A DNA stretch of 64,000 nt from contig JAFUSU010000030.1 in NCBI GenBank assembly GCA_017467515.1, forward strand, positions 215 through 64,214, in the 5' to 3' direction. Source of the stretch: Alphaproteobacteria bacterium. GTDB lineage: Bacteria > Pseudomonadota > Alphaproteobacteria > RF32 > CAG-239. Shown here in pieces: positions 1-64,000 of the stretch (position 1 is its first letter; the number at the start of each line of letters is the position of its first letter). The notes beneath the pieces were generated by a model. That model searched no databases and had not been told where the DNA came from. It saw only the letters and a list, made by a program, of their open reading frames with translations. Both the position numbers and the translations under genes were made by a program.

Positions 1-1922
1 GCTGGAAATTGAATACGTCAACCTACAAATGCGAGGAGAAAGGGTGTTCAACAGGATTCAGCAGTACAGCCATTCAACATTGTAAGAGTTCAACGACAGA
101 AAAGAATGGTAACGGTTTTTGTTATAAATGTACAGAATGTGATGGAGATGACGGCTGGAAATTGAGTGGAACAAGCTGTATTGCCAAAGGGTGTACAGCA
201 TCGACCTCACAAATTGCACATTGTACATCATATTCGGAAGTATCTAAAAGCGGTGGCAGTTATTGTTATAAATGTCAGACATGTGAAGACGGCTATACTT
301 TAAACAGTGCAGGAACAGCATGCACGGCAATTTCCTGTGCAACAAGCAAATCACAAATCAGCTATTGTACGAAATATGAAAAGATAGCAAAAGCCGGTGA
401 TAGCGTATGCTATAAATGTAGCGAATGTGCAAGCGGCTATACCTTAAACAGCGCCGGAACATCTTGCACGGCCAAGAGTTGCGCTACCAACTATACAACG
501 GGGTCAACCAATTTGGCGCAATGTGCAAATGCCATATCTCAAATTGCCGGTGAAAATATTTGTCATACGTGTACATCATGTAATCCGGGATGGAGTGTTA
601 ATAATGGTAAATGTGTAGCAAGCGGATGCCCGTCAGGATACAGCGCATCAGCAGTTACAAATTGCCAATCATCTGATACAACCCCTTCAGGAACAGATAC
701 ATGTTATAAGTGTACAACTTGCAAGAGTGGTTGGAAATTGAGTAGCAATACTTGTGTTGCCAAGACATGTAGCGATTATGGCACCGGATATCAGGGCTCA
801 ACAATTTCTAATTGCTCAACCTCAGATAAACAGCCGGCAGGGAACAGTTATTGCTATAAATGTACGGCTTGTAACAGCGGTTGGACGGTCAGCAACGGAT
901 CTTGTGTTGCCGCGGGATGCCCGACAGGATATAGCGCAGGAACAATTGCAAACTGTTCAAACAGCCAAACCACAACATCGGGTAACGATACATGCTATAA
1001 ATGTACTGCTTGTAATGATGGTTGGACACTGAGCAGTAACACTTGTAATGCAAATGCCTGCAGTGGTTATGGTTTAGCTTCTTGTCCTGATCACGGAAGT
1101 TGTTCAAACTGTAAATCAGGTTCAAATTATAAGTATGCTCTTAATAGCTGTGATAGCGGCTATGAAAAGAGTGGTAACACTTGTAATGCAACATCTTGTA
1201 GCGGCTATGCGTTAAGTTCTTGTCCTGAACACGGTAACTGCGGCACTTGCAAATCAGGTTCAACAACTAAGTATAAGCTTGATAGCTGTGCCAGCGGCTA
1301 TGTAAAGAGCGGTGACATCTGTAATACAATAGATCAAGGTTCTTGTGACGGATATCTATTGACTTGGGATGATATTGAGGCTGATGGTTATATAGATGAC
1401 ACGAAGTCGAATAATTTGAATTTGTATGATCAAAACGGTTGGAATATAAATACTGATTTTGTAACAACCAAAGGTATTGCAATAAGCTGTTTTGATAAAA
1501 ATAATCGTATAACCAGATATAAATACAAATCCTGCCATAACGCTTATGTCAAGGGAACATCTGGAAAATGTGAGAATGCTTGTTCCTATGACAATAGACC
1601 AAGCTTCCCATATACTTCTTATCCTGAGCCTAATAGCGGAGAAAGCTATGGAGCGCTGGTAACCTGTGACTATGGCAATGGAACAAGATATGGTTATGCA
1701 TACTGTGGTTTAGGATATAGGTCGCCATCACAAGGAAAGTGTGAGCCTAATACTTGTGATGCTAGCTATTGGTCTCAATCAGAGTGGGATACCTACTATA
1801 ATGGTGGAGGAATAGGAATATGCCTTGAGAAAGAACTCTGTTATGAAAGAGATAGCATTTATTACAAATGTATAACATGTACTAATGGAGGTAATCCAAC
1901 TTCTGGCTGCCAAATAGAGTAA
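1..1922 (+). CDS. Cys-rich tandem-repeat protein (CxxC repeats, VSP/furin-like), 5'-truncated by the window edge
   Basis: The frame is open to the window start (TGG AAA TTG = W-K-L, matching the internal GWKLS repeat motif). It holds seven CYKCxxCxxG(W/Y) units of about 48 aa, two 46-aa units (138-nt DNA period at 1036/1174/1312) and three degenerate C-terminal units. Confidence 0.85.
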   Translation, partial: WKLNTSTYKCEEKGCSTGFSSTAIQHCKSSTTEKNGNGFCYKCTECDGDDGWKLSGTSCIAKGCTASTSQIAHCTSYSEVSKSGGSYCYKCQTCEDGYTLNSAGTACTAISCATSKSQISYCTKYEKIAKAGDSVCYKCSECASGYTLNSAGTSCTAKSCATNYTTGSTNLAQCANAISQIAGENICHTCTSCNPGWSVNNGKCVASGCPSGYSASAVTNCQSSDTTPSGTDTCYKCTTCKSGWKLSSNTCVAKTCSDYGTGYQGSTISNCSTSDKQPAGNSYCYKCTACNSGWTVSNGSCVAAGCPTGYSAGTIANCSNSQTTTSGNDTCYKCTACNDGWTLSSNTCNANACSGYGLASCPDHGSCSNCKSGSNYKYALNSCDSGYEKSGNTCNATSCSGYALSSCPEHGNCGTCKSGSTTKYKLDSCASGYVKSGDICNTIDQGSCDGYLLTWDDIEADGYIDDTKSNNLNLYDQNGWNINTDFVTTKGIAISCFDKNNRITRYKYKSCHNAYVKGTSGKCENACSYDNRPSFPYTSYPEPNSGESYGALVTCDYGNGTRYGYAYCGLGYRSPSQGKCEPNTCDASYWSQSEWDTYYNGGGIGICLEKELCYERDSIYYKCITCTNGGNPTSGCQIE

Positions 1923-1940
1923 GTTCACCTGATAACAACA

Positions 1941-1969
1941 AACCCCGCCGGATTTACGCGGGGTTTTTT
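1941..1969 (+). terminator. Rho-independent terminator
   Basis: AACCCCGCCG-gattta-CGCGGGGTT hairpin followed by a T run, just after the stop at 1922. Confidence 0.75.
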
Positions 1970-1986
1970 GTTGGTTGTTTTCTAAC

Positions 1987-2172
1987 TCATACTCGGGCGT
2001 TTCTTCTTCCCGTCATACTCGGGCTTGACCACTCCTCTCTTGTCATACTCGGGCTTGACAACTCCTCTCTTGTCATACTCGGGCGCTTCTTCTCTTATCC
2101 GTCATACTCGGGCTTGACCACTCCTCTCTTGTCATACTCGGGCACTTCTTCTCTCTCCCGTCATACTCGGGC
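1987..2172 (+). repeat. Tandem array of 7 REP half-sites (G)TCATACTCGGGC, mostly 29-30 nt apart
   Basis: Copies start at 1987, 2012, 2042, 2072, 2101, 2131 and 2160. The linkers are pyrimidine-rich and some are repeated (TTGACCACTCCTCTCTT). Confidence 0.9.
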
Positions 2173-2404
2173 TTGACCCGAGTATCCATTTGAATAAAGA
2201 ATCAATATGATGATGGACCCTCGTGTCAGGCACGAGGGTGACGGTGTGTGGGGCGATGGACCCTCGTGTCAGGCACGAGGATGACCAGTGGATGTTCTCG
2301 GATGCCGATAGGCATAGGGAGAACAAATGGGACTGGCGGCAATGGGCAAACTGCTCTTTGCCCATTGTCACAATAGAAAAGAAAGCACGAGGGTGACGGT
2401 GTGT
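2159..2404. repeat. CGTC-tagged REP palindromes (REP doublet/cluster) plus extra hairpins
   Basis: 31-nt REP CGTCATACTCGGGCTTGACCCGAGTATCCAT at 2159-2189. Inverted variants lie at 2213-2243 and 2256-2286, with a partial copy at 2385-2404. Further hairpins lie at 2293-2325 and 2338-2369. Confidence 0.8.
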
Positions 2405-2520
2405 TGATAGCCGTTCGGACTTTTTCTTTTTCTATGATTAATAAAATTTATTTGACTCTCATTCACAAATTGAATAACGTAAAAGAGAGCTTAAACAGCT
2501 TTAAATTAAAGGAGTAAAAA

Positions 2521-2988
2521 ATGGTTACAAACGCAAATGTTGCAGAAAAAAATATTTTCAGCAGTTACTTTAATTGTATTAAAAGATATTGCCAATTCAG
2601 AGGGCGCGCAAATCGTTATGAATATTGGTCTTTTGTTTTGGTTAATTTTGTGATTGGTGTGATTTTGGGATATGTTGAAGGTCTTAAAGGTGAACCGCCG
2701 GTATTATCAGGCGCTTATTCTATCTTTATCGTTTTGCCGAGTATTGCCGCTCAAACCAGAAGATTACACGATACTAACAGAAGCGGTTGGTGGCTCGGAG
2801 CTTTGTTGCTGATGATTTTTATTGTTGGTCTTATTCAAGGAATTTTAGAATATAACGGTACTGTTGTCAGTCCGCTTGTTTCTCAGGTTGTCAGCATTAT
2901 TGCCTTAATCTGGATTGTTGTCTTGTTTATCTTTTATGTTAAGAAAGGTAATCCGGAAGAAAATAAATACGGTCAACCGCAAGAATAA
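2521..2988 (+). CDS. DUF805 (YhaH/YhaI-like) inner membrane protein
   Basis: Motifs F.GRA.R.EYW, RRLHD.NRSGWW and G...N.YG; AAGGAG SD. Confidence 0.9.
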   Translation: MVTNANVAEKNIFSSYFNCIKRYCQFRGRANRYEYWSFVLVNFVIGVILGYVEGLKGEPPVLSGAYSIFIVLPSIAAQTRRLHDTNRSGWWLGALLLMIFIVGLIQGILEYNGTVVSPLVSQVVSIIALIWIVVLFIFYVKKGNPEENKYGQPQE

Positions 2989-3003
2989 GATTGTTTGGAA
3001 AAT

Positions 3004-3038
3004 AAAAAAACTCCGCAGGAAATTGCGGAGTTTTTTTT
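3004..3038. terminator. Bidirectional terminator
   Basis: A7-CTCCGCA / TGCGGAG-T8 between convergent genes. Confidence 0.85.
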
Positions 3039-4083
3039 ATAATTGATTTAAAACTTCGACGGCATCATAATCATCTGCTATCAGTGGAGTTAAGCGCGCT
3101 AAATCCTGATATTCTTTTTCCTTTTGAAGAATCTTTTCGGGAAAATAGGGTTTTGAGATTAACTCAGAGATTTTAGAAAAAGTTTCTAAGGCATTATCGG
3201 AAAGATAACCGCAGTGTTGCAAAACAAGTTTGACATTCTCAAAATCTCCGTGGCAGTAACAAACGGCATCACAACCGGCAGTACGGCAAGCAAGCGTTTT
3301 TTCTTGCAATGTTCCTTTCAGTGCTTTCATTTCCAATGCATCGGAAATCAATAACCCCTTAAATCCAAGTTGCTCGCGAATAAGTGTTTGAATGGCTTTG
3401 GGGGACATTGTAATCGGTAAATCATCAATTTCGGATAAAACAATATGCGCCGTCATAGCCATCAGAGCCTGAGGGGCAATTTGTTCAAAGGGGTAAAAAT
3501 AGCGCCTGTTTATGTGTCGGATGGTCGACAATTGCAGATGCGGATCATTTTGGGCACCGCTGTGTCCGGGAATATGCTTAATACAAGGGACAATGCCATA
3601 TTGATTATATGTATGAAGAATAATTTGACTAAGTCCGGTGACAACTTGGGGATTACGAGAAAAACAACGGCTTTTGAGCGCTTTTGTGATGAACGGGGTT
3701 GCAACATCTAAAGCGGGGGCAAAGTTACAGTTAATTCCTGCTTTATGTAAATCATCAGCAATAAGCTCAGCGTGCAATCGAGCTGCTCTTTCGGCCAAAG
3801 ACGCCTCTAAACTACCGATAGCGGTTTGCGCCAGATAAGAACGAAAATGAGGCGGTCTTAAACGACAGACACGACCACCTTCTTGATCTATGGCAATAAG
3901 AATATTATCTCTGCCGACAACAGATTTAATATCGTCGGTTAAATGGTGAAGTTGCCGCGGATCACTTACATTGCGGTCAAATAAAGAAACACCGAGAGGA
4001 TTCTCCTGCTCAAGAATCTGTTTTTCTTCATCGCTCAGCGAGTATCCCGAAATAGATATAATGGCGGCTTTAATCGGTTTCAT
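3037..4083 (-). CDS. nagZ: Beta-N-acetylhexosaminidase (GH3)
   Basis: Motifs DQEGGRV.RL, KHIPGH, DPH, MTAH and ISDALEMKAL. Confidence 0.9.
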   Translation of the reverse strand: MKPIKAAIISISGYSLSDEEKQILEQENPLGVSLFDRNVSDPRQLHHLTDDIKSVVGRDNILIAIDQEGGRVCRLRPPHFRSYLAQTAIGSLEASLAERAARLHAELIADDLHKAGINCNFAPALDVATPFITKALKSRCFSRNPQVVTGLSQIILHTYNQYGIVPCIKHIPGHSGAQNDPHLQLSTIRHINRRYFYPFEQIAPQALMAMTAHIVLSEIDDLPITMSPKAIQTLIREQLGFKGLLISDALEMKALKGTLQEKTLACRTAGCDAVCYCHGDFENVKLVLQHCGYLSDNALETFSKISELISKPYFPEKILQKEKEYQDLARLTPLIADDYDAVEVLNQL

Positions 4084-4142
4084 TTTTGTTCCTTCTTTCT
4101 AAATATGATAAAATAAGAGATTTAACAAACAGTTTAAACTTA

Positions 4143-4171
4143 TTGCAAAACAGCGTCGGTCAGGGTATAAA
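4143..4171 (+). promoter_or_regulatory. Putative sigma70 promoter of the glycosyltransferase operon
   Basis: TTGCAA-17 nt-TATAAA. Confidence 0.5.
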
Positions 4172-4199
4172 TAGAAAAAAATAATGTAAAGGAAAGAGT

Positions 4200-5189
4200 A
4201 TGCCTGCTATTTCATTAATTATTCCGCTTTATAATGCTGAAAAATATTTATGGCCTTGTTTACAGTCAGTTGCAGAACAAACTTTTAAAGATTTTGAGGT
4301 TTTATGTATTAATGACGGCTCAAGTGACAGAACGGAAGAAATTGTTCAATCTTTTGCAAAGCACGATAAGCGATTCAAACTGATAAATCAAAAAAATGCA
4401 GGGTGTTCAATGGCGCGCAATCGCGGTTTGAAAGAAGCTGAGGCACCTTATGTTGCTTTGCTTGATCAAGATGATATGATGCACCCCCAAGCCTTAGAAG
4501 TTCTTTACTATCTTATTAAAAAAGGTAATTATGATGTCGCTGAGTTTGTTAACAAAACCGTACCTGACAATTTTGTTATGCAGAATCCGCCGCATTATGA
4601 ATTGAAAGATATAAAATATCAAGCCTATCAGAATCCGTTTAATTTCTATTTTAAAAATAAACGGGGCGGTTCGGTGTTGGTGTGGAACCGCTTATACAAA
4701 AAAGATGCTATTGCCGGTATTGAATTTCCGAAAGACATTCAGCCGGCCGAGGATACCATTTTTTCTCTTAAAGTGATGTTTCATACCATGAGCATCATTC
4801 ATACGGATACCGAGTTGTTGTATTATCGTGACAGTTCAACGTCAGTAATGAATTTAGGCATTAATGATAAGTATATTAAATCTCATGCGGCTGCCGGAAA
4901 AGTTTTATCGGATTATTTCTTAAAATCTTCTCGCGTACAAAGCAAAAAAGAGAAAGATATTTTACAACGTTATATTACACGTTTTATCTTTAAGTCTGTT
5001 ATTTCGCAACCGTTACGGCGGCTGAAAAATAAAAAAACAAGAGAAGAATCATTGGAAAAAGCACGTCAGTATGCTGTCAGTCTGTATCAGGAAAAGGCAT
5101 TAAAACCACATTTGCTGGGGATGAGAAAGACACTGGCTTGCCATTTGTTTTTTAAGGGACACTATAAATTAGCGAGGTTGTTTGTTTAA
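4200..5189 (+). CDS. Glycosyltransferase family 2
   Basis: Motifs ISLIIPLYN, INDGSSD, ARNRGL, LLDQDD and ED. Confidence 0.9.
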   Translation: MPAISLIIPLYNAEKYLWPCLQSVAEQTFKDFEVLCINDGSSDRTEEIVQSFAKHDKRFKLINQKNAGCSMARNRGLKEAEAPYVALLDQDDMMHPQALEVLYYLIKKGNYDVAEFVNKTVPDNFVMQNPPHYELKDIKYQAYQNPFNFYFKNKRGGSVLVWNRLYKKDAIAGIEFPKDIQPAEDTIFSLKVMFHTMSIIHTDTELLYYRDSSTSVMNLGINDKYIKSHAAAGKVLSDYFLKSSRVQSKKEKDILQRYITRFIFKSVISQPLRRLKNKKTREESLEKARQYAVSLYQEKALKPHLLGMRKTLACHLFFKGHYKLARLFV

Positions 5190-6130
5190 TGAAAATTGAT
5201 GTTGCCGTAAATTCATATAAAAAACCGGAATCTTTAATCTATACTTTGATGACTTTGAAAAAAGTTGCCGGAGATTTAATAGATACGGTTTATATTAATG
5301 ATGACTGCTCTAATGACGGAACATGCGATTTTTATCGCTCGCCGGCAGTGCAGGAATATTTTAAACCGTGGAAACTGGATATAAGAGAAAATCATCAAAA
5401 TATTTATATGCGCACAATATATGTTAAAGGGTATTATGTTGCATATATGAATTGGTTGTATCGCTTGAAACATCGGTCCAGATTTATCAATCGCAAAAAT
5501 TCGCACGATAAATATGATATCAGGTATCAATATGCTTTAGAACATACGGATAAAAAATATTTGTTTGTTATTCACGATGATGTTCAATTTTATCAAAATG
5601 TTCCGGAAGTGTATTTAAAAACATTTGCCGAAAATCCGGATCTGACAATTGTGGGTGATTTTGGTCAATGTTGGCGTTGTCACTTTTCCCCCTTTTGCAC
5701 AACAAAAGATGTTTTGAATGGTAAAAAACCGTCTGTTTGGTGGCCGTATACACCGAATGAAAAAATTGAAAATCCTGATAAATATAATCCGAAACAGGGT
5801 TTCCAGTACGCATGCCGTGTTAATGAGTGGTGTTGTATGCTTAATGTTAAACAGGCCAATGAAGTAACCGAAAAAACACGCGCTTTTTTCGGAAATACCT
5901 ATTCTCACGCAGATACGGGAGCTTATTGGTTTGCAGAAGCCGTCAGACGAGGTTATAAGTTTGCGGATCCTTTGTTGGAAAAAAGAGACGCTTATTATAA
6001 ACATCAATGGCAAGGCTATACGGGAACTTCTGTTTGGGAAGATCAGGGGAGTGGTAAAGCAGTTTATAATCGTCAGCAAATTATTGATTTAATGAAGTCT
6101 GAATTTAATTTTGAATGGCCTGAAAAATAG
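5189..6130 (+). CDS. GT-A fold putative glycosyltransferase
   Basis: INDDCSND and FVIHDDV (DxD-like) motifs; TAATG coupling to the upstream GT2 gene. Confidence 0.7.
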   Translation: MKIDVAVNSYKKPESLIYTLMTLKKVAGDLIDTVYINDDCSNDGTCDFYRSPAVQEYFKPWKLDIRENHQNIYMRTIYVKGYYVAYMNWLYRLKHRSRFINRKNSHDKYDIRYQYALEHTDKKYLFVIHDDVQFYQNVPEVYLKTFAENPDLTIVGDFGQCWRCHFSPFCTTKDVLNGKKPSVWWPYTPNEKIENPDKYNPKQGFQYACRVNEWCCMLNVKQANEVTEKTRAFFGNTYSHADTGAYWFAEAVRRGYKFADPLLEKRDAYYKHQWQGYTGTSVWEDQGSGKAVYNRQQIIDLMKSEFNFEWPEK

Positions 6131-6138
6131 AGGGATAA

Positions 6139-6978
6139 ATGCAGAAAAAAACAAATATATTAAATGGTATACCGGTTTATTGGAAAAAATCAAATATCTA
6201 TCTTAAGGGTGGAAATAATCGCGTTACGCTCGGTAAAGATATTTATATGCATAATACGAAAATCAAACTGTTCGGTAATGCAAGTTTGGAATTAGATGAT
6301 GGGGTTTATATGGAAGGGTGTACTTTTATGATCAAGGATTCCCACGTTCATATCGGCCGTAACAGTGAAATGATGAAGGTTAAAATTTCAGCCTACAATA
6401 AATCATTTATTGATTTAGGGACGGCCTCAACACTTACCGGTGAATTTGATGCCAAAGATAATGCTCAAATTACGGCAAAACGGCTATGGTGTACTTGGCC
6501 GCCTTTGGTTGCTGCCAAAGAAGGAAAAATTGTTATGGCGGATTGCGGGCTAGCTGATACGGTTATTTATAATACGGATTATCACCCGATTTATGATTTT
6601 TCAGGTAAAAGGTTAAATTATAACAAAGATGTGTTTATTGATGATGATGTTTGGGTCGGTCGCAAAACTGCCGTTCTTAAAGGCGTCAATATTGGAAAAG
6701 GAAGTATCTTGGGATTCGGTACAATTGTTAGTAAAGATGTTCCCCCGCACTGCATTGTTGCCGGACAACCGGCACGGATTGTTAAGGAAAATGTCGTTTG
6801 GGCAGCATCAGAAGAAAAGACAGCCGAAGATATGTTTCCGATTAATAATTACGATGAAGCCGCCGCATTTTTACAACGCAGTAAAAATGAAACGGATTAT
6901 CAACGTCATAAATTTAAGAGGACATGCAAAGCAGGAAATTTCTTAAAAGCGTGGTGGGTTGTTCAAAGAAGTAAATAA
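6139..6978 (+). CDS. Left-handed beta-helix (hexapeptide) O-acyltransferase
   Basis: TDYHPIY..., IDDDVWVG...VLKGVNIG.GSILG..TIVSKDVP...VAGQPARIVK. Confidence 0.85.
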   Translation: MQKKTNILNGIPVYWKKSNIYLKGGNNRVTLGKDIYMHNTKIKLFGNASLELDDGVYMEGCTFMIKDSHVHIGRNSEMMKVKISAYNKSFIDLGTASTLTGEFDAKDNAQITAKRLWCTWPPLVAAKEGKIVMADCGLADTVIYNTDYHPIYDFSGKRLNYNKDVFIDDDVWVGRKTAVLKGVNIGKGSILGFGTIVSKDVPPHCIVAGQPARIVKENVVWAASEEKTAEDMFPINNYDEAAAFLQRSKNETDYQRHKFKRTCKAGNFLKAWWVVQRSK

Positions 6979-6980
6979 TA

Positions 6981-7017
6981 TAAAAAAACACCTGATGATA
7001 AATCAGGTGTTTTTTTA
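6981..7017. terminator. Bidirectional terminator
   Basis: A7-CACCTGAT / ATCAGGTG-T7. Confidence 0.85.
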
Positions 7018-7028
7018 TGAAAAAGAGC

Positions 7029-7568
7029 TTAAAATTCTTCTTGTAATTCAAAGAAATAAGCTTGAGGATGGTCGCAGACCGGACATTTTTCCGGAGCCAA
7101 CGGACTCTCTACCCGACAACCGCAGTTAGCACATTCCCAAACAACTTTTGTTGGGCGAGAAAAAATACGGCCTTCGCATAAAGCATTTAATAAGGCTTTA
7201 TATCTCTCCTCGTGATTCTTTTCAATTTGTCCGACTCCGCGGAACATTTCTGCAATTTTTGTAAAACCTTCAGCGTCAGCCTCTTTTGCCATACGCTCAT
7301 ACATATCTGTCCATTCAAAGTTTTCACCGGCCGCCGCATCTCTCAAATTTTCCTCGGTTGAAGGAACGGAACCGTTGTGCAACAATTTAAACCATAATTT
7401 GGCGTGCTCCTTTTCATTATTGGCTGTTTCTTCAAATTTGGCGGCAATAATATTATAGCCTTCTTTTTTTGCTTTTGAGGCATAGTAGGTATACTTATTA
7501 CGGGCTTGTGATTCACCTGCAAAAGCATCCTTTAAATTTTGTTCTGTTTTAGAGCCTTTTAATTCCAT
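7029..7568 (-). CDS. rbr: Rubrerythrin
   Basis: [12 protein letters not shown] and EKEHA motifs; C-terminal rubredoxin-like CANC...CPVC. Confidence 0.95.
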
Positions 7569-7690
7569 AGTCGTATCTCCTGTAAATGTCCTATCGGCAT
7601 ATTGAGGGTAAGCAAAAATAAAAGATTGTCAATCTAATTTTTTATTATTATTTATAATAACATAACTTAACGAAATAAAGGGAAGATGAA

Positions 7691-8872
7691 ATGAGAGCGA
7701 TTGAAATTAAAAAAGACATTTATTGGACAGGTGTTAAAGACTGGAATTTAACGGAATTTCACGGTTATGCGACACCGCACGGTTCAACATATAACAGCTA
7801 TTTGATTATGGATGATAAAATAGCGTTGGTGGACGGAGCAAAATTCTATTTATCCGCAGAACAAATCGCTCGTGTTGAAAGCATAACCGATTTCAGTAAA
7901 ATAACATATATCATTGTAAATCATGTGGAAATGGACCATTCCGGTAACATTCCCGAGTTGATGAAATTAGCTCCTCAGGCTAAAATTGTCACCAATGCCG
8001 CAGGTAAGATGGCTCTGGAAGCTCATTTTGATACAACGGGATGGGAATATCATATTATTAAAATGGGAGATACATTATCTTTGGGACATCATACACTTGA
8101 ATTTATGACAACACCGATGTTGCACTGGCCGGATTCTATGATGACCTTTGTGAAAGAAGATAAACTGTTGCTGTCAAATGACGGTTTCGGTCAACATTAT
8201 GCTTGTGATACAATTTGGGTTAAGGATGTTCCGCTGGATATGATTTGCCAAGAAGCAAAAAGCTATTATGCGAATATTCTGTTTCCTTATGGTGTTCAGG
8301 CAGAAAAAGCTTTAGATACAGCCGGAAAATTAGAATTGGATATTGAAATGATTGCCCCGTCTCACGGTTGTATTTGGTCGGGCAAGGAAGAAGTTTCTAA
8401 AATTTTAGGGCTTTATGCAAAATGGGCAAGCGGACAAAACGAAGGAAAAGCCGTGATTGTCTATGATACAATGTGGGGTGCAACCGCAAAATTAGCAGAA
8501 ACGGCGATGGCCGTATTCCAAGATGCCGGTATTCCTGTGGTTAAACATTGTTTAAGTCATAAACACATTTCAGAAGTAATGGTTGATTTTTTAGATGCCA
8601 AGTATGTACTGATCGGAACACCGACGCTGAATAATCAATTATTTCCGAGAGTTGCCGCTTTTGTAACGTATATGCAGGGGCTTCAGCCTAAAAATAAACG
8701 TGCGATGGCTTTTGGTTCTTACGGTTGGAAAGGCGGTGTCACCGCTAATATTCAAAAAGTTTATGAAGAATTAGGGTGGCAAACGGTTGCACCGTTTGAG
8801 GAAAAATATACACCGAAAGCTGATATTCTGGATAAGATGGCCGATCGTGTCAGAGAGCTCATTGCAGAGTAA
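7691..8872 (+). CDS. fprA: Flavodiiron protein (FprA/A-type flavoprotein)
   Basis: Motifs GSTYNSYLI, HVEMDHSG, HWPD, SNDGFGQH and PSHG; flavodoxin domain with TMWGAT and FGSYGW. Confidence 0.95.
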   Translation: MRAIEIKKDIYWTGVKDWNLTEFHGYATPHGSTYNSYLIMDDKIALVDGAKFYLSAEQIARVESITDFSKITYIIVNHVEMDHSGNIPELMKLAPQAKIVTNAAGKMALEAHFDTTGWEYHIIKMGDTLSLGHHTLEFMTTPMLHWPDSMMTFVKEDKLLLSNDGFGQHYACDTIWVKDVPLDMICQEAKSYYANILFPYGVQAEKALDTAGKLELDIEMIAPSHGCIWSGKEEVSKILGLYAKWASGQNEGKAVIVYDTMWGATAKLAETAMAVFQDAGIPVVKHCLSHKHISEVMVDFLDAKYVLIGTPTLNNQLFPRVAAFVTYMQGLQPKNKRAMAFGSYGWKGGVTANIQKVYEELGWQTVAPFEEKYTPKADILDKMADRVRELIAE

Positions 8873-8874
8873 GC

Positions 8875-8899
8875 AAAGCGGGTTTTATCCCGCTTTTTT
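8875..8899. terminator. Terminator between convergent fprA and MATE genes
   Basis: AAAGCGGG / CCCGCTTTTTT. Confidence 0.65.
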
Positions 8900-10249
8900 A
8901 TATTTTTGAAGTAAATAAATTAATCGTCCGCCATTGAGAAGAAATGATGCAATTCCACCGCACATCAGTCCGAAAATTAAACCAATAAGTCCTAAATCAA
9001 AAATAAAAGCCAAAACATAACAGCAGGAAATTCTGATAATCAGAAAAGAAATAATTTGAAAAATAGTCGGGATTTTAATATCTCCTTGCCCGTTCAGGGC
9101 GGCACTCAAATTCATAGGCAGGACATCAATAATCAATACCCAAAGGAGGTAGTTAATATAACCGATAACGGCACTTAAGATAATCTTATCTTGTGTAAAA
9201 AGTCCGCAAATCTGTTTGGGAAATAAATAAACGATACTGATTAATGAGCACATAATTAAAAGTTGAATAATATAACCGGCACATGTGGCTGTTAAAATAT
9301 TTTTATAGTTCTTTTTTCCAAAGATGCCGGCAACCACGATAGCTGTGGCTTGGCTGATAGCAAATCCAAGCATAACAATAAGAGAACTGATGTTAATCAT
9401 AATAACAAAGACAGCCATCGTTTGTTCGCCTAACCAAGCCGCAAAATTACTGACAGCAGAAAAAGAGCCGTTGGTTGCTATTGTCATAATGGCAACACCG
9501 TAACCGATTTGGCGTGTTGTCTTACTGTCCCCCCACCAAGTGTCATAACTACGATCAAGACCGAAACGTTTATTAAGTTTGGGATTTTTTTTCATATTAT
9601 GAATGTAATACAACATATAAAAAGCCAGTAAAATCCGAACAATTAAAGTAGTAGAGGCAGATCCGACAGCGCCCATTGCGGGGCAACCGAAAAATCCCCA
9701 AACAAGAATGGGATTAATAATGATATTGATAACATTAGCAGCCAATATGCCGTATGTCGCAATTTGTGGACGTCGAATGGATTGCAGAAAAAAATTGGCA
9801 TTGATATAAATCAAAATAAACGGAATTGAAAAAACAAAAATACGCAAGATTTCTCCGCCGTGTTTAACCATTTCGGGGTTTTGTCCGAGCAAGCGTAAAA
9901 TAGCTTCTCCGTTGATGCCAATTCCCAAAAAAATAGCACTGAGCAAAAAGGCGTATTTTTTCCCTTCATTATAAATTTTACCGCAAGATTGAAATTTTCT
10001 GGCGCCGAATTTTTGGGAAGATTTAATCATAACGCCGTTAAGCAATCCGATTGGAATTGTAAATAAGATAACAAAAATTGAATTGGCTAATCCGATGTAG
10101 GCCAGCTGAACGGTATCATAGTTGCCGACAATCATAGTATCGACCACACCCATAATACCCATAGCCAAAAAAGATGTTGCTATCGGTAATGATAATTTGG
10201 CAATTTCTTTAATATAGCTTTTCAATTGGATCCGGTTAAAATGAAACAT
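8885..10249 (-). CDS. MATE family efflux transporter
   Basis: About 12 TM segments; motifs LSLPI...VVDTMIVG and PAMGAVGSA. Confidence 0.9.
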   Translation of the reverse strand: MFHFNRIQLKSYIKEIAKLSLPIATSFLAMGIMGVVDTMIVGNYDTVQLAYIGLANSIFVILFTIPIGLLNGVMIKSSQKFGARKFQSCGKIYNEGKKYAFLLSAIFLGIGINGEAILRLLGQNPEMVKHGGEILRIFVFSIPFILIYINANFFLQSIRRPQIATYGILAANVINIIINPILVWGFFGCPAMGAVGSASTTLIVRILLAFYMLYYIHNMKKNPKLNKRFGLDRSYDTWWGDSKTTRQIGYGVAIMTIATNGSFSAVSNFAAWLGEQTMAVFVIMINISSLIVMLGFAISQATAIVVAGIFGKKNYKNILTATCAGYIIQLLIMCSLISIVYLFPKQICGLFTQDKIILSAVIGYINYLLWVLIIDVLPMNLSAALNGQGDIKIPTIFQIISFLIIRISCCYVLAFIFDLGLIGLIFGLMCGGIASFLLNGGRLIYLLQKYKKAG

Positions 10250-10398
10250 AACTTACACCTCTGCATCATATCTAAAGCTAATAACTGAAATAATCAAGAA
10301 AAACAATAGTCTTTTTTTGGGGATAATCTCTTGACTGTAAATAAAAAAGTTGTACATCTATTCGCCGACTGAATTTTAAGGATAATAAAGGAAAAGAA

Positions 10399-12150
10399 AT
10401 GAAAGAGTATATAAAACGATTCGCAGAATTTTATACGGCAAATTTTACACCTAAATTGGCAGAATGCTTATATAAAGGATATAATCTGTCAAAATTTAAA
10501 AGAGACTGTTTAGCAGGGCTGACGGTGGCGGTTATTTCTATTCCGCTGGCTATGGCTTTGGCAATAGCTTCCGGTGTCGGACCTGATCAAGGATTATATA
10601 CAGCAATTATTGCCGGCTTTTTTATTGCTCTCTTAGGCGGAAGTCGCTATCAAATCGGTGGACCGACAGGTGCCTTTGTCATCGTTATCTTTAATGTTAT
10701 GCAACACTATGGGTATCAGGGCTTGGCTATGTGTATGCTGGTGGCCGGAATCGTTTTAATCTTAGCGGGTTATATGAAACTGGGAACCTATATTAAATAT
10801 ATTCCGTATCCGGTTATTACCGGTTTTACGGCAGGAATTGGTTTATTGCTTATTTCAACGCAAATCAAGGATTTATTCGGCTTGAAAATAGAAAATGTTC
10901 CGGCTGATTTTCTTCCGAAATGGGGAGCTTATTTGACACATTTGGATACTTTTTCTGTATCCTCGGTAAGTATTGCTGTTCTTTCATTTGTTATTATTTT
11001 TTACATTCAGCTGCGTCGGCCTAAATTACCGGCTTATCTTCTGGCTGTTGCGGTGGCAACGGTGATGGTTGCTGTTTTGGGGCTAAATATAGATACAATC
11101 GGTAATAAGTTTGGCGGAATACCGCATTTCCTGCCGATGCCGAAAATTCCGGAAATTGATTTTAATATTCTATTCAAGGTGCTTCCGAGCGGATTAACAA
11201 TTGCTTTTTTGGCCGGTGTTGAATCATTATTAAGTGCAACGGTTGTAGACGGTATGAGTGGTGATAATCATAATTCAAATGCGGAGTTAATCGGAGAGGG
11301 GGTTGCTAATATTATGAGCGTGTTGTTTATGGGGGTTCCGGCAACCGGTGCCATCGCCCGCACTGCGGCTAATTACAAGGCTAATGCTTCTTCTCCGATG
11401 TCAGGTATTATGCAGTCGGTGTTCTTATTACTGTTTATGCTATTGTTGGCCCCTGTTGCAACGTATATTCCGCTGTCTTGCTTGTCTGCGGTGCTGATTA
11501 TTATCGGCTATAATATGCTCGGACTTGAAAAAATGTATAAATTAATTCAAGGACCTAAAGGTGACAGATATACACTGATTGTTACGCTGTTGCTGACTGT
11601 GCTGGTCGATTTAAATACGGCCATATCCGTAGGCTTTATTATGGCAAGCATCATCTTTATGCATAGAATGAGCCGAGAAATGGAGATAGAAACAGACGAT
11701 CCGGCTTTGGTAGAAAAGAAATACGGAGGACGTGATTTCAGTGAAATTTTACATAATCGAGGTGTCGTTTCTATGCGTATTTCAGGCCCTTTGTTCTTTG
11801 GGGGTGTTTCAAATATATCTAAGTTTTTCAAAAATATGAGAGAAATGCCGAAAGTTTTGATTTTAAGAATGGGATATGTTCCGATGGTTGATGCCAGCGG
11901 TGCAAACATTATTGTAGAATTTGTAAAAAAACAAAGAAAAAACGGTATTAAAATTATTTTTTCAAATGTTAAAAAACAGCCAAGACGTGTCTTGCATCAG
12001 GCATTTGAAGAAGAAGGAATAGATTATCATACCATTTCAACATCTTCCACATTTGATAATGCCTTAAAAATGGCACGCCGTTATCTTAAGAATATGGATG
12101 ATGAAGAAAAGAATAACCAAAAGAAAAAGCTTGCAAATGCGGAACAATAA
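10399..12150 (+). CDS. SulP/SLC26 anion permease with STAS domain
   Basis: Motifs AGLTVAV..IPLAMALA, GPTGAF, ESLLSA and GPLFFG; STAS domain with DASG. Confidence 0.92.
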   Translation: MKEYIKRFAEFYTANFTPKLAECLYKGYNLSKFKRDCLAGLTVAVISIPLAMALAIASGVGPDQGLYTAIIAGFFIALLGGSRYQIGGPTGAFVIVIFNVMQHYGYQGLAMCMLVAGIVLILAGYMKLGTYIKYIPYPVITGFTAGIGLLLISTQIKDLFGLKIENVPADFLPKWGAYLTHLDTFSVSSVSIAVLSFVIIFYIQLRRPKLPAYLLAVAVATVMVAVLGLNIDTIGNKFGGIPHFLPMPKIPEIDFNILFKVLPSGLTIAFLAGVESLLSATVVDGMSGDNHNSNAELIGEGVANIMSVLFMGVPATGAIARTAANYKANASSPMSGIMQSVFLLLFMLLLAPVATYIPLSCLSAVLIIIGYNMLGLEKMYKLIQGPKGDRYTLIVTLLLTVLVDLNTAISVGFIMASIIFMHRMSREMEIETDDPALVEKKYGGRDFSEILHNRGVVSMRISGPLFFGGVSNISKFFKNMREMPKVLILRMGYVPMVDASGANIIVEFVKKQRKNGIKIIFSNVKKQPRRVLHQAFEEEGIDYHTISTSSTFDNALKMARRYLKNMDDEEKNNQKKKLANAEQ

Positions 12151-12190
12151 GAAATAATAGAAGAAATTTTACTAAAAGAAAGGGATAAAA

Positions 12191-12766
12191 ATGCTCATTT
12201 GGTTAACGATTCTTTTTATTGCTTCTTCAGCACCTGCTTGGGCTAATCCGGCTTGCGCCGTTTGTACTGTTGCTGTCGGCGCCTCTTTGGAACTGGCACG
12301 CAGTTATGGCGTTGATGATGCCATTGTCGGTGTTTGGGCAGGGGCAATGCTGGTCATTTTAGGATATTGGATGTTGAGCTGGATGGATAAGAAAAAATGC
12401 TTTTTCAGTGGTCGTGATTTCATCATAATTGTATCCAGTGTAGCAATGATTGGCTTTATGTATATCAAAGAGTTGGTCTATACACCGCAGATCATCGGTA
12501 TTTTCTATTTGGATGGTTTTCTTTTCAGCGTCTTGGTCGGAGCCTTTGTTATGCACTATTCGTCAGAATTTTATCAATGGATGAAAGCGCATAACGGTGG
12601 TCACGCTCATTTTCCTTTTGAGAAAGTTGTTGTTCCGGTTGTTGCATTATGCTTGGCCAGTGCCTATTTTTATTATTTTCCGTTAGAAAATGTTGCGGCA
12701 GAACAATCTGCTGAAAGTTTGTATGATTTTCATACCGACACCGATTCGGGTGATGGTGCCGAATAA
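12191..12766 (+). CDS. Hypothetical membrane protein with N-terminal CxxC
   Basis: Signal-like N-terminus, CAVCTVAVG, about 4 TM segments, HAHFPFEKVV. Confidence 0.75.
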   Translation: MLIWLTILFIASSAPAWANPACAVCTVAVGASLELARSYGVDDAIVGVWAGAMLVILGYWMLSWMDKKKCFFSGRDFIIIVSSVAMIGFMYIKELVYTPQIIGIFYLDGFLFSVLVGAFVMHYSSEFYQWMKAHNGGHAHFPFEKVVVPVVALCLASAYFYYFPLENVAAEQSAESLYDFHTDTDSGDGAE

Positions 12767-12881
12767 TAAAAGATACAGAAGATATAAGCTTTTAATGTAT
12801 TGATAATATTGTTAATATTAACGAATTTTTATTGTCTTTTTGTTAAAAAAATTGTTAAGAATCCTAGTAAGGGGTTTATTT

Positions 12882-15800
12882 ATGGAATTAAAACAAGCAT
12901 TAAGTACACTGGGTTTTAAGCCAAAAGATGGTGCTATTGATATATATTCTAAAAAATATCAACAGCATAACTATTCTATTGAAATTGATTTTTCAAAAGA
13001 ACGAATTTGTTATGGGGATTTAATCGGTGCTGACTGTAAAACTACTCAAAACTTTTCACAAGCTGAAAACTGGGTTGTTTTAGAATGCGTAAACAGACTT
13101 TTAGAAAAAGGCTATAAACCACAGAATATAATATTAGAAAAAACTTGGGCAGCAGGTCATGGTACGTCAGGCAGACTTGATATTTGTGTTACTCGTGATG
13201 ACGGTTCTGAATATCTGCTTATTGAATGTAAAACATTTGGAAAAGAATTTGATAAAGCAGTTGCAAAATTAAATAAAGACGGTGGACAATTATTTACCTA
13301 TTTCAAATTCAGTAATAAAGCTGACGTTATAATGCTTTATGCTTCTGAATTACAGGACGAAGAATTTGTTTATAAGAACGAAATTATTAAAATTGAAGAT
13401 GATTACAGAAGCGGTGATGTAAGAGATTTTTACGAAAAATGGAATAAGTTAACCAAAGACAATGGTATTTTTGAAAGTTGGGTAAAGCCGTATTGTTTTG
13501 AAAGTAAATCGTTAACTATTGATGATTTAAAACCCATAAACCAAGATGATTCAAGTTTTATTTTTAATCGTTTTCTTGAAATTTTAAGACATAATGTTGT
13601 TTCTGATAAAGGAAATGCTTTCAACAAAATCTTTACTTTGTTTTTGTGTAAAGTATATGATGAAACCACTAAAATAGAAGGAGATGGTAAAGAACTTGAT
13701 TTTCAATGGAAAGAAGGTATAGATAATCATATTTCTTTTCAATTACGTCTGACGGATTTATATAAAAGTGGTATGGAAAAATTTTTATCAAGAACTGTCA
13801 GCGATTTTAATGAAGATGATTTTAAAATAAGATGTAGTGATTTGAATGAAGAAACAAAGAAGTATTTGTTAGATGAGGTAAACAAATTAAGACTTCAAAA
13901 AAATAATGAATTTGCGATAAAAGAGGTTTATGATGCCGTTTCTTTTGAAGAAAATGCAAAGGTTGTAAAAGAAGTTGTAGAACTACTGCAAGGTTACCGT
14001 ATAAGATATAATAAAAGGCAGCAATATTTATCTGATTTTTTTGAATTGTTACTAACGACGGGCTTAAAACAAGAGGCAGGGCAGTTCTTTACACCGGTGC
14101 CTATTGCACAATTTATAATTAAAAGTTTGCCATTAGAAGAAATTGTCAATGAAAAATTAAAACAAAAAAATGGTGAAATATTGCCATTTATGATAGATTA
14201 TGCAGCAGGTTCGGGACATTTTGTAACTGAATATATGCATGAGGTTCAGAATATTATAAATAAAAAGGATCCTAATAAATATATACCTGATACTAAAAAA
14301 GATTTATTATTTTGGCAAAATGCCAAATATGAATGGGCTACGGACTATGTATATGGGATAGAAAAAGATTACCGACTTGTAAAAGTTGGAAAAGTCGGTT
14401 GTTATTTGCACGGTGATGGTTTAGCAAATGTAATTTTGAGTGACGGACTTGGAAATTTTGTAAAAACAAAAGATTACAAAGGTAAGTTACACAAAGAAAA
14501 TGATGATAATTCAAAAGATAATCAGCAATTTGATATAATATTGAGTAATCCGCCTTATTCTGTATCAGCATTCAGACAAACAACAAGAGATTATTATACT
14601 GAAAATGACTTTGATTTATATGACAAATTAACTGATAACAGTTCAGAAATTGAGTGTTTATTTGTTGAACGTACAAAACAACTTTTAAAAGACGGTGGAG
14701 TAGCCGGTATAATTTTACCAAGCTCAATATTGACTAATACAGGTATATATACAAAAACGAGAGAATTGCTGTTAAAATACTTTGAAATTGTCGGTATAAC
14801 AGAACTTGGTTCTAATACATTTATGGCAACAGGAACAAATACCGTTGTACTGTTCTTGCGTAGAAGAAACAATTACGAATGTATAAATTTTGAAAAAGCT
14901 GTTGATAAATTTTTTATGAATCATACAGATGTTACAATTAACGGTATAGAAACACCTGTTGCAAAATATGTTAATTATGTTTGGGAGGACTTGTCTTTTG
15001 AGGATTATTTAATATTATTGGATCAAAACCCGAACGAAAATGTTAAAAATCACGCTTTATATAAAGAATACAAAAGCAAAATCAATGTGAAAACCGATAA
15101 GGAATTTTGGAATAAAGTCATAGTGCTTGAAAAAGAAAAGATTTATTTCTTTATACTTACTTATTTACAAAAACTTGTAATAGTAAAAACCGGAGAAAAA
15201 GACGCAGAAAAGCAATTTTTAGGCTATGAATTTTCAAATCGCAGAGGTGATGAGGGTATCCATCCAATACAAAGAAGTAAAACAATTGATGAATGTACAA
15301 AATTGTTTGATATTAACTCATTTGATAACCCGCAAAAAGCGAGCACATATATACTCAAAGCCTTTGAAAATGATTTTGACTTTAGCATTGATGAAACATT
15401 GAAAGATAATATTTCAAAAGCTAATTTGCTTGATTTGATGAACTTTGACAGAATTGATTTTGATAAAAATATCAATGTGAAAGTTAAAAAAAAAATAAAA
15501 ATTGAGAGTAAATATCCAGTAATTCCACTGAAAAATTTAGAAAATGATGGCTTTGTAACATTTTTGAGAGGACAAGGGTTAACTAAAGAAGATGTTGCTG
15601 ATGATGGAATTTATAAATGTATTTTGTACGGTGAACTATATACAAAATACAAAAAAGCAATTATAGATTGTGTTATAAGTCATACAAATATAAAAACAAA
15701 TATTTTATCTAAAAAAGGTGATGTTCTTGTTCCTGCAACAACAACCGCAGATGAGTACGGTATTGCAATTGGTCGCGCCATTTCAGAAGATAACATTCAA

Positions 15801-16685
15801 ATTGGTGGAGATATAAACATAATACGCACAGAAAATAAAATATTAAATGCGAAATATTTAGCAGAATTATTATGTAATACATTAAAAGAATCGCTTGCTC
15901 AATATGCAACAGGAACTAATATTTTACATCTATCTAATGAAAATATTAGAAATTTAAAAATTCCATTTCCACCACTTGATATACAGCAAAAAATTGTTGA
16001 TGAAATTGAAAAAATTGAAAAATTGTCTAATGAATACGATAAAACTTTAAAAGTTTTACAAAATCGTAAAATGACAATAATTGAAAATTGTTTTAAGAAT
16101 AATCAAAAAAATATTTTTATAAAAAATATCGCAGAAGTAAAAGGAGGAAAAAGGGTACCTAAGGGAGAAAATACAATAAAAACTAAAACAAAGCATCCAT
16201 ACATAAAGGTTTTAACTTTTACTGAAAATGGCTCTATTGATACTGATAAATTAGAATATATTACAGAAGATACATATAAGAAAATATCAAATTATACTAT
16301 TTCTTGTGATGATATTTTTATATCAATAGCAGGGACAATTGGTTTATGTGGAATAATACCAAAAGAATTAAATGGAGCGAATTTAACAGAAAATGCTGCT
16401 AAAATTATAATAACGGATAAAAACGTTGAAAAAAGATGGTTGTTAAATATTCTTCAAAGTCAAACCATCAAAAAAACTTACCAAAATTTGACTCACGGTT
16501 TAGGAACTCCAAAATTATCATTAGATAGAATACGGAATATAGAAATACCGGCAATATCTTTAACAGAACAACAAAACATCGTTTCTCAAATAGAAGAATT
16601 TGAAAAACAAATTGCAGAAGCTCAAAGTATAATTGATAATTCAAAACAGGCAAAAAAAGCCATTTTAGATAAATATTTAAAATAA
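12882..16685 (+). CDS. Single-chain restriction-modification enzyme: PD-(D/E)xK nuclease + N6-adenine MTase + two-TRD specificity domain (Type IIG/IIB-like)
   Basis: GRLDI...IECKT nuclease; GQFFTP, DYAAGSGHF (motif I) and NPPY (motif IV); two HsdS-like IP.PPL..QQ.IV coiled-coil junctions. ATG 12882 follows AAGGGG. The gene is visibly AT-richer than its flanks. Confidence 0.9.
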   Translation: MELKQALSTLGFKPKDGAIDIYSKKYQQHNYSIEIDFSKERICYGDLIGADCKTTQNFSQAENWVVLECVNRLLEKGYKPQNIILEKTWAAGHGTSGRLDICVTRDDGSEYLLIECKTFGKEFDKAVAKLNKDGGQLFTYFKFSNKADVIMLYASELQDEEFVYKNEIIKIEDDYRSGDVRDFYEKWNKLTKDNGIFESWVKPYCFESKSLTIDDLKPINQDDSSFIFNRFLEILRHNVVSDKGNAFNKIFTLFLCKVYDETTKIEGDGKELDFQWKEGIDNHISFQLRLTDLYKSGMEKFLSRTVSDFNEDDFKIRCSDLNEETKKYLLDEVNKLRLQKNNEFAIKEVYDAVSFEENAKVVKEVVELLQGYRIRYNKRQQYLSDFFELLLTTGLKQEAGQFFTPVPIAQFIIKSLPLEEIVNEKLKQKNGEILPFMIDYAAGSGHFVTEYMHEVQNIINKKDPNKYIPDTKKDLLFWQNAKYEWATDYVYGIEKDYRLVKVGKVGCYLHGDGLANVILSDGLGNFVKTKDYKGKLHKENDDNSKDNQQFDIILSNPPYSVSAFRQTTRDYYTENDFDLYDKLTDNSSEIECLFVERTKQLLKDGGVAGIILPSSILTNTGIYTKTRELLLKYFEIVGITELGSNTFMATGTNTVVLFLRRRNNYECINFEKAVDKFFMNHTDVTINGIETPVAKYVNYVWEDLSFEDYLILLDQNPNENVKNHALYKEYKSKINVKTDKEFWNKVIVLEKEKIYFFILTYLQKLVIVKTGEKDAEKQFLGYEFSNRRGDEGIHPIQRSKTIDECTKLFDINSFDNPQKASTYILKAFENDFDFSIDETLKDNISKANLLDLMNFDRIDFDKNINVKVKKKIKIESKYPVIPLKNLENDGFVTFLRGQGLTKEDVADDGIYKCILYGELYTKYKKAIIDCVISHTNIKTNILSKKGDVLVPATTTADEYGIAIGRAISEDNIQIGGDINIIRTENKILNAKYLAELLCNTLKESLAQYATGTNILHLSNENIRNLKIPFPPLDIQQKIVDEIEKIEKLSNEYDKTLKVLQNRKMTIIENCFKNNQKNIFIKNIAEVKGGKRVPKGENTIKTKTKHPYIKVLTFTENGSIDTDKLEYITEDTYKKISNYTISCDDIFISIAGTIGLCGIIPKELNGANLTENAAKIIITDKNVEKRWLLNILQSQTIKKTYQNLTHGLGTPKLSLDRIRNIEIPAISLTEQQNIVSQIEEFEKQIAEAQSIIDNSKQAKKAILDKYLK

Positions 16686-16697
16686 ATTTTTGTCGCC

Positions 16698-16738
16698 AGA
16701 TTAAAGAAAGCCTCCTTTATCGGAGGCTTTTTTAATCT
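16698..16738. terminator. Bidirectional terminator
   Basis: AAAGCCTCC / GGAGGCTTTTTT with extended arms. Confidence 0.8.
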
Positions 16739-17196
16739 TCTCTCGGTAATGTAATATATTCGACACCGGCTTCTTTGAACATTTGTTCGGAATAAATAAG
16801 TTTATCGCGCCATGTGTTTTGCGGTGTATTGGCGTCTATTTTAACTTCGTGTGTGACCACAACTTTAATACCGGCTTGAATAATTGCTCTGGCACAATCG
16901 GTACAAGGAGCGTGTGTGGCATACAAAATACACCCCTTCAGAGAAGTTCCCGTTAGACAAGCGTTATAAATGGCATTTCTTTCAGCGTGTTCAAAAAAAT
17001 CATATTTTGTAGGGCGTTCCAGACGCTCAGGAATATCATCGTCAACACCTCTAACCAAACCATTGTAGCCTGTTGCACGGATTTCTCTGTCCGGTCCGAC
17101 AACAACCGCACCGGTTTTGGTGGAGGTATCTTTTGACCAGGTAGCAATTAATTCAGCGACTTCCATAAATCTTTTATGCCATTTCATTGAAAACAT
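16732..17196 (-). CDS. dCMP deaminase (ComEB-like)
   Basis: Motifs SKD, TGYNG, HAERNA and PCTDC. Confidence 0.9.
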   Translation of the reverse strand: MFSMKWHKRFMEVAELIATWSKDTSTKTGAVVVGPDREIRATGYNGLVRGVDDDIPERLERPTKYDFFEHAERNAIYNACLTGTSLKGCILYATHAPCTDCARAIIQAGIKVVVTHEVKIDANTPQNTWRDKLIYSEQMFKEAGVEYITLPRED

Positions 17197-17343
17197 ATCG
17201 CTTCTCCTTTTGTTATTTTATATCAATTATATAGAGATTTTTAATAAAGTAAAGGGCGTTATAACTGTCTGAATCTGTAAAATAAATCTTGCATCTCAAA
17301 ATGTCTCGGGTATAACTTGAAGAAGATAAAAGGGAGAAAGAGT

Positions 17344-18258
17344 ATGAAAGTTGTTTTTATGGGAACGCCGGAATTTGCTCTGTCGGCATTAAAAAAAATT
17401 GCAAAAAAGCACGATGTTATTTGTGTTTACACGCGTGAACCGCAGATAGCCGGTCGAGGCAATAAACTAACAAAATCTCCCGTTCACCAATGGTCTGAAG
17501 AAAATGGTATTTTGGTGCGTACCCCGAAAACATTGCGCTCCCCAGAAGCTCAAAAAGAGTATGCCGATCTTCGGGCCGATATTGCTGTGGTCGCGGCATA
17601 CGGCTTGATTTTACCGCAGCCGATTATTGAAGCTTTCCCCAAAGGATGTATTAATATTCACGGATCTTTATTACCTCGTTGGCGAGGTGCCGCCCCAATT
17701 CAACGGGCAATCGAAGCCGGTGATGATAAAAGCGGTATTACAATTATGAATATTGTTCAAGCTCTTGATGCCGGAGATATGCTTCTGAAAGGAGAGGTTA
17801 AAATCACCAAAGAAACGACGGGTGAAATATTGCACGATCAGCTGGCCGAATTAGGTGCGGAACTGATTGTGCAAGCTTTGAATCAAATAGATGAGTTGCA
17901 AAGTAAAGCAGAGAAGCAGAATGAATCATTAGTGACGTATGCGGCTAAAATTGATAAGAAAGAAAGTTTGATAGATTTTAATCTGTCAGCTGAAGAACTG
18001 GAGCGTAAAATCAGAGCATTTAATCCGTATCCGGCAATGTATTTTGAATATAAGGGCGAACGAATTAAGATTTTAAAAGCCGAAATTTGTCACCAAAACG
18101 GCAAAGCAGGAATGATTTTAGAGGGAGAACAAGCTTTGATAATTGCCTGTGGTAAAGAGGCTCTGTCTGTTCAAGAATTGCAACGTGCCGGAAAGAAAAA
18201 AATGACAATTAAAGAAGTTTTGAACGGCTTCAAATTTGAAAACATTGTCTTGTCATAA
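17344..18258 (+). CDS. fmt: Methionyl-tRNA formyltransferase
   Basis: Motifs FMGTPEFA, VVAAYGLILP and INIHGSLLPRWRGAAPIQRAI; ATG 17344 after GGGAG. Confidence 0.97.
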   Translation: MKVVFMGTPEFALSALKKIAKKHDVICVYTREPQIAGRGNKLTKSPVHQWSEENGILVRTPKTLRSPEAQKEYADLRADIAVVAAYGLILPQPIIEAFPKGCINIHGSLLPRWRGAAPIQRAIEAGDDKSGITIMNIVQALDAGDMLLKGEVKITKETTGEILHDQLAELGAELIVQALNQIDELQSKAEKQNESLVTYAAKIDKKESLIDFNLSAEELERKIRAFNPYPAMYFEYKGERIKILKAEICHQNGKAGMILEGEQALIIACGKEALSVQELQRAGKKKMTIKEVLNGFKFENIVLS

Positions 18259-18283
18259 AAAAAAGGGAAGTAACTACTTCCCT
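18257..18283 (-). terminator. Rho-independent terminator (minus strand)
   Basis: AGGGAAGTA/TACTTCCCT hairpin followed by T8 on the minus strand. Confidence 0.7.
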
Positions 18284-18750
18284 GTAACTTCTGGTCCCCA
18301 AATTTCTTTAAGTTTTTCAACACGGGCATCAATACTGGCAATGTGTCGCTGATTCGTTGCCCGAGAAATATAGACAAACAACAAAGGTATTTCATAATAC
18401 ACTAACAGTCCGATTGCGGCAGAACCGAGCATTAAAATAATATTGAAAATATCACTGAAAATAAACAAGGCATTATCGACCGAATAATTGCGCATAACAT
18501 TAAAAACATAGACAAACACACCGGCTAAATTAAAACAACCCACAATAATCAGCTTGTTAATGTTTTTAGAGTCCACAATCATCAAAGTAATAGTAGGAAG
18601 TAAACCTATAAATAAGACAACGACAATCGGTAAAACACGCATTAACGCAATAACAATTAACAGCAACAATAAAAATTTTTGAGCTGCGCCCAGATGCGAA
18701 GATTTCTTTTTATTACGCGTTAACGGAGGAAGATTTCCATTATTACTCAT
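18274..18750 (-). CDS. Hypothetical membrane protein coupled to the kinase-like gene
   Basis: ATG 18750 overlaps the upstream TGA (ATGA); 3-4 TM segments; C-terminal L...WG. Confidence 0.8.
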   Translation of the reverse strand: MSNNGNLPPLTRNKKKSSHLGAAQKFLLLLLIVIALMRVLPIVVVLFIGLLPTITLMIVDSKNINKLIIVGCFNLAGVFVYVFNVMRNYSVDNALFIFSDIFNIILMLGSAAIGLLVYYEIPLLFVYISRATNQRHIASIDARVEKLKEIWGPEVTGK

Positions 18751-20777
18751 TTTAAAACTCCAAACAAATTGATAACGAAGGATATAATCATAACCACAAC
18801 GGAGAGTAAGCAAGCTCCTTTAATAGCCATATCTTTTGCTGCAATTTCCCACCGATTATCGTTAGCGGTTAACATCTTTTTCTCATTTAGCAAGCGAGCG
18901 ACGGTTTTGCGAGCTACATTATACTCAGAATTATCTTTCTGGCGAGCTTCTTCATTTTCCAGAAGTTCTTGCATTTCATAGAGCTTACCCGATTTATTGA
19001 CTCTCAAAATTTCTTTTTCTAAAAACTTTTGATATTTAACGTTATGGTAGCTCTTGATTAAGGGCATTGCAAATACGCTTAACCATTGTGATAACTTTGG
19101 TAATTCCTGTGGGCCGAATTTGTTTTGCATTGTGGTGTATAAACGCAGAATGGCACTGGCTTCCAAAGCTTGAATTTTAGAATTGAGATCAATCAGGATA
19201 CCATCTATTTTTTTACCTAATTTACAGCGCAAATAAGCAATCAAATGATTATCATAGGGCTTATCTTGAGAATTGTTGTAATTGTTATTTAAGGTTCTCA
19301 AAATTCTCGTTGGTGTTGAGATATAATCATTGCTGACGAGCTTGCTGAGACAAGGAATATCCTCGTCCATTTCGTACATAACACGGTCAATTCCGTAGCC
19401 GATAGCTTGGCTTTGAACATAGTTTCTGATTTCGTTCACAAATGCAGGCGTTCTGATATCTTCTTGATTCAAGTACCACAATCTTAAAACATCGTGACTG
19501 CATAAACGAGCATAATCATTCAAATCAAGATTATTGCGATAAGCATAATAGATTGCTTTGCTTAATCCATCAGGAAAAATACAAATTTTCCCTAATTTAA
19601 GCGGAAAATGAGGCGCTAAATAAGTGCAGATTTTAGCAATAGACAATTCGTGATTCGGAGAATTATCCACGGTTGATTTTACTGTTTTATCAATAGCCAA
19701 AGCTAATTCTTCGTTTTCGAGATTGGTTTTTATCCAATCGATTAAACGTCCGCCGTTATAAAGTTCATAAGCTTCTTTCGGAGATTGCATAATGGCATAA
19801 GCGACTTCTGTCTGGCCATAATACTTTTGATCGCGCAGAATAAAGGCTTTTTTGGTCGGTGTATTCTCTGAGGAAAAAGTAACTTTCCCCGTTTTGTTGG
19901 CTAAAGATTCCAGTGCGGAAGAAATATTCCAACGCTGAACAGGGGTATCAGTAAGCATATTTCTTAAAATGTTGCTGAAGGTTCCTGAAATTTTTGCGCC
20001 GCTGCATAATGCCGTATAGCTGTCTTTTTTGAGCTTCATATTTAAAATTTCGGGAGCGGATAATTCAAGACCTGTTTCTTTACCGAGATAAAGGAATAGT
20101 CCCATAACCCCAAGTGCATAAATATCATTTTTTTCAGATCCGTTTCCTCGTCCGGCTTTATCTGCCATCAGAGAGGATATGGTTTCATAAACGGCAGGTT
20201 GATGAAAAGCAGGGAAAGAAGCAGCGCAATCACCCAAAACAATGTTTTTTTTTGTTTCATCCAGATAAAACAAATTACTTAAACGAATAGAACGATGAGT
20301 GATTCCGTATGTTTTGAGTTCTTGCAGAGAATCTAAAATTTCCAAAAATAGGTTTTGTATCGCACCGGTATCATTGTGAAAAGGTAAATTCATATCATCA
20401 ATAACTCGACCGCCGAGCGGGCGCGGATAAATCAAAACCATTGTGGCTTCGGCAGCTCCGGGGGCAACAATCGTTCCGTATTCTATTAACCTTAATAAGT
20501 GAGGGGCGTTGAGTGTTTTAAGATAAGGAAGAATAGAGAGTCTCGGGGCTGTTTCACGAGAACAAACAAGAGCAAAGAGCAATTTGTCTTTGTCAACAAT
20601 ATCGTTGACTTTATAAGCCTTTGCACCGTTTGTATCCAAAGTTTGAATAGGTTCTGAAAAATCGATAATATATCGTTCTTTTAATTTAATTTGAGAGGCA
20701 GTTAAAATGGCATCCGCCGGAATAGAACTTCCGCCTGATGCCGAACCGTTCTCATTTGATTGCAACTCATCACTCAT
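18747..20777 (-). CDS. Ser/Thr protein kinase-like protein (probable pseudokinase) with C-terminal TM
   Basis: Hanks-fold remnants GITHRSIRLSNL, LGDC, YE and DIYALG; C-terminal TM helix. Confidence 0.8.
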   Translation of the reverse strand: MSDELQSNENGSASGGSSIPADAILTASQIKLKERYIIDFSEPIQTLDTNGAKAYKVNDIVDKDKLLFALVCSRETAPRLSILPYLKTLNAPHLLRLIEYGTIVAPGAAEATMVLIYPRPLGGRVIDDMNLPFHNDTGAIQNLFLEILDSLQELKTYGITHRSIRLSNLFYLDETKKNIVLGDCAASFPAFHQPAVYETISSLMADKAGRGNGSEKNDIYALGVMGLFLYLGKETGLELSAPEILNMKLKKDSYTALCSGAKISGTFSNILRNMLTDTPVQRWNISSALESLANKTGKVTFSSENTPTKKAFILRDQKYYGQTEVAYAIMQSPKEAYELYNGGRLIDWIKTNLENEELALAIDKTVKSTVDNSPNHELSIAKICTYLAPHFPLKLGKICIFPDGLSKAIYYAYRNNLDLNDYARLCSHDVLRLWYLNQEDIRTPAFVNEIRNYVQSQAIGYGIDRVMYEMDEDIPCLSKLVSNDYISTPTRILRTLNNNYNNSQDKPYDNHLIAYLRCKLGKKIDGILIDLNSKIQALEASAILRLYTTMQNKFGPQELPKLSQWLSVFAMPLIKSYHNVKYQKFLEKEILRVNKSGKLYEMQELLENEEARQKDNSEYNVARKTVARLLNEKKMLTANDNRWEIAAKDMAIKGACLLSVVVMIISFVINLFGVLK

Positions 20778-20897
20778 AAAACGCACCCATCTAGTTTAAT
20801 CTTTTCTAAAATAATATATATGATAAGAGTTAATAAATTATTGTTTTTTTGCAAAAATGGTCTAGGATGCATAAAGATTTTGGGATTTAGGTGCTTT

Positions 20898-21893
20898 ATG
20901 AGTAAGATTGCAGAATATAAGAAAAATTTTATAGAAACGCGTGTAAGTGATGAAAAGGATTTAAACGCTGATGAACCTTTGATTTCAGAGGGAATTTCTC
21001 ATATCGGAAAATACATTTCCGATATGGATATAGCTATTCCTGATGCTGTACATGGCATTTTTGATAAAATTGATCGCCCGATTCTCATTATTTGTGATGA
21101 TAATATCGAATATGCCAATAACGCTTTTCTGAAAACGTTGGGATATAACGATATACAAAAAGTTTTGCATGAGAAATTTCTTAAATTTGTATCTCAAGAT
21201 GATTGGAATTTTATTGCGGAAAATATTGGTGATATTTTAACCGGAAACGGAATGATGGAATTAAGAATGCTTAATGCCAATTATAAAGTTATTAAAATGT
21301 CATTTGATACCGTTTATCTGGAAGATACAATGCATTTTTGCTTTATTCTGATGGGACGTCCGGTTGAAGTTAAGGTTTCAGCCAATGCAATGATGTATGA
21401 TGAACAGGTCGGTTTACCGAAGTTCTATCTGTATGAATACAGTGTGCAAAGTGCAATTGATTATGAAAATCATAAAGATCCTTCTTTGAAACGCAATAAA
21501 ATTGCGGTTTGTGGCATTGCTATCAAGAATTTTACAGCCCTGAAAAATGACGGACAATCTGAATTTGTAATGCAACGTATAGCCGAAAAACTCTTATTAA
21601 GTTTGAATAAACTTTATACGGTTGCCGTTGGCAGTAAATATCAGTTCTGGATTTTAATGCCGGATATGAAAAATGATGTTGAAATTATCCAAGAAGTTGA
21701 GAAAATTCAAGCGATATTAAACCAGCCAGTTGCAAATACCTTTGCGCATTATGATGTATCTGTTGCAATCGGTGTCAGTATATATCCGGATACGGCGCAA
21801 TCCGCTAAAAAATTGATTTCACAGTCAGAAATGGCCATTCGACAGGCCTTAAAAGACCAAAAGAGTAAAGTTGTTTATTTTGGAATGATTTAA
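20898..21893 (+). CDS. PAS + degenerate GGDEF domain protein
   Basis: PAS motif IEYANNAFLKTLGY; GGDEF-fold motifs YDEQVGLP and SVAIGVSIYP...LISQSEMA; the signature reads GSKYQF. Confidence 0.8.
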   Translation: MSKIAEYKKNFIETRVSDEKDLNADEPLISEGISHIGKYISDMDIAIPDAVHGIFDKIDRPILIICDDNIEYANNAFLKTLGYNDIQKVLHEKFLKFVSQDDWNFIAENIGDILTGNGMMELRMLNANYKVIKMSFDTVYLEDTMHFCFILMGRPVEVKVSANAMMYDEQVGLPKFYLYEYSVQSAIDYENHKDPSLKRNKIAVCGIAIKNFTALKNDGQSEFVMQRIAEKLLLSLNKLYTVAVGSKYQFWILMPDMKNDVEIIQEVEKIQAILNQPVANTFAHYDVSVAIGVSIYPDTAQSAKKLISQSEMAIRQALKDQKSKVVYFGMI

Positions 21894-22627
21894 TCAAAAA
21901 AGCTCTTACCGCTACGCAGAATATCAAAAGCTTTTGGGGTATAACCTTCATCGGAATGAACGATAAAAGCAGGCAAAATTTCAGTCGGTGCTTTTGAATC
22001 TTTTTTGGCAACAATCATAACGCGCTTAGCTTTAGATAAATCTTTGGTAAAAAGGGGAATAATTTTGATATTGCCGAGTTTTTTGTGAATGGCAAACAAG
22101 ATATCGTCAACAGCTTCAGCGCGGTTAATCATATAAAACATTCCTTGGGGAGCCAACATTTTGATGCAAAATTGGATCCATTCATTCAGATTAAAATCTG
22201 TATGATTATGAGCTTGCGCTTTACTTGCGTTAGGCGAGGGCATATCGTGATCGGTATAAGGCGGATTGCTGATGACGTGTTGAAAAGAACAAGGTTTGAT
22301 AAAATCAGGCTTATTTTTGATATGACACTGAAAGTAGTGCAAGATATTTTCAAAATGATTGGCTTGAGCACTCAGATTTGACAATGCGGTTAATTCAGGC
22401 TGAAGTTCCAAGCCGATAATTTGCGGATTTTGTGTCTTAAACCGCTCGGCTAAGCAAAGAGAAATCGCTCCTGTTCCGGAACCGACATCAAGAATTTTAT
22501 CGTTTTCTTTGATTTTATGCACTAAAGATGACACCATAATCGCATCGGTTGAAGCGCGGTACCCGTTAACGGGTTGAAAAATTTTTACCCGCTTATCCAG
22601 TAAATAATCTTGCGTATAGTTGAGCAT
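21890..22627 (-). CDS. yfiC: tRNA1(Val) A37 N6-methyltransferase family
   Basis: Motifs QPVNGYR..TD, LDVGSGTG and SNPPY. Confidence 0.85.
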   Translation of the reverse strand: MLNYTQDYLLDKRVKIFQPVNGYRASTDAIMVSSLVHKIKENDKILDVGSGTGAISLCLAERFKTQNPQIIGLELQPELTALSNLSAQANHFENILHYFQCHIKNKPDFIKPCSFQHVISNPPYTDHDMPSPNASKAQAHNHTDFNLNEWIQFCIKMLAPQGMFYMINRAEAVDDILFAIHKKLGNIKIIPLFTKDLSKAKRVMIVAKKDSKAPTEILPAFIVHSDEGYTPKAFDILRSGKSFFD

Positions 22628-22707
22628 AACATCAAACTTTCTTATTGCGATTATTCAAACAGTGTGTATAACTTAGCGTAAGTTTTGAAGAAAGAAAAGA
22701 GAAAAAG

Positions 22708-23505
22708 ATGAAAAAATTCGGAGTTAAGCTGTGGAGCAGAGATTTTGCAAAAAATCCTGAATTTGCAAATCAAAGTGTAGCCGCAGTAAAAGAGGGATAC
22801 TTTGATTATATTGAATTGTTCGTTTTACCGGATAGTTATAATGAATTTTATCAGAAAATAGCTGATGAATTTAAGGGAATAAAAGTTTTAATTCATGCAC
22901 CGCACAGTGTTTTTGGTTTAGATACGGGAAATGAAGAGCGATTCGCACAAAATTGCGAGGATTTAAAAGCATCGCAACAATATGCTGATTTACTGCATTC
23001 TGAGATAATTATTTTACACCCCGGCTTTAATGCTCAAGAAAAATATTTGGCAGAAACAATACGTCAGTTTACGGCAATCAATGATAGTAGATTAACTGTT
23101 GAAAATTTGCCTTATCTATGTACGGCAACCGGAAAATATTTGCATGGAACATCGCCTCAACAAATAAAGCAAATCATGGACGAAAGCGGCTGTCGGTTTT
23201 GTTTGGATTTTTCACACGCTATTTGTGCTGCCAATTCATATAAAAGAGATAAGATAGCAGATTTAAGAGCTTATCAGGAATTAAAGCCGGTAATGTACCA
23301 TTTATGCGATGGAGATTGGTCAAGTTCTCGAGATGAACACCGCCATTACGGAGAGGGAAATTATCCGCTGGCAAAGTTGCTGAATGAATATACCGATGAC
23401 AATACTTACATTACAATGGAAACGGGAATGACGAAGCCGACGGTAATTCAGCCTTGGCTCGATGATATTAGATATTTGAAAAGTTTACTTAAAAATATAA
23501 TTTGA
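22708..23505 (+). CDS. Xylose-isomerase-like / AP endonuclease 2 TIM-barrel metalloprotein
   Basis: Motifs IHAPH, LHPG, ENLP, LDFSHA, HLCDG, DEH and E. Confidence 0.8.
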   Translation: MKKFGVKLWSRDFAKNPEFANQSVAAVKEGYFDYIELFVLPDSYNEFYQKIADEFKGIKVLIHAPHSVFGLDTGNEERFAQNCEDLKASQQYADLLHSEIIILHPGFNAQEKYLAETIRQFTAINDSRLTVENLPYLCTATGKYLHGTSPQQIKQIMDESGCRFCLDFSHAICAANSYKRDKIADLRAYQELKPVMYHLCDGDWSSSRDEHRHYGEGNYPLAKLLNEYTDDNTYITMETGMTKPTVIQPWLDDIRYLKSLLKNII

Positions 23506-23518
23506 CAAAATTTTTGTC

Positions 23519-23547
23519 TTTACAACCGTCAATAAATATGATATATT
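23519..23547 (+). promoter_or_regulatory. sigma70 promoter of the orphan gene at 23588
   Basis: TTTACA-17 nt-TATATT with TGn extended -10. Confidence 0.6.
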
Positions 23548-23587
23548 TTATCTTGATAAAGTAATTATTAATTAATCATTTTAAAAT

Positions 23588-24109
23588 ATGGAAAAAAATA
23601 AAATTTTCGGGTTATTTGATTTTATGACCCGTTCAGGAAAAAGTATTTTTGTCAATGATTTCTCAGGTTGGGGAGAGGCTGCAAAGATACCGGGATTTTC
23701 GAGTTTCGATTCTTCTGAAGGAAATGGTATCCGCTCTGAAGCAACTGGCGCCGAATTTGACCCTCAATACGAGAGTATCAGACGTGGCGACCACCTCGAG
23801 GTACAGTACCGAGACGAGGGAAAGCTCATCGATCGCATTACCCTAGGTGACCTATTTCCAAAGGGCACACCTGTGGTAATCGTAACCGGTTCAGAGGCTC
23901 TTCGCCGCGTTTGCCCGATGTTCAAACGACGTTCCGAAATGATGGACTGGATGCATTTGGTTTGCCAGTATGTTGAGGCACGTGCCTCCAGCTCCGATCC
24001 CGTCCCATACTATTGGGAAAGCAATATGCTTGAACTGGCGCGGTATCTGTACGAGAATCAGCCAGACAAGATTACGGACCGGAGCATTTACGACAAGTGC
24101 GTGCTCTAA
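23588..24109 (+). CDS. Orphan hypothetical protein (173 aa)
   Basis: Clean ORF between its own promoter and terminator; visibly GC-richer codons than the host genes. Confidence 0.75.
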   Translation: MEKNKIFGLFDFMTRSGKSIFVNDFSGWGEAAKIPGFSSFDSSEGNGIRSEATGAEFDPQYESIRRGDHLEVQYRDEGKLIDRITLGDLFPKGTPVVIVTGSEALRRVCPMFKRRSEMMDWMHLVCQYVEARASSSDPVPYYWESNMLELARYLYENQPDKITDRSIYDKCVL

Positions 24110-24116
24110 AAAATTT

Positions 24117-24152
24117 AAACGCTGATTGCTTTATGCAGTCGGCGTTTTTTTT
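24117..24152 (+). terminator. Rho-independent terminator
   Basis: AAACGCTGATTGC / GCAGTCGGCG-T8. Confidence 0.85.
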
Positions 24153-24153
24153 A

Positions 24154-24182
24154 TTGCCAAAGACAAATGATGTGTTTATGAT
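24154..24182 (+). promoter_or_regulatory. Putative sigma70 promoter of trpS-kdsB
   Basis: TTGCCA-17 nt-TATGAT. Confidence 0.55.
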
Positions 24183-24214
24183 AATCCCCGATTGATAAGC
24201 AAAAGGAGATTAAA

Positions 24215-25267
24215 ATGGATGTTGTTCTGACCGGTGACCGCCCGACCGGAAAATTGCATATCGGGCATTATGTCGGCTCACTTCGTCGCCGTGTGGAAAT
24301 GCAAAACAGCGGTAAATACAAAGATATTTATGTTTTTATGGCCGATGCTCAGGCTTTAACCGATAATGCCGATAATCCGGAAAAAGTTCGTAAAAATATT
24401 ACCGAAGTTGCGCTTGATTATTTAGCGTGCGGTATTAATCCAAAAAAATCAACCATTTTTATCCAATCACAAATTCCTGAGTTGTGTGAACTGAGTTTCT
24501 ATTATATGAACTTGGTTACTGTTTCTCGTTTGCAACGTAATCCGACCGTTAAATCAGAAATTCAAATGCGCGGATTTAAGAGCAGTATTCCGGTCGGTTT
24601 CTTTACCTATCCGATTAGCCAAACGGCCGATATTACCGCATTCAAAGCAAACATTGTTCCGGTGGGGGAAGATCAATTGCCGATGCTGGAACAGGCTCGT
24701 GAAATCGTTCGCTCATTTAATCAAATTTATGCACCGGTTTTAGTTGAGCCGGAAGCTGTGTTGCCGGATAATAAACAATGTATGCGTCTCCCCGGTTTGG
24801 ATGGTGCCGCCAAAATGAGTAAATCTCTCGGTAACTGCATTTATTTGGCGGACAGCTCCAATGACATTAAGAAGAAAGTTCAAAGTATGTTTACGGATCC
24901 CTTGCATTTGCGCGTTGAAGATCCGGGGCATTTAGAAAACAATACGGTTTTCACCTATTTAGATGCTTTTTGTAAAGATGAGCATTTTGCCGCCTTTTTA
25001 CCGGAATATGCCAATTTAGATGAATTAAAGGCACATTATACGCGTGGTGGTCTGGGTGACGGTAAGGTGAAAAAGTTCTTAAATGAAATTATGCAGGAAG
25101 AATTAAGACCGATTCGTGAGCGTCGTGAAGAATTAGCTAAAGATTTAAGCTATATCTACCAAATTTTACGCGAAGGAACAGAGAAGGCCGAAGCGGTTGC
25201 CGCTCAAACTTTAGATGAAGTCAAAAGTGCAATGAAAATTAATTATTTCAAAGATAATAATTTGTAG
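24215..25267 (+). CDS. trpS: Tryptophan-tRNA ligase
   Basis: Motifs [20 protein letters not shown] and KMSKS. Confidence 0.97.
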
Positions 25268-25276
25268 GAGAAAATA

Positions 25277-26050
25277 ATGTCAAAAGTTATTACAATGATT
25301 CCGGCGAGAATGGCATCTTCTCGCTTACCGAATAAACCTTTACTTGATATTAACGGCAAACCGTTAATTCAGCGTGTTTATGAAAATGTAAAAGCCGCCA
25401 TTCACGGAGATGTGGTGATTGCCGCCGGAGATAAAGAGATTGTTGAAGCTGCAGAAAAATTTGGGGCAAAAGCCATTTTGACAGATCCGTCATTGCCTAG
25501 CGGGACAGATAGAATTGCCGTTGCCTTAAAAGAATTAGATCCGGATGGCAGTAAATATGACATTGTTGTCGATTTTCAAGGAGATGGCTTAAATGTTGAT
25601 CCGAAAGTAAATCTTGATTTGATCGAGATGATCGAACGTACGGATTGCGATATTGCCACTTGTGGTATGAAGTTTAAGAATGAAGCAGACATTAATGATC
25701 CGAGTATGGTTAAAATTTGTATGGGGTTAAGAGAAGGAGAAGACGAGGGCAGATGCTTGTATTTTACACGCGCCGCCGCACCTTATATTCGTGATCCGCA
25801 AAAACCGGTCAACAAAGATTACTATCATCATATCGGAATTTATGTATTCAAAGCATCTTCATTGCAAAAAATCGTTTCATTGCCGGTTGGCGTTTTGGAG
25901 GCAAGAGAGTCTTTGGAACAATTACGTGCTCTTGAAAACGGTATGACTATTCGGGCTAAAGTTATTAAGAATATGAAGTTGGTTGATAATGCACCGGCTG
26001 ATATTAATACACCTGAAGAATATCAGGAAGCCCTAAAGTGGATTAAGTAA
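25277..26050 (+). CDS. kdsB: 3-deoxy-manno-octulosonate cytidylyltransferase
   Basis: Motifs IPARMASSRLPNKPL, SGTDR, QGD, HIGIY and ESLEQLRALENG. Confidence 0.95.
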   Translation: MSKVITMIPARMASSRLPNKPLLDINGKPLIQRVYENVKAAIHGDVVIAAGDKEIVEAAEKFGAKAILTDPSLPSGTDRIAVALKELDPDGSKYDIVVDFQGDGLNVDPKVNLDLIEMIERTDCDIATCGMKFKNEADINDPSMVKICMGLREGEDEGRCLYFTRAAAPYIRDPQKPVNKDYYHHIGIYVFKASSLQKIVSLPVGVLEARESLEQLRALENGMTIRAKVIKNMKLVDNAPADINTPEEYQEALKWIK

Positions 26051-26069
26051 CATATTGAGAAAAAACATT

Positions 26070-26107
26070 AAGATACCTCTCCAAGATATTAGAGAGGTAT
26101 CTTTTTT
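26070..26107. terminator. Terminator between kdsB and aaxC
   Basis: AAGATACCTCTC / GAGAGGTATC-T6. Confidence 0.8.
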
Positions 26108-26113
26108 GTAGAA

Positions 26114-27601
26114 CTATATTGTGACAATTCCTCTGCAAAAGGCGTAAATTGCCCATAAGGCCAACAGCACAATCAGTGTGGCCAGCCAGCATTCCTGTTT
26201 GGAAAAGGCTGGGGCTGTTGGCTGATTTTCCTTGCAAGCTCTGATATAAACCGGTAAGCCGCAAGCAATAATAATCATTGCCAATAAAAGATATTTTAAT
26301 CCGGCGGCATAAATCAGCCAAATAGCATAGCAAGCACCCAAAATAGCGGTGATTAAGGCTGTGGAACGAGAAATAACGGGAGAAGAATACTCTCCGTCTT
26401 CACATAATTTCCACAAATAAGCACAAGACATAAAATAAGCAGGAAGAACCATAACACCGGTAATACTGAGCATTGTATTCCATGCATTATTTGAGAAATA
26501 AGCCAAGAGCAGAAACAATTGCATTGCGCCGGATGTTATCCATAAAGAAGCGGCTGGTGCTTTATGGTTGTTTTCATAGGCAAAAAATTTAGGAAAAGTT
26601 CCGTTTTCAGCTGCCGCTTGTGGAATTTCAGCAGTTACCATTGTCCAAGCCAACCAGCTGGTTAAAACGGAAATCAGTAACCCGATATTCATAAGCCAAG
26701 CTCCGCTCTTACCGATAACTTTTTCCAAAATTCCTGCTGTTGAAGGATTGGGAATATTAGCCAATTCGGCTTGCGACATATAGCCGTATGGCAGTAAAGA
26801 TAAGAGCAAATAAATGCCCAAACAACCAATAAAACCAAGCAAGGTTGCTTTTCCGACATCATTCGGATGAGCTGCCCGTTTTGACATCACGACGGCACCT
26901 TCAATACCGATAAAAGCCCATAAAGTGACAAGCATTGTGCTTTTGATTTGAGCTGATAATCCTCCCAATTTTGCTTTTGTTGCGAGTGCTTCTCCCCAAA
27001 AATCGGTATCAAAAAGACCGAGCTTAAAGACGCACAGCATAATAAGAATAAACAAACATAAAGGAACAATTTTGATAATTGTTCCGATTGTATTGATAAC
27101 GGTTGCTTGCTGAACACCTCTTAAAACCAAAAAGTTAAATCCCCATATCAGGAGAGAACCGCCGATAATAGAGGGAAGCGTATTTCCACCTGCAAAATAG
27201 GGAGGGAAAAAGTAATTAAGCGCGTCCATTGTAATGATGGCATAACCGACATTACCGCATACTTGGCATAGCCAATAAGACCAACCGATTGTAAAACCGG
27301 CATAAGGACCAAAGCCTTCCCGACTGTACATATAAATGCCGGTTGTCATATTGGGCTTAACCTGAGATAAAATGCTGAAAGTATTGGCAATAAAAAAGAT
27401 GCCGATACCGGTAATGAGCCAAGCCAGTAAAACGGCACCCGCAGAAGCCCCCTGTGCCATATTTTGCGGCAGACTGTAAATTCCTCCGCCAATCATTGAA
27501 CTGATGACAATGGCCGCTAAAGCCAAAACGCCGAGGCCTTTGGGACTTTGTACGGTAGAGGGCCGAGATGTCTTAATTAAAATTTTGTGTTTATTAGCCA
27601 T
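26114..27601 (-). CDS. aaxC: Arginine/agmatine antiporter (APC family)
   Basis: Motifs [15 protein letters not shown] and [13 protein letters not shown]; directly downstream of the arginine decarboxylase. Confidence 0.85.
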
Positions 27602-27613
27602 TGCACTATTCCT

Positions 27614-28210
27614 TTACAGTGTTGACTTAAAAGTAACAGGCTCGGCATAGTCAAAATTTAAGAATCCGAGGGCAGTTAAGCTGTATCCGAATTCTTGCTC
27701 GATATTTACAAAATTATGCCACATCTGAAATTCGGAATGTTTTTCGACACCGCGCAGTTCCAATTCGTGGTTAAGAGATTTGTTAAGCCACATACGAGCG
27801 TGACCTTCGGCAATCTCATTATCAATATGTGTATCAAAAAATTCAACATATTCGGCAGCCCAACCGCCGATAAGCTCACCTTTTTTGTCTTTACCCCAGC
27901 AGATACCGACACCCGTGGCAATAGCCTTGTGTTCATCGCGTTTTGCCCCGTGTCCGGCCATAATAACCTCTAAAACGGCACCGTGCTTAAATTGTTTGAC
28001 AATATCATCAGTCAAAGGAACAATATTGCCGAATAATTCTTTTGGTAAAACAGATGTATAAGGAACAACATTAAAGTTTTCAATTTTGGCTTCCATCAAT
28101 GCAGAATCATAGCAAAATGTTTCAAACGGTTGCGGTGGAATACCGTCATTAGCTTGTCCGGCACCACCGGTAATAAATGCCATAGTCGGATAACGTACGC
28201 CTTTTGTCAT
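27614..28210 (-). CDS. aaxB: Pyruvoyl-dependent arginine decarboxylase (Chlamydia AaxB type)
   Basis: [25 protein letters not shown]|SVLP (self-cleavage site), [10 protein letters not shown] and GGWAAEYVE; ATG 28210 after AGGAG. Confidence 0.92.
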
Positions 28211-28287
28211 TTGTTTTCTCCTTATCTGATTAATAAAAAAACGTCGCAGATAAGGTAATAATGATTTTATTGTTTTCAATAAGGCAT

Positions 28288-28324
28288 AAAAAAATCCTAC
28301 CGGTTATAACCGATAGGATTTTTT
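28288..28324 (-). terminator. Rho-independent terminator of the orphan gene
   Basis: Minus strand AAAAAATCCTATCGGTT-AT-AACCGGTAGGA-T7; the single mismatch is a G-U pair only on the minus strand. Confidence 0.85.
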
Positions 28325-28326
28325 AA

Positions 28327-29583
28327 CTATTTGAACGCTTGTTTCAAAACATACAAATTAAGAAGTGAAATTTCTTCTTTGTTCAGCGAGCGGTGCAATG
28401 CATTATTGAGCAAATAATCTGCAATGTTCTCAGATGATGCATCAATCCATTCCTGTTCAATTAAAAGAGCCATCATCTTCTCCAATTTCTCCTGAATATA
28501 AGGAGCAAGATTATGTTCTTTTAAATTATTACAAGAAAGAGCAAGAACCACTGTACTGGCACTGGAAAAATGGCGACCGTCGAATATAAATTCGACAATT
28601 TCACTGCTCAAAAAGCCATAGCGAAAACTACGAGCAATGAAACGATATGTAATCTCCTTTAAATCCGTGAAATCGTCAATTCCGCCTTTGAGCAAGTGCT
28701 TTGTTATGAGGGCAACCTGCTTATCCCAGACTTCACGGACTTCCGTGAGCGTCAGAGCGTCACTCCATTTTTTGAGATCGGTGTAGCCATACTTTTCACA
28801 ATAAGTAATGGCTTTCTCTATCTCAGCAATATCTTTGCCGTGCGAGCTCGGAATCGCATAGGGTTTCTTCTTGGTATCGATCATATCCCAAGAATAAACC
28901 TGCATCAGAGCATAGATAACCAATATAGAGGCTTCTTCCTTATGGAGAGGACGCTTGAGAGATTCTTGGAAAATATGCATAGCAATATCTTCGGAATTCT
29001 CAGAAACAATCTTCTCGTTTTGTGCCAATGTCATCAACATAGCATTTAACTTCATACGGCAGACCGTGCTAATCGGTCTTATTGCTTCAATGTTTTTCGC
29101 CAAGAGGACACCGCTTGCCAGAGAGAAATAGTCGCCGGCAAACAGATAGGTCAACATATTACCGGTGAACAGGCCTGTTTTATCGGCCAGATCATCCATA
29201 AAATGGTAACTTATTTTTTTGAACCCTTTTTCGTAGCTGTCCGGTTTTCTTTCGTAAAACAGAGGAACAAGCAAATTGATTTGTCTTTCGTAAACTGTTT
29301 TGTCCGCTTCCAGTGATACCTGCAAAGCTTGTTTAAGCATAACAAGGTCAGGTAACTTTGCCTTTTCGCAAATTATTAACGCTTCGAAAACCTCCTCAAG
29401 AATATCTACTTCTTGGCCACGGTGAGTGATTTTTTTCTCAGCCCAAGGCTTAACGACCGTTTCAAAATCTTCACCGGCCATCAGGCGGGTGTAGAATTTT
29501 TTACGGGCGTAAGGGTAAAGTCTTTTACTCAGAGCGCGTTCTTCTTTAGTCAGCACTCTTGTCTTTTTTATTTTTTCTTTCAT
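28327..29583 (-). CDS. Orphan hypothetical protein with two tandem ~170-aa helical repeats
   Basis: The two halves align: A...CEK...DL, FS.AS.V.LA, KL..M...L...E.I...SE.IA......L.R.L.KEE.S.L..Y.L.Q. Confidence 0.8.
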   Translation of the reverse strand: MKEKIKKTRVLTKEERALSKRLYPYARKKFYTRLMAGEDFETVVKPWAEKKITHRGQEVDILEEVFEALIICEKAKLPDLVMLKQALQVSLEADKTVYERQINLLVPLFYERKPDSYEKGFKKISYHFMDDLADKTGLFTGNMLTYLFAGDYFSLASGVLLAKNIEAIRPISTVCRMKLNAMLMTLAQNEKIVSENSEDIAMHIFQESLKRPLHKEEASILVIYALMQVYSWDMIDTKKKPYAIPSSHGKDIAEIEKAITYCEKYGYTDLKKWSDALTLTEVREVWDKQVALITKHLLKGGIDDFTDLKEITYRFIARSFRYGFLSSEIVEFIFDGRHFSSASTVVLALSCNNLKEHNLAPYIQEKLEKMMALLIEQEWIDASSENIADYLLNNALHRSLNKEEISLLNLYVLKQAFK

Positions 29584-29623
29584 TTTATAAAAATATTAAT
29601 TAATAATTCGGTTTAACTTATTG

Positions 29624-29652
29624 AGTATAGCCAAAAATGAGTTTTGTGTCAA
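29624..29652 (-). promoter_or_regulatory. Near-consensus sigma70 promoter
   Basis: Minus strand TTGACA-17 nt-TATACT. Confidence 0.75.
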
Positions 29653-29672
29653 TAAATGACGTGATAAAAAAT

Positions 29673-29709
29673 AAAAAAAATCCTCTTTGCAAAGAAAGAG
29701 GATTTTTTT
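29673..29709 (-). terminator. Terminator of fadL
   Basis: A8-TCCTCTTT / AAAGAGGA-T7. Confidence 0.8.
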
Positions 29710-29725
29710 AAGGCAGTGTTCGATA

Positions 29726-31012
29726 TTAGAAGTTGTAAACAGCTCCGAAACCAAACAAGTGAATATTACCTTTATATTTAGCCTTCAAAGCACCTCGAGT
29801 CGCATCATTGCCCGTTCCGTTAAGGTTAACTTTGCTGTGTTCGGCATGAATAAAAGTATAGCCGGCATTGAATTTTAAATTATCTGTATATTTATATTCT
29901 AAGCCGGTCGAAAACCAGTATCTGTCTGAGTCAGGAATACGTGGGGTACGTGTCCAGTCAGTAACAGGCGTTTGGTCAAAGGCTAAACCAAAACGCAATT
30001 TCCATTGCTCATCTACCTTATAGCTGGCACCGACAGAATAGAACCAAGCGTCTTTCCAATTTTCATCGGTAACGCTCATCGTTTTTGTCCGACCTTTAAT
30101 CGTTAAATCATCAAAAGAAGACCAGTAGGTTTTTTGAGCTTCAGCCATAACCGACCATTTATCATTGATATCATGATAAATACCCATGGTTAACAGCGCC
30201 GGAGTGGTTAATTTGGCTGTAATGCTTTGATGGTACATCCCGTTTGCTAAAAGTGCGGGACTTTCTCCGGCAAAAGACATATCGCCTTTCAGCTTTTGAT
30301 TAACTTTACTACGATATGAAGCACCAATTCTGGTATCATCCGTAATATTATACAGAGCACCGATAACGTACCCTAAGTCTGTTGCATCACCGGACAACTT
30401 GGCATTTGTTGTTAAGGCAGACATCGGACTCATCGATGGAATACCGTGTAGAACACCGTTTTTGAGAGTCGCATCGGCATATTGAATAACCAATCCGCCA
30501 CCAAGCGAGAATTTATCGTTAAATTGATGAGCATACATTGTCGTTAAATTATAAACGGATAAATCAGACAAAGTCCCGTGGTTAGCACCTGCCCACATCG
30601 GAGAATAATCGGTGATCAGTCCGAATGGCGCATTCAAAGAGATACCAAGAGTATTCTTTTCATTTATTGCTTTTGTTGCAACAACAGAAGGTAAAATAAT
30701 CTTGTTAACAGGGTGATTCATTTTACGATCGTATGCCGCAGGAACATTGGTTCCGGGAATATAGCCTGTAGCACCATCTCCTTTAACGTGTCCGACAATA
30801 GCCGTCGCATTAAAAGAAACTTGATCTGGATTGCGGACTATTCCTGCCGGATTGTAAAATGAATAAGAAGCGTCTTCAGCGCCGGCAGTTGCACCGGCAA
30901 AAGCGTTACCCATACCGGCAATTGATTGCTCACGCAATAAAAAACCAGAAGCGTCAGCATTGGCAGCAGCAAGAATTGTTCCCAAAGCTGTAAGTGTAAT
31001 AAGTTTTTTCAT
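29726..31012 (-). CDS. fadL: FadL/OmpP1 long-chain fatty acid outer-membrane transporter
   Basis: Signal peptide; SGF.LREQS..GMGNAFAG, NPAG and RTPRIPDSDR motifs; terminal YNF. Confidence 0.93.
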   Translation of the reverse strand: MKKLITLTALGTILAAANADASGFLLREQSIAGMGNAFAGATAGAEDASYSFYNPAGIVRNPDQVSFNATAIVGHVKGDGATGYIPGTNVPAAYDRKMNHPVNKIILPSVVATKAINEKNTLGISLNAPFGLITDYSPMWAGANHGTLSDLSVYNLTTMYAHQFNDKFSLGGGLVIQYADATLKNGVLHGIPSMSPMSALTTNAKLSGDATDLGYVIGALYNITDDTRIGASYRSKVNQKLKGDMSFAGESPALLANGMYHQSITAKLTTPALLTMGIYHDINDKWSVMAEAQKTYWSSFDDLTIKGRTKTMSVTDENWKDAWFYSVGASYKVDEQWKLRFGLAFDQTPVTDWTRTPRIPDSDRYWFSTGLEYKYTDNLKFNAGYTFIHAEHSKVNLNGTGNDATRGALKAKYKGNIHLFGFGAVYNF

Positions 31013-31231
31013 AAGTTTTAGTCTTTATGTTGTTAATCCAAACGACAGAACTTATATCTAAAAATGAGATAAAAATCAATATAGTTGTGTATATTGCAAA
31101 CAACCTATGTAAAAATAAGCAATAAAATCAATGAAGTAGACGTATTGTGAACCTCTTTATTATTAAAGACTTTACAAAAAGGAATTTTTTGTTTTAACTA
31201 TTAGCCAAGTTTAACTCTCGGGAGACTATGT

Positions 31232-33412
31232 TTGCAAAATTTTGTTCGTTTTTGCCTGCGTTGTGTTTTCAGGCTTTTTAAAGTTCGTTTTCGTCTTCAA
31301 TTTAAAGAAAAGAAAATCCCCGGACGCGGTGTTTATGTTTCAAATCATGTATCATATCTTGATCCTGTGTTGTTGTTTGCATTTTTACCGGGGAATCCTG
31401 TTTTTGCTTTAAACGGACATTTGTACAGAAACAAGCTGATTCGCTTTTTTATGAAGACAGCCGATATTGTTCCATTTAATCCTATAGAGCCGGGAGATAT
31501 CAAAAATTTAATTGCCAAAGTCAGTGAAGGGCGTTTATGTGTTATCTTTGCCGAGGGGCGTATTACCGAAAACGGAAGTTTGATGAAAATTTACGAAGCT
31601 CCGGGGCTGGTGGCAGATAAATCAAAATCTCCGTTGATTCCGATTTGGATTAACGGTCCGCAGTACGGATTCTTTTCCAAAACAAAAGGTAAATTACCGC
31701 ATCGTCCTTTGCCGAAAGTTTTAATTACTGTGGGTAAACCGCGGAGCTTTAAGTTAAAAGATGAATTGCGCCGCCAACGCGACCACATCAGTAATGAAGT
31801 TTATCAAATACTGAGAGAAATGTGTTTTGAGGTGAATTATAATCCGAATATTTCTTTGTTTGCACAATTAATGAAAACCTCAAAAGTTCACTCTAAAAAG
31901 AACATTATTATGCGTCCGAATTTTGTTGAAGATATCCAGCGCATACCTAATTCTTATAAAGATTTAATCATTAAGTCATTTGTTTTAGGTAAGTATTTTA
32001 AACGGCAGACTCGTTTAGGTGAACATGTTGCTTTGTTATTACCAAACTCTATTGCTACAATCTGTACATTCTTTGGGTTGTCTGCTTATGACCGTGTTCC
32101 GGTTATGCTGAATTTCTCTGTCGGTGCAAAAAATATTGCCTCTATGTGCAATACGGCACAGGTTAAAATGATTATCACATCGTTGACGTTTATAAAAACG
32201 GCGAAGTTGGAAGCCGCGGTCGAAGTTTTGAAAGCATCGGGTTACAACATCGTTTATTTAGAGTCGTTGCGCAAAAAAATAGGCTTGTGGAGTAAGATTA
32301 ATGCCTTTCTTCGTTATAAAATAAAGCGAGTTCCTCATCGTGACGGGGGCAACAAAAAGGCTGTTATTTTGTTTACTTCCGGTTCGGAAGGAGCTCCGAA
32401 AGCCGTTGTTTTAAGCCATGCAAATATTATTTCTAATATCAAGCAAATGGCAGCAATTGAAACGATCAATACAACGGATACCGTTTTTAACGCTTTACCG
32501 ATGTTTCATAGCTTGGGGTTAACCGTTGGAACGTTGTTCCCGATTCTCGAGGGGGCAAAATTATTTTTATATCCGTCTCCTTTACATTATCGTGTTGTTG
32601 CTGAAATCGTTTATGAAATCGGAGCAACCATTATGTTTGGAACAGATACGTTTTTCCGCGGTTATGCAAAAATAGCACATCCGTTTGATTTTCATAACGT
32701 CCGTTTTATGTTTGGTGGTGCCGAAGCAATTAAGCCGGATACCCGTAATATTTGGATGGAACGTTTGGGGATTCGCGTGATGGAAGGTTACGGTTCAACA
32801 GAGTGTTCTCCGGTTATTACCGCTAATAACAGTATTTTTAACAGATTCGGGTCAATCGGTAAATTGTTGCCGGCAATTCAATATAAGATAGAGCCGGTTG
32901 ACGGTATTGCCAAAGGAGGAGAATTGGTTGTCAAGGGGCCGAATGTTATGCTCGGGTATATTATGCCGAATAATCCGGGGGTTCTTGTTCCGCTGGAAGA
33001 TGGTTGGTATCATACCGGTGATGTTGTTGAAATTGATGAAATCGGGTTCTTGTATATCAAAGACAGAATTAAACGTTTTGCAAAAATCGGTGGCGAAATG
33101 GTTTCCTTGAATGCCGTTGATGAAATGGTGCGTCGAGCTTATGAATGGATGGGAAGCAATTTTGAATACGGTGTTGTTTCCGTTCCGCATGAAAGCAAGG
33201 GAGAGCAGATTGTTTTGGTGACAAATAACACGAATGTTCAACAAGATGTTTTGCAAAATTATATCAGAAATAACGGTATGTCGGAGTTATTCTTGCCGAG
33301 AATTATCCTTTATCGTGAACATTTACCTGTCTTTGCAACGGGTAAGGCAGATAATGTGACACTGAAAAAAGAAGTTCTGGAAGAATTGTCTCAACAAAAA
33401 CAGGCAGCTTAA
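31232..33412 (+). CDS. aas: Bifunctional 2-acyl-GPE acyltransferase / acyl-ACP synthetase
   Basis: PlsC domain with NHVSYLD and FAEG; AMP-binding domain with FTSGSEG.PK, GYG.TE, YHTGD and R.KRFAKIGGEMVSL; TTG start 7 nt after GGGAG. Confidence 0.92.
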   Translation: MQNFVRFCLRCVFRLFKVRFRLQFKEKKIPGRGVYVSNHVSYLDPVLLFAFLPGNPVFALNGHLYRNKLIRFFMKTADIVPFNPIEPGDIKNLIAKVSEGRLCVIFAEGRITENGSLMKIYEAPGLVADKSKSPLIPIWINGPQYGFFSKTKGKLPHRPLPKVLITVGKPRSFKLKDELRRQRDHISNEVYQILREMCFEVNYNPNISLFAQLMKTSKVHSKKNIIMRPNFVEDIQRIPNSYKDLIIKSFVLGKYFKRQTRLGEHVALLLPNSIATICTFFGLSAYDRVPVMLNFSVGAKNIASMCNTAQVKMIITSLTFIKTAKLEAAVEVLKASGYNIVYLESLRKKIGLWSKINAFLRYKIKRVPHRDGGNKKAVILFTSGSEGAPKAVVLSHANIISNIKQMAAIETINTTDTVFNALPMFHSLGLTVGTLFPILEGAKLFLYPSPLHYRVVAEIVYEIGATIMFGTDTFFRGYAKIAHPFDFHNVRFMFGGAEAIKPDTRNIWMERLGIRVMEGYGSTECSPVITANNSIFNRFGSIGKLLPAIQYKIEPVDGIAKGGELVVKGPNVMLGYIMPNNPGVLVPLEDGWYHTGDVVEIDEIGFLYIKDRIKRFAKIGGEMVSLNAVDEMVRRAYEWMGSNFEYGVVSVPHESKGEQIVLVTNNTNVQQDVLQNYIRNNGMSELFLPRIILYREHLPVFATGKADNVTLKKEVLEELSQQKQAA

Positions 33413-33420
33413 CGGATAAT

Positions 33421-33450
33421 AAAAAAGCTCCTCAAATGAGGAGCTTTTTT
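33421..33450. terminator. Bidirectional terminator
   Basis: A6-GCTCCTCA / TGAGGAGC-T6. Confidence 0.85.
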
Positions 33451-33464
33451 GTGAATATTAAAGG

Positions 33465-33926
33465 CTAGTAATAAGCCGGTGTGACACGTGCCGGATGCCC
33501 AAGGCTGACATAGCATCTTTGCCCCGGGTTGAGTAAAATGTCGTTACCTTGTGTAACGGTCACCATATTGCCGTTATCTAACCGAATAACGTATTCATAA
33601 CCTTGCTGAGAAGATAACCCTTTTTGTGCGGCATTACCGGCAATACCGCCGAGAACAGCACCACCGATGGCACCGATTGTGTGGGCACGACTTCCGCCAC
33701 CGATGGCAGAACCGCCGACACCGCCAAGACCGGCACCGATTAATGTTCCGGCATTATTATCTTCAGAAGAAACAGTAATTTGACGAACGGAAACAACGGT
33801 TCCTGCCATTGTTTGTGCAGCAACCCCGACAGAGCTTGTACTGTAGTGAGATGAAGAAATATCCGATGTGCAGGCAGCAATCGGCATAATTAATGCGGCC
33901 GAAGCCAATAAAATGAGTTTATGCAT
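33465..33926 (-). CDS. Glycine-zipper outer-membrane lipoprotein (SlyB/Pcp-like)
   Basis: Lipobox IAAC; glycine zipper GAGLGGVGGSAIGGG...GAIGGAVLGG. Confidence 0.88.
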   Translation of the reverse strand: MHKLILLASAALIMPIAACTSDISSSHYSTSSVGVAAQTMAGTVVSVRQITVSSEDNNAGTLIGAGLGGVGGSAIGGGSRAHTIGAIGGAVLGGIAGNAAQKGLSSQQGYEYVIRLDNGNMVTVTQGNDILLNPGQRCYVSLGHPARVTPAYY

Positions 33927-34075
33927 TATTAATGCTCCTTATTAAAGTTATCCTGCCCTATATAATTATACAGGGATTAAAATTTGTCAATGCTGGACAT
34001 TTAATAAGAAATGGTTTATATTCCCATACGCAAAATGATCTTGCAAAATAATTAGATAAAATTAGGAATATAAAG

Positions 34076-35464
34076 ATGTTAAAAAGAACAAAAATAAAAG
34101 CATTATTGGCTGATGGAAAACCTCAGGCAGAAGTATTGGTTAAAGGATGGGTTCGAACCCGCAGAGATGCAAAAGACTTTTCGTTTGTTGAAGTTAATGA
34201 CGGATCTTGCTTAAAAAATATTCAAATTATCGCCAATAATAATTTATCTAATTATGAAGATGTCAAAAAAATAACGACAGGTTCTTCTGTTGCAATCAGA
34301 GGCGCTTTGGTTGCTTCTAAAGGAGGAAATCAGGCTGTTGAATTAGTCGCTGACGAAATTGAAATTTATTCTTTGGCGCCGGATGATTTTCCTCTGCAAA
34401 AGAAAAAACATACAGATGAATATTTGCGGACAATAGCACACTTACGTCCGAGAACAAACAAATATGGAGCGGCCTTCCGCGTTCGTTCGGAGTTGTCGTT
34501 TGCAATTCATAAATTTTTTAATGAACGAGGGTTCCGCTATGTTCACACACCATTGATTACAGGTTCAGACTGTGAGGGTGCCGGAGAAATGTTTCAGGTG
34601 ACAACTTTAGATTTAAACAGTGTTCCTAAACTACCGAACGGACAAGTTGATTATAGTAAGGATTTCTTTGGAAAACCTGCGCATTTGACAGTATCCGGAC
34701 AATTAAACGGTGAGATGTATGCCCTCGCTTTGGGTGATATTTATACTTTCGGACCGACATTCAGAGCAGAAAATTCAAACACACCGCGTCACGCTGCTGA
34801 GTTTTGGATGATTGAGCCGGAAATGGCATTTGCCGATTTAAATGACGATATGGATTTAGCCGAAGATATGGTTCGTTACTGTGTTAAGCACGTTATGAAC
34901 ACTTGTGCGGAAGATTTGGAATTGTTTGCCAAATATGTTGATACAACCTTGCCTGAAACTCTGAAAAATATTGTAGAAAAAGGATTCGCAAGAATTACTT
35001 ATACGGAGGCTATCGAAATTATGAAAAAATCCGGCCGTAAATTTGAATACACGCCGGAATATGGTATCGATTTACAAACGGAACATGAACGTTATTTAGC
35101 TGAAGAACATTTCAAGCGTCCGGTCATTGTTCGCGATTATCCGAAAGAAATTAAGGCATTTTATATGCGTATGAATGATGATGGAAAAACCGTTGCGGCG
35201 ATGGATGTCCTTGTTCCCAGAATAGGAGAATTAATCGGCGGATCTCAACGTGAAGAACGCTATGATGTTTTGGTTCAGAAAATAAAAGATATGGGGATGA
35301 AGGAAGAGGATTACAGTTGGTATTTGGATTCTCGTAAATTCGGCTCGGTTCCGCATGCCGGATTTGGTTTGGGTTTTGAAAGAATGATGATGTTATTGAC
35401 GGGAATTGCCAATATTCGCGATGTCATTCCTTTCCCGAGAACGCCGAATTCTATTAATTTCTAG
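34076..35464 (+). CDS. asnS: Asparagine-tRNA ligase
   Basis: Motifs [41 protein letters not shown] and [11 protein letters not shown]. Confidence 0.97.
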
Positions 35465-35474
35465 CAGGTGAAGA

Positions 35475-35957
35475 ATGATAAAGCTGTTTTTGATTTTATG
35501 TTTGCTGGGAATGTCAGAGGTAAAAGCTCAAGAGGCAGAAGCCGTTATTACCGAAGCTGCGGTACAGCGGGTGCAACTCCCGTCTTGCCAAGATGAAAGA
35601 CTCATTTCTCAAGTGAAAGAATTATTAGAGCAATATCATCAAGAACACCCGGTTAGTTCTTTATATGAAAAAAGACAAAGAGCCTTACAGCTCAGATATA
35701 TTACAGAGTATGAAGAAGAAAAAGTAGCCGGTTATACAGCTAAGAAAAATGAAGTTGTCGCCAATAAATTATTAATGACAAAAATTAATCAAGGCTTAGC
35801 GGACGAAGAAATTCGCCTATGCAAGAGTATAAATCAAAATGCTCATTTTAAACCCGTTTATTTAATGATGTATGGTGATGCAGAGGGACAAACACAATTA
35901 TTTGTTCTTAATTTTTTAGATAATCCGAATGAGGAGCTGAAAACAGTTTTAAAATAA
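35475..35957 (+). CDS. Hypothetical exported protein
   Basis: Signal peptide; two Cys residues. Confidence 0.7.
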   Translation: MIKLFLILCLLGMSEVKAQEAEAVITEAAVQRVQLPSCQDERLISQVKELLEQYHQEHPVSSLYEKRQRALQLRYITEYEEEKVAGYTAKKNEVVANKLLMTKINQGLADEEIRLCKSINQNAHFKPVYLMMYGDAEGQTQLFVLNFLDNPNEELKTVLK

Positions 35958-36077
35958 AAAAAATATTTTTATTCTGCTTGAATATCCCTTCATTTTGTAA
36001 TAGAGTAACAAGTTAAGGGTTGAAAAAAACAGATGAATAAATATTTGAATGATTGATTGAAAGAAGAAGTTAAACAA

Positions 36078-36980
36078 ATGAGTCAAAATAACAGTTTAAT
36101 GGTTTTGAAAAATAGCGCAAATTTGCCTGCGGCGGTTGACGGAGGCGGGCTGATCGCTTATTTCGAAAAAATTAAAAAGTTTCCGATTCTGAGTGATGAT
36201 GAAGAACAGGAATTGTTAATTGATTTTAAACAAAACGGCAATTTACAAGCCGCCCAAAAATTAGTTACTTCTCATTTACGATTGGCGGCCAAAATAGCAA
36301 TGACCTATCGCAATTACGGTTTGCCTCTGGCTGATTTGGTGTCTGAAGCCAATATCGGATTGATGCAGGCTGTTAAAAAATTTGATTTAAGCAAAAAAGT
36401 TCGTTTGGCAACATATGCTATCTGGTGGATAAAAGCCGCTCTGAATGATTTTATATTAAGATCTTGGTCATTGGTTAAAATAGGGACTGTTGCCGCACAA
36501 AAAAAGCTTTTCTATAATTTAAATAGAATTAAAGCGCGTCTTGGTATTTATGAAAATGCGGGACTAACGCCTGAAAACGTTAAAACGATTGCACAAGAAC
36601 TGGTTGTTGATGAAAAAGACGTTATCGAAATGAATCAGAGATTACACACTGATGCATCCTTAAATGTCACAGTCGGGGACGATGACGGACAGGAACGTCA
36701 AAATTTACTGGTTGACAGTCGTGAAAATATTGAAGCTCATTTGGCTAATAAACAGGAAAGCGCTTATAAGCAGAGCATATTAAAAAAATGTCTGGCAAAG
36801 TTAGATGAGCGTGAGCAATATATCATTAAAAGCAGAATGTTAACGGATGAACCTCAGACTTTGGAGGAGTTAGGGATTAAATTTGCTGTCAGTCGGGAGC
36901 GTATCCGTCAAATTGAGAAAAAGGCTTTTGAGCATCTTTCTGTTTTGGTTAAATCGGAATTGGCACAAGAGGCGGCATAA
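36078..36980 (+). CDS. rpoH: RNA polymerase sigma-32 factor
   Basis: RpoH box QKKLFYNL; DLVSEANIGLMQAVKKFD; SRERIRQIE. Confidence 0.92.
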   Translation: MSQNNSLMVLKNSANLPAAVDGGGLIAYFEKIKKFPILSDDEEQELLIDFKQNGNLQAAQKLVTSHLRLAAKIAMTYRNYGLPLADLVSEANIGLMQAVKKFDLSKKVRLATYAIWWIKAALNDFILRSWSLVKIGTVAAQKKLFYNLNRIKARLGIYENAGLTPENVKTIAQELVVDEKDVIEMNQRLHTDASLNVTVGDDDGQERQNLLVDSRENIEAHLANKQESAYKQSILKKCLAKLDEREQYIIKSRMLTDEPQTLEELGIKFAVSRERIRQIEKKAFEHLSVLVKSELAQEAA

Positions 36981-37117
36981 TGCAAAACAAAGAATATTCT
37001 TCAAAAATTTTGCTAAAAATGCTGACAGTTAAAATTCTTCACCATTTAGAAACCGTCAGAAAATATAATCACCAATATATACCGCAGAAAATAAAAGATT
37101 TTCTATTGTTAAAATAA
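36980..37117 (+). CDS. Putative small protein (45 aa) coupled to rpoH
   Basis: TAATG overlap with the rpoH stop; MQNKEYSSKILLKMLTVKILHHLETVRKYNHQYIPQKIKDFLLLK*; ends 6 nt before the prmC ATG. Confidence 0.45.
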   Translation: MQNKEYSSKILLKMLTVKILHHLETVRKYNHQYIPQKIKDFLLLK

Positions 37118-37123
37118 TCTAAA

Positions 37124-37966
37124 ATGCAAGTATACAATACGCTGATAACTAAATTGGCTCAGGCCGGCATTTCTTCCCCGCGAATGGAAGCAAAATTATT
37201 GTTGGCATTCCTCTTAAAAAAAGAAGAAAACAGCATTGATATATTAAACGCTCAGTTAAATCAAGAACAGCAAAATGAATTAGCTTGTTTATTGCACCGC
37301 CGCATCAATAATCGAGAACCTTTAGATAAAATACTAGGACACAAAGGTTTTTACAAATATGATTTCTTTGTAAATTCAGATGTTTTGTCGCCACGACCGG
37401 AAACGGAAATTTTATTGGAAAAAGCATTGTCTTTGGCTGTAAAAGAGGATTTATCGATTCTGGATTTAGGAACCGGAAGCGGATGTATTCTGTTAAGTTT
37501 ACTAAAGGAAAGACCATTAGCAACAGGAGTGGGCGTTGATGTCTCAGCAAAAGCACTTGATGTCGCTCGGAAAAATGCTGAAAATTTAGCCGTATCATCA
37601 CAAGTCAAATGGCTGAACAAAAGTTGGTTTGATGAAGATTTTTTGAGCTTTTTTTCTCGTCCGTTTGATATAATTGTTTCTAATCCCCCATATATTGCCG
37701 ATGCTGAAATTAAAACATTGGATAAGGAAGTAAGAGAATATGACCCGTTGCCTGCTTTGTCAGGAGGTCGGGATGGCTTGGAATCTTACCGTCGAATTGC
37801 AGAAGTAACCCCTTTTTTATTATCAAAAGAAGGTTATATTCTTCTGGAATGCGGACTGGGACAAGCTGATCAGGTTAATGAAATTTTTATTGCACAAGGT
37901 TTAGAGCCGTTTGGTATCTTAAAAGATTTACAAGGTATTGAACGTTGTATAATTTTGAAAAAATAA
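37124..37966 (+). CDS. prmC: Release factor glutamine methyltransferase
   Basis: Motifs EPL..ILG, PRPETE, LDLGTGSGCI, SNPPYI and AL.GG.DGL. Confidence 0.95.
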   Translation: MQVYNTLITKLAQAGISSPRMEAKLLLAFLLKKEENSIDILNAQLNQEQQNELACLLHRRINNREPLDKILGHKGFYKYDFFVNSDVLSPRPETEILLEKALSLAVKEDLSILDLGTGSGCILLSLLKERPLATGVGVDVSAKALDVARKNAENLAVSSQVKWLNKSWFDEDFLSFFSRPFDIIVSNPPYIADAEIKTLDKEVREYDPLPALSGGRDGLESYRRIAEVTPFLLSKEGYILLECGLGQADQVNEIFIAQGLEPFGILKDLQGIERCIILKK

Positions 37967-38103
37967 TTTGCATTTATAAAAAATATATGTATGATGCAGC
38001 CATAGCATAGATTTTATAATGCTTATTTATTTTTTCCTAACACATAATTTTTAATTTCGATAAAAACATCTGATGTTTTTATCATTAACATTGGTAATAA
38101 TTT

Positions 38104-38604
38104 ATGAAAAGAATCAATAACAAGTATAGAAATAATAACGGAAATAACCAGATTTATTCCCTGAACTACAAATTTGACAGTAGCAGTATTGCCGGAAAAA
38201 TAAGCGGAACAGCGTTGGATTTGATTAAAAGATATAATGAATTGGCAAAAGATTCTGCCAGCAATAATGATTATGTATCTGCTGAAATTTTTCGCCAATA
38301 TGCAGAACATTATCGTAAGATTGTGACGGATATTAATGAAAAAAAGAATCAAAATCGCCAGCAATATATGCCCCAAGATAATCAGCAGCAGGGAAATATG
38401 GAAAATAATGATTCTGAGCAGAATATACAAAACAGTGAACAGGTAACCGAGGCAGAAACAACACAGGTAGCTGAGAAAAAATCTTTTACGGTTGTTGAAA
38501 TTTCTCATACGGAAGCAGAAAGTGCAGTTGAAACGCCTGCCGCAAATGATGAGCCTGTCCGTAAAAAAAGAGTGTACCGTCGTCGACAGACCGTCGCAGA
38601 ATAG
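38104..38604 (+). CDS. DUF4167 domain protein
   Basis: Motif FDS...GKI.G.A..L..RY..LA.D......V.AE.F.QYAEHY; usual position between prmC and clpB. Confidence 0.85.
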   Translation: MKRINNKYRNNNGNNQIYSLNYKFDSSSIAGKISGTALDLIKRYNELAKDSASNNDYVSAEIFRQYAEHYRKIVTDINEKKNQNRQQYMPQDNQQQGNMENNDSEQNIQNSEQVTEAETTQVAEKKSFTVVEISHTEAESAVETPAANDEPVRKKRVYRRRQTVAE

Positions 38605-38624
38605 AAAATTTTAGATCGAGAGGA

Positions 38625-39782
38625 ATGCAGATGTTTTTTCTTATTGCCTCAATGATTGTGGGTATAGCCGCTTCTGCTGTTACAATCAAAACTTTGATTG
38701 GATATACAACACTCAGTTGGTGGGTTAAAACATTAGTATCTCTAATGATTATTTTTTGTTGGTTCGGCCACAATGCCGTATGGTATTTGCGACACAATCA
38801 GATGGTGAGCCTATCCTGTTATTCGCTTTATTCAACGATTGCTTACATAGGGTTGGGTTTCGGATTTATTTTATTAGCATTATTGATAATGCGTGATTTT
38901 GGCTGGTTTACGTTGTATGGTTTTGCGAAAACAGCTAAAATCAGCTGGTATAAACAGGTTGATCCGTATAATTTTTATTATTTGAATAGAGCAAATTTAA
39001 TAACCGTAGGAATTTCTTGTTTGCTTGTTATATGGGGTATTTATGAAGCTGTTAAATTTCCGGAAATTAAAGAACTTACCATTTATGATGCTAAAATAAA
39101 AGAATCTGTAAAAATTGTTCAAATGAATGATTTACATATTAATCGGACCACATCTGTTAAAAAAATTGAAAATCTTGTTGAACGCATTAATAAATTAAAT
39201 CCGGATGTTGTTGTTTTAGTCGGTGACATAGTTGATGAACGTAAGCCGGAGTTATTATCCGAGCAATTGTCAGCTTTAGCACAATTGAAAACAAAATTTG
39301 GGATATATACGGTTTTTGGAAATCACGATTTTTACTCAGGACTATTTATATGGTTGCAAAAATTTATTGATTACGGGTTAGGACCACTATTTAATAATGG
39401 TGCTCAGATAAATGATAATATTTATATCGCAGGGGTGCCGGATAAAAGTATAGCTCAGGCATTTCCTCAGATGAAAATTAATCTGCCGCAGGCGCTAACA
39501 GGAAATAAGAATAATTTATACACGATACTGCTATCTCATACACCTAAATTTACGGATGAAAAGATTAGCGGGATAGATTTACAATTATCCGGTCACACGC
39601 ACGGAGGTCAAATATTTCCATTTCATTTTTTAGTGAAATCAGCCAACAAATATTTGGCCGGATTATATCAAGAAGACGGCTACAAAGTTTATGTGTCGCG
39701 CGGAGCCGGCTATTGGGGACCTCCAATTCGTTTGTTTGCTCCGTCTGACATAACAATTATCAATTTGAAACCTAAAAAATAA
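38625..39782 (+). CDS. Membrane-anchored metallophosphoesterase (YkuE/YaeI-like)
   Basis: Four N-terminal TM segments; motifs DLH, GDIVD, GNHD, LSHTP, SGHTHGGQ and GYWGPP.R. Confidence 0.9.
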   Translation: MQMFFLIASMIVGIAASAVTIKTLIGYTTLSWWVKTLVSLMIIFCWFGHNAVWYLRHNQMVSLSCYSLYSTIAYIGLGFGFILLALLIMRDFGWFTLYGFAKTAKISWYKQVDPYNFYYLNRANLITVGISCLLVIWGIYEAVKFPEIKELTIYDAKIKESVKIVQMNDLHINRTTSVKKIENLVERINKLNPDVVVLVGDIVDERKPELLSEQLSALAQLKTKFGIYTVFGNHDFYSGLFIWLQKFIDYGLGPLFNNGAQINDNIYIAGVPDKSIAQAFPQMKINLPQALTGNKNNLYTILLSHTPKFTDEKISGIDLQLSGHTHGGQIFPFHFLVKSANKYLAGLYQEDGYKVYVSRGAGYWGPPIRLFAPSDITIINLKPKK

Positions 39783-39791
39783 TATCCGCAT

Positions 39792-39823
39792 CTTGACAAG
39801 ATAAGGGGGGAGCACCTACATAT
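39792..39823 (+). promoter_or_regulatory. Putative sigma32 (RpoH) promoter of clpB
   Basis: CTTGAC-17 nt-CCTACAT, resembling the alphaproteobacterial CTTG...CCTATAT heat-shock consensus. Confidence 0.55.
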
Positions 39824-39845
39824 AAAGTATAGAGAGGTGTTGATA

Positions 39846-42431
39846 ATGAATTTTGATAAATTAACAAGTCGTTCAAAAACGTTGGTCCAAGATGTTGTTG
39901 CTTTAGCATCATCTCGCAAGAATCAGTATATATCACCTGAGCACTTACTCAAGGTTTTCTTGAATGATAATGAACCTACAATTATGGAGCTCATCACTAA
40001 AGCCGGTGGACATCTTGATACGCTTCGTCGCTATACCGATGAAGCCTTGAATAAAATTCCGGCAGTAACGGGAGAAACTGTTCAAAGTTTGATGTCACAA
40101 TCATTTTCTCGAGTAATGAGTGATGCTGAAAATATAGCTGAAAAAAACGGAGATAGTTTTGTTACGCAGGAACGTATTTTACAAGCACTTATGAATAGCG
40201 GAACATCAGCGGCTGAAATATTGAAACAAAGTGGTGTTAATCAAAAAGCGCTTGAACAGGCTGTTAATGAATTTAGAAAAGGCCGTGTGGCAGATAGCGA
40301 AAGTTCAGAAGATAATTTTGAAGCTCTGAGAAAGTTTACGATTGATATGACAGCGCGCGCCAAAGAAGGAAAATTAGATCCTGTCGTCGGTCGAGAACAT
40401 GAAATCCGCAGAACAATCCAAGTATTATCAAGAAGAACAAAAAATAATCCGGTTCTGATTGGCGAACCCGGTGTCGGTAAAACCGCGATTGTTGAAGGTT
40501 TGGCTCTGCGCATCATTAATAATGACGTTCCTGAAAGCTTGCATAACAAAAGATTATTATCATTAGATATGGGTGCTTTAATTGCAGGGGCAAAATATCG
40601 AGGTGAATTTGAAGAGCGACTGAAAGCAGTTTTAAAAGAAGTAGAAGCTTCTGATGGTGAAATTATTTTATTTATTGATGAAATGCACACCATTGTTGGT
40701 GCCGGAGCCAGTGAAGGGTCAATGGATGCTTCTAATTTGCTTAAACCGGCATTGGCTCGAGGTGTTTTGCACTGCTTGGGAGCAACAACATTAAATGAGT
40801 ATCAAAAATATGTGGAAAAAGATGCTGCGCTGGCTCGTCGTTTTCAACCGGTTTATGTCGAAGAACCAAGTGTTGAAGAAACAATATCCATTTTAAGGGG
40901 AATAAAAGACAAGTTCGAATTGCACCACGGAGTTAAAATTTCGGATGGTGCATTGATTGCCGCAGCGACACTGTCTAATCGTTATATCAGTGATAGGTTT
41001 TTACCTGATAAAGCTATTGATCTTATGGATGAAGCTGCCAGCGGGTTGCGTATGGCAATAGATTCTAAACCTGAAGAACTTGATGAATTGGATCGTCGTT
41101 TGATGCAGTTAAAAATTGAGAGAGAAGCTCTCAAAAAGGAAAGTGATGATGCTTCTAAAGCAAGACTGCAGCAAATCAGTTATGAAATTTCAGGTCTGGA
41201 AGGTAAGGCTAAAACATTAGGGGATAAATGGCAGGAAACAAGACAGGGATTAGCTGATTTAACAAATCTGAAAGATCAATTGGATAAAGCGCGTATAGAG
41301 GTTGCAATAGCACAGCGTGACGGTCAATATGAACGGGCAGGAGAGTTACAATATGGCGTCATTCCCGAATTAGAAAATAAAATAAAAGAAATTGAAGAAA
41401 ATTCAGCAAAAGCCCATAATCAAATTGGTGAAAATGTCACGGCCGAAAATATTGCGACAGTCGTTTCAAAATGGACGGGGATTCCGGTAGATAAAATGCT
41501 AGAGGGAGAACGTGAAAAACTCATCCATATGGAAGATTACTTATCGAAACGAGTTATCGGGCAAAAAGAGGCAATTGCCGCCGTATCAAACGCCGTCAGA
41601 AGATCTCGCGCGGGTATTAATGACGGACATCAACCGATAGGTTCGTTTTTATTCTTAGGTCCGACAGGTGTCGGCAAAACAGAATTAAGTAAAGCGGTGG
41701 CTGAATTTCTGTTTAATGATGAAAGTGCTATTCTAAGAATTGATATGTCCGAATATATGGAAAAGCACGCTGTGGCAAGATTAATCGGATCTCCTCCGGG
41801 ATATGTCGGTTATGAAGAAGGAGGCGTTTTGACAGAAGCTGTTCGTAGACGTCCGTATCAGGTTATTTTGTTCGATGAAGTCGAAAAAGCGCATCCGGAT
41901 ATTTTTAATATTTTGCTTCAGGTTTTAGATGACGGACGTTTGACCGATGGTAAGGGCAGAACGGTAGATTTTAAGAATACTCTGATTATTATGACCTCAA
42001 ATTTAGGGTCTGAGATTTTAGCAAATGCCGCAGGTCCTGAAGATAGTAAACAGGTTCGCAGTAAAGTGATGGAAGTCGTTAAATCTGCTTTCCGTCCGGA
42101 GTTTATTAACCGTATTGATGAAATAACATTATTTCATCGATTGGATAAGACAAATATCAAAGATATTGCAAAAATTCAAATTGCGAACATTGAAAAACGA
42201 TTATCCGAGCGTCATATTAAGATAAATGTTAACGATGCAGCCTTTGTTTGGATTGTTAATAACGGGTATGATGCCGTATACGGAGCACGTCCGTTGAAAC
42301 GATTGCTTAAAACCCAATTGGAAAATAAATTGGCTATTAAGATTCTTGATGGAGAAATCGGGGATAATGATACGGCAGATGTTATTGTTTTGAACGGAAC
42401 TCTGGACGTTGTTAAGAGGAAACATACGTAG
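39846..42431 (+). CDS. clpB: Chaperone/disaggregase ClpB
   Basis: Two AAA+ modules ([16 protein letters not shown]), M-domain coiled coil, [10 protein letters not shown] and GYVGYEEGG. Confidence 0.97.
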
Positions 42432-42872
42432 ATGAGTAATATATTATATGAAAAAGCCCTAGAAATAGCCGGTAGTTATGATGTTTCCACGCCAAAGGAT
42501 ACAGTGGTACTATATAGTATCAGCTATTTGCCGACGACAGAAAACCGAGACAAAGCTTTTGCCTATGTTAAAGCACATCCGGAAGCCAAAATGATAGAGG
42601 ATACTGTTTGCGGTAAGGCGTTGATGGATATGGGCGTCGGTTATCACGAAGTAGGATTGACGCAAGATGAAATAGCCCAAATTTGGGCTATTGCTTCCAG
42701 ACGTTTTATTCGAAATGTTAAAGGAAAAGTGATGGCCTTTGTTAACCACGCGCATCCCAAAAGTATCTTTAGAATAGTTGAGTTACCTCTACTGCTTGAA
42801 AATAAGAATGTGACAGAGATTAACGGATGCAACAAATATGAATTTGCAGAAAATTTTAATAAAAAACCTTAG
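42432..42872 (+). CDS. Stand-alone CD38/ADP-ribosyl cyclase (ARC)-fold protein, putative NAD+ glycohydrolase
   Basis: LYS(27-29), IEDT..G..L(55-64), W...SRRF(85-92) and SIF..VE(111-117) follow CD38 LWS, LEDTLLGYL, WKTVSRRF and STFGSVE in order; the ATG follows the clpB TAG directly. Confidence 0.7.
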   Translation: MSNILYEKALEIAGSYDVSTPKDTVVLYSISYLPTTENRDKAFAYVKAHPEAKMIEDTVCGKALMDMGVGYHEVGLTQDEIAQIWAIASRRFIRNVKGKVMAFVNHAHPKSIFRIVELPLLLENKNVTEINGCNKYEFAENFNKKP

Positions 42873-42891
42873 CGATGAGCTAAGGTTTTTT
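42861..42891. terminator. Bidirectional terminator
   Basis: A6-CCTTAGC / GCTAAGG-T6, including the stop codon of the 42432 ORF. Confidence 0.85.
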
Positions 42892-42906
42892 ATCTGAGAA
42901 AATAGG

Positions 42907-43221
42907 CTATTGCTTATCTTTTTTTTCATCAGTCGGCATAAAACTTAAGTCCTCGACGGTAATTTCTTCTTCTTCTAAACCGAAATTATCCTCTTTTTTG
43001 GCCTCAGAAGCTTTTTCTTTTACCTTTTTTTGTTTTTCTTTAGCTTTTTCAGCCATTACAGCCGCTTTAACTTCAAGTTCTTTTTTACTTTTTTCTAAAA
43101 TAACTTTGCCTTCTTTTAACTTTTCCTCAGCCTGCCTGCGTAATTCAGGTAATTTGTTGGCGTAAAATATAGCCAAGACGATTAAAACAACGGGAACCCA
43201 GCTCCAAAATCCGAATAACAT
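42907..43221 (-). CDS. TatA/TatB-like single-TM protein (divergent)
   Basis: Short N-terminal TM, KLPEL amphipathic helix, charged tail; position matches tatA of the SPOR-S2P-scpAB-tat cluster; ATG 43221 after AGGAG. Confidence 0.55.
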   Translation of the reverse strand: MLFGFWSWVPVVLIVLAIFYANKLPELRRQAEEKLKEGKVILEKSKKELEVKAAVMAEKAKEKQKKVKEKASEAKKEDNFGLEEEEITVEDLSFMPTDEKKDKQ

Positions 43222-43232
43222 TACTTTTCTCC

Positions 43233-43886
43233 TTACATTAAAAATGAACAAATAAAACGAGTCGCACCAATTATATAATTTTTTATTAAATTCAGATCAA
43301 TATTTAAACTCTGTCCGATAGACGGTAAAACAAAGAGTAAGAACACCATAATAATTAAGCCGTAGTTGTAAGAATTTAAATATCTGAATGCCCACGGCTT
43401 ATTTATCCAACCAAAAAGAATTTTAGAACCATCTAACGGAGGAATGGGAATGGCGTTAAAAACGGCCAAACCAACATTATAAATAATCATATTGATAAAA
43501 AATAAACTGACAATACCTCTGACAAAGGGGGTGGGGATAAAAGCGGCCAAAAGAAGAACTAAGGCGGAAACAACAGCCAACCAAAGATTCATTAAAATAC
43601 CGGCAGAAGCAACGATAATTTCATCGCGAGGTCGTTTCTTTAATTTTAAAGGGTTAATAGGAACAGGTCGTGCCCAACCGAAGATAAATCCGGCATTGCT
43701 CAGCTTAAGAAAGACAGGGAGAACGATAGTTCCCAAAATATCAATATGATGCAAAGGATTTAGGGATAATCGACCTTTAATTTTAGCCGTATCGTCTCCT
43801 AACATATAAGCTGCGTACCCGTGTGCTATTTCGTGCAGAATAATAGCAATTAATAAAGGTAAGAAATGTAGAACGGTTTGTAACAT
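43233..43886 (-). CDS. Site-2 protease family (M50) zinc metalloprotease
   Basis: Motifs HEIAH, GRLSLNPL.H.D and FNAIPIPPLDG. Confidence 0.92.
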   Translation of the reverse strand: MLQTVLHFLPLLIAIILHEIAHGYAAYMLGDDTAKIKGRLSLNPLHHIDILGTIVLPVFLKLSNAGFIFGWARPVPINPLKLKKRPRDEIIVASAGILMNLWLAVVSALVLLLAAFIPTPFVRGIVSLFFINMIIYNVGLAVFNAIPIPPLDGSKILFGWINKPWAFRYLNSYNYGLIIMVFLLFVLPSIGQSLNIDLNLIKNYIIGATRFICSFLM

Positions 43887-44809
43887 TATTTTTTCTTTAC
43901 AATGCAGGTACCACCGAGTGCTTTAACATTATTACACAATTTATCAGCCTCAGCGCGCGTTTTGTATGCGCCGACTTTTAAGCGATAAAAAGTTTTATTC
44001 TGATCTAAAACGGCAGCTTCAATTTCAAAAGGCAGATGAGAAATTTTATATTTTTTACCTAAATCAATTTTAGCTTTTTCAACGGCCGGTCTGTTAGGAG
44101 AAGACATCAACTGTATCTGCCAATTTCCGGCAACGGCGGGCGCAATTTTTTGCGGCTCAGGCGCTTTCGGATTTTCTGTCTTTGTGACAACGGGTTTAGG
44201 TTTTTCCTCAGACTTAACTTCTTCAACCGGTTTTGTTTTGGCAACTTTAACATCTTCAACAACCTTAGTTTTGACAGTTTCTTGCGGAGAAGATGAAGTT
44301 TGTTCCTCTGCTTGCTTGATAATTTCTTCCGTTGTTAAACCGGCATTTTGAACAATCTTTTCTGCTGCAGGCAAAGCTGAATTTTCTGTTATTGATGAAT
44401 CAGTTTCTTGGACCGCTATAACCGGAAGTTTAGGTGCTTCAGGCGGCGGTAAAAGATTTTCAATACCGTTGTCATCTTTCTTTTCGATAATATTATAAAC
44501 GGTTTTATCCTGATTGGGAATATCCATGCCGCCCGGCTCACTCGGCTGAACACGAATAGCCGTTTGTGGACGGCGAATAACAGGAATTTCTTTTTCGCTT
44601 TCGACACGGTATTGCGGTGCCAAAATCATCCAGCCGACGATACAAGCCAAAGCAACGCCGCCGGCAATGCCTAAAAAAATATTTTTTGAATGTCTGATTT
44701 CTTCGCGACGCTCATCAAAGTTATCAATATTTTGGTCAGAAATCTTTTGCCTGAATTCACTTAAAAAATCGTCATTTCTGTTATCATCGTCAGGGAATTC
44801 TTTAAACAT
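43886..44809 (-). CDS. SPOR-domain cell division protein (FtsN-like)
   Basis: One TM, P.IR......RV.P..PGG, disordered linker, C-terminal SPOR domain (WQIQL...YRL..G...A..LC......C). Confidence 0.88.
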   Translation of the reverse strand: MFKEFPDDDNRNDDFLSEFRQKISDQNIDNFDERREEIRHSKNIFLGIAGGVALACIVGWMILAPQYRVESEKEIPVIRRPQTAIRVQPSEPGGMDIPNQDKTVYNIIEKKDDNGIENLLPPPEAPKLPVIAVQETDSSITENSALPAAEKIVQNAGLTTEEIIKQAEEQTSSSPQETVKTKVVEDVKVAKTKPVEEVKSEEKPKPVVTKTENPKAPEPQKIAPAVAGNWQIQLMSSPNRPAVEKAKIDLGKKYKISHLPFEIEAAVLDQNKTFYRLKVGAYKTRAEADKLCNNVKALGGTCIVKKK

Positions 44810-44953
44810 AGGTATACTCCTGTTAAATTTAAAATTTACCCTCATCATAGAATAAAATTATTTATAACCTGTTAATTCTTGATATTAAAATATTTTTTTA
44901 AGATTGCAATATGTTAGTATGATTATAAATTAAAAAAGGATCCGTGAGGAAAA

Positions 44954-45778
44954 ATGGTAAAAATAGCAACATACAATGTAAATTCTGTGAATGCTCGCTT
45001 GGAAAATCTCTGTGCTTGGTTACAGTCAGAGCAACCGGATGTTGTCTTGCTGCAAGAAATTAAATGTGAATTTAATGGTTTTCCTTTTTTTGAAATCAGT
45101 GCGGCAGGGTATGATGCAAAAATATTGGGGCAAAAAAGTTATAACGGCGTTGCAATTTTAAGCCGTTATAAAATAAAAATCGAAAGTGAAAATCTGCCGG
45201 AATTTAAAGATGAACAGGCGCGCTATCTTGAAGCTGAAATACAGCTTAAACACAATAAATTAAAAGTTGCATCAGTCTATCTTCCGAATGGTAATCCGCC
45301 ATATAACGATGTGAGCGATACATCGAAATTTGATTATAAACTGGTGTGGATGGATGCATTTGCTCAAAGGGCAAAAAAACTTCTTCATTCTTCTGATCCC
45401 GTTATTTTGGGCGGAGATTTTAATATTATTAAAACGGATAAAGACGTTTATAATCCGGAATTGTTCAGAGGAAATGCGCTGTTTCGTCCTGAAGTGATTG
45501 ACCGATTGCGCGCCATTGAATATCAGGGGTGGTCAGATGCCTTTTTGCTTTCACAAATGAAGTCATCCGCAGTTATGGAAAAAACGGAAAACGGATACAC
45601 ATATTGGGATTATGCCGGAGGTGCTTTTCCCGCTGATTTGGGACTGAGAATTGACTATTTATTTTTATCTCCGAAAGCGGCAGATCGTTTAGATAAATGT
45701 TGGGTGGATAAATCCCCGCGTCAGAGCGCAAAACCTTCAGATCACACGGCTTTGGTGGCGGAACTGAATTTAGAATAA
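44954..45778 (+). CDS. xthA: Exodeoxyribonuclease III
   Basis: Motifs TYNVNS, LQEIK, YNGVAILS, YLPNG, GDFN, GLRID and SDH. Confidence 0.95.
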   Translation: MVKIATYNVNSVNARLENLCAWLQSEQPDVVLLQEIKCEFNGFPFFEISAAGYDAKILGQKSYNGVAILSRYKIKIESENLPEFKDEQARYLEAEIQLKHNKLKVASVYLPNGNPPYNDVSDTSKFDYKLVWMDAFAQRAKKLLHSSDPVILGGDFNIIKTDKDVYNPELFRGNALFRPEVIDRLRAIEYQGWSDAFLLSQMKSSAVMEKTENGYTYWDYAGGAFPADLGLRIDYLFLSPKAADRLDKCWVDKSPRQSAKPSDHTALVAELNLE

Positions 45779-45789
45779 AAGGAAAAAAA

Positions 45790-46887
45790 ATGAAAAAAAT
45801 TGTATTAATAATCATTTGTTGCTTTTTGAGTTGGGATGTTGCAGCCGGAGATAAAGAACTCTTTCGACAAGTTTATGATCTTTTGCTGAATGAATACATT
45901 GAGGATGTAGAATTCCCCACTTTTTTTGATCCGCTTTTTTCATCTATTGAAAGAGAAGATAAAGATATAGATATTGTTGCCGGAGCATCGACCGTAACGA
46001 TTTATTATAAAGGTAAAATCCATAAGGTATATGCTTATCCGACAGAGCCGAAAAATGCAAAAAAATGGGCTGAATTTACGGATTTTTTGTTGACGGAGGT
46101 TAAAAAAATTTCACCGGTCTTAGCGCATAAAGATTTTGAGTTGGCTGAAGTGATGCTCTATGACGGAACACGTCGATTTGATAAAAATATGAAGTATTTT
46201 CCGATTCTTGATGTCGGTCAGAAACAAGAGAAAATACAAGCGTATAATGCCGGTTTGCAAGAAAACGGGATATTATACATCAGATTAGGGACAATCAATG
46301 ATTATACAACGGGGGAAATTATTAAAACATTTAAGCAATTTCCATCTCCGAAAGGAATTATTCTTGATTTACGCGAGAATAAAGGAGGATATTTAAAGCA
46401 GGCTCTTGATATTGCCGACGTTTTTTTGAGTAAAGGATTAATGATTTACACGATAGGTAAAAATCAAGGAAAGCGAAAAAATTATGTCGCTGAGGATGGT
46501 GAATTGTATAAGGGTATTCCTATGGTTGTTTTAGTTGACGGACAGACAGCTTCAGCGGCAGAAGTTATTGCATTGTCTTTACAAAAAAATAAAAGAGCAA
46601 CAATTGTCGGCGCACAAACATACGGTAAGGGAACGGTACAAAATATTTATAAGTTGGAAAATGAAGCTCATTTGGCTTTAACAACAGAAAAATTTTTTGG
46701 ATTCGGCGAATTTTCCGTAGAAAATATAGGAATGAGACCTGATGTTTGCAGTGTGGTCTTTAATCAAGAAGATGATGATATGGATAAAATTGTGGCAAGC
46801 GGAACCGAATTTGAATGTCCTCAAATTTCTCGTCATTCTGATTTTGATTTAGATGTTGCGGAATATATATTGAAAAAAACAAATTAA
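45790..46887 (+). CDS. S41 carboxyl-terminal processing peptidase (apparently lacking PDZ)
   Basis: Signal peptide; motifs LDLRENKGG, TASAAE and TYGKGTVQ. Confidence 0.88.
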   Translation: MKKIVLIIICCFLSWDVAAGDKELFRQVYDLLLNEYIEDVEFPTFFDPLFSSIEREDKDIDIVAGASTVTIYYKGKIHKVYAYPTEPKNAKKWAEFTDFLLTEVKKISPVLAHKDFELAEVMLYDGTRRFDKNMKYFPILDVGQKQEKIQAYNAGLQENGILYIRLGTINDYTTGEIIKTFKQFPSPKGIILDLRENKGGYLKQALDIADVFLSKGLMIYTIGKNQGKRKNYVAEDGELYKGIPMVVLVDGQTASAAEVIALSLQKNKRATIVGAQTYGKGTVQNIYKLENEAHLALTTEKFFGFGEFSVENIGMRPDVCSVVFNQEDDDMDKIVASGTEFECPQISRHSDFDLDVAEYILKKTN

Positions 46888-46892
46888 GCCGT

Positions 46893-46923
46893 AAAAAAAA
46901 CTACCGTTGCATACGGTAGTTTT
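46893..46923. terminator. Bidirectional terminator
   Basis: A8-CTACCGT / ACGGTAG-T4. Confidence 0.8.
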
Positions 46924-46951
46924 GGAAATTTGATGATGAGAATTTTACACT

Positions 46952-47752
46952 TTATTTCTTTACCATATTTGCACGCTCGATATTTTTGAAATATTTAATC
47001 GTATCCGGGCGTAGTTTGTCGGCAGCACATTCATCACAAATAACAATGGCGTGTTCGTGCATCTGTAAGATGCTGGCCGGACACAAATGGTTAACACCGC
47101 CTTCAATGGTTTGCCGAATAGCTTCTTGTTTATTTTTACCGGAAGCAATTAACATAACCTCATCAGCATCCATAATGGTTCCGATTCCAACAGTCAGAAC
47201 TTTTTCCGGAACTTGTGTACTGTCACCGCCGAAAAAACGAGCATTTGCTTTTGTTGTTTCCGGCTTCAAAAGTTTAATACGTGTTCGAGAAGCAAAAGAA
47301 GATGCCGGCTCGTTAAAAGCAATATGACCATCGGTTCCGATACCGCATAAAAACAAGTTAACGCCACCGACTTTCTGGATGGCTTCCTCATAGCGCTGAC
47401 ATTCGGAAACATAATCACGCGTCATTCCGTCAAGCATATAAACATTTTCTTTTTTGATATCGATGAAGTTGAAAAAATTATCCCACATAAAACGGCAATA
47501 GCTTTGCGGATGATCAGGCGGTAAACCGATATATTCATCCATATTAAAGGTGACAACATTCTGAAAAGAAACTTTACCTTCTTTGTTCTGTTTAATTAAT
47601 TCCTGATAAATTCCCAAAGGGCTGGATCCTGTCGGTAAACCGAGAACGAAGGGTTTTGCGGCGGTCGGGCGGGCCAATTTAATTTTATAAACAATGTACT
47701 CGGCAGCCCATTTAGAGCAACTGTCATAATCGGGTTTAATCAATACGCGCAT
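46952..47752 (-). CDS. nagB: Glucosamine-6-phosphate deaminase
   Basis: Motifs LGLPTGSSP, TFNMDEY and GIG.DGHIAFNEP. Confidence 0.96.
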   Translation of the reverse strand: MRVLIKPDYDSCSKWAAEYIVYKIKLARPTAAKPFVLGLPTGSSPLGIYQELIKQNKEGKVSFQNVVTFNMDEYIGLPPDHPQSYCRFMWDNFFNFIDIKKENVYMLDGMTRDYVSECQRYEEAIQKVGGVNLFLCGIGTDGHIAFNEPASSFASRTRIKLLKPETTKANARFFGGDSTQVPEKVLTVGIGTIMDADEVMLIASGKNKQEAIRQTIEGGVNHLCPASILQMHEHAIVICDECAADKLRPDTIKYFKNIERANMVKK

Positions 47753-47840
47753 AGCTTTTCCCCTCAGTCAATAAAATTTAAACGAATCTTATAGTATATT
47801 TATAATACAAGATTTGCTAACAAAAGTTAAAGGAAATCAA

Positions 47841-48782
47841 ATGAAGTTAAAAAAATTGTGGACGAAGTTGTTAGAGCCTAAACCCTATCATCAAGGATAT
47901 TTACCTCTTGCTGATGGACACGAAGTTTGGTTTGCTCAATATGGAAACCCTCAAGGAAAAGTTGTTATAACCACCCACGGCGGTCCCGGAGGATGTTGCC
48001 GAGCTTCGCGTGCGAAAATGTTTGATTTAAGACACTATCGTGTCATTATGTTTGATCAGCGCGGATGCGGAAATTCCAAACCTTTTGGAGAACTCCGCCA
48101 TAATACGACAGCAGATATTTTATTTGATATGGAACGATTGCTCGATTATTTACAGATTAAAGAAAAAGTTATTTTGCAGGGTGGATCTTGGGCATCAACA
48201 ATAATGCTCCTGTTTGCGGAAAAGCATCCTCAAAAAGTTGAAAAATTGGCATTGTCTCAAATTTTTTTGGCAGATGGTAACAGTGAAAAATGGGAGCAGG
48301 AACAGTGCGGATTATTTTATCCGGATATGTTGGAACAGCTAAAAAAACCGCTTCAAAAATGGCAAACAATTCCGGAGTACTATTTACAGCAATTGAAATC
48401 AAACAATGCCAAACAACAAAAGAAAGCCTTGGAAACTTATGGAATGTTTGAAAGGGTTCTTGGGGCATTGGCACCTCACTGGGGAAATTTTGAAGAAGTG
48501 GATGAAAAAGGTCTGGCCTATATGCAGATTTATGCCCAATACGCGGCTGCGCACTATTATCTTAAAAATAATGAAATTATGAGAGAAGTTCGTAAAATTA
48601 AAGATATTCCCATGCTGATTGTCCATAACAGGTTGGATATGCTGTGTCCGTTAATCGGAGCTTATCAACTGTCTAAAAAAATAGAGCAGTGCCGTTTGGT
48701 TATTGTGCCGGAAAAGGGGCATATCGGTAAGCTGTTGCATAAAACCATAGCCGGACAAGTTAAGAAATTTCTCTCAGAATAA
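47841..48782 (+). CDS. pip: Proline iminopeptidase (alpha/beta hydrolase)
   Basis: Motifs HGGPG, FDQRGCG.S.P, GGSW, D..CP and GH. Confidence 0.85.
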   Translation: MKLKKLWTKLLEPKPYHQGYLPLADGHEVWFAQYGNPQGKVVITTHGGPGGCCRASRAKMFDLRHYRVIMFDQRGCGNSKPFGELRHNTTADILFDMERLLDYLQIKEKVILQGGSWASTIMLLFAEKHPQKVEKLALSQIFLADGNSEKWEQEQCGLFYPDMLEQLKKPLQKWQTIPEYYLQQLKSNNAKQQKKALETYGMFERVLGALAPHWGNFEEVDEKGLAYMQIYAQYAAAHYYLKNNEIMREVRKIKDIPMLIVHNRLDMLCPLIGAYQLSKKIEQCRLVIVPEKGHIGKLLHKTIAGQVKKFLSE

Positions 48783-48805
48783 ATTTATTTTCAGTTTTAA
48801 GAAAA

Positions 48806-49840
48806 TTATAAATATTTCAGCAAACGCAATGCGGATTGAATTGCTGTTTCAATACAACAGGGGCGATTTTTCATTGTCCAATCACCGCAAATCAGTAAAT
48901 TATTGTAGGCTGTTTGAGCGTCGGTAGGACGCTTGGCATTATTTTTTTTATCTTGACGGATGGTCGCATAAGGAAAATATTGAATACGCGTGTACGGTTC
49001 AAAAGCTGAATTGTAATTTCTGATACAGCAGATTTCTTGCCAAATCGAGCGAGAATCAATTTTTTCAGGGGAATTACTGATTGTGACAGCCGTATAGTTA
49101 GGCGTACTGAATATCCATTGGCTTAACGCATTTTTGAGACCGAACATTTTTTTATTTTGCGGAAAAGTAAGTGCCATACTTGTTCTGTAAAAGATGTTTG
49201 TAATTGCATTATAATCAAAGTCATATCCGCCCACAATTTTATTGTAATGATAACTGTCAATGGCAGAAATAACCATATCACCCACATCTATGGTAATCGT
49301 TTCTTTATTAAACCGAAGTTTTGTAATACGGTTTTGATTTATTTCAACACCCTGCCACACATACCCGTATTTAATATCATTGGCATAAATTAACAGAGGA
49401 TCGCAAAGAAGATTAGATAAATCTCCGGTCGAAAAATAAGCTTTCAGCTGATAGGGGTGCAAAAGGTGCCGGATCACATAAAGCAGAGCTGAAAAATTCG
49501 GTTTAGCGGTATTAAAAATTGCTAAAATAATTTCTTTTATACAACACAACTTAGAAATGAAAGTTTTCTTCTTAAAATCCCAAAAACAAAGGGTATGTTT
49601 AAATAAAAGAGAATTGATAAGTTTTTTTGTTTGTCGATTACAATTGAGGATAACATGCGTTGCATTGTCATACATACAGTTATGCTCTGAATCAAAAAAA
49701 CTGCCACAGCGTCCGCCGATTTTTTCGGCTGCTTCATAAATTAAAACAGTGGAAAGAGGGTGCTTCTCCTTAATAAGCTTGGCCGCAAATAAACCGGCAA
49801 TTCCGGCGCCGATAATATGATAGGTTCTGTTATTTTCCAA
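48806..49840 (-). CDS. hpnE: HpnE-like FAD-dependent hydroxysqualene dehydroxylase (shortened)
   Basis: Motifs GAGIAGL, GGRC.SF, DNATH and GDWT....P..IE.A..S; follows hpnCD. Confidence 0.75.
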   Translation of the reverse strand: MENNRTYHIIGAGIAGLFAAKLIKEKHPLSTVLIYEAAEKIGGRCGSFFDSEHNCMYDNATHVILNCNRQTKKLINSLLFKHTLCFWDFKKKTFISKLCCIKEIILAIFNTAKPNFSALLYVIRHLLHPYQLKAYFSTGDLSNLLCDPLLIYANDIKYGYVWQGVEINQNRITKLRFNKETITIDVGDMVISAIDSYHYNKIVGGYDFDYNAITNIFYRTSMALTFPQNKKMFGLKNALSQWIFSTPNYTAVTISNSPEKIDSRSIWQEICCIRNYNSAFEPYTRIQYFPYATIRQDKKNNAKRPTDAQTAYNNLLICGDWTMKNRPCCIETAIQSALRLLKYL

Positions 49841-50663
49841 AATAAGCCCTCAAAGCGAGCGAAAATTTATTGAATTTACTAATATTGGGCTTCGGAGATA
49901 TAATTTCCCATCCGCGATTTTTCATAATATCAAAATACTTTTTATAAATAGCGGCAATTGCTCTTATGGGGCGAGCCGATTCTTTATCTAACAAGGGAAT
50001 CAGCTGATAAGCTTTGTCAAAATCTTCTTCAGCCATTTTAGCGAGTTCTTGACGTGCCGTAACCAGATTTTTATCGACAATGACATCGCTTGGTTTATGG
50101 CTCGTAATAGAAGCTTTTTTTAAATATTCTTTGGGAATATAAACACGATTGGCCTGAGCGTCTTCTTTAACATCTCTTAGAATATTTGTGATTTGCAAGG
50201 CAGTTCCGAGAGAAGTTGACAATTCTTCAATAATTTTTTCATTATGACAACCGAAAATTCTCAACGATAAATTACCCGGAACACCGGCAACACCACGGCA
50301 GTAAGAAAGAAAATCTTTCATTTTTGGGGCTTGCATCGGATGAGGAACATCCATAGAAATGGCATCGATAAGTTTAATAAATTCTTCTTTAGGCAATTTA
50401 AAACGCATACAATTTTTATAAATACGACGTCCTATTTCTGTTGCGGGAACTTTTTTATCATAAATATTATCAATTTCTTCCCGCCAGGCCGAAAGTAATT
50501 CTTGTTTTTCTTTGAGCGATAAATTTCCGTCAACAATATCATCAATATGGCGACAAAAAGCATAGATGGTGTACATAGCCTCTCTTTTGGCTTTGGGCAA
50601 AAGTCTCATGCTCCAAAAAAAGGAAGATCCGGATTTTTTTACGATATAGTCGACGTTATTCAT
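49830..50663 (-). CDS. hpnD: Presqualene diphosphate synthase
   Basis: Motifs SGSSFFWSMRLLP, YAFCR..DDIVD, YC.GVAG and LQ.TNILRDV.ED. Confidence 0.9.
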   Translation of the reverse strand: MNNVDYIVKKSGSSFFWSMRLLPKAKREAMYTIYAFCRHIDDIVDGNLSLKEKQELLSAWREEIDNIYDKKVPATEIGRRIYKNCMRFKLPKEEFIKLIDAISMDVPHPMQAPKMKDFLSYCRGVAGVPGNLSLRIFGCHNEKIIEELSTSLGTALQITNILRDVKEDAQANRVYIPKEYLKKASITSHKPSDVIVDKNLVTARQELAKMAEEDFDKAYQLIPLLDKESARPIRAIAAIYKKYFDIMKNRGWEIISPKPNISKFNKFSLALRAYFGK

Positions 50664-51496
50664 TAATGTTCCTCAATAGTTAATGTTTTACGTTTTGTTA
50701 ATAAGGCTCTGTAAGTGCCCGAATAACAGGCAATAACCCAATCAAAAACTGAAAGATTTATTTTTGCGGTGAGAATATCCGTGTTGTACATTTTTTTTAT
50801 TAAAATATCAGATAATTTTATTATTATGCAAACATAAATCCGTAAACGAATGCTTTTAATAATAGACGGTAATACTTGAGCATCTTTTAACAAACCGCAG
50901 GCTCTATTTAATACATCATTTAATAATTTTTGCAAGCTTTTTGAACAAACTGCAGCAGATAAAGACTTACGGGACACTTTATATTTTTTCATCAATTCTT
51001 CGGGAAGATAGAGACGATTAAGATTGGTAACATCATCTTTAAGATCTTGAAGATGATTGATAATTTGCAAAACAGAGCATAAAGCTGTAGCCGGAAGATA
51101 AGTTGACGGACTTTCATTATACAGGGCGAGCATAAAACGTCCGACCGGAGCCGCTGAATATTTGCAGTAATCTAATAATTGTGCCCAAGTTTGATAGGTC
51201 GCATTTTGAGCATCTTGTCTAAACGCAACCAGTAAATCGGTTGCCAGAGAAAAATCAAATTTTTCACGGATAAAATCTTGACGTAACACTTTAGCTGCCA
51301 AGAGGTTGCTCTTGCCAAATAAAGAAGATTCGGCATCCTGAAGTTTTGATAATTTGTCTTGGGTAGATAAATCAGGGCTATCGGCAAGATTATCACAATA
51401 GCGCGCAAAATCATAATAGTGAGAAATAATCAGGCGCTCTTTCTTTCGAAAAAGATAACAGGCAACGGGAAAATTTTCTTGTTTTTGTGTTTTCAT
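50663..51496 (-). CDS. hpnC: Hydroxysqualene synthase
   Basis: Motifs [25 protein letters not shown] and LQIINHLQD. Confidence 0.9.
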
Positions 51497-52860
51497 CGTT
51501 TAATCTCTTGTAACCAAGGTTGAATATCTGTTAAAGCGCGTTTGCAATAAGCTGTTTTTCGATCCATTCCTTTAATTTTTTTAAATTTTCCGTTGGCGGT
51601 TATTTCTCCTTGAATAGTTGGAAAAATGCCGAAATTTATATTCATCGGTTGATAATTTTCTATGTCGGTTGCATCAATTAAATGAGATAACATAGATCCG
51701 AAAGCAGTTGTTCTGGGCGGGAGCAGAGGGGTACAATTTTGCATCTCGCAAGCGGTAAAGTAACCGGCTAAAAAACCAATGGAAGCGCTTTCAATATACC
51801 CTTCACATCCTGTAATTTGTCCGGCAAAACGAATATTGGGTTGTGCCTTCAGACGCAGATGTTGATCCAATAAAATCGGAGATTTAATAAATGTATTTTT
51901 ATGGATGCCCCCAAAACGAGCAAATTCAGCATTTTCTAAGCCGGGGATCATTTTAAAAACTTTTTGCTGGGCGCCATACTTCATTTTGGTTTGAAATCCA
52001 ACCATATTTCGTAATGTGTCTTCTTTGTTATCTTGCCTGAGTTGTACAATGGCATAAGGTTTTATATCGCTATGAGGATTAGTTAATCCGACAGGTTTCA
52101 TCGGACCGAAAACAAGTGTTTCGATGCCACGCTCTGCCATAACTTCAATCGGTAGGCAACCGTCAAAATAAGAAGCTTTTTCCCAGTTATGAAATTCTGT
52201 TTTTTCAGCTGTTAGCAGAGCCTCAACAAAGTTATGGTATTCTTCTTGTGTCAGCGGACAATTAATATAGTCATACTTATCCCCTTTGTCATAACGGGAT
52301 TGATACCACGCTTTTGAAAAATCAATGCTTTCCTTATAAATGACGGGGGCAATCGCATCATAAAAAGAAAGCGTTTGTCCGCCGATTTTATTTAAAATAT
52401 CCAAAGCAAGACGTTCACTTGTCAAAGGCCCCGTTGCGATGATGTATAAATTATCATCAAACGGAGGGAGGGAAGTTATTTCTTGTGCAACCACCGAAAT
52501 AAAAGGGTGAGTGTTGATTTTTTCGGTAACGAGTTGAGCAAATTGATGTCGATCAACGGCTAAAGCCCCTCCGGCCGGAACTTTTGTTTCGTCAGCGCAA
52601 GCCATAATTAAAGAACCGGCTAAGCGCATTTCCTGATGCATTAATCCGACGGCATTATGCTCAAAATCGTCCAAGCGCAGAGAATTGGAACATACCAATT
52701 CTGCAAAGTTTTGGTCTTTATGGGCATCGGAAAATTTGAGCGGTTTCATTTCATTAAGAATAACGGGAATACCGCGTTGGGCCAATTGCCACGCAGCTTC
52801 ACAGCCGGCCAGTCCGGCGCCGATAATATGTACTTTTTTTTGTGTCATAGTCGATTCCAT
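51493..52860 (-). CDS. trmFO: tRNA m5U54 methyltransferase, FAD/folate-dependent
   Basis: Motifs [27 protein letters not shown] and AGQITG.EGY.ES; alternative start at 52848. Confidence 0.96.
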
Positions 52861-53019
52861 ACATAATGAATATAAACATAGTATATGAATAAAGTTTAAA
52901 AATTATTTCCTGATAGACATTATTACGGAAATAACAAATAGAATAACCTGAGCATAATATTTGCTTTAGCTGAAAAAGATACTATAATGACATAAGTTAT
53001 AAACGAAAAGAGCCGGAAA

Positions 53020-54039
53020 ATGAAAAGAAATCATTTCATAGCGTTGACATTGGGAATTATTTTTCTGAACAGCCATTCTGCTTGGGCAGAAGATGTCATT
53101 GCTTCAGAAAATGAAACGCTGCCAATCGTAGGAGTGACACCTCCGCCACCTCCTTCTGATTTGCCTGAAAAGTTAGAGCAACAGGAGGCTGAAGTAACCA
53201 TAAAAAAAGAAGGAACATTGACCGACAATATCAAGGATAATGAAAAAACGGTTGATAAACAAGACGATTCTATTGTTGATTTGCCGGCAATCAGTACAAA
53301 TTTGGCGGATAAAATTGCAGATATGGGAAAAAATGTAGATGAGGCCACTAAATCCGCCGGTGAAACTTTAGCGGATATGATGAGTACACGCCGTAAAGAA
53401 GCATTAATGGTTTCTCCGCAGCAAGGTGTCAGACGCTCAAATGCCTCTGTATTTGATATTTCCGGAGCAATGTTGAGAATGTCTCCGGAGCAAATAGAAA
53501 ATACTCTGACAAAAAAAGGATATAAGAAAACTGTTCAAAAATTAGATATTCCGAATTTTATTCGTTGGCGAAATGAAGAAAAATGCCGTGCTCAGGGTGT
53601 CGTGGGGTATGAGCGATTGGAAAGTTGTGTTGTCCAAATGGCAAAAAAAGATAAGCACCAATTTATTGAGCGTGTTTTTTATTCTAAATATGATACACAG
53701 GAAGAAATGGAAATTCGCTTTACCAGTAATTTTACAAAAAATAAAGCATATTATCTGACATACAGAAGTAATGTTTTAATTAATTTACGAGGTAATTCAC
53801 AAAAAGAATTTTATCTGAGAAATATTAAAATTTATGATTTTTGGAAGAGAATTAATCAAAAATACGGAGCACCGGATAATCGGGAAAATGTGATTTGGGG
53901 ACTGGGGGGGAATAAACCCTATATGCAGGCCGGAACAGGAATGTTACGGTTGGAAGATCCGACCTTGAGAGATTTGGATTATACAAGAATGTCGCGAGAG
54001 GATAAAAAATTTATGAATACAGGTTTATATAATTTCTAG
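53020..54039 (+). CDS. Hypothetical exported protein
   Basis: Signal peptide (AWA), acidic/Pro-rich linker, globular C-terminal domain with a Cys pair. Confidence 0.75.
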   Translation: MKRNHFIALTLGIIFLNSHSAWAEDVIASENETLPIVGVTPPPPPSDLPEKLEQQEAEVTIKKEGTLTDNIKDNEKTVDKQDDSIVDLPAISTNLADKIADMGKNVDEATKSAGETLADMMSTRRKEALMVSPQQGVRRSNASVFDISGAMLRMSPEQIENTLTKKGYKKTVQKLDIPNFIRWRNEEKCRAQGVVGYERLESCVVQMAKKDKHQFIERVFYSKYDTQEEMEIRFTSNFTKNKAYYLTYRSNVLINLRGNSQKEFYLRNIKIYDFWKRINQKYGAPDNRENVIWGLGGNKPYMQAGTGMLRLEDPTLRDLDYTRMSREDKKFMNTGLYNF

Positions 54040-54047
54040 GATGAAAA

Positions 54048-54659
54048 ATGACGGATAATAAACTATTGCAACATACCAGTGAATTAATTTGTACGCGTAT
54101 CAGTCACGATATTATAGGAAATGTCGGGGCTGTTTCAAATGCCGTGGAATTACTGGAAGAAGGGGATATGGATTTTATTGATGATATTCGTTCCATATTG
54201 AAAGTAAGCTCAAAAATTTTATCTGCCCGTTTGAAATTTTTCAGATTAGTTTTCGGACTTCAAAATGCTAATTTGACGGATTTTGAAACTGTAAAAACAA
54301 CAGCGGAATCCTATTTACAAACCATAGGAAATGCCTCATATCCCATCACTGTTAATTTAAAAATAGAAGATATTCAATGGACGCGTCCGGCATTGCTGAC
54401 AGTAATGATACTTGCAGATGTTGTTATCAAAGGTGCTGAAATTGATATTACGGAAAAAGACAATGTTTTGACAGCACAAGTGCGCAGTTTACATTCATTG
54501 GCAAATGAAAAAATAAAAAATATTGAAATCATTTTGTCCGGAGGGGAAGTCGAAAATCCGGCGCAATATGCTCCTGTTGTTTATTTACAAAATATATTGA
54601 ATAATGATAAAAAAATACATATTATGAATGATAATATGTTGACGCTTATTATTCGCTGA
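54048..54659 (+). CDS. chpT: Histidine phosphotransferase ChpT
   Basis: L.CTRISHD....GAV.N.VELLEE and ARLKFFRL.FG. Confidence 0.88.
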   Translation: MTDNKLLQHTSELICTRISHDIIGNVGAVSNAVELLEEGDMDFIDDIRSILKVSSKILSARLKFFRLVFGLQNANLTDFETVKTTAESYLQTIGNASYPITVNLKIEDIQWTRPALLTVMILADVVIKGAEIDITEKDNVLTAQVRSLHSLANEKIKNIEIILSGGEVENPAQYAPVVYLQNILNNDKKIHIMNDNMLTLIIR

Positions 54660-54669
54660 AGGAAACAGA

Positions 54670-55035
54670 ATGGCCACTTGTTTAATAGCAGATGATTCTA
54701 AAGTAATTCGTTTATTGCTTTCCAAAATAATGTCTAATCTCGGTTTCTCCGTCATTGAAGCAGAAGACGGTGAAGATGTCATCGAACTGACTCAAACTCA
54801 AGAACCTGACGTTATTATTATGGATTGGAGCCTACCTGTTTTAGATGGTATTGATGCTCTCTATAAATTAAGAGCTTCAAATTTACCAAAAGCGCCTAAA
54901 ATTATCTTTTGTTCTTCAAGTTCTGATTTAGATCGAATTAATCAGGCTATCAAAGGTGGTGCTGATGATTATATTATCAAACCTTTTGATGAAGATATTG
55001 TTGCTTCCAAGTTAACTATTCTTGGCTTGCTGTGA
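54670..55035 (+). CDS. cheY: Single-domain CheY-like response regulator
   Basis: CLIADDS..IR, MDW..P..DG and GADDYI.KPFD. Confidence 0.82.
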   Translation: MATCLIADDSKVIRLLLSKIMSNLGFSVIEAEDGEDVIELTQTQEPDVIIMDWSLPVLDGIDALYKLRASNLPKAPKIIFCSSSSDLDRINQAIKGGADDYIIKPFDEDIVASKLTILGLL

Positions 55036-55042
55036 GGATTTT

Positions 55043-55945
55043 ATGAAAAAAAGTGATTTTGATTATATATTGCTTCTTTTAAAACGTTATGCCGGTTGGG
55101 ATCTTACGACGGATAATTATTTCCTTATCGATAATAAAATTTATGGCTTGGTTTGTGAAAAAGGATATGCCAGCTCTGATGATCTGATTCAAGAACTGAG
55201 ATTAGGGCAAAAATCAATGTTATGGCAAGTGATTGAAGCTTTGACTTTTTCTGAAACTTATTTCTTCAGAGATTACCCTGTTTTTAAATCTTTTGAAAAA
55301 ATTATACTTCCTCGAATTCGTGAAGTTAACCGCAGTTCTAAAAAATTGAGAATATGGAGTTTAGGGTGCTCTACCGGCCAAGAAACATACTCTATCGGAA
55401 TGAGTATTGCAGACAATCTTCCCGCTGTTAGTGATTGGAACGTTAATATCTTAGGAACAGATATTTCTTCACCGGCAATAACTAAAGCTCAAAAAGGAAT
55501 TTATACCCCGTTAGAAGTTCAAATGGGACTTAATATTAAGCAGATTATAAAGCACTTCCATAAAGAGGGAAATAATTGGGCTGTTAATCAGGATATATCG
55601 AATAATATTAAATTTTTGAGATATAATTTACTTGAGTATTTATCTAATGTAGAGCCTTTTGATATTATCTTTTGCCGCTATGTTTTAAATTATTTTACAC
55701 CTGAAAAACAAAGAGAATTAATTGCGAAGATCCATTCTTATAATGTTCCGGCCGGTTTTTTGTATTTAGGACTGCATGAAAAGATAGACGGTCTGGAAGA
55801 ATACTATGACGCCATCCCGGGAATGCCGTGCCTTTATCAAGCAAAATTAAAACCTCAAAATATAACAAAAAACAGGGAAAATTTGGATAATGTGCCGAAT
55901 GCGATGCCGACCTTGCAACGTCCGAGCATAAAAAATATTCATTAA
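55043..55945 (+). CDS. cheR: CheR-type protein-glutamate methyltransferase
   Basis: Motifs ETYFFRD, IWSLGCSTGQETYS, GTDIS and FDIIFCR.VL.YF. Confidence 0.9.
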   Translation: MKKSDFDYILLLLKRYAGWDLTTDNYFLIDNKIYGLVCEKGYASSDDLIQELRLGQKSMLWQVIEALTFSETYFFRDYPVFKSFEKIILPRIREVNRSSKKLRIWSLGCSTGQETYSIGMSIADNLPAVSDWNVNILGTDISSPAITKAQKGIYTPLEVQMGLNIKQIIKHFHKEGNNWAVNQDISNNIKFLRYNLLEYLSNVEPFDIIFCRYVLNYFTPEKQRELIAKIHSYNVPAGFLYLGLHEKIDGLEEYYDAIPGMPCLYQAKLKPQNITKNRENLDNVPNAMPTLQRPSIKNIH

Positions 55946-55961
55946 ATTAAATGTTAAAAAA

Positions 55962-57323
55962 TCAGTATGATTGAATAATGTTGAGTAAATCTTCAATTTT
56001 TATGGTTAATTGAGGGTTTTGACTTTTCTTTTTTGCCAATTCTGCTTGTTTTTTTGCAAGTTGCACATTTCCTGTAGATGAAAGAGTATAACGAGCTGCA
56101 GCATACTGAGCTTCGGCTTCCTGTTTGTTAAGATGATAAGCACGAGATAGCAGTAACCAGCCGAGCGAACTGGGTTTAACCGTCAGAGCTTTCTGTAATT
56201 GAGCAATAATTGATTTTAATTCTGATGAAGACGGAGAAAGTTCCAAAGAAGCTTGAGCTTCGCTGATTTTAAAGTTTATAGAAGACGGCCGCAACTGCAC
56301 GGCGTGAGAAAATTCTTGGCGAGCCTCCTTAATTTTCCCTTGTTCAAAAAGAATTTGTGCTTTTAGCTCTCTAAAATGAGGATTATTAGGCTCATTATTT
56401 ATAAGGTTATCAATAATTTGCTGAGCCTTATGAAACTGCAAATTCTTAAAAGCGGCAATGCTCTGTGCATACCGAGCCGGGATAGATTGATCTGATAAGG
56501 GGTATTTGACGGATGTTTGTTGCGGTGCTTTAATAAAAGCATATAATTTCGCCTGTATGCGTTTTAATTGTTCACTACCGTATTGTTCCGCCGGATAAGG
56601 CGATTTTTTAAGCGCTTGCTGCAAAAAAGCCAATCTTTCTCCGGACATCGGGTGCGTACGAAAATAAGGGTTTTCTTCAATGCCTTGCAGTTTGTTTTGA
56701 GTTTGAATTTTTTTCATAAAATCAAACAAACCTCGTGGAGAACGGTGTGTCTTCTCTAAAAGTTTAACGGCAGCCTCATCGGCGCTTCGCTCTTCTTGAA
56801 TCTGATAAGCCAAAGCCTGATTAATAAGAGAACTATGAGAGCCTAAAGCAACAGCAAGGGCAACATCACCACGACCTGAGGCCGCCCCTAAAGCACCGGC
56901 CAAAACCATAGATGCCAAACTGATATTTTGCATTTCTTGTAAGCGCAGTTTGTAGCGAATGATATGTCCGCCCAGTATGTGTCCTGCTTCGTGAGAAAGA
57001 ACGCCTCTGATTTCGTCATCGGTCTTGGCTGAAATAATGGTTCCGGAATGAATAAAAAGATTATTCCCGTCTCCAACAAAGGCATTAAGACTGTTATCTT
57101 GTACGATAAATATCTTATTCCGGTCAAAGGGAATATTGGCCGCTTGGAAAATGGGATGCAAAATATCCTGTAAGTAGAGTTCTGTTTCTTCGTCTGAAAT
57201 AATTGTCATACCGGCAGACGCATTAGGCGAAAACAATAACAGTAATCCCGCTGTTAAAAGCGGGATTAGAGTATAACGACCAGTTAGGATATTCTTTAAC
57301 TTTTGATAAGTTTTCTCCACCAC
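55962..57323 (-). CDS. M48 metalloprotease with TPRs (BepA/YfgC-like)
   Basis: Motifs NAF, GVLSHEAGH, ERSAD and THP; TPR C-terminus. The start is uncertain (GTG overlapping the rne end). Confidence 0.88.
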   Translation of the reverse strand: MVEKTYQKLKNILTGRYTLIPLLTAGLLLLFSPNASAGMTIISDEETELYLQDILHPIFQAANIPFDRNKIFIVQDNSLNAFVGDGNNLFIHSGTIISAKTDDEIRGVLSHEAGHILGGHIIRYKLRLQEMQNISLASMVLAGALGAASGRGDVALAVALGSHSSLINQALAYQIQEERSADEAAVKLLEKTHRSPRGLFDFMKKIQTQNKLQGIEENPYFRTHPMSGERLAFLQQALKKSPYPAEQYGSEQLKRIQAKLYAFIKAPQQTSVKYPLSDQSIPARYAQSIAAFKNLQFHKAQQIIDNLINNEPNNPHFRELKAQILFEQGKIKEARQEFSHAVQLRPSSINFKISEAQASLELSPSSSELKSIIAQLQKALTVKPSSLGWLLLSRAYHLNKQEAEAQYAAARYTLSSTGNVQLAKKQAELAKKKSQNPQLTIKIEDLLNIIQSY

Positions 57324-59692
57324 GTTGTTTTCCCTTTCGGTTTTTCATTTGTTTCAGCCGGAATATCCTCATGGCTGTTATATAAAATAACGGCCTCATT
57401 TGTCTTAGAGGTATTCTCACCGGCAACACCGTCTTTATTATATTGAGGTTTATTATGGCGATCTCGGTTAAAACCACGCCGTCCTCGACGATCCTTAAAA
57501 CGGCGACTGTTTCGAGAACCTTTAGTTTCTTCATCGGTATCCTGAGATATATTCTCCGATTGTTCGGTTTCATCAGTGTTCTCGGAAATATCAATTTGAA
57601 CATCAGGCTCTTTAGGCACATCAATAGGTTTCACTGCCTTAATGCGTTCAATACGATAATCAGAAATATTTTTAATTGTATCATCAGCACTGATGATAAT
57701 TTGCATATTATAATGCTTTTCGAGTTCACTGAGTTTTAATCTCTTATGATTGAGTAAGAAAATAGCCACATCACTGGGGACAAAAACACTGATTTGTGAG
57801 GATCTGGAACGAATACCTTCTTCCTCAATACCACGAAGAACCATAACCGCACTCGATTCCATTGTTCTAATCAGGCCTTTGCCTTGACAATATGGGCAAA
57901 CTTGATAATTGCTCTCAAAGAAAGAAGAATGCATTCTTTGACGAGAAATTTCGAGTAACCCGAAAATACTCATCTTTGCAATTTGGATACGAGCACGATC
58001 TGATTTCATTGCCTCCTTCATTCTTTTTTCAACGGCAATATTATTTTTAGGATCATCCATATCAATAAAATCGACAACAACCAAACCGGCAAGATTACGC
58101 ATTCTTAGTTGCTTTGCAATTTCATCAGCGGCTTCAAGGTTTGTTTTTAAAGCAGTTTCTTCCAAATCTTTTTCTTTTGTCGCACGTCCTGAATTAACAT
58201 CAATAGAAACGAGAGCTTCAGTCGGATTAATAACTAAATACCCTCCGGATTCAAGCTGAACATTTGTATCATGTAATTTATCCAATTGAGTTTCAACTTG
58301 GAAACGCTGAAACAGAGGTAAATCACCCTTCTTATTGACCTTGATTTTCTTGAGGTTGTGAGGTGATAAAATTTTTGTAAACTCACGTGCTTCCGTATAT
58401 GCTTTATCGCCATCAACGATAATTTCAGATATATCTTTCGTGAACATATCACGGAGAGCTCTTTTTATCAAATTTCCTTCTTCGTGAATCATAAATGGAG
58501 CTTTATTCTTAAGAGCAGAAAGCCGAATTTGATTCCAACTGCGAATTAAATAATTATAGTCACGGACAATATCTGCTTTCGTTTTATCTTCTCCGGCTGT
58601 TCTGACAATCATAGACATATCAGAACTGATGGGAAGCTCTTTGATTATGTTTTTAAGGCGTTTGCGGTCTGAAATGTTTGTGATTTTACGAGAAACCCCA
58701 CCGCTTTTAATACGATTGGGCATTAAAACGCAATAGCGCCCGGCTAAAGATAAATAAGTTGTTAAAGCTGCACCTTTATTGCCGCGCTCCTCCTTGACAA
58801 CCTGAACTAATAAAATTTGTCCTTCTTTAATCACATCTTGAATTGTACTGCGATGGAATAATTTTCTTAATTTCATTAATTTACGTTGAATTTCAAAATC
58901 ATATTCGGAATCATCATCATCATCGTCACTATCTAAACCGTCTGATTCTTCAAAAGAAGAAGCTGAAATAACATCTTCTTGAACAGAAGGATCCTCATTT
59001 ATTTCGGCAGCCTTAACTGAGAAAGATTCCTTTACTTTATTTTCTTCTTCAGGGGTAATTTTTTCTTGTTGCTTTTTAATTCTCTTTTTGAGGATTCTTT
59101 TTTTACGGTTATGTTTTTCGTCTTCTTCAACAGCTTGCTCGGCAGCGGCATCAATCTCGGCCGGAGTCATCTCAGCAGGCTTTGCAACTTCTTGAGAGGG
59201 AGCATCTGTTGCTTTCTCAGAAGATTCAGATGAAGCTGTTTGATTTTCTCCTGAAGCATTGTCTTCGTCGGTTTGCTGTTGTGCGGCTTGTTCTTCGGCC
59301 AATCTTTTTTCTTCTTCAAGGCGGGCACGCTCACGAGCTTTTTCTTCGCGATATCTTTCACGTTCTAATTCACGTTCTTTAAGATATTGCTTTTTAGCCT
59401 CAATGGCCTCATCAACCTCTTGCTCAACTTCTGCTAAAGTATCTTCTGAAACATTGTAGTAATCGGGGTGAATTTCACCAAAGGCCAAAAAACCGTGCTT
59501 GTTGCCACCATAATCGACAAAAGCCGCTTGTAAAGACGGTTCAATCCGCATAACTTTTGCCAGATAAATATTTCCTTTAATTTGTTTTCTGAAACTGGAT
59601 TCAAATTCAACATCTTCAACTTTGTTTCCATTTACAATCACAACACGAGTTTCTTCGGGTTGTGTGTCGTCAATTAACATTCTTTTTGTCAT
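57296..59692 (-). CDS. rne: Ribonuclease E
   Basis: KGNIYLAKV..IEPSLQAAFVDYG, KEERGNKGAALTT, IDVNSG, DFIDM and CPYC motifs; acidic S1 insertion of the alphaproteobacterial type; ATG 59692 after GGAG. Confidence 0.96.
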   Translation of the reverse strand: MTKRMLIDDTQPEETRVVIVNGNKVEDVEFESSFRKQIKGNIYLAKVMRIEPSLQAAFVDYGGNKHGFLAFGEIHPDYYNVSEDTLAEVEQEVDEAIEAKKQYLKERELERERYREEKARERARLEEEKRLAEEQAAQQQTDEDNASGENQTASSESSEKATDAPSQEVAKPAEMTPAEIDAAAEQAVEEDEKHNRKKRILKKRIKKQQEKITPEEENKVKESFSVKAAEINEDPSVQEDVISASSFEESDGLDSDDDDDDSEYDFEIQRKLMKLRKLFHRSTIQDVIKEGQILLVQVVKEERGNKGAALTTYLSLAGRYCVLMPNRIKSGGVSRKITNISDRKRLKNIIKELPISSDMSMIVRTAGEDKTKADIVRDYNYLIRSWNQIRLSALKNKAPFMIHEEGNLIKRALRDMFTKDISEIIVDGDKAYTEAREFTKILSPHNLKKIKVNKKGDLPLFQRFQVETQLDKLHDTNVQLESGGYLVINPTEALVSIDVNSGRATKEKDLEETALKTNLEAADEIAKQLRMRNLAGLVVVDFIDMDDPKNNIAVEKRMKEAMKSDRARIQIAKMSIFGLLEISRQRMHSSFFESNYQVCPYCQGKGLIRTMESSAVMVLRGIEEEGIRSRSSQISVFVPSDVAIFLLNHKRLKLSELEKHYNMQIIISADDTIKNISDYRIERIKAVKPIDVPKEPDVQIDISENTDETEQSENISQDTDEETKGSRNSRRFKDRRGRRGFNRDRHNKPQYNKDGVAGENTSKTNEAVILYNSHEDIPAETNEKPKGKTTWWRKLIKS

Positions 59693-59840
59693 AAAAATAA
59701 CTCCAAACTTCAACTTCCGGTATGTAATACCGACCAATCGCCACACACTGAAAGGAGTTATTGCCCTCAAAAATACACACACAACCATTGCGGGGTTGCA
59801 AATTCTTAAGTCTTATGTGAGGGTAACCCTCATATATTTG
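59693..59840 (-). promoter_or_regulatory. Structured rne 5' leader with anti-SD pairing
   Basis: 9-bp complementarity between 59696-59704 (contains the SD) and 59754-59762; hairpins at 59718-59732 and 59814-59836. Confidence 0.5.
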
Positions 59841-60140
59841 AGCCCGTGTATTTTCTGTTTGTTTGTTATTGTTTTGCGGGCGATAAACCGTTCAGTAAAT
59901 TTTCTTTGTCTCTTGGATAAAGCTCGCTTTTCGCTATGAAGAAGCGGCGGTATCAGTTATACAAACTAAATTACCAAAATTTGACATCAAAAATTTGCAA
60001 CCGATACATAAAAAATATCCAATTAGCATTAAGCATATACAATTTGATTTAAAACACAATAATATTTTTTATATCTCACAAAATTTCTTTTAACGACTTA
60101 GTAATAAGTCTTGTTTTATAATACGAAACAGGATTTAACG

Positions 60141-61373
60141 ATGAAAACGGTGGGAAAAAATATATTAAAAAAAATAATATCAGCCTCTTTTTTTATAGGA
60201 CTGGTAATGTTTTGTTGTTCCCATAATGCGGTTGCTTCAACAATTAAAAACTTGCGAGTAGGGCAGAATAATGAAGGCTTCCGGCTGGTTTTTGATGCAG
60301 ATGCTAAATTTTCTTACAAAGCCTTTTTATTAAATGAACCAAGGCGATTGGTCGTTGATGTTTATGACAGTCAGATTACTTCTAATGTCGAAAATTTTAA
60401 GGATAAAACTTCTTTCATATCACATGTAAGAGTTGGAACGCCGACACCATCATCAAAAAGAATAGCTTTAGATATTAATACGCCTGTTATTATTAAAAAA
60501 GCCTTTGTCTTGGCGCCTCAGAGCGGATTCGGGTGGAGATTCGTTATCGATGTTAAAAAAGTCGATGTGCGGCAATTTGAAACACATATCGGGAATAAAT
60601 ATGCGTTTGACAGCCAAAACGGAATTTCCCAAAAAACAGTATCGGCAACGTCTAAAACGTCAACGGTATTTTCTAAAGCAAAAAAAATTATTGTTTTGGA
60701 CCCCGGACACGGTGGTAAAGATCCCGGAGCAATAGGATATTCCGGAATTTATGAAAAAAATATAACCTTGGCAATGGCAAAAGAATTAAAGTCTATGCTC
60801 GATAAAGAAGGGCGTTATACGGTTTATCTGACGAGAACGACAGATATTTTCATTCCGTTACGAGACAGAGTTAAAATAGCACGTCGTTATAAAGCGGATT
60901 TGTTTATGTCTATCCATGCGGACAGCGCAGCTAATCGCAATGCAAAAGGATTATCCGTCTATACCTTATCCGAAACGGCATCAGATAAAGAAGCGGAAGC
61001 ATTGGCCGAAAGAGAAAATAAGGCGGATGTCGTCGCCGGACTTAATTTATGGGAACATTCTAAAGAAGTTTCGGATATTTTAATAAATTTGGCACAACGA
61101 GAAACAATGAATCGTTCTTCTGAATTTGCAGGTTTTATGGTGCAGGAAATGCGAAAATCAGTCAAACTCGTAGATAATACGCATCGCTTTGCAGGATTTG
61201 CCGTTCTTAAAGCACCGGATGTTCCTTCCGTTTTATTGGAATTGGGATACTTGTCAAACAGAACGGAAGAAAATCAACTGAAACAACCTGCATACCGCAA
61301 AAAATTGGCCACATCAACAAGTAAAGCCATAAAAAAGTATTTTGATAATATGCAAAGAGCATCAGTTTTTTAA
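60141..61373 (+). CDS. amiC: N-acetylmuramoyl-L-alanine amidase (AMIN + Amidase_3)
   Basis: Motifs LDPGHGGKDPGA, EK, SIHAD and FAVLKAPD.PSVL.ELG; sits between rne and PBP1A. Confidence 0.92.
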   Translation: MKTVGKNILKKIISASFFIGLVMFCCSHNAVASTIKNLRVGQNNEGFRLVFDADAKFSYKAFLLNEPRRLVVDVYDSQITSNVENFKDKTSFISHVRVGTPTPSSKRIALDINTPVIIKKAFVLAPQSGFGWRFVIDVKKVDVRQFETHIGNKYAFDSQNGISQKTVSATSKTSTVFSKAKKIIVLDPGHGGKDPGAIGYSGIYEKNITLAMAKELKSMLDKEGRYTVYLTRTTDIFIPLRDRVKIARRYKADLFMSIHADSAANRNAKGLSVYTLSETASDKEAEALAERENKADVVAGLNLWEHSKEVSDILINLAQRETMNRSSEFAGFMVQEMRKSVKLVDNTHRFAGFAVLKAPDVPSVLLELGYLSNRTEENQLKQPAYRKKLATSTSKAIKKYFDNMQRASVF

Positions 61374-61456
61374 ATACACTGAATTTTTAATTGCTTTTTT
61401 TCTAAATTGTAATAGATTATCGCTAAGCTGTGAAATTAATTTCAATAGGGTTTGAG

Positions 61457-63895
61457 ATGTTTAAAACAATTACATCGTTGTTAAGTACATTTTTTTTCTT
61501 TGCCGTCATTGGTATTGTGCTTGTTTTAGTAACGTTTGGGCAGTTGTCAATTGATTTGCCTGATTATAGTAAATTGGCAAAATATGAACCGCCGGTCACA
61601 ACCAGACTCTACGCCTCAGATGGACAACCGCTTATGGAGTATGCCGCAGAAAAGCGTTTTTTTGTACCGATTGACAAAGTGCCTGATCGCGTTAAGCAAG
61701 CTTTTTTGGCAGCAGAAGATAAGCATTTTTATTCTCACGCGGGTGTCGATTTTTTGGGAATTATCAGGGCTGTCCTCGGAAATCTTAAAAATGTCGGAAC
61801 GGGGAAACGTCCTGCTGGAGCTTCTACCATTACGCAACAGGTTGCAAAAAACTTCTTATTGAGTTCGGAATTATCTTATGTCCGCAAGATAAAAGAGGCT
61901 ATTTTAGCAACACGTATTGAAAAATCTTTTTCGAAAGACCATATTTTAGAGCTTTATCTTAACGAAATTTATCTGGGTAACCGTTCTTATGGTGTTGCTG
62001 CAGCTGCTTTGAATTATTTCGGAAAATCATTAAATGAGCTTAATATAGAGGAAGTGGCATACTTGGCGGCCTTGCCGAAAGGTCCGAATAATTACAATCC
62101 TAAAACAAAATATGAAGCGGCTGTCGGGCGCCGTAACTGGGTGATAGACAGAATGGCAGAAGACGAATATATTACGGAAGAAGAAGCTGAAAACGCTAAA
62201 GCAAAGCCTTTGAAAGTTATTGACAGAAATCCGAATATTGTACGAGATGCTCAATATTTTAGTGAAGAAGTGCGCCGTGAAATCAGTTCTGCATATGGTG
62301 ATGATGCCTTGTATGAAGGCGGGTTATTTGTGAGAACAACCTTAAATCCGAGATTACAAACAATAGCAACCAAAGCTTTTCATAAGCAGTTGCAGAATTA
62401 TGACCGCAGACACGGTTGGCGTGGTCCTATAACCAATATTCCGGTTGATGAGCATATCATAGATACTCTTAAAAAATTGACACTTCCCAATGGGGCTGAT
62501 GAAGAATGGGTAGCAGCTGTTGTAACGGAACTATCTGAAAAAGAAGCAAAAATCATAACCGTTAATGAAGATAAAGGAACAATACCGTTAACTTTGTTAA
62601 CCTGGGCAGGAAAAACGCTTGATGATCAACGAATTGGTTCGGCTCCTAAAAAAATAGCCGATGTTTTGGCTGTCGGTGATGTTATTTGGGTTCAGCCGGC
62701 AGATAAAAAAATCATTTCAGCTAAAAAAATAGCACCGGACAGTTATGAACTCAGACAAATTCCAAATGTTGAAGGTGCTGTCTTGATTATGGATCCGCAT
62801 ACAGGTAAAGTTTTGGCGACGGTCGGCGGTTATTCTTTTCAAATTTCTCAATTTAATCGTGCTACACAGGCAATGCGTCAAACCGGATCGGCATTTAAGC
62901 CGTTTGTTTATCTCACCGCTCTTGAAAACGGTTATTCTCCGACAGATTTGATTTTAGATGCCCCCTTTGTGCTAGATCAGGGAGCCGGTCTGAAGCGCTG
63001 GAAACCGGAAAATTATTCTAAGAAATTTTACGGTTTAATGACTTTACGCGAAGGCATTGAGAAATCCCGTAATTTAATGACGGTACGGTTGGCGCAGGAA
63101 GTCGGAATGAAAAAAATAGCAGAAATGACACGTCGTGTCGGAATTAATGACAATCTTCCTCAGTTGCTGTCAATGTCTTTAGGTGCAGGCGATACAAAAT
63201 TAATTAATATGGTGAGTGCTTATTCTGTTTTGGTCAATGGCGGTAAAAAAGTAACCCCTTATTTTATTGAAAAAATTCAGGATAGAAACGGTAAAACAAT
63301 TTTCAAGAAAGATACGCGTGTTTGTGAAAATTGTAATGCCGATCATTGGACCTCACAAACTGCTCCGGTGTTGCAAGATACAAGGGAGCAAATTGTCGAT
63401 TCGCTGAGTGCATATCAAATGACATCTATACTTGAGGGGGTTGCTGTTCGTGGAACCGGAGCCAGATTGCGTGCGCTTAATCGTCATCTGGCAGGCAAAA
63501 CGGGGACGACAAATGACAATAAAGATGGTTGGTTTGTCGGATTCTCTCCCGATTTAGTTGTCGGAACATATGTCGGTTTTGATGAACCCAGAACATTAGG
63601 AAAGGTTGAAACCGGGGCCTCTGTCGCATTGCCGATTTTTTATGATATTATGGAACAAGCCCTTAAGGAAACGCCGGATGAGCCTTTCCGTATTCCGGAA
63701 GGGATAAAATTAGTTCGTATTAATCACAAAACAGGAAAACTGGCTTCTCCGAGTGATAAAGAAGTTATTTTTGAAGCCTTAAAACCTGATTTTGATTTCG
63801 ATAAAAGCCATCAAAAAGTGGTTGGAAATGAAAATACGACAACAGAAGAAAATCCTGTCGAAGATGAAGAAATTCAAATAGGAACGCAATATTAG
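61457..63895 (+). CDS. mrcA: Penicillin-binding protein 1A
   Basis: Transglycosylase motifs EDKHF..H.G and GASTITQQVAKN; transpeptidase motifs SAFK, SRN and KTG. Confidence 0.96.
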   Translation: MFKTITSLLSTFFFFAVIGIVLVLVTFGQLSIDLPDYSKLAKYEPPVTTRLYASDGQPLMEYAAEKRFFVPIDKVPDRVKQAFLAAEDKHFYSHAGVDFLGIIRAVLGNLKNVGTGKRPAGASTITQQVAKNFLLSSELSYVRKIKEAILATRIEKSFSKDHILELYLNEIYLGNRSYGVAAAALNYFGKSLNELNIEEVAYLAALPKGPNNYNPKTKYEAAVGRRNWVIDRMAEDEYITEEEAENAKAKPLKVIDRNPNIVRDAQYFSEEVRREISSAYGDDALYEGGLFVRTTLNPRLQTIATKAFHKQLQNYDRRHGWRGPITNIPVDEHIIDTLKKLTLPNGADEEWVAAVVTELSEKEAKIITVNEDKGTIPLTLLTWAGKTLDDQRIGSAPKKIADVLAVGDVIWVQPADKKIISAKKIAPDSYELRQIPNVEGAVLIMDPHTGKVLATVGGYSFQISQFNRATQAMRQTGSAFKPFVYLTALENGYSPTDLILDAPFVLDQGAGLKRWKPENYSKKFYGLMTLREGIEKSRNLMTVRLAQEVGMKKIAEMTRRVGINDNLPQLLSMSLGAGDTKLINMVSAYSVLVNGGKKVTPYFIEKIQDRNGKTIFKKDTRVCENCNADHWTSQTAPVLQDTREQIVDSLSAYQMTSILEGVAVRGTGARLRALNRHLAGKTGTTNDNKDGWFVGFSPDLVVGTYVGFDEPRTLGKVETGASVALPIFYDIMEQALKETPDEPFRIPEGIKLVRINHKTGKLASPSDKEVIFEALKPDFDFDKSHQKVVGNENTTTEENPVEDEEIQIGTQY

Positions 63896-63904
63896 GAAAA
63901 TAAA

Positions 63905-64000
63905 ATGAGAGCAGAAATTGTAACTTTAGCAGATGAAATTCATCAGTCTCTTGCATTAATTCGGAGGTCTCTTTGACTACGATAACGCAGTCATAAGACT
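63905..64000 (+). CDS. prfB: Peptide chain release factor 2, 5' fragment with programmed +1 frameshift (3'-truncated by the window edge)
   Basis: MRAEIVTLADEIHQSLALIRRSL, then CTT-TGA-C at 63971-63977 with internal SD GGAGG at 63963-63967; the +1 frame continues DYDNAVIR. Confidence 0.92.

Follow-up and report, generated by a model that had tools for sequence, protein, structure and literature searches.

Two 2025 papers show that bacterial enzymes of the ADP-ribosyl cyclase (ARC/CD38) fold act as toxins that deplete NAD(P)+ (PMC12356396, PMC12605009). What, then, is the function of such a domain when it stands alone, directly behind the gene for the disaggregase ClpB? This question is raised by a 146-aa open reading frame in a 64,000-nucleotide stretch of alphaproteobacterial DNA (the window). 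The original prediction, that it encodes a domesticated cytoplasmic enzyme linked to proteotoxic stress, started from the view that bacterial ARC domains are secreted toxin tips with immunity genes, and named the gene a candidate for an undescribed system. The starting view is out of date and the claim of novelty overstated, because a 2025 paper already describes immunity-less 'non-toxic ARC' (Nac) enzymes (Colautti, Kim and Whitney, J Biol Chem 2025; PMC12356396). The window protein is of this known kind; what is new is a cytoplasmic, heat-shock-linked form, set apart from Nac1 as that paper describes it, with an activity and a role that are predicted.

Gene order and expression signals

The ARC gene ends a string of co-directional genes with the following features.

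36057-36980, plus strand: rpoH (sigma-32), first regulatory gene of the string; NCBIfam NF005143, 336.6 bits (cut-off 241)
37124-37966, plus strand: prmC (release-factor glutamine methyltransferase); Pfam PrmC_N, MTS
38104-38604, plus strand: gene for a DUF4167 protein; Pfam PF13763, 63.1 bits
38625-39782, plus strand: gene for a membrane-anchored metallophosphoesterase (MPE; LpxG/YaeI-like); Pfam Metallophos
39792-39823, plus strand: sigma-32 (RpoH)-type promoter motif, CTTGACA-N16-CCTACATAT, upstream of clpB
39837-42431, plus strand: clpB (disaggregase); Pfam Clp_N, AAA, AAA_lid_9, AAA_2, ClpB_D2-small
42414-42422, plus strand: Shine-Dalgarno-like AAGAGGAAA, read from the sequence, within the 3' end of clpB and 12 nt ahead of the ARC ATG
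42432-42872, plus strand: gene for the stand-alone ARC/CD38-fold enzyme, 146 aa, ATG start
42854-42899, no strand assigned: hairpin terminator between the ARC gene and a convergent TatA-like gene

The arrangement at the clpB junction is as originally predicted, with the ARC ATG at the base directly 3' of the clpB stop codon (TAG, 42429-42431), and the gap between the two genes ranges from -8 to +5 nt at the 16 clpB-linked loci with an ARC ORF called. The abutting codons suggest translational coupling, and the protein would thus be produced in response to heat or proteotoxic stress, its gene being co-transcribed with clpB from the RpoH-type promoter in the window's own genome. The ClpB proteins of relatives are 76-88% identical. 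In the ORF list clpB is called from the GTG at 39837, but by eye its true start is likely the ATG at 39846, behind GAGAGGTG, which better fits the usual ClpB N-terminus, MNFDKLT.

The sigma-32-like promoter and the shared terminator that had been predicted for this gene pair were both found. The pattern CTTGA-N15-20-CYTAYAT has a sole match in the 64-kb window, at 39792-39823 (chance expectation 0.22; at least one match in 22 of 100 shuffles), and CTTGATTT..CYTAYAT is kept upstream of clpB in related loci, by a strict regular expression in 11 of 21 and as variants recognised by eye in the other loci. A looser sigma-32-type motif lies ahead of five of the seven heat-shock genes examined in the same genome (dnaK, lon, ftsH, dnaJ and clpB), against a background of ∼0.005 per upstream stretch. 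Genome-wide enrichment was not found either for the promoter motif (131 matches versus 125 in the control) or for its strict form (8 versus 6). The core stem of the terminator, CCTTAGC/GCTAAGG (42867-42885), is followed on the plus strand by T6 (42886-42891), and the extended hairpin (42854-42899) has a folding energy of -20.4 kcal/mol (z -6.6). A terminator scan places a hairpin at 42858-42894 on the minus strand; the site lies between convergent genes.

Fold and active site

The predicted structure indicates that the window protein has the ARC/CD38 fold. The AF2 model (pLDDT 91.5, pTM 0.84) gave 30 Foldseek matches at E ≤0.001, all of the ARC family among the matches listed (to rank 30). The best was the Pantoea ARC toxin 9ro8 (E 2.2e-5), and the leading matches, 9ro8, CD38, Aplysia cyclase and 9ouf, spanned E values from 2e-5 to 1e-3. 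VIA-align ranked 9ro8 highest (Z 10.4, with 118 residues aligned at 24% identity), then Aplysia cyclase (8.6), CD157 (8.3) and porcine CD38 (7.6), while the next unrelated folds had Z scores of at most 5.6; TIR domains and nucleoside 2-deoxyribosyltransferases are weak fold neighbours (Z 4.5-5.6). The three animal enzymes named in the original prediction were therefore recovered as structural matches. Profile searches of the PDB agree, with E values of 2.8e-5 for 9ro8, 1e-4 for porcine CD38 and 5.2e-4 for 9ouf (Tac1). The window protein does not reach the gathering score of Pfam PF02267 (Rib_hydrolayse; 11.5 bits versus a cut-off of 25, E 0.19); three of the ten fused relatives found with it do pass (28.5, 29.0 and 26.3 bits).

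The 146 residues are, in their entirety, the domain: residues 1-143 of the model all align to ARC catalytic domains. The same minimal two-lobed core of ∼135-150 aa is found in Tac1 (9OUF), a T7SS LXG toxin of Streptococcus parasanguinis, and in ARCtox PANA_2924 (9RO8), a T6SS PAAR toxin of Pantoea ananatis and the best structural match (PMC12605009). The metazoan enzymes CD38, CD157/BST-1 and Aplysia cyclase (PF02267) have the fold in common (Z 7.6-8.6) and the same order of motifs (LEDT-like, W..S.RF, S.F..vE), but they are ectoenzymes of ∼250 aa, extracellular or membrane-bound, and carry additional helices. The parallels with CD38 motifs that had been drawn from the translation were reproduced by profile alignment, in which 'iEdT' of the family is set against 'LENT' of porcine CD38 (5bnf) and 'W..aSrRF...FV......S.F..vE' against 'WktvSrRFaeaa..vhvmLnGs..dknStFgsvE' of human CD38 (7duo_B). 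The residue numbers given with them (Y28-S29, I-E56-D-T, W85..S89-R-R-F, V.AFVN and S-I-F..V-E117) are all correct.

The key residues of the window protein are Y28, S29, E56, T58, W85, S89 and E117. Their equivalents in other enzymes come from the alignments and from the residues named in section 7 of PMC12356396 and section 6 of PMC12605009. E117 aligns to the Glu of 'vELP' in 9ro8 and 9ouf and of 'svEv' in CD38, and corresponds to E226 of CD38, E573 of Tac1 and E356 of ARCtox; W85 corresponds to W189, W540 and W323, respectively, S89 to S193 of CD38 and S544 of Tac1, and residue 56 to E146, E516 and E299 of the three enzymes. The chain offsets agree with the W323/E356 and W540/E573 named in PMC12605009 and PMC12356396. 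The catalytic and the second Glu are thus common to Tac1, ARCtox and the window protein, and so is the Trp-x3-Ser motif.

E117, whose conservation had been proposed as a check, is invariant in all 90 distinct orthologues (38-71% identical to the window protein), as are W85, S89, S29 and T58. Position 56 is acidic throughout, with 45 Glu and 45 Asp. The first active-site Trp (W125 of CD38, W490 of Tac1, W273 of ARCtox) is absent; by spacing and motif order its equivalent is Tyr28, which is Tyr in 87 orthologues and Phe in 3. The same constellation of residues is found in 37 C-terminal, toxin-like relatives of the subfamily, 33 of which likewise have Tyr at the first-Trp position.

From these positions, NAD+ or NADP+ would occupy the cleft that separates the helical from the beta-sheet lobe, with Trp85, Tyr28 and Ser89 positioning the substrate and Glu117 driving the release of nicotinamide. 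The acidic residue 56 would favour attack by water, so that ADP-ribose (or 2'-phospho-ADP-ribose) would be the main product and cADPR an intermediate or minor one.

Distribution, gene context and relation to Nac enzymes

The ARC gene is near-core and vertically inherited in one family of small-genome gut Alphaproteobacteria (f1). Of the 199 genomes sampled from this family 164 have it, as do 17 of its 22 genera, compared with 6 of 397 other alphaproteobacterial genomes. Stand-alone forms account for 26 of the 147 representative matches scored, and the fused forms are at most ∼40% identical; in the tree the stand-alone clade is monophyletic (support 100/99) and separate from the fused forms, and gene context follows its subclades. 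The dN/dS values are 0.04-0.13 (8 of 17 pairs, those with estimable dS), which indicates purifying selection.

The gene keeps its place in the string while its immediate neighbour changes. The order AsnRS - unknown - rpoH - prmC - DUF4167 recurs in related loci (the prmC cluster, c1, is found in 32 of 40), and at every locus surveyed the ARC gene closes the string prmC-DUF4167-(MPE)-(HAD)-(clpB)-ARC, in the same direction as the genes before it. We find clpB directly upstream in 21 of the 40 loci and, in a genus-stratified sample, in 36 of 60 genomes and 11 of 17 genera. In the remaining 6 genera the ARC gene is kept without clpB ahead of it, and heat-shock co-expression would be missing there too; the upstream neighbour is instead an HAD nucleotidase-like gene, the metallophosphoesterase gene or, in some genera, the DUF4167 gene. 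The proposed linkage to clpB is thus the majority state and not a rule, and nothing in the analysis speaks for the further suggestion that ClpB controls the enzyme.

The window protein does not look like a deployed toxin. As had been proposed, it stands alone and has no leader (Kyte-Doolittle(11) maximum of 1.27 in residues 1-30), and is thus presumably cytoplasmic; N-terminal trafficking or secretion domains (LXG, PAAR, Rhs, CdiA and the like) are absent. Tac1 and ARCtox, by comparison, are C-terminal tips of secreted proteins, have a cognate immunity gene directly downstream and show patchy horizontal spread. No conserved neighbouring immunity gene was found in the related loci surveyed, in agreement with the original prediction: the downstream gene is the convergent TatA-like gene, the downstream neighbours differ among loci, and the sole recurrent co-directional ORF (c10; 6 of 40 loci, 1 of 60 genomes) is absent from the window's own genome. 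In this genome (96.9% complete) neither Imm74 (at E ≤1) nor the T6SS sheath protein TssC/VipB was found. A patchy, horizontally spread distribution is likewise not seen, given the concentration of the gene in one family of the class.

Nac enzymes are ARC homologues whose genes come with neither polymorphic-toxin components nor an apparent immunity gene (PMC12356396), which describes the window protein as well; like Nac1, it has the ARC fold, no delivery components, no immunity gene and a proposed physiological role. Nac1, as described there, differs in that it has a Sec signal peptide, yields roughly equal amounts of cADPr and ADPR and has Ala at the position of the second Glu (section 8), whereas the window protein lacks a leader and has Glu56 at the latter position, where its family has Glu or Asp. 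The signal peptide, the Ala and the cADPr product are given in PMC12356396 as features of Nac1, without being stated to define the Nac class. The neighbourhoods of Nac genes are said in that paper to 'offer no clues' to function, whereas the window gene is near-core in one family, within a housekeeping and heat-shock string. This clade supplies a setting, with its fixed place at the end of the string, an abutting clpB behind an RpoH-type promoter in most genera and a fusion to an HAD nucleotidase-like domain in two genomes.

Predicted role and alternative explanations

We consider it probable that the protein is a leaderless, single-domain ARC/CD38-fold enzyme of the toxin-tip domain family that has become a near-core cytoplasmic Nac-type enzyme, whose likely role, linked to stress, is to trim the NAD(P) pool or to produce an ADPR/cADPR signal. 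It would share descent with the ARC tips of polymorphic toxins and would then have been retained as a vertically inherited cytoplasmic enzyme, perhaps acting with the HAD nucleotidase-like enzyme that is adjacent or fused to it elsewhere in the family; the clade would be a clean case of the domestication of a toxin domain inside bacteria. What is observed here is the fold, the conservation of residues, the distribution, the purifying selection and the order of the genes; substrate, products, heat induction and role are predicted. Stress-linked NAD(P) turnover or ADPR/cADPR signalling is now a testable hypothesis.

One difficulty for such an enzyme lies in its cost. The window's own genome has NadE and an NMNAT-like gene, but Pfam searches of it found neither NAPRTase/NAMPT nor a PncA-type isochorismatase, NadA, NadC or PnuC, and no source of NaMN or NMN. 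Released nicotinamide could therefore not be recycled and cleavage of NAD would be costly; with no immunity gene either, turnover must be slow or restrained. Strongly weakened variants of Tac1 remain toxic in E. coli (PMC12356396, section 7), and thus a complete cytoplasmic ARC enzyme without an inhibitor is hard to square with viability unless it is very slow. How a catalytically complete ARC enzyme is tolerated where inhibitor, PncA and NAPRTase/NAMPT were not found is a question that this locus raises.

A more specific version is that the protein belongs to the heat-shock regulon, is co-translated with ClpB and converts NAD(P)+ to ADPR/cADPR as a stress messenger, or deliberately lowers NAD under proteotoxic stress to brake growth; we put this forward tentatively, as a minority view. 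If true, it would parallel the recruitment of the ARC fold for signalling in animals, and cADPR/ADPR signalling by a non-toxin ARC enzyme would have its first physiological context in bacteria.

Of the competing explanations, the one that survives best, although we think it rather unlikely, is that the enzyme acts on another pyridine nucleotide or is mainly a transferase. It would cleave NMN or NaMN, exchange the base for nicotinic acid or remove nicotinamide from NAD-capped RNA, as a step of nucleotide salvage or catabolism shared with the neighbouring HAD and MPE proteins. CD38-type enzymes carry out base exchange and act on NMN and NAD-RNA, and the incomplete NAD pathway of the genome, with no NaMN/NMN source found, is consistent with such a step. 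An HAD gene lies directly upstream of the ARC gene, often overlapping it, in 10 of 60 genomes, and the MPE gene is directly upstream in 7 of 60, an order seen in genera g6 and g12; two genomes encode a single 369-aa HAD-ARC fusion, the HAD part of which is nearest to the pyrimidine 5'-nucleotidase model TIGR01993 (114.5 and 109.5 bits versus a cut-off of 142.9). Degenerate ARC paralogues also lie two genes from nadE in two congeners. However, HAD could have become adjacent when clpB was lost from an ancestral order MPE-HAD-clpB-ARC, which is still present in genera g10, g15 and g17; the HAD of the fusions is 24% identical to the adjacent type; and the window locus has no adjacent HAD at all. 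The MPE is nearest to the lipid-A enzyme LpxG (93.4 bits; YaeI, 81 bits; both under the NCBIfam cut-offs), and the active-site constellation is that of the toxin relatives that hydrolyse NAD(P)+.

We give little credence to an antibacterial or anti-host NADase effector that would leave the cell by an unrecognised export route and be matched by an unlinked or unrecognised immunity protein. The catalytic set is complete, including the second acid, as in Tac1 and ARCtox (PMC12356396, PMC12605009), and unlike Nac1 the protein is toxin-like by that criterion. Some relatives form the C-terminal part of longer proteins, of which one has PAAR and another SLH repeats. No named family contains the immunity proteins of T6SS-type ARC toxins (PMC12356396, section 8), and searches by homology might therefore overlook one. 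Against this stand the lack of a leader or trafficking domain, of Imm74 and of TssC in the searches above, conserved neighbours that are housekeeping genes only, strong purifying selection, and a near-core, vertically inherited gene in a fixed housekeeping position, the opposite of patchy, mobile polymorphic toxins.

TIR and SIR2 defence NADases are functional analogues of what is predicted for the window protein: they too cleave NAD+ in the bacterial cytoplasm, and can produce signals derived from ADPR. They are of other families and are switched on by infection, and their genes lie in patchy defence loci together with sensors or effectors. TIR and SIR2 effectors are well known to deplete NAD+ in defence, and the window enzyme might similarly be an abortive-infection or stress-suicide NADase, silent until phage or severe proteotoxic stress and then stopping growth. 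The stress-linked expression predicted from the sigma-32-type promoter would suit such a function, and without nicotinamide salvage depletion would be effective. We nevertheless regard this as very improbable, and none of the results points to the abortive infection or dormancy entertained at the outset. The ARC protein matched no family of PADLOC-DB 2.0 (a library from 2023) at E ≤0.1, and its neighbours gave weak, chance-level rows; there is neither a sensor partner nor a defence-island context. Defence genes are typically patchy, but this gene is near-core and, rather than lying in a variable island, has a fixed place in a housekeeping string in 17 genera, and six genera lack the clpB promoter context.

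Least probable of all is a non-catalytic regulator that binds NAD or ADPR: degenerate paralogues in some related genomes, in which Asp or Cys takes the place of E117 and Phe that of W85, and S89 is missing, indicate that the ARC fold is also used without catalysis in these bacteria, but the invariance of the catalytic positions in orthologues down to 38% identity is expected of an enzyme and not of a binder.

Fold and active site of the ARC protein

The 146-aa ORF directly 3′ of clpB (the ARC gene, after the ADP-ribosyl cyclase/CD38 fold) had been proposed to encode a CD38-like protein, and we find that this structural call is right. Searches with the single sequence gave weak matches: Pfam Rib_hydrolayse scored 11.5 bits (cut-off 25), and phmmer against PDB sequences matched 9ro8, the Pantoea T6SS ARC toxin ARCtox, at an E value of 0.009. 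A word-indexed search yielded 74 relatives of 104–164 aa, all named ‘hypothetical protein’ at most, and aligning the window protein with 35 of them gave a profile that matched 9ro8 (2.8e-5), porcine CD38 (1e-4) and 9ouf, the Streptococcus T7SS toxin Tac1 (5.2e-4), with weaker matches to human CD38 (0.03–0.07) and Aplysia cyclase (0.09). The AlphaFold2 model built from the same alignment (pLDDT 91.5, pTM 0.84) had 30 Foldseek matches at E ≤0.001, and among the matches listed, to rank 30, all are ARC-family. An independent all-against-representatives structural search also placed 9ro8 at the top (Z 10.4, 118 residues, rmsd 3.5); Aplysia cyclase (Z 8.6), CD157 (8.3) and porcine CD38 (7.6) scored above a MARTX NADase domain (6.1) and TIR and nucleoside deoxyribosyltransferase folds (4.5–5.6). 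[quoted passage not shown] Because the profile, the model, the structural matches and these C-terminal relatives all point to the same family, the fold assignment is solid.

Among the 147 proteins with a domain hit in the best 150 of the 268 HMMER matches, the ARC domain is C-terminal in 37, N-terminal in 31, internal in 8, stand-alone in 26 and partial in 45. The relatives with an N-terminal domain carry C-terminal extensions without a Pfam domain, except for one PAAR. One metagenome protein of 462 aa (P0093), in the sister group of the stand-alone clade, has ankyrin repeats N-terminal to ARC plus a C-terminal extension; the ankyrin-ARC architecture is more typical of the effectors of host-associated bacteria.

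The residue positions quoted in the original prediction are all correct in the ARC translation. Equivalences were drawn from profile and sequence alignments to PDB entries and from residues named in the consulted portions of PMC12605009 and PMC12356396. In these alignments, W85 corresponds to ARCtox W323, Tac1 W540 and CD38 W189, S89 to Tac1 S544 and CD38 S193, and E117 to ARCtox E356, Tac1 E573 and CD38 E226, while E56 corresponds to CD38 E146 when ‘iEdT’ is set against ‘LENT’. Y28 falls at the expected site of the first Trp (W273/W490/W125), as placed by spacing and motif order only. Across 90 distinct orthologues (from 102 loci plus the window; 38–71% identity to the window protein), E117, W85, S89, S29 and T58 are each invariant (90/90), Y28 is present in 87, and position 56 is Glu in 45 and Asp in 45. 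The same constellation is found in the toxin-like C-terminal relatives, 33 of 37 of which have Tyr at position 28. As judged from its sequence, nothing about the window protein would point to a dead enzyme. We also considered the idea that Glu or Asp at position 56 tracks gene context and rejected it, as both residues are common in clpB-linked loci (34 Glu, 22 Asp).

Linkage to clpB and a predicted heat-shock promoter

The window genes lie on one strand in the order AsnRS, an unknown gene, rpoH, prmC, DUF4167, a membrane metallophosphoesterase gene (MPE, LpxG/YaeI-like), clpB and ARC; rpoH encodes sigma-32 (336.6 bits, cut-off 241). The features at the two ends of clpB are as follows.

39792–39823, 5′ of clpB: CTTGACA-N16-CCTACATAT, matching CTTGA-N15-20-CYTAYAT, a pattern found nowhere else in the window (0.22 expected)
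42429–42431, plus strand: clpB stop codon TAG, with the ARC ATG starting at the very next base
42432–42872, plus strand: ARC ORF of 146 aa with an ATG start, from ORF calling and translation

The reported arrangement, in which the ARC ORF begins at the first base past the clpB TAG and ends in a hairpin, is real. The sequence AAGAGGAAA lies within the clpB 3′ end, 12 nt 5′ of the ARC ATG. The ARC stop codon sits in a hairpin with the stem CCTTAGC/GCTAAGG at 42867–42885, followed by T6 to 42891; the extended hairpin (−20.4 kcal/mol, z −6.6 versus shuffles) was reported on the minus strand by the scan and lies between the ARC gene and a convergent TatA-like gene. The clpB TAG and the ARC ATG (42429–42434) are in one frame with zero spacer, so that a ribosome reading through the TAG would make a ClpB-ARC fusion; the shared frame is not kept in relatives, in which the gap ranges from −8 to +5 nt (16 clpB-linked loci with the ARC ORF called), and is probably incidental. 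Within 39837–39848, the mechanical start of clpB is GTG 39837, but an alternative ATG at 39846, seven bases past GAGAGGTG, is the likelier start and yields the usual ClpB N-terminus, MNFDKLT.

The original prediction had linked the gene to clpB, and this linkage holds in most genera, although not in all. A first sample of 40 loci had clpB directly 5′ of ARC in 21 and no clpB within 6 kb in 19. These loci, titled as gut and rumen Alphaproteobacteria MAGs from representative genomes, had been fetched with the peptide pattern YSISYLPTx[EQK] and are biased by it. We therefore fetched a second sample of 60 hand-picked stretches, with at most four per genus except for 14 from the large genus g2; some coincide with the first 40. 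The immediate 5′ neighbour of ARC is clpB in 36 of these 60, representing 11 of 17 genera; it is a HAD-family nucleotidase-like gene in 10 (g4, g5, g16 and part of g13), MPE in 7 (g6, g12) and DUF4167 in 1, with one more DUF4167 at about 400 nt. None of the four is directly 5′ in the remaining 5, all from g2, where ARC has moved beside carbohydrate genes. Gene orders of the type MPE-HAD-clpB-ARC, seen in g10, g15 and g17, suggest that the ancestral string was prmC-DUF4167-MPE-HAD-clpB-ARC, with the middle genes differentially lost. Within the string, ARC is always final and co-directional, and its 3′ neighbour varies. In the five g2 stretches with ARC outside the prmC-clpB string (L075, L076, L080, L081, L083), the neighbours are a protein with the motif ‘GGIPVCWPRF’ in three, read by eye as glucose-6-phosphate 1-epimerase-like, or a 709-aa gene resembling a 4-alpha-glucanotransferase.

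The proposal of a sigma-32-like promoter 5′ of clpB gains support in silico, chiefly from the position of the motif. CTTGATTT..CYTAYAT is conserved 30–70 nt upstream of clpB in related loci, with 11 of 21 matching a strict regular expression and variants seen by eye in the others. Neither the strict pattern (8 hits versus 6 in the reversed-sequence control) nor the looser TTG-N17-19-CYTA[ACT]AT (131 versus 125) is enriched across the window's own genome. The looser motif does occur within 160 nt upstream of five of seven heat-shock genes (dnaK, lon, ftsH, dnaJ and clpB), a set of our choosing located by sequence motifs, at a chance rate of about 0.005 per upstream stretch; no exact match was found upstream of htpG or rpoH in this genome. 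Only the position of the motif upstream of heat-shock genes is informative, not its genome-wide count. A TTG-N18-CCTATAT-like motif lies 36–72 nt before the starts of dnaK and dnaJ (both contig C27), lon (C26), ftsH (C25) and clpB (39794–39821 in the window), and near matches were seen by eye for groES and htpG. We consider this motif a candidate RpoH promoter consensus for the uncultured lineage; the motif upstream of clpB agrees with the alphaproteobacterial RpoH consensus.

A lineage-core, probable member of the non-toxin ARC class

The ARC gene is vertically inherited, under selection and near-core. In the order-wide sample, it is present in 164 of 199 genomes of family f1 (17 of 22 genera) and missing from the one genome of family f2; in a class-wide sample, any match was found in 6 of 397 genomes outside f1, mostly weak. 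The window's own genome (1.67 Mb, 36 contigs, 96.9% complete) has a single copy. A maximum-likelihood tree of 59 rows (the window, 34 loci and 24 chosen representatives from the HMMER search) unites all f1 sequences and some of the unnamed stand-alone representatives in a single clade (support 100/99), separate from the fused forms. The dN/dS of ARC is 0.044–0.132 in the 8 of 17 pairs with estimable dS, dS being saturated in the other 9, and that of clpB is 0.009–0.035 in 5 of 10 pairs, with dS high throughout. In g2, the gene occurs in 20 of 43 genomes, about half being without it.

Tox-ARC with the immunity family Imm74 was defined by Zhang et al. 2012 (PMC3482391), and the structures of 9RO8 and Tac1 were reported by Martinkus et al. 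2025 (PMC12605009) and Colautti et al. 2025 (PMC12356396). For Tac1, a reported rate of about 12,000 per min is cited in the PMC12605009 discussion. In the sections drawn on here, Colautti et al. also describe immunity-less ‘non-toxic ARC’ (Nac) homologues, to whose function the gene neighbourhoods ‘do not offer clues’. One of them, Nac1, carries a signal peptide, has Ala in place of the second Glu, was purified without an inhibitor and forms both cADPr and ADPR. Compared with Nac1 as described in those sections, the window protein keeps the acid and is leaderless. The ARC gene is a new, presumably cytoplasmic, lineage-core variant of this recently described non-toxin class; its tie to clpB and the heat-shock regulon holds for the majority of genera rather than for all. 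A full-text literature search for ‘ADP-ribosyl cyclase’ with ‘ClpB’ or ‘Alphaproteobacteria’ returned no paper on the ARC gene by title; the f1 clade may already be in a published list of ARC homologues.

Candidate functions

Most likely, the enzyme would be produced together with ClpB under stress and would depend on E117 to cleave NAD(P)+, at a slow or restrained rate, giving ADPR as the product with cADPR as a minor one. The main rival is a role in pyridine-nucleotide salvage or transfer together with the HAD enzyme. A shared pathway is hinted at by the adjacency of the two genes and by a single 369-aa ORF in two g2 genomes (G039, G110), with HAD N-terminal and ARC C-terminal:

L066:1355–2464, plus strand: HAD-ARC fusion ORF, HAD-IA with a complete ARC domain
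L067:1083–2192, minus strand: HAD-ARC fusion ORF, HAD-IA with a complete ARC domain

The ARC motifs of the fusion are intact (YS..E.T..W..S..E), and its HAD part is nearest to the TIGR01993 pyrimidine 5′-nucleotidase (114.5 and 109.5 bits, below the cut-off of 142.9). HAD adjacency arising from loss of clpB could also account for the fusion. The fusion adjoins a gene named by eye as 4-alpha-glucanotransferase-like, away from the clpB string.

In Pfam searches, the window's own genome gave no hits to NadA, NadC, NAPRTase/NAMPT, PncA-type isochorismatase and PnuC, where the positive controls matched in 4–12 of 14 reference genomes; a NAPRTase-family gene is carried by 19 of 61 genomes of the family and by 0 of 4 in the window's genus. 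On this gene content, nicotinamide freed by the enzyme would apparently not be recyclable in the window organism. The NAD pathway of this genome looks truncated: NadE (TIGR00552, 213 bits; L062:1504–2292) and an NMN-adenylyltransferase-like gene (L065:1306–1848, minus strand) are present without a recognised source of pyridine mononucleotide.

A deployed toxin is argued against by several findings: the protein has no leader (maximum KD(11) of 1.27 in the first 30 residues) and no domain besides ARC in structural alignment; neither the 40-locus nor the 60-stretch sample holds a conserved neighbour fit as an immunity gene; neither Imm74 (at E ≤1) nor a T6SS sheath gene (TssC/VipB) was found in the own genome; PADLOC gave no match for the protein; and the distribution is near-core, syntenic and vertical. 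A downstream ORF (c10) considered as an immunity candidate is limited to a single subclade and missing from the own genome. The catalytic set is complete down to the second acid, which is absent from Nac1, and this calls for caution over the non-toxin reading; moreover, even strongly impaired Tac1 variants are described as still toxic in E. coli in the part of PMC12356396 used here. Therefore, the enzyme must be slow, restrained by an unrecognised factor, or acting on another substrate. Two further proposals, control by ClpB and a role in defence, find nothing to support them in this analysis.

Second, degenerate stand-alone ARC copies, of which the own genome has none, occur at L059:1495–1905 (minus strand), L058:1504–1929 (plus) and L056:1498–1977 (plus). 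Two congeners have theirs two genes away from nadE, following an unannotated gene of 147–151 aa; these nadE-side copies have Phe for W85 and have lost S89, and one has Asp for E117. The degenerate copy in a g3 genome has Cys at position 117.
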